Source: Eledone cirrhosa
Taxonomy: Eukaryota
Assembly: GCA_964016885.1 (NCBI GenBank)
Contig: OZ024746.1
Coordinates: forward strand, 59,830,001-59,894,000
Direction of reading: 5' to 3'
Length of the DNA stretch: 64,000 nucleotides
This document shows positions 1 to 64,000 of this stretch, one piece after another. The position numbers and the translations under genes were made by a program. Position 1 is the first letter of the stretch. Every line of letters starts with the position of its first letter. The notes under the pieces are model-generated. The model made no database searches, had not been told where the DNA came from, and was given only the letters and a program-made list of their open reading frames with translations.

Positions 1-689
1 TATCGTCAGCAACGTATACCTTCCTGCCAGATGATTGAACGTCTGAAAGTATATACTTTCCTTATGCATATTAACGACTGAGCAGCCTAATTTGCATATC
101 GAATGAGTTAATCGGCCGGGTTACCGAAAACGATAAACGGAAAAAATGAAACGAAATTTCATTTCTCACTCTTAGTACGGCTGTTACTTAAATGTAAGTA
201 TGTATACGTACATACATATATGTATACAGACGTACAGTAGTATGTATATATATATATACATACATGCACACATATATATATGTACGTATCCATACATACC
301 CTGAAAAAGAAAGTGCCCTAAAACGGGATTAAATGACGCAAAATGGGGGGATTTTACATAATGAAAGGCTATGACCACTTTCACAAGAGAAGACATCACT
401 CAGCCACCCCAAATTAGGTGGGAGATCTCCCCCGTCTGACGGGGATAGTATAGCAATACATCTCCTACATTGATATTTTTCCTCTCCTAAATTGATGTTG
501 TTTCCGAAGATCCGACTCTATAGTTGTTTGATATGTGTAGATATAGTTGCATTTGTTTAAATGTTTACATCCATTTTCGTTCTTATGAAACATTACACCG
601 GCTCCGAACACAAGGACATTAAACTCCCACTGTCACCACCTCTGCCTCTCCCGTTTTTCCCATCTCTCATTATTATGAGCAAATGGGAG

Positions 690-890
690 CCCACACGGTG
701 GCCGTCTCGTGGCCCCGGCGGATGGTGAGAGAGAGATGCGCTGGAAGAGCCATTCCAGCTCGCGAGGCTCACACCTGCGGGTAGCCAACTCTGTGCCAAT
801 GGTGGTAAGTAGGGAGTTGGCCCTAGGGCCAAGGACACCAGAAGTCTCCACTGTTACAGTCTTAACTGCAAACCTGTCGCAGAGCGACTG
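690..890 (-). mobile_element. 3' fragment of a CRE-like (restriction-like endonuclease) non-LTR retrotransposon
   Basis: ORF 633..851(-) reads VETSGVLGPRANSLLTTIGTELATRRCEPRELEWLFQRISL. This fits the remembered ET.G..G..A..L...IG..L......RE..L.QRISL C-terminal signature of RLE/CRE-type LINE proteins. GC-rich island in AT-rich DNA. Confidence 0.55.
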
Positions 891-1350
891 AGATTAAGAG
901 AGTTTTATATTTGAAACATTGGATTTAACATATGGATTTAATTTCCATATACTCGTTCGTATCTTACTAAAATGATGAAATAATCCTTATCTGTTATTTT
1001 CTACACTTGGAAAAACGTACGTAAAACAAATAAAATGTTATAATTCTTGCAAGAATCTTGTTTATTATTCATGCTCTGTGATTTGACATTTGTACAATTT
1101 TTGGATTTTTACCCTATGGAATACACGTTGGATGAATTTGTTCTAAATATTTGCGAATCGTATATACACGTTGAACTGTAAATCTTCTTGACATTTCAAC
1201 AAGATGATTTCTCAACAAATTAACTTATATATATATATAGAGAGAGGGGGGGGGGGATAGAGACAGAGAGAGTAGGGAGAGGGTGGGGGTTCTGTAATGT
1301 CCTTCAACTATCAAAAAGTCTGTCAGTAACTGCGATCCAATCGGCTGCAG

Positions 1351-1381
1351 CTACTACTACTACTGCCAATACTACTACTAC

Positions 1382-1445
<64 letters not shown>

Positions 1446-1599
1446 CGTGCCAACCTTAACAGTAAAAAGACACAGAATCATGAAATGTCATAGAAACTAA
1501 GACAAGATTTTTTTTTTTTTGTCTCTCAAAGGTTCCAGTTTTCTTCACTGAAATAATGCCACATCTTCTTCTCCTTCGCTGTCTTCTTCTTCTTCTTCC

Positions 1600-1630
<31 letters not shown>

Positions 1631-1765
1631 CTTCTTCTTCTTCTTCGCTGTCTTCTTCTTCTTCTTCTTCTTCTTCTTCGCCTCCTCCTCCTCCTCCTCC
1701 TCATTCTACTTCTTCTTCTCATCCCCCTCCTCCTCCTCCTCCTCATTCTCCTTCTTCTTCTCATC
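1351..1765. repeat. (CTA/TAG)n and (CTT/CCT)n trinucleotide microsatellites
   Basis: Directly visible; these explain the poly-R and poly-L ORFs. Confidence 0.95.
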
Positions 1766-1949
1766 CTCTCCCTCCTTCAGTCTCTATCTAATCTCTCACT
1801 TCACACTTCTTACTTGATTTCCTTATCTATATTCTCTACAGCAGTTTATTTTATTTTATTTTATTTTATTTATTTCTATATATATTATATATATATTTTA
1901 TCTTCTATTTCTATATACTTTTCCTGCAGCTACTTAATGTTTTGCTATT

Positions 1950-1985
<36 letters not shown>

Positions 1986-2604
1986 ATTGTTATTTTTGTT
2001 TTGTTGGTGTTGTTGTGGGTGGGAAAGGTCTTTGTCTTCTTTCGTTTTTTTTTTAATGCTTTTTTTAGTTGCTGTTGTTTGTTTTTTTGTTGTCGGTGTT
2101 TTTTTTTTTGTTTTTTTGTTTTTTTTTGTTTTTTGTTCACTTCTGTTTTATATATGTATATATATATTTGTTTTTCTTGGTTCTCCGCTCCGCTGGGAGA
2201 CGGTTTTCTACAAGTATGTGTTTAATTTAGTGCAATAACGTGTAAACTTTATGTCCACTCTTGGGAAATTGTGAGAAAACATGAATAGGTCTCTATATTT
2301 GTAAATTAATTCAAAACTAATTAGCAAACACCTTCAGTCCTTGTTATCGTCTATTAGTTGTATTATAGTAAGGCAACGGCGGCGGCGGCGGTGGCGGCGG
2401 TGGGGGTGTTGGTGCTGGTGCTGGTGCTGGTAGTGGTGCTGGTGCTGGTAGTGGTGGTAGTGGTGGTAGGATTTAAAATAGAGTCTCTTCTTCTTCTCGT
2501 CTCCGCCTCGTCTCCACCTCAGTCACATCGTTTTGTTCCGTGTGAGATTGATGTGTTCGATAGTCTGAAGTTTGATATTGCCTTGTAGTTGTGTGATGCA
2601 GAAT

Positions 2605-2619
2605 GATAGACAGACAGAC

Positions 2620-2696
<77 letters not shown>
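2605..2696. repeat. (GATA)n microsatellite
   Basis: Directly visible. Confidence 0.95.
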
Positions 2697-2911
2697 CATG
2701 TTGATGATGGCTTCCTCCTCGTTATCGAGTATGGACATTGCACGATATACCATTATTAATAATTATTAATTAATTCTATTGTGCAATGCCTGTGCGTGAA
2801 GATATTTTTTAAAGTGAGATACATACATATGTATTCACAAACATACACAAAGATATATGTATATATATATAAATGGCGTAGACATACAATACAACAGGAG
2901 GAACATAATAG

Positions 2912-2955
2912 TACCACTGATGATGTTGCAGATGTGCAACGAAAGAACTTTGTTA
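2912..2955 (+). ncRNA. minimal type-I hammerhead ribozyme (family A)
   Basis: tacca-CTGATGA-t-gttgca[gatg]tgcaac-GAAA-gaac-TT-tgtta: full catalytic core, 6-bp stem II, imperfect stem I. Confidence 0.7.
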
Positions 2956-3160
2956 GACTATATATATATGTGTTTATATCTATATTCTATCTGTATTTTT
3001 TACCGTTGGTCAGTCAATGAAAAACATTGAGCACCAAATGAATTAAGTGTGGAGATATAAAAGATACAGAAGCGAAAACCGACCAAACAGTGAGTGTGTT
3101 CTGTTATTATTTCTGGCAATATTATTACAACAATATGACCCTCCCCAAGTATAACAAATG

Positions 3161-3249
<89 letters not shown>

Positions 3250-3330
3250 GTGTGTATACTGGTAGCTATGGTGCTTCCATAGGCGGTATGCCAAAATTAG
3301 CACTCAATATTCATACAGAGCAGAGTGTGA

Positions 3331-3419
3331 ATAGTATAAAAAAACGAAAAATCAGTGCTGCATCTGGACTCAGTTTATTGAACTGAGTCCAGATGCATCA
3401 CTGATTTTTCGTCTTTTTA

Positions 3420-3425
<6 letters not shown>
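3331..3425. repeat. fold-back hairpin, 45-bp arms, 5-nt loop
   Basis: 3331-3375 is the reverse complement of 3381-3425 with 2 mismatches; abuts (TA)n. Confidence 0.9.
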
Positions 3426-3482
<57 letters not shown>

Positions 3483-3655
3483 AACAGAGAAAGCCTTAAG
3501 CGATACTCCGACCAACTCCATCTCACTCAACAGACATTAGGATATACTTAAGTATTATCCCAATTTAGTGTTTGGGGTGCTAACTAATCAGTATTTCGTG
3601 GATAGCTGGTTGTATTATTTTATATGAGACATTATTAAATAAATATCCCTTTCCT

Positions 3656-3778
3656 TCCAGACGGCCGTTTCATTATAAGATTTCTACAATTTGGGATAAA
3701 TAATTTTCAGGTTATGTAGAAACTTGTATATAATCCATATTTTATACACAGGCGGGCTCTTATAAACTCATCAGTGGA
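3656..3778 (-). ncRNA. type-I hammerhead ribozyme with branched, extended stem II (family B)
   Basis: Minus strand: tcca-CTGATGA-gtttataaga...(two internal hairpins)...tcttataat-GAAA-cggccg-TC-tgga. Palindromic stem III and GUC cleavage triplet. Lies in a ~460-bp cassette (3479-3938) bounded by (TA)n on both sides. Confidence 0.75.
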
Positions 3779-3934
3779 TGCCCAAATAATATCGATATAA
3801 GAATTATATATTTATATATATAAAAGGGCGATTTGTTTTGTCTTCGTTACATTTATTGAGTAGTGGCGCGCGTTTCGCTATTGGTCAACTCAAGGTTCAG
3901 TCTGTATCTGTCTGACCCGATTCTCGATGTTACA

Positions 3935-4009
<75 letters not shown>

Positions 4010-4123
4010 CAAACCACAAACCCATCTCAATTCTCCTTTTGAAAAGCATAAGAACTGTGAAACCGGTAAAGGAAATAAATATTGTTAAAAAGTCTCCAGT
4101 TGCATTTTCGACTTTTCCTTATA

Positions 4124-4155
4124 TGTGTGTGTGCGTGCGTGTGTGTGTGTGTGTG

Positions 4156-4240
<85 letters not shown>
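4124..4240. repeat. (GT)n microsatellite
   Basis: Directly visible. Confidence 0.95.
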
Positions 4241-4244
<4 letters not shown>

Positions 4245-4579
4245 GGTAAACAGAAATAACAACACAATCTGTGCAGTATATGGAAGGATATATTAGGTTA
4301 ACGCTTGATATAGCAGGAAGAGGGCCTTAACGGACGCCAGTCCTTCATCAGAAGAAAGAATGAGAAATAAGACAGATTGAGGGGACGGGCGGGTTGGAAT
4401 TGGAAAAAAGTCTTTAAATAAAAATAACAGGTCCATTCATGAGTGTAACATTTCACTATTTTCATTGGTAAGATGAGGTAAGCTCGATGCACTTTTTTTA
4501 CCCTTCGTTCTTCGAGAGCGAACATAAACTAGATAGATAAAGGGCAGTTATAGTAGCTGATTATGTGGGATATATATAT

Positions 4580-4708
4580 AACAACAAAGAAGGTGTGGTA
4601 AGATACGAGGTGGAACATAACGCACCAGTGTGCTCGATACTTAGGGTAGTAGAGTGGGTAATAAGAAAAATGTCAGCCCCGACGGCTGAGCTCCGGCCGT
4701 TTCGACAG

Positions 4709-4710
<2 letters not shown>
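4580..4710 (-). mobile_element. terminal (pLTR) fragment of the PLE family at 27691-30277, with a truncated hammerhead
   Basis: Shares ataacgcacca...atacttagg and ccccgacggctgagct...gccgtttcgac with 27691-27800; related pieces at 21866-21943 and 49798-49910; bounded by (TA)n. Confidence 0.65.
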
Positions 4711-4741
<31 letters not shown>

Positions 4742-4744
<3 letters not shown>

Positions 4745-4932
4745 ATTAAAGTAATTCCAACTTTGTCTGATTTACTCGTTTTATTTACAATCATTTAAAA
4801 TTTATAATGGTATTAGAATGAAATAGTATAGTAGAATATTAAATGTTAAGTGTTAATTGAACAAGTACTTTCATGCTTTCGCAATCTTCAGGTTCATATT
4901 CTGTGGCGACAGTCAAGTTTGCAATTTTCAAC

Positions 4933-4937
<5 letters not shown>
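4742..4937. repeat. dispersed ~195-bp repeat, second copy at ~24405-24598
   Basis: aattccaactttgtctgatttactcg...caattttcaacttata is near-identical at both loci; both are flanked by (TA)n. Confidence 0.85.
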
Positions 4938-4977
<40 letters not shown>

Positions 4978-5185
4978 CGTTTCTGAATTTGTTTAGCAAG
5001 ATTCTTTATCTGAAAATGTGTGTTGAAACCGATATTGTTATACTTTGGGAGGGTCATGTTGCCAATAAGAAACACACGCACCAGTTGCTTTCACTTCAAT
5101 TTATTATAATAAATTTATAAATTTAGGAATTCATAAATTTCTGGTTGGTTGGTTGGTTCCACAACCAGATGATTGTTTATATATT

Positions 5186-5228
5186 GTCAAAGTTCTTTCG
5201 TCACACATTCTGTGACCTCTTCAGTGAC
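5186..5228 (-). ncRNA. minimal type-I hammerhead ribozyme (family A)
   Basis: Reverse complement of the 5283-5325 motif. Confidence 0.75.
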
Positions 5229-5282
5229 TGGGGATTCTTTTCTTTGTTTTTGTGCCTCTCCTTTGTTCTGTCCTACCCATCA

Positions 5283-5325
5283 GTCACTGAAGAGGTCACA
5301 GAATGTGTGACGAAAGAACTTTGAC
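5283..5325 (+). ncRNA. minimal type-I hammerhead ribozyme (family A)
   Basis: gtca-CTGAAGA-g-gtcaca[gaatg]tgtgac-GAAA-gaac-TT-tgac. Confidence 0.75.
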
Positions 5326-5471
5326 AATATATAAACAATCATCTGGTTGTGGAACCAACCAACCAACCAGAAATTTATAAATTCCTAAATTTATAAATGT
5401 ATTATAATAAATTGAAGAGAAAGCAACTGGTGCGTGTGTTTCTTATTGGCAACATGACCCTCCCAAAGTAT

Positions 5472-5943
<472 letters not shown>

Positions 5944-6144
5944 TTAGTTATACTATTTATGGTTATGTAAACACAAAACCTTAAGCAGTTGTAAGTATTT
6001 TACACACACCCTAAATAGTGGTAGGCAGTAATGTATTACTACCTTATTACCAGTAAGTTAAGTAGCTCAATGTAAAAACATCAGATGATTTACAGAGCAG
6101 TTATATGAAATATATGAATCAAAGAACTGTTCAAAACATTATTG

Positions 6145-6191
6145 TGCTTACAGCTGTTTCCTCCAAACCGAGGTTTGGATTCTTCGGAGCA
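6145..6191 (-). ncRNA. type-I hammerhead ribozyme, CCGAAGA core variant (family C, copy 1)
   Basis: Reverse complement of 15508-15554. Confidence 0.75.
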
Positions 6192-7636
6192 ATTTATTAA
6201 TGCATGGACAGTTATATGACCTCCTTTTCAGCCGAGAGACATACCAATACATATTCAAACATTGATACATATTCAAACATTGTGGGTCAACATTCATTAC
6301 AGAATTTAGAGTGGCAGTACACACTTCGAGATTACATTTATATTAATAGGTACAATCAAAAAAATCAAAGATATAGGTTAAAATACAACATGAAGATAAG
6401 TGGTTATATAGTGCAAATGTTATATGTGTGGCACGCATGTGCGTCTTGTTTATATAGTGTGGCAGAGAGATATGTGTGGTAGAGGCACTTAGGTAGGTAA
6501 ATAAGAGTGTTAGGTTGGTAGATCTGGTGGCAAAGTCTTTATATGATTGATATAGTCTGTGTGTGGAGAAATATTATAAGCATTAAAGATAGTGCAAGCA
6601 TTAAAAGTGTTATAAGTATTGGAGATGCACAGCGCAGGGATGTCAAGTAATTCATGTACTTCGGTATTTTCATGGTCAAGGGAGTGTATATTTCGATTAT
6701 ATGCCTTTCACATAATCCACGACAATCCAGTTAGAGATCGTAGTCTGGTGCTCTTTAGTTCGATACAGGTGGTTGTTACGTTTCGAGAGACGCCATTGAA
6801 TACCGGAAGTGTGTGTGTGGCTAAGGGGAGTTAATGCATGCGGGGAGGTAACTCTGGGGTTTCTATATCTAGCCATTAAAATGTGTCTCAATATAGACCC
6901 TAAATTCTATGGTGAGGTGCACCTTCCAAGAGAGACTTTTAAAGCATAAAGTGTACTAACTATAGAGTAGTTTAACTAAATTATGCTGAAGGTGATCATA
7001 TTATTATTAGGGTGGATTAACCCATCTTAAGGTGCTACAAATGGAAATTATAGATGATGAGCGAGGGTTCTAAATTAATGATCTCTATGGTTGTAGTCTG
7101 CTCATATGACCAGGCGCGGTGATTGCAGGATTGCTTCAGGACCCAATGATCTCTGGTAAGATCCGGGTCATCGCTTGCTACATTGGATGTCGAAAGATAA
7201 TCATCCCCAAGCAGGCCAAAGGTCAAGTCGCAGTCCTCGCGACCCCTCTCTGACCGTCAGATCATCCATATACGTACAACCCGCACGGCAGTTGCATTGC
7301 ATTCACTCACTGCGCTCAGCGGCCTGGTCCTACTGGTCAACAGCGCTACTCGATTAAATCATTTTACATCTGTCTAAGGAAGGTGTTTCCTCTGCCCAAC
7401 ACCATCCAACCGATCAATTGATGCTCAAATTACCCTTAGAGCGGCGTAGTGCCGTCCAGGTGGGTGGATGTTGTCACACCTGCCGTAGAGGTATAAATGG
7501 GTATTTTCCCTGCGAAGGGTTCCAGAGGGATGTCGTTGTTTGTGTTATAATGTATCAGCTAGTGTTGGGTATGTAGTATAGGGTGTGTCTCTGGTGTTTG
7601 ATGCTAGATGTGGTGTTAGGTTCCAGTCCGACATTG

Positions 7637-10096
7637 CTATATATGGGGCTTAAAGTTTTGGAAGGAATGTCTGAGGCGGTGCTGGCAAGTTGCAAACACC
7701 TCAGATTTTTTGTTAAGTAGGTTACGGTTGGAGAAGATAATATTGTGTGTCTCTAGTATACAGAGGTTACAGAATTTATTAGGTGGTTTGTACGAGGTCG
7801 CGCTGCCTATCACTTCCCATTTGAGTGTGTATGGTTTATTTTTAGATTTTAGATAGTGAATGTAGCTAGAAAGTGAGGTGGAGTTGGCTAGGCTGTGCTT
7901 TTTGAACGAGTGGATGTGCGAGTTATATCTAATTTTGAAGCAGTTAGAAGTGGAGCCTACATAGGTTTCTGAAGAGTTATTAGTCGTGACTGTGCATGAG
8001 TATATGACATCCTTGGTTAGGCATTTTTTATCTAAAGGGCAGGTTCTATTAGCTCTACAGTTACAATTATTCTGTGCGTTAGTCCGCTGGTTATAATGCA
8101 ATGCGGAAGTCTGTGTGGTGGGTATAGGATTTTGGGTGTTCAGGTTGACAACCCTGGTGTTATTACTTATACTAGTGTTATTTCCATTGTTACTGCCGTT
8201 GCTATTGTTGCTTGCTACAGTGGTATTTAGAGGGTTTGCATCCCGTTGCGATTTTGTTTGTTGGAAGTAAGAACTAATTTTACTATTATTGCTGCTAGCT
8301 ATGTGGTATGCTAAGTTAGGCGTCGTGGAGTATGAGATTTTAATGGTGTTTTTGTTTAAGAGGTTGTGGTACTTGTGTCCTAGAGGGAAGTTTTTATCTA
8401 GTAGTGAGAAGAAAGCCCTAGGTATGTTGGTGGAGACATTTAGGTTGAAAGGAGGGTTGAAAAATGTATTATTTCTTCTTCTATTTTTGCTTTTAGTGTT
8501 TGGTGTGTTGCTTCCTCCTAAGGCCTCACAGTAGTTTCCATGGTAATGGTTACTTCCGGTGGCACCCTCCGCTTTGGTGTACTTGTGGTTGCTATTCCTA
8601 TTATTAGATTTCCTCATGGACATGTTGTGCGAGATGATGTTGTAGCTATGTGTTTTCTTAGGTAGGAACTCAATTTCTATATTATGGCCGGAGCTAGCTA
8701 ATGCTTGATTGTAATATTGTGAGTTTTTGCTAAATATGTTTGCGTCATAGGACAGACTAGAGATTCTATTGGACACCCCCTTAGAGATAGAGTTTAATAT
8801 TGATCTAGGGTGATTAGACTTGGTATCTACGTAAATAAGTTTCTCATTAGGCTTATGGAAGGGTGTATATATTTTTGAGTCTAGGTATAGTGTGGCGTCT
8901 AGGAAGTTAACATTTTTAGTGTTTTTGTCCATGGTGATACTAAGGTTAAAGTTTTTGAATGTCTTATGCAGTTGTTTTCTAGTTCTTTCTATATTAAATT
9001 TCTTATATTCTATGAGTAGAAGTGCATCATCGCGGTACAAACCACCGTTGAGGTAAGGGAGGTCTTTATGGATTTCATTGAGGAGGTATAGGCCGACCAA
9101 ATCAGTGACCTGCGCCGAGTCACTAGATCCCATGGTTATGTCGAAGTTGTTGTGCGTATCCTTGCGTGTCCATAGTTGGTCCTCGAAGGTGATTATGGTT
9201 TTACGGGCCGCAAGGATGACATCAACCTGGGCTCTAGTCAGGTCGCTATTGGTCATGGCCATGATAAGTGCCTTATTTAATAGGATAGGGGAAATAGAGG
9301 TGTAGTATGAATTGATATCAAATTGAATAAATTTTTTGTTCTTATTATTCTTGATATCCTTAAACCATTCAATTACTTCACCCGTATTTCCCCATTGTTT
9401 AAGGTGTATCTTGTGTTTAATTTGTGGGATGATTTTATCCAAAATCTTCTTGCTGATAATACCAATGTCGGACTTGGAAGGGCAGATAAGTCTTATCGTG
9501 GGGTTGCTGATGAAGTTCTCCTTATGGTCCTTCAGAGAGAATCTAGGGGGGTTCGGAGTGAAAGGTTGTGTATGCCTCTGTAGTCCTAGTTTAGACACTA
9601 TATTATAACCCTCTACATTAATATCTTCTAAGTTTTTCAAGGTGGTTTTTTTGTAGCTTTTATGTAGTTCATTATATATAAACTTTCTATAAGTAATATA
9701 ATCTAGGCTGTATATGTTATTAGTTTTATCTGCGTGTACAATAATTTTATTACTAGTTTTGAATCCACTAATAGAAGTGTTAAGTTTGTTTAAGAAGGTG
9801 TTGCTTCTAATATGGTGCTTATTGTATTTAATGTTCTTAACTAGTTTAACTAGGTCATTTTCAAAGGAGTTAAGTAGAGTGTTATGAGGGGGGCTTTTAA
9901 AGGTTTTAAAGCCGAAGGAGTCAAAATTGTTAGTATTATTCAAGTTGTTAGATTTGTTTCTATCATAATGGAATGTCCTCCATCTCACTCTATTGATAAA
10001 TGAATTTACACTGTTGATCAGCAATTTCTCATATGTATTCTTGGATGGTATTGGTATGTTCTTGGTTGACATGGGGAGTTGGTCTTTGATTAGCAT
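7637..10096 (-). CDS. PLE polyprotein: reverse transcriptase + C-terminal GIY-YIG endonuclease (819 aa, intact)
   Basis: N-terminal STKNIPIPS..RVRW and ADKTNN; RT motifs FIQFDINSYYTSI, ITMGSSDS, GLYRDD, VNFLD; linker FFNPPF and CNCRANRTCPLDKKC; GIY-YIG VIY...YVG..KIRYNSH; C-terminal CNLCILE and CQH. Confidence 0.95.
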   Translation of the reverse strand: MLIKDQLPMSTKNIPIPSKNTYEKLLINSVNSFINRVRWRTFHYDRNKSNNLNNTNNFDSFGFKTFKSPPHNTLLNSFENDLVKLVKNIKYNKHHIRSNTFLNKLNTSISGFKTSNKIIVHADKTNNIYSLDYITYRKFIYNELHKSYKKTTLKNLEDINVEGYNIVSKLGLQRHTQPFTPNPPRFSLKDHKENFISNPTIRLICPSKSDIGIISKKILDKIIPQIKHKIHLKQWGNTGEVIEWFKDIKNNKNKKFIQFDINSYYTSISPILLNKALIMAMTNSDLTRAQVDVILAARKTIITFEDQLWTRKDTHNNFDITMGSSDSAQVTDLVGLYLLNEIHKDLPYLNGGLYRDDALLLIEYKKFNIERTRKQLHKTFKNFNLSITMDKNTKNVNFLDATLYLDSKIYTPFHKPNEKLIYVDTKSNHPRSILNSISKGVSNRISSLSYDANIFSKNSQYYNQALASSGHNIEIEFLPKKTHSYNIISHNMSMRKSNNRNSNHKYTKAEGATGSNHYHGNYCEALGGSNTPNTKSKNRRRNNTFFNPPFNLNVSTNIPRAFFSLLDKNFPLGHKYHNLLNKNTIKISYSTTPNLAYHIASSNNSKISSYFQQTKSQRDANPLNTTVASNNSNGSNNGNNTSISNNTRVVNLNTQNPIPTTQTSALHYNQRTNAQNNCNCRANRTCPLDKKCLTKDVIYSCTVTTNNSSETYVGSTSNCFKIRYNSHIHSFKKHSLANSTSLSSYIHYLKSKNKPYTLKWEVIGSATSYKPPNKFCNLCILETHNIIFSNRNLLNKKSEVFATCQHRLRHSFQNFKPHI

Positions 10097-10345
10097 ATTG
10101 GCAATATTATATGTCAGCTCAACGATATGGAGCAGTTAATAGTATTAGTTATACTATTTATGGTTATGTAAACACAAAACCTTAAGCAGTTGTAAGTATT
10201 TTACACACACCCTAAATAGTGGTAGGCAGTAATGTATTACTACCTTATTACCAGTAAGTTAAGTAGCTCAATGTAAAAACATCAGATGATTTACAGAGCA
10301 GTTATATGAAATATATGAATCAAAGAACTGTTCAAAACATTATTG

Positions 10346-10392
10346 TGCTTACAGCTGTTTCCTCCAAACCGAGGTTTGGATTCTTCGGAGCA
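10346..10392 (-). ncRNA. type-I hammerhead ribozyme, CCGAAGA core variant (family C, copy 2, upstream of the left ORF)
   Basis: Identical to 6145-6191 at offset +4201. Confidence 0.75.
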
Positions 10393-11602
10393 ATTTATTA
10401 ATGCATGGACAGTTATATGACCTCCTTTTCAGCCGAGAGACATACCAATACATATTCAAACATTGATACATATTCAAACATTGTGGGTCAACATTCATTA
10501 CAGAATTTAGAGTGGCAGTACACACTTCGAGATTACATTTATATTAATAGGTACAATCAAAAAAATCAAAGATATAGGTTAAAGTACAACATGAAGATAA
10601 GTGGTTATATAGTGCAAATGTTATATGTGTGGCACGCATGTGCGTCTTGTTTATATAGTGTGGCAGAGAGATATGTGTGGTAGAGGCACTTAGGTAGGTA
10701 AATAAGAGTGTTAGGTTGGTAGATCTGGTGGCAAAGTCTTTATATGATTGATATAGTCTGTGTGTGGAGAAATATTATAAGCATTAAAGATAGTGCAAGC
10801 ATTAAAAGTGTTATAAGTATTGGAGATGCACAGCGCAGGGATGTCAAGTAATTCATGTACTTCGGTATTTTCATGGTCAAGGGAGTGTATATTTCGATTA
10901 TATGCCTTTCACATAATCCACGACAATCCAGTTAGAGATCGTAGTCTGGTGCTCTTTAGTTCGATACAGGTGGTTGTTACGTTTCGAGAGACGCCATTGA
11001 ATACCGGAAGTGTGTGTGTGGCTAAGGGGAGTTAATGCATGCGGGGAGGTAACTCTGGGGTTTCTATATCTAGCCATTAAAATGTGTCTCAATATAGACC
11101 CTAAATTCTATGGTGAGGTGCACCTTCCAAGAGAGACTTTTAAAGCATAAAGTGTACTAACTATAGAGTAGTTTAACTAAATTATGCTGAAGGTGATCAT
11201 ATTATTATTAGGGTGGATTAACCCATCTTAAGGTGCTACAAATGGAAATTATAGATGATGAGCGAGGGTTCTAAATTAATGATCTCTATGGTTGTAGTCT
11301 GCTCATATGACCAGGCGCGGTGATTGCAGGATTGCTTCAGGACCCAATGATCTCTGGTAAGATCCGGGTCATCGCTTGCTACATTGGATGTCGAAAGATA
11401 ATCATCCCCAAGCAGGCCAAAGGTCAAGTCGCAGTCCTCGCGACCCCTCTCTGACCGTCAGATCATCCATATACGTACACTATTTAGGGTGTGTGTAAAA
11501 TACTTACAACTGCTTAAGGTTTTGTGTTTACATAACCATAAATAGTATAACTAATACTATTAACTGCTCCATATCGTTGAGCTGACATATAATATTGCCA
11601 AT

Positions 11603-14062
11603 ATGCTAATCAAAGACCAACTCCCCATGTCAACCAAGAACATACCAATACCATCCAAGAATACATATGAGAAATTGCTGATCAACAGTGTAAATTCATT
11701 TATCAATAGAGTGAGATGGAGGACATTCCATTATGATAGAAACAAATCTAACAACTTGAATAATACTAACAATTTTGACTCCTTCGGCTTTAAAACCTTT
11801 AAAAGCCCCCCTCATAACACTCTACTTAACTCCTTTGAAAATGACCTAGTTAAACTAGTTAAGAACATTAAATACAATAAGCACCATATTAGAAGCAACA
11901 CCTTCTTAAACAAACTTAACACTTCTATTAGTGGATTCAAAACTAGTAATAAAATTATTGTACACGCAGATAAAACTAATAACATATACAGCCTAGATTA
12001 TATTACTTATAGAAAGTTTATATATAATGAACTACATAAAAGCTACAAAAAAACCACCTTGAAAAACTTAGAAGATATTAATGTAGAGGGTTATAATATA
12101 GTGTCTAAACTAGGACTACAGAGGCATACACAACCTTTCACTCCGAACCCCCCTAGATTCTCTCTGAAGGACCATAAGGAGAACTTCATCAGCAACCCCA
12201 CGATAAGACTTATCTGCCCTTCCAAGTCCGACATTGGTATTATCAGCAAGAAGATTTTGGATAAAATCATCCCACAAATTAAACACAAGATACACCTTAA
12301 ACAATGGGGAAATACGGGTGAAGTAATTGAATGGTTTAAGGATATCAAGAATAATAAGAACAAAAAATTTATTCAATTTGATATCAATTCATACTACACC
12401 TCTATTTCCCCTATCCTATTAAATAAGGCACTTATCATGGCCATGACCAATAGCGACCTGACTAGAGCCCAGGTTGATGTCATCCTTGCGGCCCGTAAAA
12501 CCATAATCACCTTCGAGGACCAACTATGGACACGCAAGGATACGCACAACAACTTCGACATAACCATGGGATCTAGTGACTCGGCGCAGGTCACTGATTT
12601 GGTCGGCCTATACCTCCTCAATGAAATCCATAAAGACCTCCCTTACCTCAACGGTGGTTTGTACCGCGATGATGCACTTCTACTCATAGAATATAAGAAA
12701 TTTAATATAGAAAGAACTAGAAAACAACTGCATAAGACATTCAAAAACTTTAACCTTAGTATCACCATGGACAAAAACACTAAAAATGTTAACTTCCTAG
12801 ACGCCACACTATACCTAGACTCAAAAATATATACACCCTTCCATAAGCCTAATGAGAAACTTATTTACGTAGATACCAAGTCTAATCACCCTAGATCAAT
12901 ATTAAACTCTATCTCTAAGGGGGTGTCCAATAGAATCTCTAGTCTGTCCTATGACGCAAACATATTTAGCAAAAACTCACAATATTACAATCAAGCATTA
13001 GCTAGCTCCGGCCATAATATAGAAATTGAGTTCCTACCTAAGAAAACACATAGCTACAACATCATCTCGCACAACATGTCCATGAGGAAATCTAATAATA
13101 GGAATAGCAACCACAAGTACACCAAAGCGGAGGGTGCCACCGGAAGTAACCATTACCATGGAAACTACTGTGAGGCCTTAGGAGGAAGCAACACACCAAA
13201 CACTAAAAGCAAAAATAGAAGAAGAAATAATACATTTTTCAACCCTCCTTTCAACCTAAATGTCTCCACCAACATACCTAGGGCTTTCTTCTCACTACTA
13301 GATAAAAACTTCCCTCTAGGACACAAGTACCACAACCTCTTAAACAAAAACACCATTAAAATCTCATACTCCACGACGCCTAACTTAGCATACCACATAG
13401 CTAGCAGCAATAATAGTAAAATTAGTTCTTACTTCCAACAAACAAAATCGCAACGGGATGCAAACCCTCTAAATACCACTGTAGCAAGCAACAATAGCAA
13501 CGGCAGTAACAATGGAAATAACACTAGTATAAGTAATAACACCAGGGTTGTCAACCTGAACACCCAAAATCCTATACCCACCACACAGACTTCCGCATTG
13601 CATTATAACCAGCGGACTAACGCACAGAATAATTGTAACTGTAGAGCTAATAGAACCTGCCCTTTAGATAAAAAATGCCTAACCAAGGATGTCATATACT
13701 CATGCACAGTCACGACTAATAACTCTTCAGAAACCTATGTAGGCTCCACTTCTAACTGCTTCAAAATTAGATATAACTCGCACATCCACTCGTTCAAAAA
13801 GCACAGCCTAGCCAACTCCACCTCACTTTCTAGCTACATTCACTATCTAAAATCTAAAAATAAACCATACACACTCAAATGGGAAGTGATAGGCAGCGCG
13901 ACCTCGTACAAACCACCTAATAAATTCTGTAACCTCTGTATACTAGAGACACACAATATTATCTTCTCCAACCGTAACCTACTTAACAAAAAATCTGAGG
14001 TGTTTGCAACTTGCCAGCACCGCCTCAGACATTCCTTCCAAAACTTTAAGCCCCATATATAG
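11603..14062 (+). CDS. PLE polyprotein RT + GIY-YIG (819 aa), identical to 7637..10096
   Basis: Identical translation in the ORF track. Confidence 0.95.
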   Translation: MLIKDQLPMSTKNIPIPSKNTYEKLLINSVNSFINRVRWRTFHYDRNKSNNLNNTNNFDSFGFKTFKSPPHNTLLNSFENDLVKLVKNIKYNKHHIRSNTFLNKLNTSISGFKTSNKIIVHADKTNNIYSLDYITYRKFIYNELHKSYKKTTLKNLEDINVEGYNIVSKLGLQRHTQPFTPNPPRFSLKDHKENFISNPTIRLICPSKSDIGIISKKILDKIIPQIKHKIHLKQWGNTGEVIEWFKDIKNNKNKKFIQFDINSYYTSISPILLNKALIMAMTNSDLTRAQVDVILAARKTIITFEDQLWTRKDTHNNFDITMGSSDSAQVTDLVGLYLLNEIHKDLPYLNGGLYRDDALLLIEYKKFNIERTRKQLHKTFKNFNLSITMDKNTKNVNFLDATLYLDSKIYTPFHKPNEKLIYVDTKSNHPRSILNSISKGVSNRISSLSYDANIFSKNSQYYNQALASSGHNIEIEFLPKKTHSYNIISHNMSMRKSNNRNSNHKYTKAEGATGSNHYHGNYCEALGGSNTPNTKSKNRRRNNTFFNPPFNLNVSTNIPRAFFSLLDKNFPLGHKYHNLLNKNTIKISYSTTPNLAYHIASSNNSKISSYFQQTKSQRDANPLNTTVASNNSNGSNNGNNTSISNNTRVVNLNTQNPIPTTQTSALHYNQRTNAQNNCNCRANRTCPLDKKCLTKDVIYSCTVTTNNSSETYVGSTSNCFKIRYNSHIHSFKKHSLANSTSLSSYIHYLKSKNKPYTLKWEVIGSATSYKPPNKFCNLCILETHNIIFSNRNLLNKKSEVFATCQHRLRHSFQNFKPHI

Positions 14063-14165
14063 CAATGTCGGACTGGAACCTAACACCACATCTAGCATCA
14101 AACACCAGAGACACACCCTATACTACATACCCAACACTAGCTGATACATTATAACACAAACAACG

Positions 14166-14592
14166 ACATCCCTCTGGAACCCTTCGCAGGGAAAATACCC
14201 ATTTATACCTCTACGGCAGGTGTGACAACATCCACCCACCTGGACGGCACTACGCCGCTCTAAGGGTAATTTGAGCATCAATTGATCGGTTGGATGGTGT
14301 TGGGCAGAGGAAACACCTTCCTTAGACAGATGTAAAATGATTTAATCGAGTAGCGCTGTTGACCAGTAGGACCAGGCCGCTGAGCGCAGTGAGTGAATGC
14401 AATGCAACTGCCGTGCGGGTTGTACGTATATGGATGATCTGACGGTCAGAGAGGGGTCGCGAGGACTGCGACTTGACCTTTGGCCTGCTTGGGGATGATT
14501 ATCTTTCGACATCCAATGTAGCAAGCGATGACCCGGATCTTACCAGAGATCATTGGGTCCTGAAGCAATCCTGCAATCACCGCGCCTGGTCA
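14166..14592. ncRNA. putative structured RNA island in the PLE 3' UTR (mirror copy 7107-7533)
   Basis: GC-rich block in an AT-rich UTR with more than 10 nested stems found by eye; no convincing ORF. Confidence 0.4.
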
Positions 14593-15507
14593 TATGAGCA
14601 GACTACAACCATAGAGATCATTAATTTAGAACCCTCGCTCATCATCTATAATTTCCATTTGTAGCACCTTAAGATGGGTTAATCCACCCTAATAATAATA
14701 TGATCACCTTCAGCATAATTTAGTTAAACTACTCTATAGTTAGTACACTTTATGCTTTAAAAGTCTCTCTTGGAAGGTGCACCTCACCATAGAATTTAGG
14801 GTCTATATTGAGACACATTTTAATGGCTAGATATAGAAACCCCAGAGTTACCTCCCCGCATGCATTAACTCCCCTTAGCCACACACACACTTCCGGTATT
14901 CAATGGCGTCTCTCGAAACGTAACAACCACCTGTATCGAACTAAAGAGCACCAGACTACGATCTCTAACTGGATTGTCGTGGATTATGTGAAAGGCATAT
15001 AATCGAAATATACACTCCCTTGACCATGAAAATACCGAAGTACATGAATTACTTGACATCCCTGCGCTGTGCATCTCCAATACTTATAACACTTTTAATG
15101 CTTGCACTATCTTTAATGCTTATAATATTTCTCCACACACAGACTATATCAATCATATAAAGACTTTGCCACCAGATCTACCAACCTAACACTCTTATTT
15201 ACCTACCTAAGTGCCTCTACCACACATATCTCTCTGCCACACTATATAAACAAGACGCACATGCGTGCCACACATATAACATTTGCACTATATAACCACT
15301 TATCTTCATGTTGTACTTTAACCTATATCTTTGATTTTTTTGATTGTACCTATTAATATAAATGTAATCTCGAAGTGTGTACTGCCACTCTAAATTCTGT
15401 AATGAATGTTGACCCACAATGTTTGAATATGTATCAATGTTTGAATATGTATTGGTATGTCTCTCGGCTGAAAAGGAGGTCATATAACTGTCCATGCATT
15501 AATAAAT

Positions 15508-15554
15508 TGCTCCGAAGAATCCAAACCTCGGTTTGGAGGAAACAGCTGTAAGCA
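15508..15554 (+). ncRNA. type-I hammerhead ribozyme, CCGAAGA core variant (family C, copy 3)
   Basis: tgct-CCGAAGA-a-tccaaac[ctcg]gtttgga-g-GAAA-cagctg-TA-agca. Palindromic stem III, as in dimer-acting PLE hammerheads; predicted cut after 15550. Confidence 0.75.
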
Positions 15555-15585
15555 CAATAATGTTTTGAACAGTTCTTTGATTCAT

Positions 15586-15636
<51 letters not shown>

Positions 15637-15791
15637 TATATATATAGCACAATAAATTAACGGAGCCATAGACTCTCGCCATTCCCTGTAAATAATGTGC
15701 TCAAAGGAGAGGAAATACACTGCTGGTTTTTCTCTGTTTTATTGATAGCGCACTGTATCTCTCTCTAGTGTGTTACCTTTTCAACATATTG

Positions 15792-15829
<38 letters not shown>

Positions 15830-16336
15830 GTGGGGCAATATATATACATATATATATATATAATATATATATAAAATTATTATACATATAAAAATACATA
15901 TATATACATACATACATACATACATACTTACATACATACATACATACATACTTACATACATACATACATAGATACGTGGCATTTACTTTTTTTCTATTGT
16001 CCTAATATTATGGTAGCTTGCGTTGTTTTGTTAGATTTGCAAATGTTTATGCTTTCAGCTATTATAACAGGGCAAGGTAGTTTCACTAATGAGACAGCTG
16101 TTCCATACAGTAGCAAAGGCCAATAACCACTGTCACTAACAAACACATACACACCATGCGTGCGTGTGCGTGTGTTTATGTATGTATATATGTACATTAT
16201 ACACATACATCTGAATATATCACACGTGCTTGCCTCCTGTCTAATATTTTCCAGTTTTATTTCTATTCTTATTCTTATTTATCTTCCTATTTCTTATTTT
16301 CTTTCCCAAACATTCTCACTTTTATCTCTTATTCTA

Positions 16337-16372
16337 TCTTCCGATGAAGGACTAACGTCCGAAACGCTACGA
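16337..16372 (+). ncRNA. decayed minimal hammerhead (family D)
   Basis: tctt-CCGATGA-a-ggac[taac]gtcc-GAAA-cg..; the 3' part is mutated relative to 62423-62458. Another decayed copy at 4325-4355(-). Confidence 0.5.
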
Positions 16373-16621
16373 CTCTTTGGCTAGTATTTTATAGCGTTAA
16401 ATTAATATATATCTTCTTGGTATTGTATTGTTCTCTTGTGTTATTTTTCCTTGTTAACTTTTTTACATGTAGGCATATATGTGTGTGTGGGCGGGGGGGG
16501 GGTAGTCTAATGTTTTCCATCTTTTCACAGTTAACCTTTTGCACACTTTACAATATCATTTGTCTTAATTCATAAGTATGTTGTTTATTTATTGCTAGTA
16601 GTAATATTTATGTATATATAG

Positions 16622-16735
<114 letters not shown>

Positions 16736-16776
16736 ATATTAAATAAATGGAAACTATATTCATAAAACCATATTTA

Positions 16777-16833
16777 TTCTATTATATATATTTCAAGGGT
16801 ACCAAAATTTTGGTACGCTATCATCAGATAAAA
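16777..16833 (-). ncRNA. type-I hammerhead (family E) in a TA-flanked cassette 16733-16997
   Basis: Minus strand: ttttat-CTGATGA-tagcgtacc[aaaatttt]ggtaccctt-GAAA-tatata-TA-atagaa. Confidence 0.6.
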
Positions 16834-17624
16834 TACAAAATGTTTTATAAATATCTGACATAACTAAGGATAATATACCTTAATGGTTCAAGTTATCCCT
16901 GTATATTATACTCCAGAAAAGCTGTTGAGTGCTCTAAATCAGTTATAAACATTTATATTTGTTGAATTACCAACAAATTGGATATACCTTCTGCTTTTAT
17001 ATATATATATATATATATATATCAGTTTTTGTTTGAAGATACCTGTAAATGTTCCTTTCCGTTTTTTTAATGTGTGTGTTTTTGTGTATGTATGTGTATT
17101 TGTTTGTGCGCGTGTGTGTATGTGTGTGTGTGTGTGTGATATTGTCTCACAGGCATACCACCAACAAAGCAGTTCTCCAAACTGTTGTACATGACAAGTG
17201 TAATACCAACAAAATGTACGAAATTGCACGACCATCAAATTCCAACACACCCGGATTTTCAGATTGTATTGATTTATTTATTTTCACAAATACTTTCATA
17301 CTTTACACCAATCTTTGGGTGAATGTTGTTATTAACATGGCGACAATATCTAGGTAGGTGACGTTATTTTGATGTTTAAAGGGAAATGATTTATAAAATA
17401 CATTTTCATGTTTTACAGTACTCTTTGGTAGAACGTAATTTTTAGAAATGATACAAAAATATACATAATATTTTAATTTCATTTAAACTAAACCAAACTA
17501 AACTGGAATAAATTAAGTTGAATTAAATCAATATTTTTGTCCATTCAGAATTGGTTTCAACTTTTCAATAACATTATTTTCTTTGACCTTTCTTTTAACC
17601 TCTCTTAACACGTATTATATTGGA

Positions 17625-17938
17625 TCTCCGTCGGTTCCAACAACGAATATTGCAGTTGTTCTAACTGAGGATCTATTTGCTCGTGAAATCAGTGTGTAAG
17701 TGGCTTAGCATTCCACAGACACGCATACCCAGAAATAGTTCTCAGGGTGATTCAGTGTAACAGTGTGACAAGGGAAGTCATTTGAATCACAGGTACAATC
17801 ATTTTATTTTTTTTTGTTTATTTTTTCGGCTGAGTAAACTGGAATAACATTAAATAGAATACTTTGCTGAAGGACACAACGCACCGCCAGAGATCGAAAT
17901 CATGCCCTTACGATCGTGAGCCAAACACTTTAACCAGT
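17625..17938 (-). mobile_element. tRNA-derived SINE, diverged
   Basis: Homologous to 59929-60234, with a B-box-like gtttcgatc/ggttcgat head and a tgtgtcctt.agcaa body on the minus strand. Confidence 0.65.
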
Positions 17939-18632
17939 CAATAACAAAAGTAAGATAAGCTTCTTCTCTTGTTGTTGATTATACCTTCTTTTCTTTGCAA
18001 AATAATCTCACACGAACGAATGATATTATTGCTATTATTTTGTTGTTGTTGTTGTCGTCGTCGTTGCTGTTGTTTTATTTATTTTTCTTATGTTATTATA
18101 ATCTGGTCGTCGTAAATAGCTGCCGGGCCGAGCAAAAGCGAGCGAGATCTGTTACTTCAGTGTTTCTTCAGAAAAATATATAAATGTCAAAACCAAGATG
18201 GATTCCGAAAAAAGCAGATGCGAAATAAAAAGCGCTACTTTATCACCTGATGATCTAATAATGTATCGTATTATGTGAGAAATTCAAACAAATTACTCAC
18301 TATTTTTGCTGTATATCTGATGGCTGTTTCGGATTTAATCTGATCAAAAAGTTACATTCATTATGATGTAATGAAATTTTGAAGTCGAATTATTCAATTA
18401 TGAAATGAAACGAGAGAGAGGGGCAGAGAGAGAAGGAGCAAAGTAGACTGGCAACATTACTAACAGCAACACACAGACAAAAACAACAGTAACATACCAG
18501 CAACACAACTAACAAAAACAACATCACTAACAGAAAGACACCAACAACAACAACACTAACAGCAGCTCCACAACACACTAACGTCAACCCACAAACAATA
18601 GCAACATACTAGCAACAAAATCATAACACTTG

Positions 18633-18752
<120 letters not shown>

Positions 18753-19174
18753 CATGTTTCTGAAGATTTACTTTTTAAAAATAAGTCAAATATTTTGTCA
18801 CTTTTGTCGCAATTATTTCATATTTACAGCCTTAATTCTGTTTGTTTGTTGTGATGGTGGATGGGTTCGGTGGGGGTGGTCATGTCACGTGGCTTTAAGC
18901 GAGGAAAAAAGAACGACACGTGGTTTCGTTCCATCACACAAAGTTGTTTTATCTCCGACACTGATAAGAATGGGGAATCTGTTATCGGAAAGAAAAAAGA
19001 AAATTTCTTTCCCAAGGCCAAGCACTAGAGATGTCATGGACCCAGGTTCATTCGATGCGTTTTATTTGCGTGTATATATATATATATGTGTGTATGTGTG
19101 TGTGTATGTGTATATGTCTCTGTGTAAATATGTATGCATATATATATGTATATGTATGTATATATATATATGTG

Positions 19175-19290
<116 letters not shown>

Positions 19291-19333
19291 CATATATATA
19301 TACATATATATACATATATGTATATATACATGT

Positions 19334-19401
<68 letters not shown>

Positions 19402-19404
19402 CAT

Positions 19405-19481
<77 letters not shown>

Positions 19482-19751
19482 GCGCATGTGGTTGATTGGT
19501 GCTTCAAGGTGAGAGGACTACTTCTGTAATGTAATAATAATCAGAAGAAAAAAAAATATGAAATGTGTGAAATGAAAAACGCAAAAATCTTAAAAAGCAG
19601 AAAAATTAAAAATATAAAATATTTTTAAATTATATATAAATTCAAGAAATCAATAATAATAATTTTTTAAATGGAAATAAACAAAAAACAACAAATATTA
19701 AAAACAACAACAACGATGACGACAACAACGACGACGACAACAACAACAACG

Positions 19752-19784
<33 letters not shown>

Positions 19785-20204
19785 ACAACGACAACAACAA
19801 CAACAACAACGACGACAACAAAACGATTCAAAAATATATCAAGTACAAAACAACAATAACATAGATATTATTTGATAGAAGCACTATATAATAAAATGTA
19901 TTAAGATAATGAAAGCGATAACAGGATAACTAATATGAAATATTAAATATTTTCTGAAAACTTTCCAGAATTACCTCCCTTAACCCAACCACACTACATC
20001 CCAATCAAATACAAACACAAACGCAAAACAAGACAATGTTGTTTAATATTGAAGGTGTAGTTTATTTTATTGTTGTTCAGTGATCAAAACAATAAAATCA
20101 CACTTTAATAAAATATATAAAGATGACGTAAGCGATAACAGGGTATCTAATATGGAATGCAAGTGTTGATATATTTTTGTGTGTGTGTGCGCTCGCGCGC
20201 GTGT

Positions 20205-20304
<100 letters not shown>

Positions 20305-20520
20305 AAAAGTTCTATTTAAATTGTTGGGATACAACAAGCAAATATTTTTATAACTGATATAAAGCACTCAACAAATAATTGGAGTAAAAATACGATATTA
20401 ACAAATGGAAACAATATTTATAAAACCATATTTATTTCATTATACATATTTCAAGGACACCAAGTTAAATTATCTTTAAGGGTATGTCAATATTTATTTA
20501 TAAAACTGCTCTATATTATA

Positions 20521-20581
20521 TTTTATCTGATGAAAGCACACCATAATTTAACTTGGTGTCCTTGAAATATGTATAATGAAA
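20521..20581 (+). ncRNA. type-I hammerhead (family E) in fold-back cassette 20305-20626
   Basis: ttttat-CTGATGA-aagcacacca[..]tggtgtcctt-GAAA-tatgta-TA-atgaaa; arms 20390-20473 and 20543-20626 are inverted repeats. Confidence 0.72.
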
Positions 20582-20622
20582 TAAATATGGTTTTATAAAT
20601 ATAGTTTCCATTTGTTAATATC

Positions 20623-20724
<102 letters not shown>

Positions 20725-21040
20725 AATGAAAAATAGAGATATTAATATGAGCAAGAAGCCAACAGTATTTCATAAGTGACTATAACGTCAAGATGGAAAA
20801 TATATATTATATATATATATTATATATATATATAATTGATTGTATATATGTGTATATATGTGTGTAGGAGTATATAATTATAAGGATTTCCTTTCTAATA
20901 CATATACGTTTGTCTTTCACGTGTGTTTATTCATGTGTATGTATGTCTCTCTCTCTCTATATATATATATATATGTATGTGTGTATGTATGTGTGTATAT
21001 GTATGTATATATATATATATATATATATATACATACATAC

Positions 21041-21121
<81 letters not shown>

Positions 21122-21203
21122 ATATATATATATGAATGTTTATATATGTATGTATGTGTATATGTATGTATGGGCTTGTGTGGGTATATCTGCTTGTGTG
21201 TAT

Positions 21204-21236
<33 letters not shown>

Positions 21237-21335
21237 TGTGTATGTATGTATATATATATGTGTGTTGGTATATGTATATATATATATATATACTGTATGT
21301 ATATAGTTATGTAATAAACAACATAAGATAATTAT

Positions 21336-21396
21336 TTCATTTACCAGTGGTTTCTTGAAGGCAGATGTTGTGTCTGTCTTCAGTCGTCAGAATGAA
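21336..21396 (-). ncRNA. type-I hammerhead (family F)
   Basis: Minus strand: ttcatt-CTGACGA-c-tgaagacaga[..]tctgccttca-a-GAAA-ccactgg-TA-aatgaa; perfect 6-bp stem I. Confidence 0.72.
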
Positions 21397-21836
21397 TTAA
21401 AAAAACATGGTGTTTTTATTAAATATGGATTTGAAAACAAAATTCAGGAAATATGAAAGTGAGGCTGAAAAAAACGGGCGAAAAGGAAATAGGGGAAAAA
21501 AATATAAAAAATATATATATAAAAAAATAAATATCCAGAACATAAACATACACACACTCAACTACGCGCATATACGTAATAGTACGTAGACGTATACTTT
21601 CTCACATAAGCGTATTTGCGTCTACATAGAAATACGAACAGGAACATAAATACATACACATACATATACACAGATATATATATATGCACTCTTATTACAT
21701 AACTAATAAGCTCTGTAACCTACATAGAGCACTCTTTTTTCCTGTACCTTTCCGACGGAAAAACTTCATTTACACACACATATATACATATATTATTTAC
21801 TTGCAAACCGCCAGAGATTCGATTTTACTGATTTCC

Positions 21837-21867
<31 letters not shown>

Positions 21868-22101
21868 CCCACTCTACTAAGCTAAGTATTGAGTACTTTG
21901 GTGCGTTATTGTCCACCTGGTTCCTTACCACATTTCCTCCGTTATATATATATATATATATATATATTTTGTTTAGTAAGATTCTTTATCTGAAAACGTG
22001 TGTTGAAACCGATATAGTTATACTTTGGGAGGGTCATGTTGCCAATAAGATGGCGTAGGACAGAACAAAGGAGAGGCACAAAACAAAGAAAAGAATCCCC
22101 A

Positions 22102-22144
22102 GTCACTGAAGAAGCCACAGAATGTGTGACGAAAGAACTTTGAC
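22102..22144 (+). ncRNA. minimal hammerhead (family A) in cassette 21968-22306
   Basis: gtca-CTGAAGA-a-gccaca[gaatg]tgtgac-GAAA-gaac-TT-tgac. Confidence 0.65.
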
Positions 22145-22386
22145 AATATATGAACAATCGTCCGGTTGTGGAAACAACCAGCCAACCGGAAATTTATAAA
22201 TCTTTTGAAAAAAAAGAAGATTTTTTAAATTTATAATAAATTGGAGTGAAGCATCTGTTGCGTGTGTTTCTTATTGGCAACATGACCCTCCCAAAGTATA
22301 ACAATATATATATATAAATTTGTTGAGTGCTTTATATCAGTTATAAAAATATTTGCTTGTTGTATCCCAACAATTTGAATAGAACT

Positions 22387-22426
<40 letters not shown>

Positions 22427-22509
22427 GTAGGAGGTGCGTTTTATTGTAGTACAATAAAGCAATGCAGATATCGGATAAGAAGCACTCTACAGTTTGTGGG
22501 ACTGGAGTA

Positions 22510-24372
22510 TGCATAATATAAGATCAAACATCAAATTTTCGTATTCTACATCCTCCAATATTTCCAACATCATCTCTAAACACAACAACAAAATATTAAA
22601 TACTAAATCTCTTCCTTCCAATATCGAATTTCATAATAACAGTAATAGTACTCCCGACGTCATTGTAAACCCTAGGCTAACTTCTGTAAACCCAAATACA
22701 ACGTCAAACACAACTTCGCTAAATGTTCATAATCCAACTCTAAATCAAGAAACTATTATTCCTATTATTCCTATCGCAAACAACTTCTCCAATCCAATTC
22801 CTTCTATAGATAACACTAGATCACTCATTAATAATCTCTCTAATTGCAACTGCCGCATCAAAAATAAATGTCCTCTCAACAACCATTGCCTCGATAAAAA
22901 CTTAATTTATGAATGTAAATTTATAACTAGCACCAATTCCTTCACCTATTTTGGCTCCACTTCCACCTCTTTTAAAGCTCGTCTCTATAATCATCATTCA
23001 TCTTTCAAATACAAACTTAAAAGAACTAACACTGCTCTCTCAGAACTCATATGGTCCTTAAAAGACAAAAACATTAAATATAACATCCTTTGGAAAAAGA
23101 TTTCTTCTGCATCCTCATACTTGAACAGCTCTCTATCTAAAATCTGTAATCTCTGCCTAAATGAAAAATTTACCATTATCTCTAACCTAGATTCTATAAT
23201 AAACAGACGCTCAGATTTGTTTTCTATCTGCCTGCATAAATTCCATAGAACTTTTCACAAAGTATACAGTTAATATTCAATTCTTTATCAATTTAGAATC
23301 TTTTCTCAAAGGCACATATACATACACCTCTTTAAAATATACCCATCTACCTTACCTTACTTTAAAGGGCATTATACACTCTATAATACTCGTTTACTCA
23401 TTACCCTCATTCTATCTTCTCGTAAAATAATAACATTTGTTTTTGACATTTTGAATATTCATCCGCAATCATTATTATTTTTTCTCTCTATCATAAATCT
23501 TTTTAATCTCAATTTCATCCTTAATTTATTATTATTTTTTTCTCCCCATCAACGAACTCATTATTAATACATATCAATTCAATATACAAACTTTAACTTC
23601 ACATTATTTTTCTCAAATCCTTCTACACACAAACCATAACAACTTTTCTCTTCGCTAATTTTGAAATTGCCACAATACATACATTTCTTCTTTTGACGTT
23701 AGAATATTCACCCACAATTATTATTTTTTTCTCTCTATCTTCATACATAATTTCCCTTCGTTAATTTTCAAATTCCTTTAATTTATACATTATCTTCCAA
23801 CGGTTCCCAACCTCTCTATATTAAAACAATATATCTTTTTCTCAGTTATAAAAACTATCTCTTTCTCTCTATCACCCATCTCTCCCTCTCCACCTTCACT
23901 CTCATCTCCTCCCCCCTTTTTTTCATCCTTTCCACCCCACCCCCCACCCCCTCCCTAAATAAAATATTTTTTCCTCGCACATATCCTCCCTTCGTTAATT
24001 TTCAAAATTTTTAATTTATACAGTATCTTCCAACGGTTTTCAACCCCTCTATGTAAAAAATATATCTCCTCTCAGTTATAAAAACTATCTCTTTCTCTCT
24101 ATCACCCATCTCTCCCTCTCATCTCCTTCCCTTTTCATCCTTTCCCCCCCCCCTCTCTAAATAAAATATTTTTCCCAATATCACACATCAATCTAAAACC
24201 ACTTTTCATATGTTGATTTAAAACTGCACTATCAACAAGTGTTTTTTAGCCTTCATATCATGTTCTCCTGTTTTATCTGATGAAAACACAAATATTATTG
24301 CTTGATGATGTTTGTTTTTGAAATGCGCATAATAAAATATATGGAACTCCTTTAACCATCTTTTGATCTTAT
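22510..24372 (+). mobile_element. 5'-truncated PLE (second family): endonuclease domain, ~1.1-kb 3' UTR and hammerhead
   Basis: ORF 22494..23273 has IKFSYS, CNCRIKNKCPLNNHC, LIY..YFG, KARLYNH, CNLCLNE. A ~235-bp tandem duplication lies in the UTR (about 23753-23970 and 23987-24175). Confidence 0.85.
24271..24337 (+). ncRNA. type-I hammerhead at the 3' end of the second PLE (family E-like)
   Basis: ttttat-CTGATGA-aaacacaaata[..]tgtttgttttt-GAAA-tgcgca-TA-ataaaa; perfect stem I and palindromic stem III. Confidence 0.8.
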
Positions 24373-24594
24373 ATTATATATATATATATATATATATTAA
24401 TATATTAATAAAAGGAATTCCAACTTTGTCTGATTTACTCGTTTTATTTACAATCCTTTAAAATGTATAATGGTATTAGAATGAAATAGTATGGTAGAAT
24501 ATTAAATGTTAAGTGTTAATTGAACAAGTACTTTCATGCTTTCGCAATCTTCAGGTTCATATTCTGTGGTGACAGTCAAGTTTTCAATTTTCAA

Positions 24595-24657
<63 letters not shown>

Positions 24658-24692
24658 AGTAAGTATGTTTTGAAACAGTGAGCAGGTTTGAA

Positions 24693-24901
24693 ATTAGAAA
24701 ATAGAATAGCTTTCGCCGTATTTTTGACTAAAGGAATTTTAGCCTGATAATGGAGTTTAGAACCCTCAGATAAATGGAAAAAGATGAGTATTGACGTACG
24801 TCAATACTCATTTTTTCCATTTATCTGAGGATTCTAAACCCCATTATCAGGCTAAAATTCCTTTAGTCAAAAATACGGTGAAAACTATTCTATTTTCTAA
24901 T
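24693..24901. repeat. loop-less palindrome, ~105-bp arms
   Basis: Centred on gacgt|acgtc at 24797/24798, between two (TA)n tracts. Confidence 0.9.
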
Positions 24902-24912
24902 ATATATATATA

Positions 24913-27077
24913 TTTCTTTATTAGCCACAGGGGCACAAAAGAAGGGGACAAATACAAAGGGGGAAGTTTACATACAATAAAAACGTGTAAAATGTTATCA
25001 CACATGGAATTTAAAAAGTTAGTCGATTTTCCCCAATAGAGGGAGACAGTTTATATGGGTAACACATACCCCCGAAAAAAAATGTGCAACCCTCATCTCC
25101 AGGAGTACGAAGAGCTTGTACTCCTTTCCTCTCCTCCTCCTTTTCCTCAACCTACAGGCTGATATAGAGAGAAGGCCCATTCACTCGGGCCATTCTCGCC
25201 ACTTTCACCCACCTTTCATAAAACTTGCTGGGGTACAGCACCTCACTCTCCATCCTGATTCTTCTTCCAAAGTGGTATTTGAAAAAAAGAATCAGTTGTT
25301 GGCCGGAGAGAAAGGTGTCTGACCTCAGCCCTTTCAACCTTGTCCACCATACAACCTCTTTCGCCATAGCTATCACACAAAGGAAAACCGCCTCTCCTTC
25401 GTTTTTGAAGGAGGGTGGCGGTTTGATCATGACAATGGACTCGGTGGTCAACTGGATTGGTCCCACCCGCGACAATAGTCGTTCTACATAGCCCCACAGG
25501 TCAGTGACGCCCGGGCAGTGTATGAATGCGTGCGCGACGGTTTCTTCGTCTCGCACGCACCTCGAACAGATCTTTTTTGCAGGGTCCCTGCCCGGGCGCC
25601 CATGTCTGTAGAGCTTGTCTCGAACTGGTAGAGCTCCTCGGTAGCACTGCCAGGCCAGGGACTTTTGGAAGTTGTCCATCGGTCCCGGGCGGAAGGTCCT
25701 ACCGAACAGACTGGCCAGTTCATCTTCCTCTACGCCTAGAGTTTCACCGAGCGCGTCGTCGCACTTGCTGCGGACCAACCCTCTATAGAATGACGAAGTG
25801 GAGTCTCCACTGATCGCCGGGTCCGCCTGCCAGAGGGCTGTGAGCGCCTGAGCACATTCGATGTGCCAGTCGCCCATTTTCCTCGGTCTTTGCTTGACTC
25901 AGGACTGCAGCTCGGTCAGCGAGACAAGTCGTGGGAAGGCTCGCCTCACGAACGGGGCCCACACCGGTTGTCCGGTGAGGAATACGTAGAGATGCCGCAG
26001 CCTGAGCGCGTGTTTGCGCATCGTCAACCACGGCATCCCCAGCCCTCCGTTAGAAGGGTGTTGGCAGCAGATGGATCTTCTCACCAAAGGAGCCCGCCTC
26101 TTCCAAAGGAATCGGAAGAGCGCGCGCTCCATTTTGGCGAGCGTTTTGGCTGGACAAGGCACGACGGTCAAGCGGTAGTAGATGGTGGACGCTATAAAAG
26201 TGTTCGCCACCTCCGCTCGACCTTTCAAGGATAGTTTGCACTCGGCCCACTTCTGGGTGAGTGCAAACACCTTGGCCGTCACTTCGTTCCAGTTCTTCTC
26301 CACCTGGAGGTCCGGACCAAACCAGACCCCGAGCAGCTTTACCGGTCCTTCCGTCCAGCGTCCGACGACGCCATCGGAAGGCATCGGTCTGCCTCTCCAC
26401 GATCCGAGTTGCAAACCGATGGACTTGTCCCGGTTCAGCTTCGCTCCTGTGAGACTTTCGTATTCCTTTAGTAAGGTGCCGACTTCCTCGATTTGCGAGG
26501 CGCTCGACACCATTACTGTCACGTCGTCGGCGTAGGCCGACGCCGCTTTCCGCAGTCCCGGTTCCAGAGGGATGCCCTGCAATAGCTCCAGCTTCCGCAG
26601 TAGTGGCTCGAGAGTCAGTACGTACAGAAGGGAGGAGAGAGGGCATCCCTGTCGAATGGATCGCGTAATATGGAACGGCTCCGAGAGGTAGCCGTTCACC
26701 TTGACCCTTGAGCAGATGTTGCTGTTGTGCATTGCAGCAATCCAGCCCCTGAACACGGGTCCGAAGCCTGCCGCCTCGAGCACCGCATCCAGGTAACGAT
26801 GGTCAACTCTATCGAAAGCCTTAGACTGATCCAAGTTGATCAGGGCCCCACCGAAGCCGGGTTTACACCCTACCCTCTCTATGATGTATCGCATGAGGTG
26901 GAGGTTGTCGTGTATGGACCTGGTCGGGATTGCGCATGTCTGCGCTTCTCCCACCAGGTTCTCGACGACAAGCGCCAGCCTCTTTGCCAACACCTTGGCC
27001 AAAATCTGTAACTCTGTGTTTAGCAGAGTTATGGGCCGGAAGTTGCCTATGTCATCCCCCTTATTCTCGTCAGGCAT
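24913..27077 (-). mobile_element. 5'-truncated L1/Tx1-clade LINE (RT, C-terminal Zn-binding region, 3' UTR)
   Basis: NFRPITLLN, LDQSKAFDRV, RQGCPLS, YADD, then CSRC..ETVAHAFIHC. ORFs 25899..27077 and 25152..25877 are in frame across one stop that is W in the 54310 copy. AATAAA lies just before (TA)n. Confidence 0.9.
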
Positions 27078-27615
27078 ACATTAAGACGGGCGTTCCGGAA
27101 AGTGAAAGTAATTTTTGACAACACTGTGAATTTGTTTGTTTGTTTTTTTACAACAGGTCTCAATAGTGAAAGTTACGATACACACGCAATTGTACGATAC
27201 ACACGCAATTGTATGGATTTCTTAATATATATATATGTGTGGGTGTGTATATGTGTGTATATATGTGTGTACACTGTGAATTTGTTTGTTTATTTACAAC
27301 AGGTCTCTATAGTGATATGGTGTAAATTAGTATTGCGTGTGTGATTATTTTTTCTTTACGTCTAAACCAATGCTTGCGTGGAAGATAGACGTTAAACGAT
27401 GATGATGACACAAACACATATATATATACAAACACACATATATATATACATACAGACACACATATATATACACACATATACACACCCACACATATATATA
27501 TATTAAGAAAGCCATACAATTGCGTGTGTATCGTAACTTTCACTGTAAAAAAAAAAAAAAAATTCACAGTGTTGTCAAAAATTACTTTCACTTTCCGGAA
27601 CGCCCGTCTTAACGT

Positions 27616-27620
<5 letters not shown>
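27073..27620. mobile_element. fold-back / MITE-like element with ~60-bp terminal inverted repeats
   Basis: ggcatac.ttaagacgggcgttccggaaagtgaaag...(27073-27133) is inverted at 27560-27620, with further internal inverted segments. The terminus resembles mariner-type TIRs. Confidence 0.55.
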
Positions 27621-27690
<70 letters not shown>

Positions 27691-27692
<2 letters not shown>

Positions 27693-30277
27693 CGAAGGAA
27701 ATTTGGTAAGGAACCAGATGGACCATAACGCACCAAAGTACTCAATACTTAGGAACGAGTAGGACCCCGACGGCTGAGCTCAAGCCGTTTCGACGGCTAA
27801 TTCTGGACTAAATGAACATTTTTATCCTGGTAAATGAATAGCCGAGCTTCTCAGGGGGTAATTCCATATATGGTAAAAGTGATTGTCACAAGGATTGGTC
27901 AAAAGTTTGTTGTTGAGACACATAATTCTATCATGGCATTTTGTGGAAGGAAGGGGTAGCTGAACTTGCCAGTGGAAGAAAGAGGGAGAGGGAGTGAAGG
28001 AAACCCAGTCGTGAGTTGAAAGTGACGACTACAGCAGAATCCTAAGGATAAGAGGTCAAGGGGGGAGGGGGGATGTCGAAACAATAAGTAGATCTATATG
28101 GAGTAAATCTATATAGAAAAATAAGAATGTTAAAAATATAAAAAAACACAATTTCTGGTTACTATTCCCCTACCACAATCATCAAATCTCTCACTGGTAC
28201 TGCTAAACTATAGAAAAGTTTAATAGGTGGGACAGGATACTAAATACGAGATTGTAGTGAAAGAATTTTATGAGTTAGTAGTACTCGGCCTAATCTATCT
28301 TACAATGACAGGTCAACAAGTAGGGGGCCAAAATAATTTTTAAAAAACCTAATACGAAATAATAATTCAGAGTCCCGAAACTACTACGAAATATTAATTC
28401 AGAATCCCGAAAATGAATACGACATATAAGAGTACCGCTACAATACATAAATTCTAAGGCAAACTACATAAATGCTCGTACGATATCTAAGAAAAGATTA
28501 ATACGAAAAATTAATTCAGAATCCCCCCACCCACCCCATTGGGGCTACGGAGGACCGAAGGCCTGCCTCGGGGTGGGCGAGAAGGTGAAAAGAACGACGA
28601 CAAAGAAGGAGAACTGGGGTGGAAGGACTAGGAAGGGATGGGGGAAGTGTAGAGGAGACGATAAAAAATATATAAGAAAATCTTACGTCTACCTTTGTAA
28701 GCAGGGGTTACCCATTACAAAGTCGGCAAGTGGGGTGTTACAGAACATGTCTAACCCCCCCCCCCCCCGGTCATTATGGGGTTTAAGGGCGAGGTAAGTC
28801 CTACGCAATCTGTGTTTGCATGCAATTACCAGTTCGTCTCTCTTGTTTAGGAGTTGGTCCGTCGAAAACACCATTTGTAATGTTTCCTCCGAGCATAAGT
28901 TACACGGACGGCGTCCTCCCGTGTAAGAGTTGGCTCTGGACAGTAAGCTCCAAGTGAGATTATAGGTTATATTGTTTTCTTTGAGGTCCCAGATATGGCC
29001 CGAAAGTGTAGTGGCGTGACGCCGGGCCGGGTTTCGGAAAGTATGTCTGTGTTGGTATAGCCGGGTCTTGAAGTCACATGCGGTTAATCCTATATAAGCT
29101 TTGTTGGAGGTGTCCGTCCTCACGTTGCACTGATAGAGGGGGAAAATGGATCCAACAGGACAGTTACACCTCCTGGTAGGCTCTCCACTGCTATCGAGGT
29201 TATTTCTTCCATAGCGGTTGAGTTTTTTGTTGTTAGAGGAGACGATGTTTTGTGCAAAGTTAGGTGTGGTGCTGTAGGAGAGTTTGATGGTATTTTTGTT
29301 GATTATGTTGTGGTAGCGGTGTTGTAGTGGGAAGTGTTTTTCGATGAGCCTAAAGAAGATTTTCCCGATAAGTGTTGTCACCTCGGCGTTGTGAGGGAGG
29401 ATTGAACCATGTTACGTTGCGTGAGCGGAGGTGTCGCCTGCTGGTTCCGCTAATGGAAGCTGGACAGTAGAATATTTCCTCGCGGAAGCCACTCCGCTTG
29501 AGGGCCTGGTTGTAATAAGGCGCATGTTCCTCGAATATCTGCTCATTAGCGGACAAACGAGATATGCGGAGGGAAATGTTTTTAACCAGGTTATTGGTGA
29601 TGTTTCTATGATGGTTTGACCTACGGTGGATGTAGTGCAGGTTATCGTTTGGTTTCCTGTATGGGTAGTACAGATCATTATCGAGGTCAAGGGTAACGTC
29701 CAGGAAGTTTACTCGGGTTAGGGACGTTTGTAGGGTTAATTTAAATCCCCAGTCGCGGAAGAAGCTGATTAATTATTTCCGCACACGGTCTGTACTACTG
29801 GAGTTGTATCCTTTAAGGGTAAGGAGCCCATCATCACGGTACAATCCACCGCCGAATGCAGGAAACATATCGGTGAGTTTAAATAGTAGAAATAATCCTA
29901 TAAGATCTGTGGCCTCGGCCGAATCCGTCGCGCACATACTGACGTCGAAGGGAGAGTCGGGAGCTCTCTTTATCCATTTGGAGTTGTCGAAAAGTAGGAC
30001 TGTCTTCCAGGCGTGGAGGATGATATTTCTTTCCTGGTCGGTGATGGGCGCAAGTGTCTCGGCAAAGTCCAAGGCGGCCGTAAGGAGCGGTAAGGTAATT
30101 GAAGCATAGTAACTCTCTATGTCAAACTGGATGAATTTTGTGTCTCATTTGTCCTCCATATTGTTGAACCATGAGATTACTTCCTGGGAGTTGACCCATA
30201 GGCTAAGTCTGGCGTTTTGCTTAACTTTTGGTATAACGTGGTCTAGGATTTTTTTACTGATTCTCCCTATGTCGGAC
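27691..30277 (-). mobile_element. decayed PLE (third family), 5'-truncated, frameshifted RT + GIY-YIG with ~1-kb 3' UTR
   Basis: Fragments PSDIGRISKKILD, GGGLYRDDGL, YYNQAL..SG, VTWFNPP, IKLSYSTTPN, RCNCP, AYIGLT, CNLCSEE, CKHRLR are collinear with the 819-aa ORF. Confidence 0.88.
27764..27859 (-). ncRNA. decayed type-I hammerhead with long stem II and full stem III (family G)
   Basis: Minus strand: acccc-CTGAGAA(core mutated)-gctcggcta...tagccgtc-GAAA-cggct[tgagctc]agccg-TC-ggggt; sits at the 3' end of the third PLE. Confidence 0.6.
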
Positions 30278-30403
30278 GGACGGATAGACACATACATACA
30301 GACATACATACACACACAGATACATATATACAGACACACACAGACACACACACACATCCATACACTCTCACACTCACAGACACACACACACACACACACA
30401 CAT

Positions 30404-30438
<35 letters not shown>

Positions 30439-30741
30439 CGGATAGTTTTAACGTACGGCTTTGTTTGACTCAACAAGATGTTACTCTTCATTCTTTAACT
30501 ATATATATATATATATATATTTGTGTATATGTGTATGGAGATATATTGTAAGAATGTATACGTTTACGTACTATTATGTATATGCGTGTGTTTGGGTGTG
30601 TGTATGTTCTCGATATTTATTTATATATTTATTTATATATTTTTTTCTCCTCAATTTTTTGCCCGTTATTTGATTTCAGCCTCACTTTCATATTTCCTAA
30701 ATTTTGTTTTCAAATCCATATTCAATAAACATACCATGTTA

Positions 30742-30803
30742 TTCTTTCTGACCACTGAAGACAGATATAAATATCTGTCTTCAAGAAACCACTGGTAAAT
30801 GAA
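30742..30803 (+). ncRNA. decayed hammerhead (family F)
   Basis: ttcttt-CTGACCA-c-tgaagacagatat[aa]atatctgtcttca-a-GAAA-ccactgg-TA-aatgaa; core G8 is mutated. Confidence 0.55.
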
Positions 30804-30869
30804 TGAATTATCTTATGTTCTTTATTACATAGCTATATATATATATGTGTGTGTACGTATATATATATA

Positions 30870-30901
<32 letters not shown>

Positions 30902-30919
30902 GTGTGTATATATATAGAG

Positions 30920-31672
30920 TATAGTGTAGTACCAGGGACTGGGTTTCTTGGAGATTGTGGGTGGTGTATATAGACTGGTGTAGTGGGTGTATATAGTGGT
31001 GTAGTGGGTGTATAGTGTAGTACCCGGGACTGGGTTTCTTGGAGACTGTGGGTGGTGTATATAGACTGGTGTAGTGGGTGTATATAGTGGTGTAGTGGGT
31101 GTATAGTGTAGTACCAGGGACTGGGTTTCTTGGAGACTGTGGGTGGTGTATATAGACTGGTGTAGTGGGTGTATATAGTGATGTAGTGGGTGTATAGTGT
31201 AGTACCAGGGACTGGGTTTCTTGGAGACTGTGGGTGGTGTATAGTGTAGTGGAGTATCAGGGACTGGGTTTCTTTGAGACTGTGGGTGGTGTATATAGTG
31301 GTGTAGTGGGTGTATAGTACCAGGGACTGGGTTTCTTGGAGACTGTGGGTGGTGTATATAGACTGGTGTAGTGGGTGTATATAGTGGTGTAGTGGGTGTA
31401 TATAGTGATGTAGTGGGTGTATAGTGTAGTACCAGGGACTGGGTTTCTAGGAGACTGTGGGTGGTGTATATAGACTGGTGTAGTGGGTGTATAGTGTAGT
31501 ACCAGGGACTGGGTTTCTTGGAGACTGTGGGTGGTGTATATAGACTGGTGTAGTGGGTGTATATAGTGGTGTATAGTGTAGTACCAGAGACTGGGTTTCT
31601 GGGAGACTGTGGGTGGTGTATATAGACTGGTGTAGTGTGGTACCAGGGACTGGGTTTCTTGGGGAGATTGTG
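30920..31672. repeat. minisatellite, ~10 copies of a ~40-bp core with variable tagtg-based spacers
   Basis: Core accagggactgggtttcttggagactgtgggtggtgtata starts near 30931, 31022, 31113, 31204, 31257, 31319, 31431, 31501, 31583 and 31642. Confidence 0.9.
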
Positions 31673-31934
31673 GAGAGGTGGATGTATATAGTAGTGGAGT
31701 GAGTGTATAGTGTGGTGTGGTATAGAGTGGTATATAGTGTGATGAGTGTATGTGTATATATTTATATATGTATATATATATGTGTGTGTAGGTACATATA
31801 GATGTATGGTTCTGGTGGATGTAGAGTGGTGGGTGTATATATATATGTGTGTGTGTATATATAGAGAGAGATTGTTATGTATATAATGTGTGCATATAGA
31901 TGGATGTGTATATAGATAGGTGAGTGTCTATGTG

Positions 31935-31973
<39 letters not shown>

Positions 31974-32028
31974 TATATATATATGTGTGTTTGTGTGTAT
32001 ATGTATGTATGTATATGTATAAGTATAG

Positions 32029-32060
<32 letters not shown>

Positions 32061-32315
32061 ATAAGCACAGACTGCCTTTCTTCTGAGGCTGGGTCTGGTA
32101 TATGTATATATGTTTGTATATATATATATATATTGATATATATATTGATATATGCATGTGTGTACAGGCGTTTCCTGTCACTGATGAATATATATATATA
32201 TATATATATATACACACTATTTCCTGCTTCTTATCTCAATTAATTTATTAGATTAAAAAATGTTTTAGGAAATATTTATTAATATATATAGACACACATA
32301 CATACACATATATAT

Positions 32316-32350
<35 letters not shown>

Positions 32351-32394
32351 GACATACATACACACATATATATTTGGGTCTGTGTGTATATATA

Positions 32395-32533
<139 letters not shown>

Positions 32534-32681
32534 CTCTATATCTATACAGGGTGTCCCAAAAAATGAATACACACTTCAAAAACATTCTAACACATTTCGT
32601 CACACATTTTCTGACCTCCTCAGTGACTACACCATCGTGATGGTGTAGGACACAACAAAGGGAACACAAAATAAAAACATA

Positions 32682-32724
32682 GTCACTGAGGAGGTCACAG
32701 AATGTGTGACGAAAGAGCTTTGAA
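32682..32724 (+). ncRNA. minimal hammerhead (family A) with an inverted partial copy at 32595-32627
   Basis: gtca-CTGAGGA-g-gtcaca[gaatg]tgtgac-GAAA-gagc-TT-tgaa. Confidence 0.65.
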
Positions 32725-32945
32725 CCAACCAACTAACCGGTAACTTTCAATAAATTGACGTGAAAACCAACGGTAGTGTGTTTTTTTATTGGCAGCATGG
32801 CCCTTCCAAAGTATAACAATATCTGTTTCAACACACGTTTTCAGATAAGAAATCTTGCAAAACACATTCATAAACGAATATATATGGTTTCTGTAGGAAT
32901 GGTAAAGGAAAAGAGAGTGCTGTATGTAGGCTACACAGCTTTTTA

Positions 32946-33014
<69 letters not shown>

Positions 33015-33086
33015 ATATTAAATAAATGTAAACTATATTTAGAGAGCAGAGAGCCGAAACGAATACCATACTTAACCACGTACACA

Positions 33087-33720
33087 ATAACTGTTTCTAC
33101 ATTAGGCACAAGACCAGCAATTTGAAGGGCGAGGAAAGTCGATTAAATCGACTCCAGTATGTTACTGGTACTTTATTTTATCGACACCGATTGGATGAAA
33201 GCCAATCCTAACCTCGACAAGATTTGAACTCAGGACTTAAAGGCCCGTAACTCTCTGCCGCGAAGCAAGGTGTCCGACTCTCTACCGATACTGTAAGATG
33301 AACTGTACTTGTAATTCAATGTGCCAACTTTATCACATACACTGCCTGAGAATTACATCAAAGAATTACATCTGTGGACTATTCAATCACTGATGGGTTT
33401 ATTTCATGAGCATGCTGTTCCATTGTCCGGATAGCCGGAACACGTAACGTCAGAATAGACGGAACTCCAACACAACAACATTTTATTATAGTTTGTTCTT
33501 ATTTTTGTTTGTTCTTAGAACCTCAAAGAGTCGTATTTTAAAGATGAAATATTTGATAGTCATTAGAAGGTCACATGCAATGTTTAGCAGTATTCGTTCT
33601 GGTTATCTGTGCTCTGAGTTCAAATTCCGCCGAGATTAACTTTGCCTTACATCTTTTCAAGATTGATAAAAAAATTAAAAAAAACTCCCAGTCCATTAAT
33701 GGAGTCGATTATTCTATATT
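33087..33720. mobile_element. cluster of diverged SINE pieces (Deu/Nin-domain family and a second family)
   Basis: ggcacaag...gtcgattaaatcgac...actggtactttattttatcgac...ggatgaaag motif shared with 56154-56335 and 57040-57585. Confidence 0.65.
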
Positions 33721-33729
33721 TCTTTCTCA

Positions 33730-34315
<586 letters not shown>

Positions 34316-35081
34316 TCCCTGGAAGAAATCGACTATGTTCAGATTCAGACATGAAGAGGGCAGGCCACCGCCATGTTTAAATCAGAAGTTACGAGTTCAT
34401 ACATTCCTGCTACTACCACTACTAGCATAGCTACTCCTACCACTTCAACTAACGCTACTACCACCACCACTACTACTAATTATTGCGTTAACGTATTTCT
34501 AATAATTGAATCAGCCATTACTGTTGCTGTTCTTGCTGTTATCGGTTTTACTGCTGTTGTTGTTTTTGAAATATTTTTGTTTGACGCACCTACGAGTATA
34601 ATTGTATTTTCGTACTAATTTACAAATATAATCTTCACAATTATATATATCTTTCGAAAGAATCGGAGCCAGTTTTAAAAGATGGCGGAGAAGAAGAAGA
34701 AGAAGAAGAAGAAGAAGAAGAAGAAGAAGAAGAAGAAGAAGAAGAAGAAGAAGAAGAAGAAGAAGAAGAAGAAGAAGAAGAAGAAGAAGAAGAAGAAGAA
34801 GAAGAAGACTAATGATATTGATAATGAAATAAAATTTAGTGATAATTGTAATACTCATCAAAAGGTATTCATGACACATTAAACAAAAATAAAGAGAAAA
34901 ATAATAATAAAAACAACAAAAATATTTAAATATTTTTCAAAGTATTTTTAGAATTTAAATAGTTCTTGATAGTTTAATTGTCAAATTTATTCAATAATTT
35001 TCAGATTTTTCGTGAAGATAATTAAGCAATTTAAATTAAATTATATTATGCTACTAATTACTCATAATAATAATAATAATA

Positions 35082-35129
<48 letters not shown>

Positions 35130-35343
35130 ATCATCCTAGGTAGGAAATCGTATTATCGTGAGTTCCACAAGGTTTGTTGTTTTCAGTTGTTTCAAATTGC
35201 CAGTTATGGAAAATTTTTGTTGTTAAGTGTTTATAAGTTCACGTATATTGCTTTCTGAAAAGGACACTCAATAATATTGAGGCCTTGAGCCCAAAATTTA
35301 AACTTTTATATTTATCAAACAAAAAATTTTCTTTGAAAAAAAG

Positions 35344-37400
35344 ATGGACGGCTTTCAGCCACCCAATTCTGCTGACAGCGTTTCTAACAGACTAACATCT
35401 CCCACCACCACCACCATTGTAAACCTTGCTACGGCTGAAAATATAAGTAATAGCAGTGGCAATTATTTAGATTTGTCACATGCAGACATGGATTTCCCGC
35501 CATTACCAATGTCTGCAGGTGTTAAAGCCACCACCTCCACCACCACAATGTCAAAAAGAACAACCAATACCACTGATACCACCAACACCGCCACAGCAAT
35601 AAAGTCTAAAGTCTTCTTAAGCCAGAAGGCTCATTTGGCCGGTGCTTATCCCGGTTTCATGGCGTGAAGCGACTGAGAGTACAAGACTCCCCCCTAGACA
35701 GGACGCCAGTCCATCGCAGGGTTAAACCTCCTTCTATTGCTGGTACTCATTTTCAGCTGAGTATACTGGAGCAACGTGAAATGAAATGTTTTGCTCAAGA
35801 ACACAACACGCAGCCCAAGAATCGAACCCACGACATTATGATCGTAAGTCCAATACTCTTACCACTAGGGCACGTGCCTCCACCCACAGCAATAACTGAA
35901 ACAAAAAATAAATTATCTCGTGATATCGAAATGGATTCTCCGAAAATCGACTCTTCCACGCCGAACGCCACTAATACAATCACCACCACCACCACAACTG
36001 AAACTAAAAATAATAATAACAAAAATAACAATAACAACAACAGCAACAACAGCAACAATAAGAATAACAACAACAACATCAACACCAGCGCAAAACCAAA
36101 TGTGTCGTTTGCTAAAGCGGCCAACAAAAATGAAACGGTTGAAATAAGCCAGGAAGAATTGAATGAAGCCAAGCGAATGGTAAAAAAATATTGTTACAGG
36201 GTCAGCCTTCCACCACCCCCCACCCCAGCCAGAGAGCACTCCATGGCCCCATTAAAAAGTGACGAGTTCACACTCGTCTCAAGCTATTGCGGTCAGAGAC
36301 TGGTAAGGATCAGGGTGACCCAGGTTCTGCCGGCCATTGAAATTCCCTGGCTAATGGCTGCCGTCCTCGCCGACATGGCGGCCACACTAAAGTATTTGAG
36401 GTGATAAAAGTAAAGCAGGATAACTGGTCCGGGTCTGGGATGGAGCTCCTGATCCAAGCGGACCAAAAAAACATACAGGAAATTCCAGAGGTAATAGACC
36501 TCAATGACGGCAGCCACCTCACCGTAATCGTTGAGGGTAGAAGGCCTAGGTGTGTCATTTGTGGCGACGGAACCGACCTAAAGGCTTTCTGCCCTCAGGC
36601 TAAAAGGTTGAGGCCACTTCTCCTACCCACCCAGTGACTCAACCATCAAAACCAGCAGCAGAAATGGCAGCAACAACAGAAGCAACTGTAGCAGCAACAA
36701 CCCCAGCAACTGTAGCAGCAACAGTAGCAAAACCAACACCACTACCACCCACCGCGCCAGAATTAGCACCAGCGCCTCCACCATCCACCACACCACAACC
36801 GAAACCAACGCCTGTGGAGGATTTTCCACTCCCCGACCTCTCGCAACTGGAGACAGATTTTGACGACGGGGAAGAGTGGAAAACTGTATCTGGAAAAAAA
36901 TTTAAAAAAATAAACCAAAAAAGAAAATGATCCACTTTCTTCGCCCTCCAAAAACAAAATGCAGGGCGAAGCAAACAAACAAACTAACAAAAAAGTTAAG
37001 ACAGCTATGTCACCACCCACACCAGCATCACCAGCCCCATCACCACAAACACCAACACCATCACCATCATTAACCCCAACACCACCATCACTAACACCAC
37101 AAAAAGCACCAACAAGCGAAACAGAAACAAATCCACAACAAACGCAAACAAACAAAGCAACCAAAACAATACACACTACACAGCATTAAATTTGAACAAC
37201 CAATTATTACACTACATCCAACACAACACCAGCATCACAGAAAAAGACTATACAACACCCCAAAAATTCACACCACCCTCCACACATACAAATCACTCGC
37301 ATCACACAGAAAACGTACACGACACTAAAATTAAAATTCCCCAAGGACATCGGAGACTTCCGACAAACGCTCTCCAGGAGGATTTATAAAGACATCCTTC
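35344..37400 (+). pseudogene. disrupted ORF1 of an L1/Tx1-type LINE
   Basis: Frame from ATG 35344 becomes continuous to 36404 once the SINE is removed. Contains SFAKAA, a degenerate zinc knuckle RRPRCVICGDGTDLKAFCP, EWKTV..KK and Pro/Thr-rich tracts; lies directly upstream of ORF2. Confidence 0.65.
35603..35883 (-). mobile_element. full-length tRNA-derived SINE with a 12-bp TSD
   Basis: Minus-strand A-box (gtgccctagtgg) and B-box (ggttcgattc). TSD ccacagcaataa at 35591-35602 and 35884-35895. Confidence 0.85.
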
Positions 37401-37500
37401 CGGAGGGGGCCACAAGCAGTGAGAAGGACGGAAATCCCATCCTTCCTCCACAAGAAGTGAGGTAAGTGGTCTTTCCTATCTTTTTCCACTCCTTTTCAAC

Positions 37501-39320
37501 ATGACCTTACTCAGAATAGGCAGCATAAATGCGCGTGGCCTGGGATCGTCATGGAAGCAGGGCCACCCGCTCAACGACCTCAGGTCACTAAACATAGATG
37601 TGGTGGCCATCAGCGAGACCAGAATCTCCGAAGAACGAGCCTTCGCACCGATCTTCGGCGGCTCCGATGTATACGCATCTCCCAGCCGTCTAGAATCGGG
37701 GGGAGGAGTTGCTATGCTTTTTCGGAGAGGCTTGGATCTCGCCATACGCGCCATCTTCCTGGGCCCAGAAGGTAAGTTGGAGGTGTTGGACGTAACCAGC
37801 GGAGACGAGCAAGCTTTCAGGCTGGTGGGCGTCTATGACCCGACAGAAGTAGGGCGGCCTGATTTCTTCCGGCGTCTGGAGACCTTTCTTGGAACGTCTC
37901 GCTCTTTAGTGTTAGTGCGCGACTAGAACGGGATCTTAGATGCACGCTAGGACTGTGTGGGATTAGCGGATAGGGGAGGAGGGTGTAAAAGCCTCGCAAA
38001 CTTGCTCAGACGAGTTCAACTGTCTAACAGGTACCGTCTGGATTTCCCGAATGTGCCAATGTGGACATGGACAAACCGCATCGGGTCATCCAGATAATAT
38101 CTAGATAGGGTATTTTGTAGGGAAATAGATAGGTCTAGCATAGGCTATCCACAATTCAAAATAGTCGACTACACGTAAGGTTGACTTAGATAGGCTTCAT
38201 AGACAGGGACCTGGCTACTGGAAGCTAAACGCGTCGTTAACAGTGCGCAAGGCCTACAGAGACCGGGTTAGCAAACTAGTTAAGCAAGCGTTGACGGGGG
38301 CCATCGTCAACAACAAATGTTGGTTTGTTCTGAAAAGAGCGATTAGAATAGAGTCCGTTGGGTTTAGTAAGGCGTTGGAAATAGGGAAAAATACAGTAGA
38401 GGGAGAACTAGTTAGAAAATTAGACGAGGCGCTTAGTAAAGGCATCGCGACCGACGTGCTTGCGGCGAAATTGGCCCTCGACAAATTCTTCAATGCAAAG
38501 CACGAAGGCTGCGTTGTCAGAGCTAGGGAGCGTGCTCTCAGACACGAGGGGACGAAAGCCGTTCAATGGGCCCGAGTGGCGGAGGCGCGTCGTGGCAACA
38601 AAGCCACGATCCGGTCTTTGGTGAACCACGACGGGTGCATGCTACTCTATCCCGGGAAAATGAGAGAAGCTTTTCAGCGACACTTCGCCCAGCTGTTCGG
38701 GGGCAGCGGCGGGCCGTATCGCGGAATGGACTTTAGTGCCTACCTCGACGGACTGCCGCGGCTCTCGGCCACTGAGGCGGAGTGTTGCGAAAAGCCGATA
38801 ACAGCCACTGAAGTACGGGAGGCAATGACTAGCTACACAAGGGGTAAATCGCCTGGTTTGGATGGTCTGCCCTACGAACATTACGTACAAATGCCAGACT
38901 TGTTCGAAGACCTCTTGGCGGACGTCTACTGCAACTGGCAACAGAATGGGAGATTTCCCAGCTCTGTGAGCCGAAGATCGGTGGCGCTGCTGAGAAAGGA
39001 TCCGAACAAGGGGATAACATAAATAATTGCAGACCCATAACTCTGCTAAACACAGAGTTCAAGATTTTGGCCAAGGTGCTAGCAAAAAGGTTTGCGCTTG
39101 TCGCTGGTGGTCTGGTGGGAGAGGCGCAGACATGCACCATCCCAAACAGATCCATCCACGACAACCTCCACCTCATGCGATACATCGTGGAGATGGTAGC
39201 TAGGAAACCTGGCACGGGTGGGTCGTTGATCAATTTAGATCAGTCGAAAGCTTTCGATAGGGTTGACCATCGTTATCTGGCGACAGACCTGAGGGCGGCT
39301 GGCTTTGGTCCCATATTTAT
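37501..39320 (+). pseudogene. L1/Tx1-type ORF2 (APE endonuclease + start of RT), 3'-truncated, with stops and frameshifts
   Basis: IGSINARGL, DVVAISET, GGGVAML, KSPGLDGLPYE, RPITLLN, LDQSKAFDRV; same family as 24913-27077. Confidence 0.88.
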
Positions 39321-39679
39321 TAAAATAACAGATTAAAGTTTAAGCAAAGAATCGCTGCTTAGCGGGATCTTCTGAAACTAACAAAGTCAATCTGTGAACG
39401 CAGAAGTGAATATTTCAAAAAACGTTGCAACCGGAGGAAGACAGGAAGACGATACTTTGATTCGTGGAAACGTTCCCTGGCAAAGAAAGGGAAAAAACGA
39501 ATATAATACATCATTATTTGGAGCGGTGAAAAACAATTACACGCAAAGACAAAACCACGTTTATGGTATAAAAGAAGTCGTAGAATAATGTTCTAATAAA
39601 TATTTGCTCTACGGTTCTTATATATTTGATATATATTTATCCTTATCGAGCCCTCTTTGGATTTAGTCTACAAATTTAT

Positions 39680-39738
<59 letters not shown>

Positions 39739-39882
39739 CTAATGTGTGAGATGACAAACTCCAAGTAAAGACTGATGCACACTCAGCTTTATTTATATGT
39801 AATTCTAACCGTACCGTAGTTTTTCTTTTTTTGCTTTGCAATTCGCATTAGTATGAACCCATGGTCCCATATATATACATAT

Positions 39883-39924
<42 letters not shown>

Positions 39925-39926
39925 GT

Positions 39927-39976
<50 letters not shown>

Positions 39977-40174
39977 GACAGGGAAATAGAGAGTTCTATT
40001 AGGGAGGGGAATTGAACAAACGCACACATACACCCAATTTTCTTTATCCACAATAAGCTATTGTACACCACAAGAGTTATCTATGTAAAGATGTAAAGAT
40101 AGTTATAAAGATATATCTAAGTTTTCTGGTTTAAGAACTTTCCAGAACACATATACATGTATATATATATATAT

Positions 40175-40220
<46 letters not shown>

Positions 40221-40232
40221 ACACATATATAT

Positions 40233-40305
<73 letters not shown>

Positions 40306-40497
40306 TATATGTATATGTATATATATATGTGTGTCTATATATATACTGTATACATATACATATATATACATATGTATATATATATATATGTATACATATA
40401 CATATATATATGTGTGTGTGTGAGTGTATATGTGTTTATGTATATATATATATATATATATACGTATGTATATATGTACTTATGTATATATATATGT

Positions 40498-40539
<42 letters not shown>

Positions 40540-40647
40540 CATCTGTATGTGCATGTGTAGGTGTGTGGTATTCTAGCATCAGTTCATTAGAGAAAGTGAT
40601 ATTTTTAGAGAACCTAAAGTAATGCCTTTATATATATATATATATAA

Positions 40648-40680
<33 letters not shown>

Positions 40681-40684
40681 CATA

Positions 40685-40776
<92 letters not shown>

Positions 40777-41058
40777 TTCCTTTTTCCTTTTTATTTTTGT
40801 TTTATGGGGCAACGTGTGTAAAAATAGAAACACGTCTTTCATAAACCTTAGAAAAATCCCGAGGCAGAATAGAATGATACAAATATTTTGTTTAATGAAC
40901 CAGTTTCTAGAACGTTCCAAACTATAGCCATAGAAAACAAATAAGAAATGCCAACTTTCTCAGGATTTTTGACGTTTTTGTTGTTAGCATTATTATTATC
41001 GTTGTTGTTATCATTACTACTATTATTTTCATTATTACTATTATTATTACTATTATTA

Positions 41059-41090
<32 letters not shown>

Positions 41091-41361
41091 GTTGTTGTTG
41101 TTGTTGTTGTTGTCTTTTCGTTATTGTTGTTATTAATATTATCATTGTAATTGTCTTCTTTATTAGTATTTTTATTGTTTTCATTATCTTTTTTTTTTAG
41201 TTTTTGTTGTTATTGTTGTTATTGTTGTTATTGTTGTTATTGTTGTCGTTTTGTTTGTATTGTATTGTCATTATTTGTTTCAGGCTTAGCGAAGCAACAA
41301 CGGAAGCAACAGAGAATGAACAACTGAAAATATATATTATCTCCAGCAACAACTGTGACTA

Positions 41362-41806
41362 CACTATACTATACTATAATATACTATAATATACTATACT
41401 ATAATATACTATACTATAATATATTATAATATACTATACTATAATATACTATAATATACTATACTATAATATACTATACTATACTATAATATATTATAAT
41501 ATACTATACTATAATACACTATACGTAATATAATATAATATAATAATATAATATAATATAATATAATATAGTATAATATAATATAATATAATATAATATA
41601 ATATAATATAATATACTATACTATACCATACTATACTATAATATACTATATTATAATATACTATACTTTAATATACTATGATATACTATATTATAATATA
41701 TTAGAAGATAATATACTATAATATACTATAATATAATATACTATACTATATTATACTATTCTATAATACAATAAACTATAATATAATATAATATAATATA
41801 ATATAT
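41362..41806. repeat. (ATACT/ATAAT)n pentamer satellite
   Basis: Directly visible. Confidence 0.9.
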
Positions 41807-41986
41807 CAACAAACAAAACAACACAAACCATATAACATGGCGTACCATAGAACCGCACCACCACCACAACTTCAAAAACATAAACATTATCAAGAGGAAT
41901 AACAGTAACAACAATAATAATAATAACAGTATGAAATATAATACTGCAAACTAGATAAGAAATATTGTTATTTGATGATGATGATG

Positions 41987-42017
<31 letters not shown>

Positions 42018-42573
42018 TAATAATAATAATAATAATGATAATGATGATAATAAAAGAAATAAAAAATAGTATGTTGATCAAAGACAAGACAAATATAAAA
42101 CAATAAAATTCAAAACTGGAAGGAATGTAATAATGAAGTGAGATAAACATGACGATAATTAAAAACAGGAGATAATGTGGGATGTGAGAGAATGAAAGGG
42201 AAAGAGAGAGACTGGGCGATAAGATGGAGAGTGAGTGAGAGAGGTGAATAAATAAGAAGTAATAGTGGGGAGGAAGTAAGGTAACAAAAAATATCAGATT
42301 AATCATACGTAGAATGCAAAAGAAATTAATCTGTCTTTCCTTTAGATAAATTACATACTATATATAATGATATCAGAGAAAGAAGGAAATATAATGAAAA
42401 GCATTTCTCTGAAAAATATCGTTTAAGGATACAAAAAGGTTTTCCATTCATTTTTTTTTTTTTAACATTTGTCTTTCTTTTTCTTTGTTTTTAATAATTT
42501 TGTTGGTTTTGTTTTTCACTTTTCGCTTTATTTGTTTTCTCTTCGTTACTTTTTTATCTCTTTATTTTATATA

Positions 42574-42604
<31 letters not shown>

Positions 42605-43248
42605 GTTTATTCTCGTGATTCACCCATTTTTCGTCTCAACGTGATTTTATCTCATGAAGTCGGAGAGAAGAAAAAAAAAGATATATAAGATAGGATAGGA
42701 ATATCAAAGAAGTTTGCCGACCTTAGTATTATTTTCTCATCAAAAATCTCACAAATAAGTACATTGTCGAAGATTGATATATTTTTATTTATTTATATGT
42801 TGATGCTGATATAATATTGTCGTTTGCTCAAATATTGTTTTGTATGTTTTATTATTATTATCAGATGTTGATATTCATTTATAAAAATGATATATCTAGC
42901 TGTTCTTCAACTTTGATCTGACGTACAACTACGTACAGCCGCGTACAGCGACGTAAAACGTATCAGAGTGTAATAATAGTAAAAATAAAAGTTTCTTCGT
43001 TTAGTATTCATTCATTATTGTTTCTGTTGAGAGCCATTACGAACTAAATAAATACAGGCAAGCATTGCCATGGTTGTGTGGTTGTATGGTTAAGGGGTTG
43101 CTTTTGAACCACGTAGTTTGGGGTTTCAGTTTCACTTACTGCTTGGAACCTTTGGTAGGTGTTTTCTCATATAGCTATATGATAGAAGACACTTTCTCAA
43201 GTTGCCACTCAATGACAAATTAAACCATATATATGTGTGTGTGTGTGT

Positions 43249-43418
43249 CAGACCTGCCAACCTCTAAAAACCCAAACGAGGAGTACCATGAAAAAAATGC
43301 CTCAAAATGAGGAGAAATGAGGAAAAATGGGGAGATTTTACACAAGAGAAGACATCTCTCATCCACTCCAAAGTGGGTGGGATATCTCTCTGTCGGAATG
43401 GGAGAGTTGACAGGTTTG
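43249..43418. mobile_element. hAT-like MITE (related partial copy at ~340-445)
   Basis: Imperfect TIRs cagacctgccaac ... gttgacaggtttg; internal cacaagagaagacatc...ggtgggagatctc is shared with 383-430. Confidence 0.5.
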
Positions 43419-43595
43419 ATGTGTGTGCGTGCACACGTGTATGTTTACAACCTAGTTAACTTCAATCATCGTCAGATCTAATCTCCTTGTCATCTCTCTC
43501 GATTGTGTAATCCTCAACTTTAATTTCATCATCAACTTTGATGTCGCCATTAACTTAGATTTATTATTTATCAATGGTACTATTCATCGCCTATC

Positions 43596-44115
43596 ATGGT
43601 CAACCAGAGTAACAGAGTTTCAAATGAAATTAGAAGAGTAATTATGTCAAATCATGATGGTCGTATTGTAACTGAAATTGCCTCCACATTTGATATCCCT
43701 CAAACGAGTGTTCAAACAAATATACAAATATACAAATATATAAATATACAAATATACAAATATACAAATAGAAATTTGTGTCCAACCAACAAACAAATTG
43801 ATAAGGTTTTCGAAAGAGTAAAATTTCAGAAGAAATGAAAAGCTTTATACATCCCTCTGCAGACGATAAATACCATATTTCTTTTTAAAATGTTGTTCAA
43901 CATGGTTTTTGAACATTTTAATGCGAGGGTACGAAAAACAAGCGTTGATAAATGCCTTAAAAGCCTCCATTACACATTCAAGAGGTGTCAAATTATTTCG
44001 GAAAGAAGTTTAACTTCGGAGAACATTACACGAAGAATAAATTATGCCATAGAATTTCAAGATCTTTTGGCAGAAACGTATAGGGAGAAATTTTGTTTAT
44101 TGAGGAAATTTGAAT
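43596..44115 (+). pseudogene. Tc1/mariner-IS630-like transposase remnant
   Basis: HTH-like IVTEIASTFDIPQTSVQTNI followed by TSVDKCLKSLHYTFKR...ENITRRINYAIEF, the typical lead-in to the first catalytic Asp. Confidence 0.5.
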
Positions 44116-44149
44116 TAAAGATTCTGGGGCATAGTTTTGATGTGGATTT

Positions 44150-44540
44150 TAACTAAAAGCAACAAAGCTCCACCAGGTCACATTTTTAAATTGTAAATGA
44201 TCTGTTCTTGCTCTCTGTTCACATAGACTTTGAGTTGTTAGAGCTTTAGTTTCTTCACTCCGCCTTTCAGCTTTCAGCTGCTCTATTTCTCTCCTTTTGG
44301 TATATTGATGATTTTCGTACATGTGATTCCTCTTGACAAATAGTTGCTTTCCTTTGCCTATCATCATCAAGGATTTTCATTCTTTGTTCTTGATACATTT
44401 TGCCTATATTTCGCTGTTGGTTTTCTTTGTTTTGGGAGCCTTTCTTGTTGCAGCTCTTCACTTTCATTTTCCCTTTGGAGCTGCTTTGCCATAACTTTAT
44501 GAGACTTTCTTCGAAATGAAGGTCTGTTCTTTGGTAGCAT
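44150..44540 (-). pseudogene. possible Helitron-like charged N-terminal ORF remnant
   Basis: Frameshifted MLPKNR...RENESEELQQERL..QR and EQRMKILDDDRQRKA repeats; no catalytic motif seen. Confidence 0.25.
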
Positions 44541-44875
44541 TTTTTTTTTTTTTTTTTTTTTTTTGCAGCTTCCAAAGTCAGTATTATAAGTCGAGTCAAA
44601 TTTTATTGAATAAAGACTTACTTCATTACTTTTATTTTTCGGAAACAACAACCAAATGTTAAGGGTTGAGTCAAATTTTCGTTGAATGAGAACTCATTAC
44701 CTTAACTTTCAGTTATCTTTCGGAAATAACAACAAAAAACTAACGGGAATGAATATGAAAAAGAATATTACAGGTATCGCAAATGTTATTTTCAGTAGTA
44801 TTTCCATAAATCAAAACGTGTGTCGCTCACTTTCTTCGCTTTCTTTATGTCTGATTTTTTTTGTGGTAGTTATGA

Positions 44876-49037
<4,162 letters not shown>

Positions 49038-49600
49038 GTGTGTGTGTGTGTCTGTATGTATATATCCATATATACATTTATATATACACACATATATGCC
49101 AGGATTTGCCACCGGTAGATTGTAACAGCAAAAGACAGCAAAGACCAATGGAAACATTGTCTCCTTGGTCAGATTAGACGAGTTCCACCCCACTCGGTCA
49201 GCGAATGAGGTCTGGGATCTAGTCGTTCGATAATATATGTGTGTGTGTGTGTGTGTGTGTGCGTGCGTGTGCGGGGGGGGGGGCGCGCGTGTGTGTATGA
49301 ATCCTACACAGTGTTGTTAAATTTCCTCGTTTACTTCCTCCCTGTTTAGCTTTTTCGGTTAATGACCATGTAGGGATTTTTCTTGTCGTAGTTTTATCAC
49401 TGCATTCTGTAGCCTTGTTTGGGGTATTTATTTTATCATTTTCACCATTTCTGTTGCTGTTTCTCCTTTTGCTTCATAACTATTATTTCAGCCACTGTTT
49501 TACATTGGTTGCCTGTTCACAACAACAATAAGCGGGAAATAGGTTGCAAGTAATTGCCACTCATTGTTGTAAGCATAATAAATATTTACATATATGAATA

Positions 49601-49759
49601 CAGGTAAAATTCTGTTATAAAGAATACCATTATAACGAAGTTTTTTCAATTTCCGGCCACACGCACGATGTGTTAGGTCGATCTCGTTATAAAGATAAAT
49701 AATTTTTCGTTACAACGAATTTCTTTTTATACCCCTTGAATTTAGTTGTAACGAAATTT

Positions 49760-49762
<3 letters not shown>
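49601..49762 (+). mobile_element. pogo/Tigger-like MITE (inverted relative at ~60960-61126)
   Basis: TA|caggtaaaattc terminus and repeated cgttataacga-like subterminal motifs in both copies. Confidence 0.55.
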
Positions 49763-49800
<38 letters not shown>

Positions 49801-49920
49801 AAAAGGTATGACCCCGACGGCAGAGCTCAAGCCGTTTCGACGGCTATTTATGGTATTGAGTACTCTGGTGCGTTATGATCTATCTGGTTCCTTACCACAA
49901 TTCCTTCGTTATATATATAT

Positions 49921-50039
49921 AATATCCACTTTATAAATAAATGTTTTGATATTATACTGAAAGAATCTCTTCAACATTTTCTACTGAAAAATGTTTTTCC
50001 TCTCTACTATTTGTTTATATATATATATATATATATATG

Positions 50040-50092
<53 letters not shown>

Positions 50093-50510
50093 AAATAGTA
50101 GAGAGGAAAAACAATTTTCAGTAGAAAATGTTGAAGAGATTCTTTCAGTATAATATCAAAACATTTATTTATAAAGTGGATATTTCCGCATTTAATAATG
50201 GTACCGGTTTCAGCATTATATGCTTTTTCAACTGCGGATATGCATAATGTAGTTATGTTGCATATTTATACGATTAATAAAACTACTACTTCTGTCAGTC
50301 AACCAACAGAGAACAAAGGACAAACGCGGACAGTGATATAAACTCTCCTCTCTAAATACTAGTAAAAAGCATATAATGCATATAATGCTGAAACCGGTAC
50401 CATTATTAAATGCGGAAATATCCACTTTATAAATAAATGTTTTGATATTATACTGAAAGAATCTCTTCTACTGAAAAAATCTTTTTCCTCTCTACTACTT
50501 GTTTTTATAT
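49921..50510. mobile_element. multiply inverted cassette (three alternating copies of one ~105-bp segment)
   Basis: 49921-50027 forward, 50087-50184 reversed, 50418-50507 forward again. Confidence 0.7.
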
Positions 50511-50540
50511 ATATCAATTCGTGTGTTACTTTTCTACATT

Positions 50541-50615
<75 letters not shown>

Positions 50616-50990
50616 CAGAAGTGCGCCCCAATGTGAATTTGTCTATAGGCACTTAGCTTGAATTTTTTCCTGCCTTTGTTACACTAAATATAGTTTTTAA
50701 AGAATTCCTTTTTCTTTAAATCCATCAACCAATGACCTCCACCCATCCCAATCACCACCCTCTCCTACCACCAGAAAATGTATAAATATCACCATATTAC
50801 TTGGACAGTCGGCTTTCTAATGATTTCTCCCGAATGAAACAGTCCTATTCCTGTAGAAGCCATTTCCATATTAAATATATATATATCATATATACATATA
50901 TATAAACTCATTGTTTATATATATATTTCTATATTATATATATAAATATATATATTTCTATATTATATATATAAATATATATATATATAA

Positions 50991-51100
<110 letters not shown>

Positions 51101-51212
51101 TATATATATATATTTATATATATATATATTTATATATCATAAATCATGTCTTTAGAATCATCAGGTAATAAAATATATACTATTTCTTCTTCTAATTAGC
51201 ATAATTATGTGT

Positions 51213-51318
<106 letters not shown>

Positions 51319-51803
51319 ACACATACACACATATGACTAGCTTCCACACATTCCATCTATTAAATTTCACTTATGAGGCATTGGTCAACCCGAAATTAAA
51401 GTAGCCGGATACTTGCCTAGGGGGCCGTAGAGTGAGACTGTATACAGTACAATATGGTTGTGAAATAAACACTCTGTAACTACACAGCCGTGCCTACAAC
51501 AATGTTTAGTAAGAATAGGTTTGTATTTGAAGAAAAGATGGTCTAATTTGTTTAGCTCTTTTTTTTATTTTATTTTTTCCTTTATTTTTCGGGAGAGCGG
51601 GGCTGCAATTTCCAAATTGTAGCGTGTGTGATGTTGGGTGTTGCTTATTTATTTAGTTCTAACTTAAAATAACTTTGACCTAACTTTCTTTTATAGCATA
51701 AAACCAATGAATCTACCAGTCTAATACTTCACAGATCTGTAATTTGAGCTGGTTGACTGACATATGTAAATTATATATGTAGTTTGTGTATGTATATAAA
51801 GTT

Positions 51804-51852
<49 letters not shown>

Positions 51853-51937
51853 ATATGTATTTATATATATTTATATCATATATGTATATATATATATATA
51901 TCATATATACATATATATTTATATATTTATATATATA

Positions 51938-52031
<94 letters not shown>

Positions 52032-52233
52032 CATATATATTTATATATATGCGATATATATATGTGTGTATATATATACATATATATTTATATATATGCG
52101 ATATATATATATTTATATATTTATATATATACCATGTATATATATATATATACATATGTATTTATATACCATATATATATACCATGTATATATATATATA
52201 TATACATATATATTTATATACCATATATATATA

Positions 52234-52343
<110 letters not shown>

Positions 52344-52472
52344 ATATGTGCATGTATAGAAAAAGGGGAAGAATAAGAGACATCCTTAATTTACAAGGAA
52401 AGAATAACACGAAAGACAAGACAAGGTAAATAAATATATCTAAGTTGACACACACACATATATATATATATA

Positions 52473-52525
<53 letters not shown>

Positions 52526-52693
52526 GCATGCACGTGCGTTTGTATTTTGTTATATATATATACACACACGAAAATAACATAAAAACTACTAGTACACAAA
52601 CCTTAACGAAAGTCACACAATGGAGAAATCCTCAAATTCAAACTATACATATATACATGTATGCATGTATGTATGTATGCATGTATATCTTTG

Positions 52694-52751
<58 letters not shown>

Positions 52752-52846
52752 ACATCACACAGTTGCATACTACAAAAAAAAACAACTCGTTCTTGACGAA
52801 GAAGTGCGCACAAGCAAATTAACGAAATATATATATATATATATAT

Positions 52847-52949
<103 letters not shown>

Positions 52950-52956
52950 ATATTTA

Positions 52957-53017
<61 letters not shown>

Positions 53018-53042
53018 ATATATATATATATATATATATATT

Positions 53043-53100
<58 letters not shown>

Positions 53101-54122
53101 ACAAGATACATTAAAAACACCAAAATGTAAAAAGAAAAAAATTGACAATTTTTAACCGTAATCACTTTTAATGAACACGACGACCACGTTGGAAGAAGAA
53201 GAAGAAGAAGAAGAAGAAGAAGAAGAAGAAGAAGAAGAAGAAGAAGAAGAAGAAGAAGAAGAAGAAGAAGAAGAAGAAGAAGAAGAAGAAGAAGAAGAAG
53301 AAGAAGAAGAAGAAGAAGAAATATCATCATTTATTTGAAAGATTGCCTTGAGCGATTTGTTGGAATTGACAGCAAAATTACCGAGTATTTCTTTTGAAAA
53401 TTGATTCCAATTCAAGTACGTGAATCAGAATGGTATGAAATAAAACAAACAATGGTGGAAGAAAGAAATAAAATAAATTGACGAAATAAAGAAATTGAAC
53501 TGAACTGAAATAGAAGACAACGCAAAGGAAATATATATTATCGATTCCATCTATTTGGATTTTGTTTTCGTTTTTGTTTTTTTGTGTGTGAGTGTGTGTA
53601 TGTTTTGTTGGAGGGGGGGGGGGGGGGCTGTTCTTCTATCTTATTTTACTAATTATTCCTAACTATTTTTATATATAGCGAAATAATGTGCATTCAACAA
53701 TATGATTGAATTGAATTCAACAAAATCAAACAAGGCCGAGCCGAAAAAACGAAGTGACTGCAAAAAAAAAACCACGGCAGCGGCCAGTTTATACAACAAA
53801 CAGTTTTATGGCGATCAACAAGTTACCATCTGAACAACTATTGTTCTTTAAGAAAGAATGAAATAACTGCTGTTGTTATATTATGATGGAGTGTAATTTA
53901 ACATGTCTTTTTACAGTTGCAGACGACAACTGGATGGATGGTTAGATGGAAGAATAGTTATATAATTATAACAGAAATGCTTGTATGTATGTATGTATCT
54001 ATCTATCTATGTGCGTTTTTATTGTATGTAAACTTCCTCCTTTGTATTTGTCCCCTTCTTTTGTGCCCCTGTGGCTAATAAAGAAACATATCTATGTGCA
54101 TATATATATGTGTGTGTGTGTG

Positions 54123-54258
54123 TAATTGTTTCTACTTTTGGCACAAGGCCAGCAATTACCAAGTACATTACTGGTACTTTATTTTATCGACCCCGTAAAA
54201 TAAAGTACCAGTAATGTACTGGTAATTGCTGGCCTTGTGCCAAAAGTAGAAACAACTA
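54123..54258. repeat. fold-back of a SINE tail fragment
   Basis: ~62-bp arms around a ~9-nt loop; the left arm matches the SINE end at 56156. Confidence 0.85.
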
Positions 54259-54312
54259 TATATATATATATAATATTAGGTATAAGTTGTAGCTACCTTA
54301 TAGCAGGTACTA

Positions 54313-55258
54313 ATCGAGGCTGGCCAGTTCGTCTTCCTCCATGTCTAGGGCTTCTCCGAGGGCGTCGTCGCATCTGCTGCGTACCAGCCCTCTATAGAAG
54401 AGGGTGGAGTCTCCACTGATAACCGGGTCCGCATGCCAGAGGGCCGTGAGCGCCTGGGCACACTCAGTGTTCCAGGCGCCCAGTTTTCTCGGTCTTTGCT
54501 TGACCCAGGATTGCAGCTCGGTGAGTGAGACGAGTCTGGGAAAGGTTCGTCTCACAAACGGGGCCCACACCGGTTGACCGGTGAGGAATACGTGGAGGTG
54601 TCGTAGCCTTAATGCGTGTTTACGCATCATTAGCCACGGCATCCCCAGCCCTCCTTTCGAAGGGTGTTGACAGCAGATGGATCTCCTCACCAAAGGAGCC
54701 CGCTTCTTCCAAAGGAATTGGAAGAGTGCGCGTTCCATCTTGGCGAGGGTTTCCCTTGGGCAAGGCGCGACGGTCAGGCGGTAGTAGATGACGGACGCTA
54801 TATAGGTGTTCGCCATCTCCGCCCGACCTTTCAGGGATAGTTTGCAACTGGTCCACTTCTGGGTCAGTGCAAACACCCTGTTCGTAACCTCACCCCAGTT
54901 CTTCTCCACCTGAAGGTCTGGTCCGAACCAGACCCCGAGCAACTTCACCGGGTCCTCCGTCCAGCGTCCGACGACGCCATCGGAGGGCATCGGTTTGCCC
55001 CTCCACGTGCCGAGTTGCAAACCGATCCACTTGTCCCGGTTCAGCTTAGCCCCTGTAAACCTTTCGTACTCCTCCAGTAAGGTGCTGATCGCCCCGATTT
55101 CGGAGGCCGTCGACACCATTACTGTCACGTCATCGGCGTAGGCCGACACCGCTTTCCGCAATCCCGGTTCCAAAGGGATGCCCTGCAACAACTCCAACTT
55201 CCGCAGTAGTGGTTCGAGAGTCAATACATACAGAAGGGAGGAGAGAGGGAACCCTTGA
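54313..55258 (-). mobile_element. internal fragment of the L1/Tx1-type LINE (RT YADD region)
   Basis: 304-aa ORF collinear with the 25899..27077 product. A 3'-tail piece of the family lies in the opposite orientation at ~54030-54087. Confidence 0.88.
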
Positions 55259-55864
55259 TAGGTAGGTAGGTAAGTAGGTAGGTAGGGAGGTAGGTAGGTA
55301 TGTAGGTAGGTAGGTAGGTAGGTAAGTAGGTAGGTAGGTAGGTAGGTAGGTAGGTAGGTAGGTAGGTAGGTAGGTAGAAGGTAGGTAGGTAGGTAGGTAG
55401 GTAGGTAGGTAGGTAGGTAGGTAGGTAGGTAGGTAGAAGGTAGGTAGGTAGGTAGGTAGGTAGGTAGGTAGGTAGGTAGGTAGGTAGGTAAGTAGGTAGG
55501 TAGGTAGGGAGGTAGGGAGGTAGGTAGATAGGTAGATAGGTAGGTAAGTAGGTAGGTAAGTAGGTAGGTAGGTAGGGAGGTAGGGAGGGAGGTAGGTAGG
55601 TAGGTAGGTAGGTAGGTAAGTAGGTAGGTAGGTAGGTAGGTAGGTAGGTAGGTAGGTAGGTAGGTAGGTAGGTAGGTAGGTAGGTAGGTAGGTAAGTAGG
55701 TAGGTAGGGAGGTAGGTAGGTAGGTAGGTAGGTAAGTAGGTAGGTAGGTAGGGAGGTAGGGAGGGAGGTAGGTAGGTAGGTAGGTAGGTAAGTAGGTAGG
55801 TAGGTAGGTAGGTAGGTAGGTAGGTAGGTAGGTAGGTAGGTAGGTAGGTAGGTAGGTAAGTAGG
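55258..55864. repeat. ~600-bp (TAGG)n array
   Basis: Directly visible; abuts the LINE truncation point. Confidence 0.95.
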
Positions 55865-56153
55865 TGTATGGCAAACGGTTATGTCACGAATCAACCAACT
55901 TTATTTCATTCACTCGTTCTGTCTCTCTTAAGTGAGAAACTTATGATGGATTTTGAGTCTTGGTCACAGCAAACAAAATTGAAAAAGTGTTACACGGGAG
56001 GATAGGAGAGATATGCAGAGAAAGACAGTTTAACTCGTAGGGGTTATTCTTGCGGATGGACATCACGGTCTTGACCGCTGTAAAGAGGGGATGATCGGGG
56101 ACCCAGGACACCAGAAATTGCCACTGTTGTAGTTTCGAAGATAAACCTATAAA

Positions 56154-56671
56154 ATAATTGTTTCTACTTTTGGCACAAGGCCAGCTATTACCTCAGTGTA
56201 TTACTGGTACTTTATTTTATCGACCCCGTAAGGATGAAAGGCAAAGTGAACCTCGGCATGATTTGAACTCAGACCGTAAAGGGACGTAACTATGCTGGAA
56301 AGCAGGGCGTCCGACTCTCGCGAGCAGACGACCATCAACTGCTGGTGTTGAGATCGGCTGATGATAACCAGCTGACGGGATTGGAATATGCCAAAAGTGA
56401 AAACTTTCCTATGCTGGAAGGCCGCACTGAAATTAATAAACATACAATGAAACTACATTTTGAAAAAATATTGTTTCGTTAAACCTCAGTCATATTCCGA
56501 AATATAATCAGAAGGCCGCAGTTTCTCCATCCTTGGGTTCAGCAGACGATAATCAGCCGTTGACACATGTCAGATCAGATCTCGTTGATGTGTCTTGTTC
56601 ACAGATGTAACTCCTTAGATGTATAAACAGCTGCAGTGATGTAAACCTTCAACTGATCCAATGTTATATTT

Positions 56672-56746
<75 letters not shown>

Positions 56747-57585
56747 CATGTCTATGTGTGTGTATTTGTCTATGTGTGTGTATGCATGTCTATGTGTGTG
56801 TATGTGTCTATGTGTGTATGCATGTCTATATGTATGTGTATATGTACATTTTGAAGGGTTGATAAGTCTAATGGGGGAGATTGGTTTAGATGTTTTCCTT
56901 GCAGTCTTTTTATGGTGAAACGAGGTTGTTTAGGATTTAATGGTTGCTTGGGTTACTATGTTAAGTCTAGTTACGATGTTTTATCCTTGGGTGTGTATGT
57001 CATATAATGTGTTCCACAATGGGGGGGGGGTATTTCGTTTTAATGGGGTACAAGGCCAACAATATAGGGGAAGGGAAATTTCGATTAAATTGACCACAGT
57101 ACATTACTGGTACCTCATTTTATTGACCCCGGAGAGATCGCGGCTCTATTTGAACTTAGAATACAGAGCAAAATAAATACCGCAAAGCATTTGTTTGGCG
57201 CTCTGCTGACTCTGCCAATCCGCTACCCTTTGAAATGAATAATGGTTTCAGATTAAGGCACAAGGCCAACAATTTTGTGGAGAGGGAAAAGTCGATTAAA
57301 TCGGCCCCAGTACGTTTCTGGTACTTTATTTTATCGAGCACGTAAGGGTGAAAGATAAAGCTGACCTCTACTGGATTTGAATTCAGAATAAAGCCAGAAG
57401 AAATACCGCAAAATAATATATTTTTTTGACACTTCAACGAATCTGCCAATTACTCCGTCCATAATAGGCACAAGGTCAGCAATTTTGGGGGAAGGGAAAG
57501 TCGATTAAATCAACCTCAGTGCATTACTGGTACTTTATTTTATCGATCCTGTAAGGATGAAAGGCAAAACTAACCTCGGCGGTGG
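56154..57585 (-). mobile_element. several Deu/Nin-domain SINE copies (56154-56335, 57040-57230, 57235-57450, 57462-57585)
   Basis: Minus-strand ctgagttcaaat B-box followed by gcctttcatcctt..ggggtcgataaaat.aagtaccag. Confidence 0.7.
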
Positions 57586-57779
57586 GGGTTTAAATAGAAA
57601 TATAAAAGTGCATACAAATTAAGTACACATTGTATACAATTATATAAGGCATTCAGTCGTCCTGCTTCAGAGAGCTGAATACTTAAGGTTAATTGAGGAA
57701 CCCTAAAGATCCACAATCACCCTACCCACCAAGGTTGAGTCCCCTCTCCCAAATGTCGTTGTCCAACCTAGTGGCACAA

Positions 57780-58085
57780 ACTGAGAGTAAACTCATTCGC
57801 TCATGCACTTCACTTTCCGCTACTTACAACCACCTTTTGGTAAATTTCCTGAAAGAGAGCGCTTCCTTCTCTACGCTCACCTTCCTTTCCAGGTGAAACT
57901 TGAACAAGTCGGTGAGAGCCTAACCGAAGAGGAATGTGTGCGTCTTCAATGTTTTCAGTCTTGTCCACTACACAATCTCTTTCGAGATAGCCACCGGACA
58001 TTTTTTTTTTAAATGGTCGCCCTTCCCTGTTAATGGCGGGTGGTGGGTTGAGCTTCACAATGGACACAGTCGTTAACCAAATCCG
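57780..58085 (-). mobile_element. diverged 3' coding fragment of a related L1/Tx1 LINE
   Basis: SIVKLNPPPAINREG aligns with SIVMIKPPPSFKNEG of the 25152..25877 ORF; the downstream frame resembles WTRLK..TFL..FK.H..R..RW. Confidence 0.6.
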
Positions 58086-58555
58086 TCCAGTACTTCTTCT
58101 ATATAAAACCTCACAAGTATATCTTTAGTGATATCTTTTTCTATTCTGCTGTTTCTGTTATTTTTCCACTAACAAACAGAATCTAATTAGTTAGTTTCTA
58201 ACTAAATACTATAGTTTCTTCTCTGTCTGTTTTATTGTTTGTGTTGTTTGCTGTTGTTGTTGTTTGTTGTTGTTATTGCTCTTGTTTTCTTTCATTTGGC
58301 AGACGATATAAAAAATTTATTTTTTCTTTTTTTTTCTTTTTAGCAAAACGTCTCGATAAGTAAAGTTTCTTCTTTTTGACAAGTAAATTTTATCACATTG
58401 AAAGAAGAGAAAAGGGGGAGTGGAAAAGGAGGAGGATGGTAATAGCTTGGAGAGGAAAGAATATACAACTATATATATATATATATACTGTATATATACG
58501 TGTATGTGTATATATATATATAGTGCAAATTTATACGGGAACAAAACAGAGAGGC

Positions 58556-58649
<94 letters not shown>

Positions 58650-58832
58650 GTGTGTATTTGTGTGTATGTATATATATATATATAAATGTGTGTGTATATA
58701 TGTGTGTGTGTATGTGTGTGCGCGTGTGTGTGTATAAATACATACATACACACTCATAAACTCATAAACACACACACACACAAGATAGAACCAGTGTCAC
58801 AGAGTGCAGAATGTAAGTATATATTTGTATGT

Positions 58833-59240
58833 TTGGTGATGATGGTGATGATGTTGGTGTTGGCGATGGTGTTGCTGTTGGTGGTGTTGGTGTTGGTGGT
58901 GTTGGTGGAGGTGGTGTTGGTGTGATGGTGTTGGTGTTTGTGGTGTTGTTGGTGGTGTTGGTGGTGTTGGTGTTGGTGGAGGTGGTGTTGGTGGTGTTGG
59001 TGTTGGTGGAGGTGGTGTTGGTGGTGGTGTTGGTGGTGTTGGTGGTGTTGGTGGTGTTGGTGTTGGTGGAGGTGGTGTTGGTGGTGTTGGTGTTGGTGGT
59101 GTTGGTGGTGTTGGTGTTGGTGGAGGTGGTGTTGGTGGTGTTGGTGGTGGTGTTGGTGGTGTTGGTGGTGTTGGTGTTGGTGGAGGTGGTGTTGGTGGTG
59201 TTGGTGTTGGTGGAGGTGGTGTTGGTGATGTTGGTGGTGG
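58833..59240. repeat. (GGT/GTT)n compound trinucleotide array
   Basis: Directly visible. Confidence 0.95.
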
Positions 59241-59339
59241 GGATCGTCGTCGACGTCGTCGTCGTCGTGGATAAGTGAGACGTCAATAATGTTTTGTGTT
59301 TTTTTTGCTTAACCTAGTATTGTTATAAGAGAAAAAATT

Positions 59340-60945
59340 GATGTAGGCATGGCTTTACAATCCTGAGGTATTGCGTTCGATCCTAATGTGCAGCCTCTTG
59401 GGCTAGTGTTATTGACCGAGGTTAGCTTTGCATTTCATCATTATGGGGTCGATAAATAAAGTGCCAGTAACACACTGGAATCGATTTAATCGACTTTCCC
59501 TTCAAATTACTGGTTTTGTGCCTAAAGTAGAAACAGTTATTGAACATTGCATCCAATCCATGTGCGTGAAATTGGGTAGACTGGAACTATTTGGAAGCCC
59601 GTCGGATGGACTGTAGCTGTAATTTAATGGGTTGGCCTTGTTGCATACTGTGTAATGCTGGATACCCTTAAGAATTACCTTAAGGTTACACCTATTCAAA
59701 AGGCCAGACTTGTCACATTCTGTGTCACGCTAAATCTCCCTGAGAACTACGTTATGGATACGTGTGTTTGAAGAATGCTCAGCCGCTTGCACGTTAATTT
59801 CATGAGTAGGCTGTTCCGTTGATCGTGCCTATTGGAACACTCGTCGTCGTAACCGACGGAGTGCCAGTAACAGTTTCTTTTGTAGTGAAAGTGGTTGAGT
59901 AGTCCTTAGATAGGTGTAACCTTTTAGCGGCACTCCGTCGGTTACGACGAAGAGTGTTCCAATTGCTACGATCCAACAGAACAGCCTGCTCGTGAAATTA
60001 ACGTGCAAGTGGCTGAGCCATAACGTAGTTCTCAGGGAGATTCAGCGTGACACAGAATGTGACATAGTTGGCCCTTCGAATTACAGGTACAACTCATTTT
60101 TGCCAGCTGAGTGGACTGGAGCAGTGTGAAATAAAGTGTCTTGCTCAAGGACACAACGCGCCGCTGAGAATCAAACACACGACCTTACGGTTGTGTGCCG
60201 AATACCCCTAACCACAAAACCACGCACTTTCACTACAAGAGAAACTGTACCTATAATTCAAAAGGTTTAGCCTTGTCACATATTGTGTTATGTTGATAGT
60301 GCCTGAGAATTACGCTAGGGGTACATATGTCTGAGGAATACTCAGCCAAGTACACTATAATACAGGATGGAATGTATCTGTAACTCAAAGATCCAACCTT
60401 CTTAGATATTGTGTCAAGCTGATTCTGATTTGGAAATTATGTAAAAATGACACGTGTCTGTGGAATGTATTGTTGTGAATGTAGTTGAGTATGTTACAGA
60501 CACGTGTGCTTTTAACATAATTCTCAGGTTAGGGTTAGGGTTAGGGTTAGGGTTAGGGTTAGATATTTCTTCCGGCTTTTTTATATTCTGAATTCAAATC
60601 CAGTCGAGGTCAGCTTTACCTTTCATCCTTACGGGCTCGATAAAATTTATACCAGTAACGTACTGGGGTCAATTTAATCGACTTTTTCCGCCTCTCCACA
60701 AAATTGTTGGCCTTTTGCTTTAATCTGAAACCATTATTTATTTTCAAAGGGTAGCGGATTGGCAGAGTCAACAGAGCGCCAAACAAATGCTTTGCGGTAT
60801 TATTCTGGCTTTATATTCTAAGTTCAAATACAGCCGTGATCAACTTCGCTTTTCTTCCCTCCGGGGTCAATAAAATGAAGTACCAGTCATGCACTATGGT
60901 CGATTTAATCGAATTTCCCTTCCCCTATATTATTGGCCTTGTGGC
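59340..60945. mobile_element. SINE cluster, including a near full-length tRNA SINE at 59929-60234(-) and an opposed tail at 59690-59866(+)
   Basis: gtcacattctgtgtcacgct...gtcgtaaccgacggagtgcc is present in both orientations; Deu/Nin-type copies at 59340-59540 and 60575-60945. Confidence 0.7.
60527..60562 (+). repeat. interstitial telomeric tract (TTAGGG)5+
   Basis: Perfect units at 60529-60558 plus a partial unit. Confidence 0.9.
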
Positions 60946-61925
60946 TTCCATTAAAAAATCATTACGTTATAATGAAATCCACGGAGTATTAAAAAAATTC
61001 GTTGTAACGAAAAATGATTTATAACGAGATCGACTTAAAAATAAAGTCGTGGTCGGGGATTGAAAAAAATTTCGTTATACTGAAAAATTCGTTATAATGG
61101 TATTCGTTGTAAAGGAATTTTACCTGTGTTATTATTCGTTCTTACAATGTTGTTTTTTATTGTTAATATTGTTGTTATTGTTGTTGATGATACCGTTGTT
61201 GTTATTGTTGTTATTGTTATTGTAAATGTTGTTATTGTTGTTGTTGATGTTATTGTTAATATTGTTGTTGTTGTTAATACCGTTGTTGTTATTGTTGTTG
61301 TTATTCTTGTTGTTAACACCGTTGTTGTTATTGTTGTCGTGATTATTGTAAATACTGTTGTTGCCATTGTTTATATCGTTATTGTTTGTTGTTGTATGTG
61401 GTTGTTGTTATTGTTGCTGATACTAATATCCTTGTTATTGTTAATGCCATTGTTGTTATTGCCGTTGTTGTAGTTGTTGTTTTATGAGATTTCCAACCAG
61501 CTTCTTTCAAAAGATTCTTGTTTATTTATAAATACGATTCACCTCCTGTACTTATTTTTCTGTCTTGTAGCTTTATTAACAAATATTATCACGCTTTGCC
61601 CAACTCTCTTGCTAACAATAAGTCTTTCGTGTCAAAATTATATTGTTAACTGTGAGTGGCTTCTTATTATTAAGCAATCTATACACACCATACAATGGTA
61701 TTCTCGTCATACCATTAAATATAACCTATTTCTCTCTATATAAAGTCTTTCTATTCCTTATCTCTCACACCTTCTCTCTCTTTCTTATTCCCACTTCAAT
61801 CTCTTTATGTATATACACATAAATAATTATACATGTACCTATACATATATATGTGTGTGCGTGTACGTATGTATATATATGTGTGTGCATGTGTGTGTGT
61901 ACATACATATTTATACATATATACG

Positions 61926-62014
<89 letters not shown>

Positions 62015-62079
62015 AGGAAGTTATAGTTCACTTGAAGCATTGTGTAATGAGGTATAAACGTTTGTATACATATACAAAC

Positions 62080-62116
<37 letters not shown>

Positions 62117-62117
<1 letters not shown>

Positions 62118-62178
62118 TTTGTCTGAGGAAGGCATAACATATTGTTAATATGATATCCCTGAAATATATATAATGAAA
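62117..62178 (+). ncRNA. type-I hammerhead (family E) in TA-flanked cassette 62113-62310
   Basis: ttttgt-CTGAGGA-aggcataacatatt[gtt]aatatgatatccct-GAAA-tatata-TA-atgaaa. Confidence 0.7.
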
Positions 62179-62309
62179 TAAATATGGTTTTATAAATATA
62201 GTTTCCATTTATTTAATATCGTAAATATACTCCAAATACTTGTTGAGTGCTTTTATATCAGTTATAAATATATACTAGTTGTAACCCAACAATTTAAATA
62301 TAACTTTCC

Positions 62310-62340
<31 letters not shown>

Positions 62341-62422
62341 AAGGGCAAACAGTAATAACAAAGCAAACGACACAGTACAATGAAGAAATATTAGTTTTAC
62401 GCTTGATATAGTAGAAAAATAG

Positions 62423-62458
62423 TCTTAACGTTTCGGAAACTAGTCCTTCATCAGAAAA
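62423..62458 (-). ncRNA. minimal hammerhead (family D)
   Basis: Minus strand: tttt-CTGATGA-a-gga[ctagtt]tcc-GAAA-cg-TT-aaga. Confidence 0.65.
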
Positions 62459-62734
62459 TGGAATGAAAAATTAAAGAAGAAATAGAAAGATAGAAGAGAC
62501 TAAGCAGTGGCACAAACGAAAAATATCTAGAGTAAAAAGCAGGTCTATTCACGTCGCTATCTCTTGGAAAACTGTTGATGCTGGCGTTTTATGTAAGATG
62601 ATCTTGTTTTAAAATGCGGTGATCGAATGCGTTTAGCTGAAAGGGATATATAGAGCGTGTGCGTGTGCGCCTGTATGTACGTATGTGAATGTGTGTGTTA
62701 TTCGTCCGTACGACGCTAAGGGTATATGTGTGTG

Positions 62735-63085
62735 TATTTGTAAGTTTAAGAGAATGTATGTGTGTGTGTTTGTAAGTACGAAACTGTGAGGATATGCGTG
62801 TGTATATAAGGGTGTGTGTGTGTGTGTTTGTAAGTAGGAAACTGTGAGGATATGCGTGTGTATATAAGGGTGTGTGTGTGCGTGTTTGTAAGTACGAAAC
62901 TGTGAGGATATGCGTGTGTATGTAAGGGTGTGTGTGTGTGTGTGTTTGTAAGTAGGAAACTGTGAGGATATGCGTGTGTATATAAGGGTGTGTGTGTGTG
63001 TTTGTAAGTACGAAACTGTGAGGATATGCGTGTGTATATAAGGGTGTGTGTGTTTGTTCTTGTTCTGTACAGAACTGTGAAGGTA
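62735..63085. repeat. ~58-bp minisatellite, 5-6 copies
   Basis: Unit tttgtaagta(c/g)gaaactgtgaggatatgcgtgtgtatataaggg(tg)n. Confidence 0.9.
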
Positions 63086-63811
63086 AGTGAATGTATATGT
63101 GCAAGATTAAAGAAATTGGGTAGTGGGGTTGAGTCCGTTAATAAACTCTCTATATCTATCTTTATATCTCTTTTTTATCGGCCTGTATCGATCTACTAAT
63201 ATATCTATCTCTATCTTGCTCTCCCTCACTCTCTCTCTCTCTCTCTGCCTTACTATTTCTGTCTCGCTCTCTCCTTCTTCCTCTCTATTTATCGATCTCT
63301 CTATCTGCCTATCTATCTACCAACAGGTAATATTACCTCTATTAAATACACGTCTTTACTTTCGTCTTCTTCAAATATTGATTTCCTCCGCAGCTAGCAG
63401 ACCGATTCTTGTTTAGCAACATGGAGGATATAGTCAATTGCAACCCCACAACATATTACCAGTAATTAGCCAAGTGATTCCCAAAGTAGTTTCACGGGAA
63501 CCCCAGACTTTCGTGGAAGAGTCTGTAATACTGCAAAATGAGATGTCATTTAATAAAATTTGATAAACATACATTATGTGTGTGTGTGTGTGTGTGAATG
63601 TGTGTGTGCGTATGTGTGTGTGTATCTGTGTGTCTCTATGTGTGTGTCTCTGTGTGTGTCTGTCTGTGTGTGCCTGTGTGTGTCTGTGTGTGTGGGTGTG
63701 TCTGTGTGTGTGTATGTGTGTGTCTCTGTGTGTATGTGTGTGTCTCTGTGTGTATGTGTGTGTGTCTGTGTGTGTGTGTGTGTCTGTGTGTGTCTGTGTG
63801 TGTCTCTGTGT

Positions 63812-63850
<39 letters not shown>

Positions 63851-64000
63851 TGTCTGTGTGTGTGTGTGTGAATGTGAGTGTGTTGTTATCTTACTACTGT
63901 GGTCAATCGACAAAACAAAAAGATTGAGCACACTATGCAACTTGTTTATTGGAATGTGTGTACTCTGGTTGACAACAATTTGGTTCAAAGACCAGAGAGA

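Follow-up and report, generated by a model that had tools for sequence, protein, structure and literature searches.

A very young, putatively Hydra-clade Penelope-like palindrome in Eledone cirrhosa, probably primed from both ends of a staggered (TA)n cut

Penelope-like elements (PLEs) insert in a characteristic form, with a partial tandem, an inverted 5′ copy and a tail of 30-40 bp at one end, as depicted in Fig. 2 of Craig et al. 2021 (PMC8557442) and described for Adineta Pen2a_Av (PMC3846280). The origin of the tandem and inverted repeats and of the tails is called open in PMC8557442, and the inversion has been explained by self-priming on an antisense template (2013, PMC3846280). For the anole Poseidon element PAc, both target strands were cut and extended in vitro, and the tail was delimited by starts at two internal sites (Frangieh et al. 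2024, PMC11167929); the step leading to the inverted insertion was left open there, and the steps after initiation were called unvalidated. In PMC8557442 a Hydra family is reported in an octopus, an inverted 5′-truncated copy is noted for Penelope-13_HM, and the short unit (<3 kb) of the Hydra clade is a tendency, not a definition. In addition, retrozymes have been regarded as PLE derivatives (bioRxiv 10.64898/2026.07.22.740005).

The window analysed here is a stretch of 64,000 nucleotides from Eledone cirrhosa, which contains a PLE insertion of 9660 bp at 5938-15597. Both outer ends of the insertion adjoin (TA)n, with a left target tract at 5476-5937 (the array was mapped to 5476-5940) and a right target tract at 15598-15630, followed by host DNA. 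This right-hand host DNA is single-copy and bears no relation to the left flank, which is itself a repeat. As the initial annotation had stated, the segments 6102-10221 and 11478-15597 are reverse complements; pairwise comparison gives a match of exactly 4120 bp that cannot be extended in either direction and contains a single difference, A6383 versus C15316, with G10584 also read in the third copy. Substantial divergence of the arms, which had been considered, is thus not what the alignment reveals. The segment 10139-11479 is a 1341-bp direct repeat of 5938-7278 with one mismatch, so that the spacer of 1256 bp (10222-11477) is, as claimed, a third copy of the 3′ region. The 2-nt CA microhomology at the head-to-head inversion junction (11478-11479) is likewise present, and the two ORFs, at 7637-10096 on the minus strand and at 11603-14062 on the plus strand, do encode identical products of 819 aa.

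For the description of the arms a unit U of 4201 bp was defined, running from 10138 to 5938, and u-coordinates count along this unit. Arm A (5938-11479, minus strand, 5542 nt) consists of an upstream pseudo-LTR (u2861-4201, at 10139-11479) and one full unit (u1-4201), and ends at a fixed site, A, at u4201. Arm B (11478-15597, plus strand, 4120 nt) consists of u4119-4201 followed by u1-4037, where it ends at a second fixed site, B. The palindrome is asymmetric, the final 164 nt of the unit forming a 'tail' between the B and A sites that is present in arm A only (5938-6101, minus strand). A different repeat family, with many copies genome-wide, has also inserted head to head in the same (TA)n region, at 4976-5479; this short insertion has 199-bp arms that are 98.5% alike, an extra end of about 55 nt on one side and a CTGAAGA...GAAA hammerhead-like motif in each arm.

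A Pfam scan of the 819-aa protein yielded nothing significant and no reverse transcriptase (RT) match. The three best Foldseek matches of its AlphaFold model (pLDDT 87) are telomerase TERTs (E 2-4e-8), and a YRDD motif is located at residue 354. The GIY-YIG residues Y699, Y712/G714, R723, E782 and N795 are conserved in at least 90% of 103 aligned proteins, the alignment including 102 of the 120 homologues listed. From these motifs and the predicted fold, the ORF is assigned to a telomerase-related RT with a putative C-terminal GIY-YIG endonuclease. The RT and endonuclease are connected by the linker CNCRANRTC at 678 (CxCX5C), with no cysteine pair within the GIY-YIG core, while CNLCILE776 provides a CxxC before the E and CQH804 a CxH after the N. 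DKT at 123 takes the place of DKG (DK[TS] in 100/102 homologues), and the RWK position reads RWR at 38, a conservative change (R[WF]K in 72/102). DKG and the endonuclease CCHH motif of Neptune, Nematis and Penelope/Poseidon are both absent from the protein. With (TA)n as the insertion target of the family, these characters, RWR aside, place the element in the Hydra clade, a placement made by motifs with the reference Hydra proteins compared by eye; the unit of 4201 bp exceeds the <3 kb that is typical of this clade. The initial annotation had looked for the clade among Naiad, Neptune, Poseidon and Chlamys, and by the motifs the element appears to belong to none of them. Naiad and Chlamys were considered and dropped, Naiad on its domain order: the endonuclease is C-terminal here, not N-terminal with a CxC linker and IFD. 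The only homologue with a species name derives from Argonauta. Two low-confidence Asn-rich inserts, at residues 485-533 and 630-673, account for the protein being about 110 aa longer than most homologues; inserts rich in Asn have been described in Adineta PLEs (PMC3846280). Elsewhere in the window, older relics of related Hydra-like elements occur at 22479-23258 (plus strand) and 28776-30276 (minus strand), with 32-44% protein identity, and two LINE-type reverse transcriptase remnants, 86% alike, at 25152-27077 (minus strand, with an RVT_1 match) and 54310-55255.

The two fixed 3′ ends, 164 nt apart, recur throughout the source genome, where exact matches against TA number 1023 for the A end and 1080 for the B end, and the unit junction is precise, with 129 exact copies. 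Insertions were sampled as 95 of the 100 A ends listed on contig C1, 31 B ends (all those carrying the variant of the window element) and 25 long loci, three loci belonging to two sets; the other 5 C1 A ends and 29 of the 129 unit junctions lie outside the sample. L140, an empty row with wrong coordinates, and L070 (joined to L069) were left out, and the arm statistics do not include the mini-unit locus G_C2_284. Among the 95 insertions chosen for their A end, an inverted arm that ends at u4035-4037 occurs in 63 (60 simple and 3 complex) and a B-arm trace of 5-30 nt in 10; in 1 insertion A is paired with A, in 3 the arm ends elsewhere, and 18 lack any B trace. Conversely, 29 of the 31 insertions picked by their B end have an A partner and two have none, and B is never paired with B. 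The inverted arms have a median length of 439 nt and reach 5.2 kb, exceeding 1 kb in 21/58 cases and spanning the ORF in 4/58. Thus the layout to which the initial annotation referred is the known one, but its remark that the inverted part is usually short does not carry over to this family, in which long arms are not rare.

Five other double-full-length palindromes are present, at C1:56.97 Mb, C4:30.48 Mb, C4:159.05 Mb, C5:78.69 Mb and C10:50.25 Mb; their arms differ at 1-4 sites, and four of them have kept two long open ORFs. In a midpoint-rooted tree of 43 units the two arms are sisters in all six double-full-length loci, which lie on six separate branches, with the window element at the tip of a ladder-like lineage. 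The window palindrome is the long extreme of the normal architecture of its family, and, given a known layout and no fewer than five similar insertions in the source genome, the locus by itself is less surprising. Two palindromes of ~8.7-8.9 kb, L053 and L055, have almost no spacer. A non-autonomous, retrozyme-like variant at L196/L197 (C2:284698600-284700760) has a 508-nt unit (u3835-4201 + u1-141) that contains the hammerhead-like motif and is repeated in both head-to-head arms.

The recurrence of this architecture bears directly on the question whether the palindrome could be an assembly fold-back artefact. Such an artefact would explain arms that differ by one base, at a locus known from the assembly alone, but it is very improbable: the mirror halts exactly at the family B site, excludes the flanks and is asymmetric, the single-copy right flank differs from the left, and the same architecture is found at the five other loci on their separate tree branches. 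Moreover, raw reads from other animals contain both the B end and inversion joints. In X19, 281 reads (largely from one flank) place the B end against (TA)n, as do 11 contigs in X2; opposite-strand joints with one start are supported by 55-84 reads in three runs, and two further such joints by a few reads each. Searches of public read runs, all from other animals, recovered relatives of the family but not the window junction at 11478-11479; no RNA run was among those listed, which has no bearing on expression. An empty allele in a haplotig was sought by means of the flanks, and the right flank was encountered at this place only. In the same public runs, hundreds to thousands of reads terminate at the positions corresponding to window 10850 and 10392 against varied AT-rich flanks, which suggests other fixed ends in related families.

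Target duplications in the family enclose the A and B arms together. Since the (TA)n flanks of the window insertion are pure, they hold no informative duplication, and flanks in which (TA)n is interrupted were used instead. Out of 97 parsed flank pairs 23 were informative, of which 15 have duplications of 13 or 15 nt (shuffles: mean 2.1, maximum 8 in 2000), lengths that include bases shared with the element ends; in 8 the duplication is missing, two of these misses being parsing failures at mutated element ends. The arms are also alike in origin. In 63 arm pairs 113 differences were counted in 73,236 bp, and at shared polymorphic sites 10 differences were seen in these 63 insertions versus 568 expected if an arm came from a random copy; both arms of an insertion are from one source lineage.

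These data speak against the idea of two adjacent insertions that entered the same (TA)n tract independently. Palindrome arms can undergo gene conversion, which might later have homogenised such insertions, and (TA)n is a hot spot, as the other head-to-head repeat at 4976-5479 illustrates. Nevertheless, this scenario is hardly credible. No target DNA lies between the arms, A and B are strictly paired, and the duplications, which span whole A+B insertions, largely refute the idea. In addition, divergence within insertions is 0.19% for direct repeats versus 0.14% for inverted repeats, and this equal likeness argues against a conversion specific to palindromes.

The window insertion is very young. 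From the one difference between two arms of 4120 bp an age of roughly 30,000 years is obtained (anything between zero and about 200,000), on a rate borrowed from an octopus scale in which a distance of 0.09 equals 25 million years (PMC13282606). Close relatives of the window element differ by 0.07-0.3%, an open ORF of 800-830 aa is present in 32 sampled loci, and recent activity of the family is shown; it may also be active at present, which the initial annotation took as probable. The single arm difference was also considered as a mark of two source loci, an interpretation that was dropped; the T at u3756 is found in older copies and in no close relatives.

The extents of the arms discriminate further between mechanisms. 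In 98 insertions the B arm lies inside the A arm 58 times and the A arm inside the B arm twice, while in 38 neither arm is contained in the other, including 18 in which the A arm is no longer than the tail. Arms of the latter kind cannot be fold-back copies of each other. In a fold-back mechanism, to which a self-priming idea in PMC3846280 is related, a long A-primed cDNA would copy itself as far as u4037 and anneal to a short B-primed cDNA of the other target end. At the window locus, where arm A contains the whole of arm B, as it does in the 58 nested insertions, this fits equally well. Its signature may be seen in the excess of symmetric junctions (15/98 within 10 nt, shuffled mean 1.2), including that of L055, which falls exactly at the stem-II hairpin of the hammerhead-like motif, in the 10 insertions with only a tiny B arm, and in the variant at u98 that is shared by both window arms and occurs in 0/38 other insertions. 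Yet folding back is unable to make the 38 non-nested insertions, would require at the window a 1258-nt loop closed by 2 bases, and still requires priming by both target ends; the private change of arm A at u3756, absent from arm B, also speaks weakly against it, as it may postdate the insertion. Fold-back is therefore regarded as unlikely, and the self-priming explanation of PMC3846280 fits the family poorly in view of the non-nested arms. Arm starts no more than 10 nt apart (8/58 C1 cases; shuffled mean 0.67, maximum 6) fit two copies running off one RNA end, and fold-back too.

Priming from both target ends would have left a more specific trace at the B site. Extra ATTTCATAT-type repeats of 7-9 nt are present, in one to three additional copies, at 26/110 terminal B sites versus 2/157 internal ones (p = 2e-9) and at 1/146 terminal A sites. 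Such repeats are the trace expected of a short-paired primer that slips on a template with repeated ends, and by analogy the stutter resembles telomerase-type repeat addition. LINEs are known to show slippage at their 3′ ends. In L168 (9480-9540), an internal B site within the A arm carries ATTTCATAT five times in tandem.

The opposite ends of the arms point to the limits of the template. Arms cross u2900-2680 in 61/70 first passages versus 2/10 second passages (p = 3e-5), and of the 10 arms that pass the unit junction and reach so far, 7 stop at u2820-2896, the most GC- and CpG-rich part of the unit; since insertions from a single lineage depend in part on one another, these p-values and the one above overstate certainty. 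The 5′ end of the window pseudo-LTR, u2861, falls within this cluster. The stops can be read as an RNA 5′ end, a transcription start deduced from DNA ends only, and arm A then probably represents a ~5.5-kb transcript copied in full. Accordingly, where the initial annotation proposed cDNAs of near or more than full length, the long arm is likely full length and not more.

A further candidate template is a circular 4.2-kb RNA, made by hammerhead cleavage and reverse transcribed from both ends in rolling-circle fashion. The unit contains, at u3948-3994, a hammerhead-like motif with a type I layout, a CCGAAGA core (the U4C variant) and a palindromic stem III, whose predicted cut lies 46 nt upstream of the B site. 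Motif scanning locates three copies in the insertion, at 6145-6191 and 10346-10392 (minus strand) and at 15508-15554 (plus strand), the first being cofolded in two copies as well, and the motif is present in each pseudo-LTR, a point in favour of the circular template. A 62-nt stretch containing it is identical in 275 copies. An Rfam scan identified no hammerhead family, only chance matches driven by (TA)n; a strict CTGANGA scan of the unit found none, the CCGAAGA motif having been spotted by eye; and the single-strand fold of the stretch has a z of -1.1. The motif is a candidate type I hammerhead. At least 15 other places in the window (e.g. 2917, 16341, 22106, 32686) have hammerhead-like motifs of several families, which suggests a high density of Penelope-like ends.

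In favour of a circular template are, further, the precise unit junction with its 129 exact copies, the 2.03-unit locus and the repeated 508-nt mini-unit, and the 9-mer TAACTGCTC, which comes after the B site and, at the unit junction, after the A site too. This 9-mer could be a start signal common to both sites, which would favour templates that are multimeric or circular, or else a remnant of self-insertion. Against this, second-pass arms stop sharply at u2820-2896 (7/10) instead of decaying evenly, the U4C core is reported to lower hammerhead activity in vitro, although it suffices in a viroid (PMC3088659), and the anole system did without hammerhead cleavage in the work cited (PMC11167929). 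A circular template is accordingly judged quite improbable. The 2.03-unit locus, a 1.7-unit locus with a jump and the mini-unit locus are nevertheless exceptions, which show that the family also makes some use of templates that are multimeric or circular, or of template jumps.

Taken together, the window insertion is probably a single, very young Hydra-clade insertion in which both 3′ ends of a staggered (TA)n cut primed two fixed RNA sites and the cDNAs were joined head to head. That a single recent event with priming of both target ends had taken place was already claimed in the initial annotation, and this is borne out by the fixed A and B ends, one each per insertion, as well as by the 13-15-nt duplications, the shared source of the arms, the non-nested arms and the B-end stutter. 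The 8/23 flank pairs without a duplication and the 18/95 insertions without a B trace count against double priming. Of the anole results in vitro, the cutting and extension of both strands speak for it, whereas a start site that did not vary with the strand is at odds with the strict A/B pairing. Genomic support for it is good for the family and moderate for the window locus. In this mechanism the endonuclease would cut both target strands to leave 3′ overhangs of ~13 nt, with A as the priming site of one overhang and B as that of the other. Both would probably be extended on the same ~5.5-kb transcript, whose start would lie near u2820-2900 in the upstream pseudo-LTR. At B the primer would pair over ~5 nt only and often slip, which would account for the additional ATTTCATAT-type repeats. 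The two cDNAs would then anneal by a few bases at their 3′ ends and each prime the second strand of the other; at the window locus cDNA A would have reached the RNA 5′ end (5542 nt) and cDNA B have stopped after 4120 nt. The single-RNA template and the mutual second-strand priming are inferred, and the sequence fits one RNA and two RNAs of one source locus alike, so these cannot be separated. More tentatively, and with somewhat less than even confidence, double priming on a single RNA may be programmed, with a fixed start for each cut end, mutual second-strand priming and one start serving as a telomerase-like repeat-addition template (up to 4 extra repeats). If true, a repeat-addition start would be a trait of the reverse transcriptases that form the sister lineage of telomerase.

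A young, high-copy family offers a clean genomic record of exact start sites, one-to-one pairing, overhang length, shared template and stutter. The ~150 sister insertions suggest that the long-puzzling PLE structure is likely explained by an RNA copied from both cut ends with two fixed starts, and an intact protein combined with exact predictions makes the open mechanistic question testable. Furthermore, one insertion can generate near-perfect palindromes of 8-10 kb, some almost spacerless, which bears on genome stability and assembly. No description of strict A/B pairing, of PLE start-site stutter or of double-full-length PLE palindromes was found in the literature searched, parts of which older Drosophila Penelope papers may cover.

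In L1 twin priming, reportedly put forward by Ostertag and Kazazian in 2001, both target ends are likewise said to prime and the head-to-head junction to show microhomology. The second site of L1 is variable and upstream and the two parts do not overlap, whereas the window family uses a fixed site and its arms overlap by up to 4.9 kb. With the Hydra clade as treated in PMC8557442 (Craig et al. 2021; Hydra-1_Obim, Hydra-1_Ajap), the window element shares an RT followed by a GIY-YIG domain, DKT, the CxCX5C linker, CxxC before the E, CxH after the N, the lack of CCHH, the (TA)n target and, close to the 3′ end, a hammerhead-like layout of type I. It differs from the Hydra families described there in its 4.2-kb unit with a 1.7-kb 3′ region (those being mostly <3 kb), in RWR for RWK, in its CCGAAGA hammerhead core and in its 164-nt tail, and its family is, by eye, distinct from Hydra-1_Obim. 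With the general PLE structure it has in common the layout, the junction overlaps of a few bases and the target duplications, the latter being 13-15 nt compared with 8-10 bp in the Adineta elements covered in PMC3846280; unlike in that general structure, the tail is four to five times longer and the inverted arm is long (median 439 nt). Anole PAc, as far as described in PMC11167929, resembles the window family in both-strand extension, two internal starts and an AT-rich target, but its start site does not differ between strands, whereas insertions of the window family nearly always have one A end and one B end, with stutter at B.

Follow-up and report, generated by a model that had tools for sequence, protein, structure and literature searches.

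The window analysed here, a stretch of 64,000 nucleotides from Eledone cirrhosa, carries a Penelope-like retrotransposon (PLE) of the EN+ kind, recognised by a single ORF for reverse transcriptase (RT) and GIY-YIG endonuclease, a pseudo-LTR, an inverted copy, a tail and a hammerhead motif. The genomic copies of its family indicate that one unit of 4201 nt was very probably reread during each insertion. Both arms in the window would stem from a single insertion into (TA)n, and a hammerhead-cut, ligated, circular 4201-nt RNA read past one round is our preferred and moderately probable account of their template. The type of element and the idea of a circle are already known. Published answers to the question of how PLEs acquire partial tandems and regenerate the upstream repeat conflict, however, between a circular template and a linear multi-copy mRNA; the present family, in which one register has about 1,100 ends and intact copies are numerous, discriminates between these models, and it points to one unit being reread. 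Exact predictions follow for the size of the circle, its junction, the two start sites and a cis domain that spans roughly -410 to +100. The haplotype test employed here is usable on any PLE family, and turns an old question into exact tests.

Organisation of the element and its protein

Positions within the unit (u) are counted from the A of the ATG (u0; window position 10096, minus strand), u and u-4201 denoting the identical phase. Self-comparison of the window revealed that 5938-7278 is duplicated at 10139-11479 with a period of 4201 over 1341 bp and one mismatch, which confirms the sequence-only reading of the left arm (5938-11479, minus strand) as 5542 bp, or 1.32 units, of an exact 4201-bp period. 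The copy at 10139-11479 (minus strand) is the upstream partial repeat, or pseudo-LTR. The right arm (11478-15597, plus strand; 4120 bp, 0.98 unit) is an inverted copy of the left arm with one mismatch and, as the same reading held, begins 125 nt upstream of the ATG. The two arms meet head-to-head with a 2-nt overlap (CA, 11478-11479). By end mapping, the left arm (minus strand) finishes at the long one of two fixed 3' registers, where 43 nt remain to the ATG position of the following unit, and the right arm (plus strand) at the short one, where 207 nt remain to the ATG position. The 164-nt 'tail' (5938-6101, minus strand) separates these two ends and is present in one arm only. Insertion was into (TA)n, which flanks the element at 5477-5937 on the left and 15598-15632 on the right, and also borders the mapped loci elsewhere in the genome.

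Penelope-like elements are the sister group of telomerase RT. The ORF of the left arm (7637-10096, minus strand) encodes 819 aa comprising a Penelope-type RT (YRDD) together with a GIY-YIG-like endonuclease at the C terminus, and an identical ORF is listed for the right arm (11603-14062, plus strand). A Pfam scan of the 819-aa ORF itself returned no significant match. It has 303 homologues at E<=0.001, approximately 30-45% identical, the one named animal homologue being from an octopod. When the protein was aligned with 18 of its homologues, the RT and GIY-YIG motifs lined up (YRDD; YVG..F..RY), and among these 19 members Pfam recognised RVT_1 in one and GIY-YIG in one. The sequence contains RWR, DKT, CNCRANRTC, CNLC and CQH, and the cysteine pair is absent inside the GIY-YIG motif. 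The excerpts of Craig et al. (2021; PMC8557442) on the Hydra clade list RW(R/K), DKT, a CxCX5C linker, and CxxC and CxH around a conserved E and N, with no CCHH; by this published list of motifs, the element likely belongs to the Hydra clade. (PMC8557442, PMC4209133, PMC3846280, PMC6765202, PMC7229834 and bioRxiv 10.64898/2026.07.22.740005 are cited throughout for what excerpts of them state.) The family in E. cirrhosa is young. Since 78 of 107 ORF copies are open, the 4.2-kb family is not a non-coding retrozyme, a description that fits only the mini-units of loci L191 and L281 discussed below.

Several further repeats share the window. A different repeat with a hammerhead-like motif (CTGAAGA...GAAA GAA CTT) occurs at 5200-5476, near 22090 and near 32678; the motif forms an inverted pair at 5200-5330, and the element studied here occupies the adjoining (TA)n. 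A fragment at 22509-23273 (minus strand) derives from a distant second element of Penelope-like kind (58% DNA identity), and a similar fragment in locus L254 showed 33% protein identity. Two related non-LTR RT fragments, 86% alike, are located at 25152-27077 and 54310-55255 (minus strand; RVT_1, E value 1e-27).

Fixed 3' ends and matched repeats

The 3.0 Gb of genome searched contain 1231 exact matches to a 25-mer taken from the long end and 134 to a 26-mer that reads into the next unit. Mapping covered 174 loci: set A, 49 loci picked because they were nearly full-length and highly identical; set B, 73 loci from the first 100 listed of the 1231 25-mer matches, and hence anchored on the long end; and set C, 52 loci taken from the list of unit junctions. 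Excluded from these were L218 (without match), L191 (handled separately), L149 (the same as L199) and the second halves L193 and L198. The uncensored 3' ends (n=315) fall at u4158 in 161 cases and at u3994 in 134, 164 nt apart, and the other 20 belong to rearranged loci. Of the 122 loci with at least two recognised ends, 120 have one arm of each kind; the remaining mapped loci have two long ends (1), three ends (1), one recognised end (50) or none (2). A remnant of the partner end is retained in 16 of 39 single-arm loci, and fold-backs, which count twice, amount to 9 of 124 two-armed loci. In a sister family approximately 80% identical around the ends, the two registers are unchanged, the query being long-end anchored, and the same is true of AGTT-family loci. 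The two registers of the window are thus the two fixed 3' ends of the family, i.e., the known Penelope tail. A 'tail on one end' has been described for Penelope elements (PMC8557442; PMC3846280), and in vitro it corresponds to two internal RT start sites in the anole element, Poseidon of Anolis carolinensis (PAc; Frangieh et al. 2024, PMC11167929).

A random circular permutation, by which the sequence-only reading had explained the different registers of the arms, is therefore rejected for the 3' ends. That reading had also expected copies with scattered registers and more than one unit in length, which fails for the 3' ends and is borne out for the 5' ends and for length: 100 arms exceed one unit, the longest having 2.03 (L192) and 2.39 units. 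The latter belongs to L083/L084 (G000:C23, 27.74-27.76 Mb), whose arms measure 2.39 and 1.36 units. A fixed 3' end explained by a linear read-through transcript had been named as evidence against the circle; the ends are indeed fixed, but linear read-through does not fit the lineage mutations that the repeats of an insertion share.

These mutations were examined by comparing the repeats inside one insertion. Within arms, alleles known from at least three loci are present in both repeats in 555 cases and in one repeat in 31; the split is 495/25 and 60/6 on the two sides of the cut, these being non-independent allele-by-pair counts which rest on 148 distinct sites 5' of the cut and 18 sites 3' of it. 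In a control that compared a repeat with full units of other loci, 8.3% were in both. Opposite arms are similarly matched (753 vs 26). Alleles private to a locus occur within arms in both repeats in 93 cases and in one repeat in 132. Among 204 within-arm differences, five were seen at a second locus and none at a third. In a nearest-neighbour test (n=144), the segment from the same locus was closest in 83 cases, tied in 46 and farther than that of another locus in 15. The shared alleles indicate that the repeats of an insertion are not independent lineages, and thus each insertion would freshly duplicate one unit. The repeats are unlikely to have been converted after insertion, given that mutations private to a locus remain unmatched between them. 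The rolling-circle copying of a monomer proposed in the sequence-only reading is well supported as far as the repeated reading of a one-unit template goes.

No clear two-lineage chimera was found in 73 informative loci, discordant sites numbering at most three; L142, with 7 matched and 3 discordant sites, was considered and is unconvincing. Among 98 full-length loci there was no convincing parent-daughter pair for mapping the seam, and the genome data accordingly do not place it at the hammerhead. At u3981 (window 6115), beside the short start site, a recurrent T-to-A change perfects a short tandem repeat; it is confined to one repeat in L012, L082 and L097, and is fixed in the lineage of the window.

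Template RNA: hammerhead, cis elements and rival accounts

A motif scan and folding identified a type I hammerhead motif (CCGAAGA...GAAA...GUA) with a palindromic loop III (AGCU) at 10342-10394 (minus strand; predicted cut 10350/10349). The motif scan found the second copy of the left arm at 6141-6193 (minus strand; predicted cut 6149/6148), separated from the first by 4201 nt, and that of the right arm at 15506-15558 (plus strand; predicted cut 15550/15551). The hammerheads previously placed at 10346 and 6145 are thus present as motifs, with predicted cuts 4 nt away, and the 211 and 47 nt by which the left and right arms overrun the cut are consistent with the corrected site. At gathering thresholds, Rfam gave no match in the window, and the assignment is based on the scan and the fold. 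Core position 4 has C in place of U, and cleavage is a prediction from motif and fold. Helix III consists of one pair, and loop III is self-pairing as RNA in the AGCT, AATT and AGTT subfamilies, which account for 39, 38 and 21 of the first 100 matches listed of 4946. For the motif of the window, two copies co-fold as a double hammerhead at -35.1 kcal/mol, vs -11.7 for one; for two sister-family hammerheads the lowest-energy co-fold is another duplex, with no double hammerhead. Minimal hammerheads cleave poorly in vitro, and a ribozyme active only as a dimer would suit the cutting of multimers and the sparing of a monomer circle (PMC4209133). An AATAAA lies 50 nt upstream of the cut and could terminate a linear transcript. 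After the cut, two upstream ATGs precede the ORF, which would complicate translation of a circle. Other hammerheads were also encountered, namely a motif with a CCACTG loop near 21398 (minus strand) of the window and several further families in L066, L093, L112, L228 and other flanks, including a U3-A8 core variant (TTGAAAA, TTGATAA).

The motif TAACTGCT lies directly 3' of the long end register (10131-10138, minus strand), where it exists only at the unit-unit junction and is missing from terminal repeats, and also at the short end register (10297-10304, minus strand). A 12-bp helix is predicted between u3846-3857 (10440-10451, minus strand), at whose 3' edge 5' ends are concentrated in a hot spot, and positions +37 to +48 inside the ORF (10048-10059, minus strand). 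The AATT family again has predicted helices between pseudo-LTR and ORF start. For the long helix, duplexes formed across families match the cognate ones in energy, so that pairing is conserved with no cognate advantage as a sign of co-evolution. Both the long-site motif and the predicted helices need sequence missing from terminal repeats. Starts are therefore likely where the pseudo-LTR enters the ORF, the only place that offers them, and copying of the ORF would then need a circle or a jump. TATAAAT and CCACTCT at 10509-10543 (minus strand) have a spacing which we take to be that of a candidate TATA box and initiator, with a predicted start at 10513; the AATT sister family does not retain the TATA. 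The minimal RNA of the anole element extends past its start site too (PMC11167929).

The claim that the arms read through the cleavage site and end elsewhere applies to the mapped loci in general. None of the 242 segments of sets A and B that span the cut has an indel within 5 nt of it, and the passes that end 5 nt or less from it number only 4 of 367. By the predicted transcription start, 3 of 76 second-pass arms end at u3779-3800; given these two counts, a run-off end is not visible. Second-pass arms stop at u3851-3890 in 15 of 93 cases (scan; none of 500 simulations as strong), and passes stop at u3945-3957 in 10 of 373, a mild excess. First-pass 5' ends showed no cluster in excess of simulation (scan p ~0.1). 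The hot spot at u3851-3890 may reflect RNA structure, its edge coinciding with the predicted 12-bp helix, or possibly a true 5' end of the RNA. A 'goes back' joint seen in three sequencing runs, of unrecorded kind, is the genomic tandem junction, and these runs have no bearing on expression or circles.

In the course of events that we favour, a donor of more than one unit would be transcribed from its upstream repeat. Paired hammerheads, held by the self-complementary loop III, are predicted to cut at GUA and release one unit, which a host ligase, e.g., RtcB, would close with the assistance of the predicted helices between the 3' part and the ORF start; the lone hammerhead within the circle would not recut. 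Retrozyme monomers are converted into circles by RtcB in vitro (PMC7229834). The endonuclease would then nick both (TA)n strands, and each 3' end would prime RT at a separate internal site, located 207 or 43 nt upstream of the ATG. Synthesis halts, as observed in the pattern of ends, at scattered points that at times lie beyond one or two units, and microhomology would join the two cDNA ends. A round of reading beyond one unit would restore the upstream repeat required by the next donor. The covalent circle joined at the GUA site, tentatively proposed in PMC4209133, is plausible, and the sequence evidence inclines us towards it. A wider scheme is put forward with some hesitation: a 4.2-kb coding circle through which an autonomous animal retrotransposon would replicate, on which a dimeric enzyme would prime both target strands at two fixed sites, append short repeats at one of these as telomerase does, and continue beyond one unit so as to rebuild the promoter repeat, and which would spawn retrozymes on shrinkage to the folded pseudo-LTR/ORF-start domain.

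DNA copies of a covalent circle and of a scarlessly crossed nick look alike, and one unit might also be reread from RNA that is linear, either a base-paired nicked monomer that is crossed or a capped transcript, redundant at its termini, on which synthesis would pass from the 5' end to the 3' repeat by strand transfer of a retrovirus-like kind. This would account equally for the matched repeats; the predicted helices would keep the RNA ends together, the TATA/initiator-like and AATAAA motifs would yield a redundancy of approximately 140 nt, and both the hot spot at u3851-3890 and the mild excess at u3945-3957 are to its credit. It demands, however, near-perfect scarless crossing, in view of the few stops at the cut and at u3779-3800 and the absence of indels, and no clear two-lineage chimera supports it. 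Retroviral strand transfer uses RNase H, whereas Pfam scans of the protein returned no RNase H domain. The anole data, on the other hand, require no cleavage, since hammerhead mutants were without effect on insertion in vitro and zero RNA-seq reads started or ended at the cut (PMC11167929). Overall, we regard linear rereading as unlikely, though a serious contender.

An uncleaved multimeric transcript read once, the alternative left standing in the sequence-only reading, is the scenario outlined for the anole element with in vitro support (PMC11167929); it would give fixed 3' ends, and the loci of 2.03 and 2.39 units are possible donors. Such a transcript predicts that a mutation carried by one repeat of a donor passes to one repeat in all daughters, and cannot give lineage mutations common to both repeats, contrary to the ratio of 555 to 31 and the 8.3% control, and no within-arm difference is common to three loci. 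Only three same-strand tandem junction pairs, one of them a mini-unit, are present among 100 listed junctions and the C23 locus, and daughters never longer than their donors would lead to erosion of the lineages. We consider this account largely refuted and very improbable. Other routes to homogeneity, improbable to a lesser degree, are post-insertion gene conversion, a template of circular DNA, or oligomers from RNA-to-RNA rolling circles copied once, as a review suggests for RNA oligomers from circles (PMC6765202). The private alleles found in both repeats would suit them, but the 132 found in one repeat imply that conversion is slower than mutation; moreover, shared alleles are 95% matched, inverted arms included, and the AGUU loop pairs as RNA only. 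Polishing of the assembly would be expected to favour majority alleles and not a locus's own minor ones.

Relation to known elements, mini-units and start-site repeats

With the Hydra clade (PMC8557442), the element shares a single RT and C-terminal GIY-YIG-type ORF with RW(R/K), DKT, CxCX5C, CxxC and CxH, a hammerhead, the (TA)n target, a partial tandem with an inverted truncated copy, and a tail on one end. It differs in its unit of 4.2 kb with a 3' UTR of 1.7 kb, members of the clade being described as generally <3 kb, and in its tail of 164 nt as against 30-40, both 3' ends here preceding the ATG. PAc likewise has a tail bounded by two internal RT start sites, an AT-rich target of which both strands are cut and extended, and a minimal RNA that reaches into the ORF. 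Its start sites are inside the ORF, have no homology to the target and are alike on both strands, while those described here lie upstream of the ORF, terminate in TA-like bases and serve one arm each (PMC11167929). The only biochemical study, that of PAc, favours an uncleaved multi-copy RNA, with circles unmentioned, and its model of a linear multi-copy mRNA is contradicted by the data for the present family.

The circle model of PLEs is in print (PMC4209133; PMC6765202). As stated in PMC4209133, hammerhead cleavage, ligation and RT of more than a unit would give head-to-tail partial tandems such as those observed here; that proposal was tentative, and the genomic copies now lend population-level support to the rereading, not to the ligation. 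A literature search that covered few subscription journals found neither a published within-insertion haplotype test nor detection of a circle for an autonomous PLE. Metazoan non-LTR retrozymes, for which mobilisation by PLEs has been proposed, also have type I hammerheads, tandem units and dimer-dependent variants (PMC7229834; bioRxiv 10.64898/2026.07.22.740005). They are non-coding, 170-400 nt in length and known as circles from northern blots (PMC7229834), whereas the present unit is coding and measures 4.2 kb. Genomic copies of more than a unit made off a monomer template, as judged from haplotypes and arm lengths, are a retrozyme-like trait of the family.

Two loci come closer to retrozymes. 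In L191 (4094-6258; G000:C2, ~284.70 Mb), a non-coding mini-unit of 507 nt with a hammerhead extends from u3792 to +98; the two arms carry 2.55 and 1.73 copies of it, and its four junctions are identical. No second locus has this junction, all four genome matches being within L191, and splicing was rejected as its source, GT-AG being absent; the mini-unit may have arisen by an RNA event or from a lost parent. An independent mini-unit of 525 nt was found in L281 (1253-2420), of the AGTT family, with an identical junction (+129 to ~u3779) in both arms. Both mini-units retain the predicted folded domain and, by analogy, resemble newborn retrozymes. An origin of retrozymes from PLEs has been argued (bioRxiv 10.64898/2026.07.22.740005).

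The two start sites differ in their tendency to stutter. One to three extra units of the TTTCATA type are found in 33 of 133 short-end arms vs 1 of 160 long-end arms. Extra CT units occupy the short site in 7 of 10 partner arms of the AATT family (L252-L278). By analogy with telomerase, we infer that these short-site repeats may reflect initiation by realignment and repetition.
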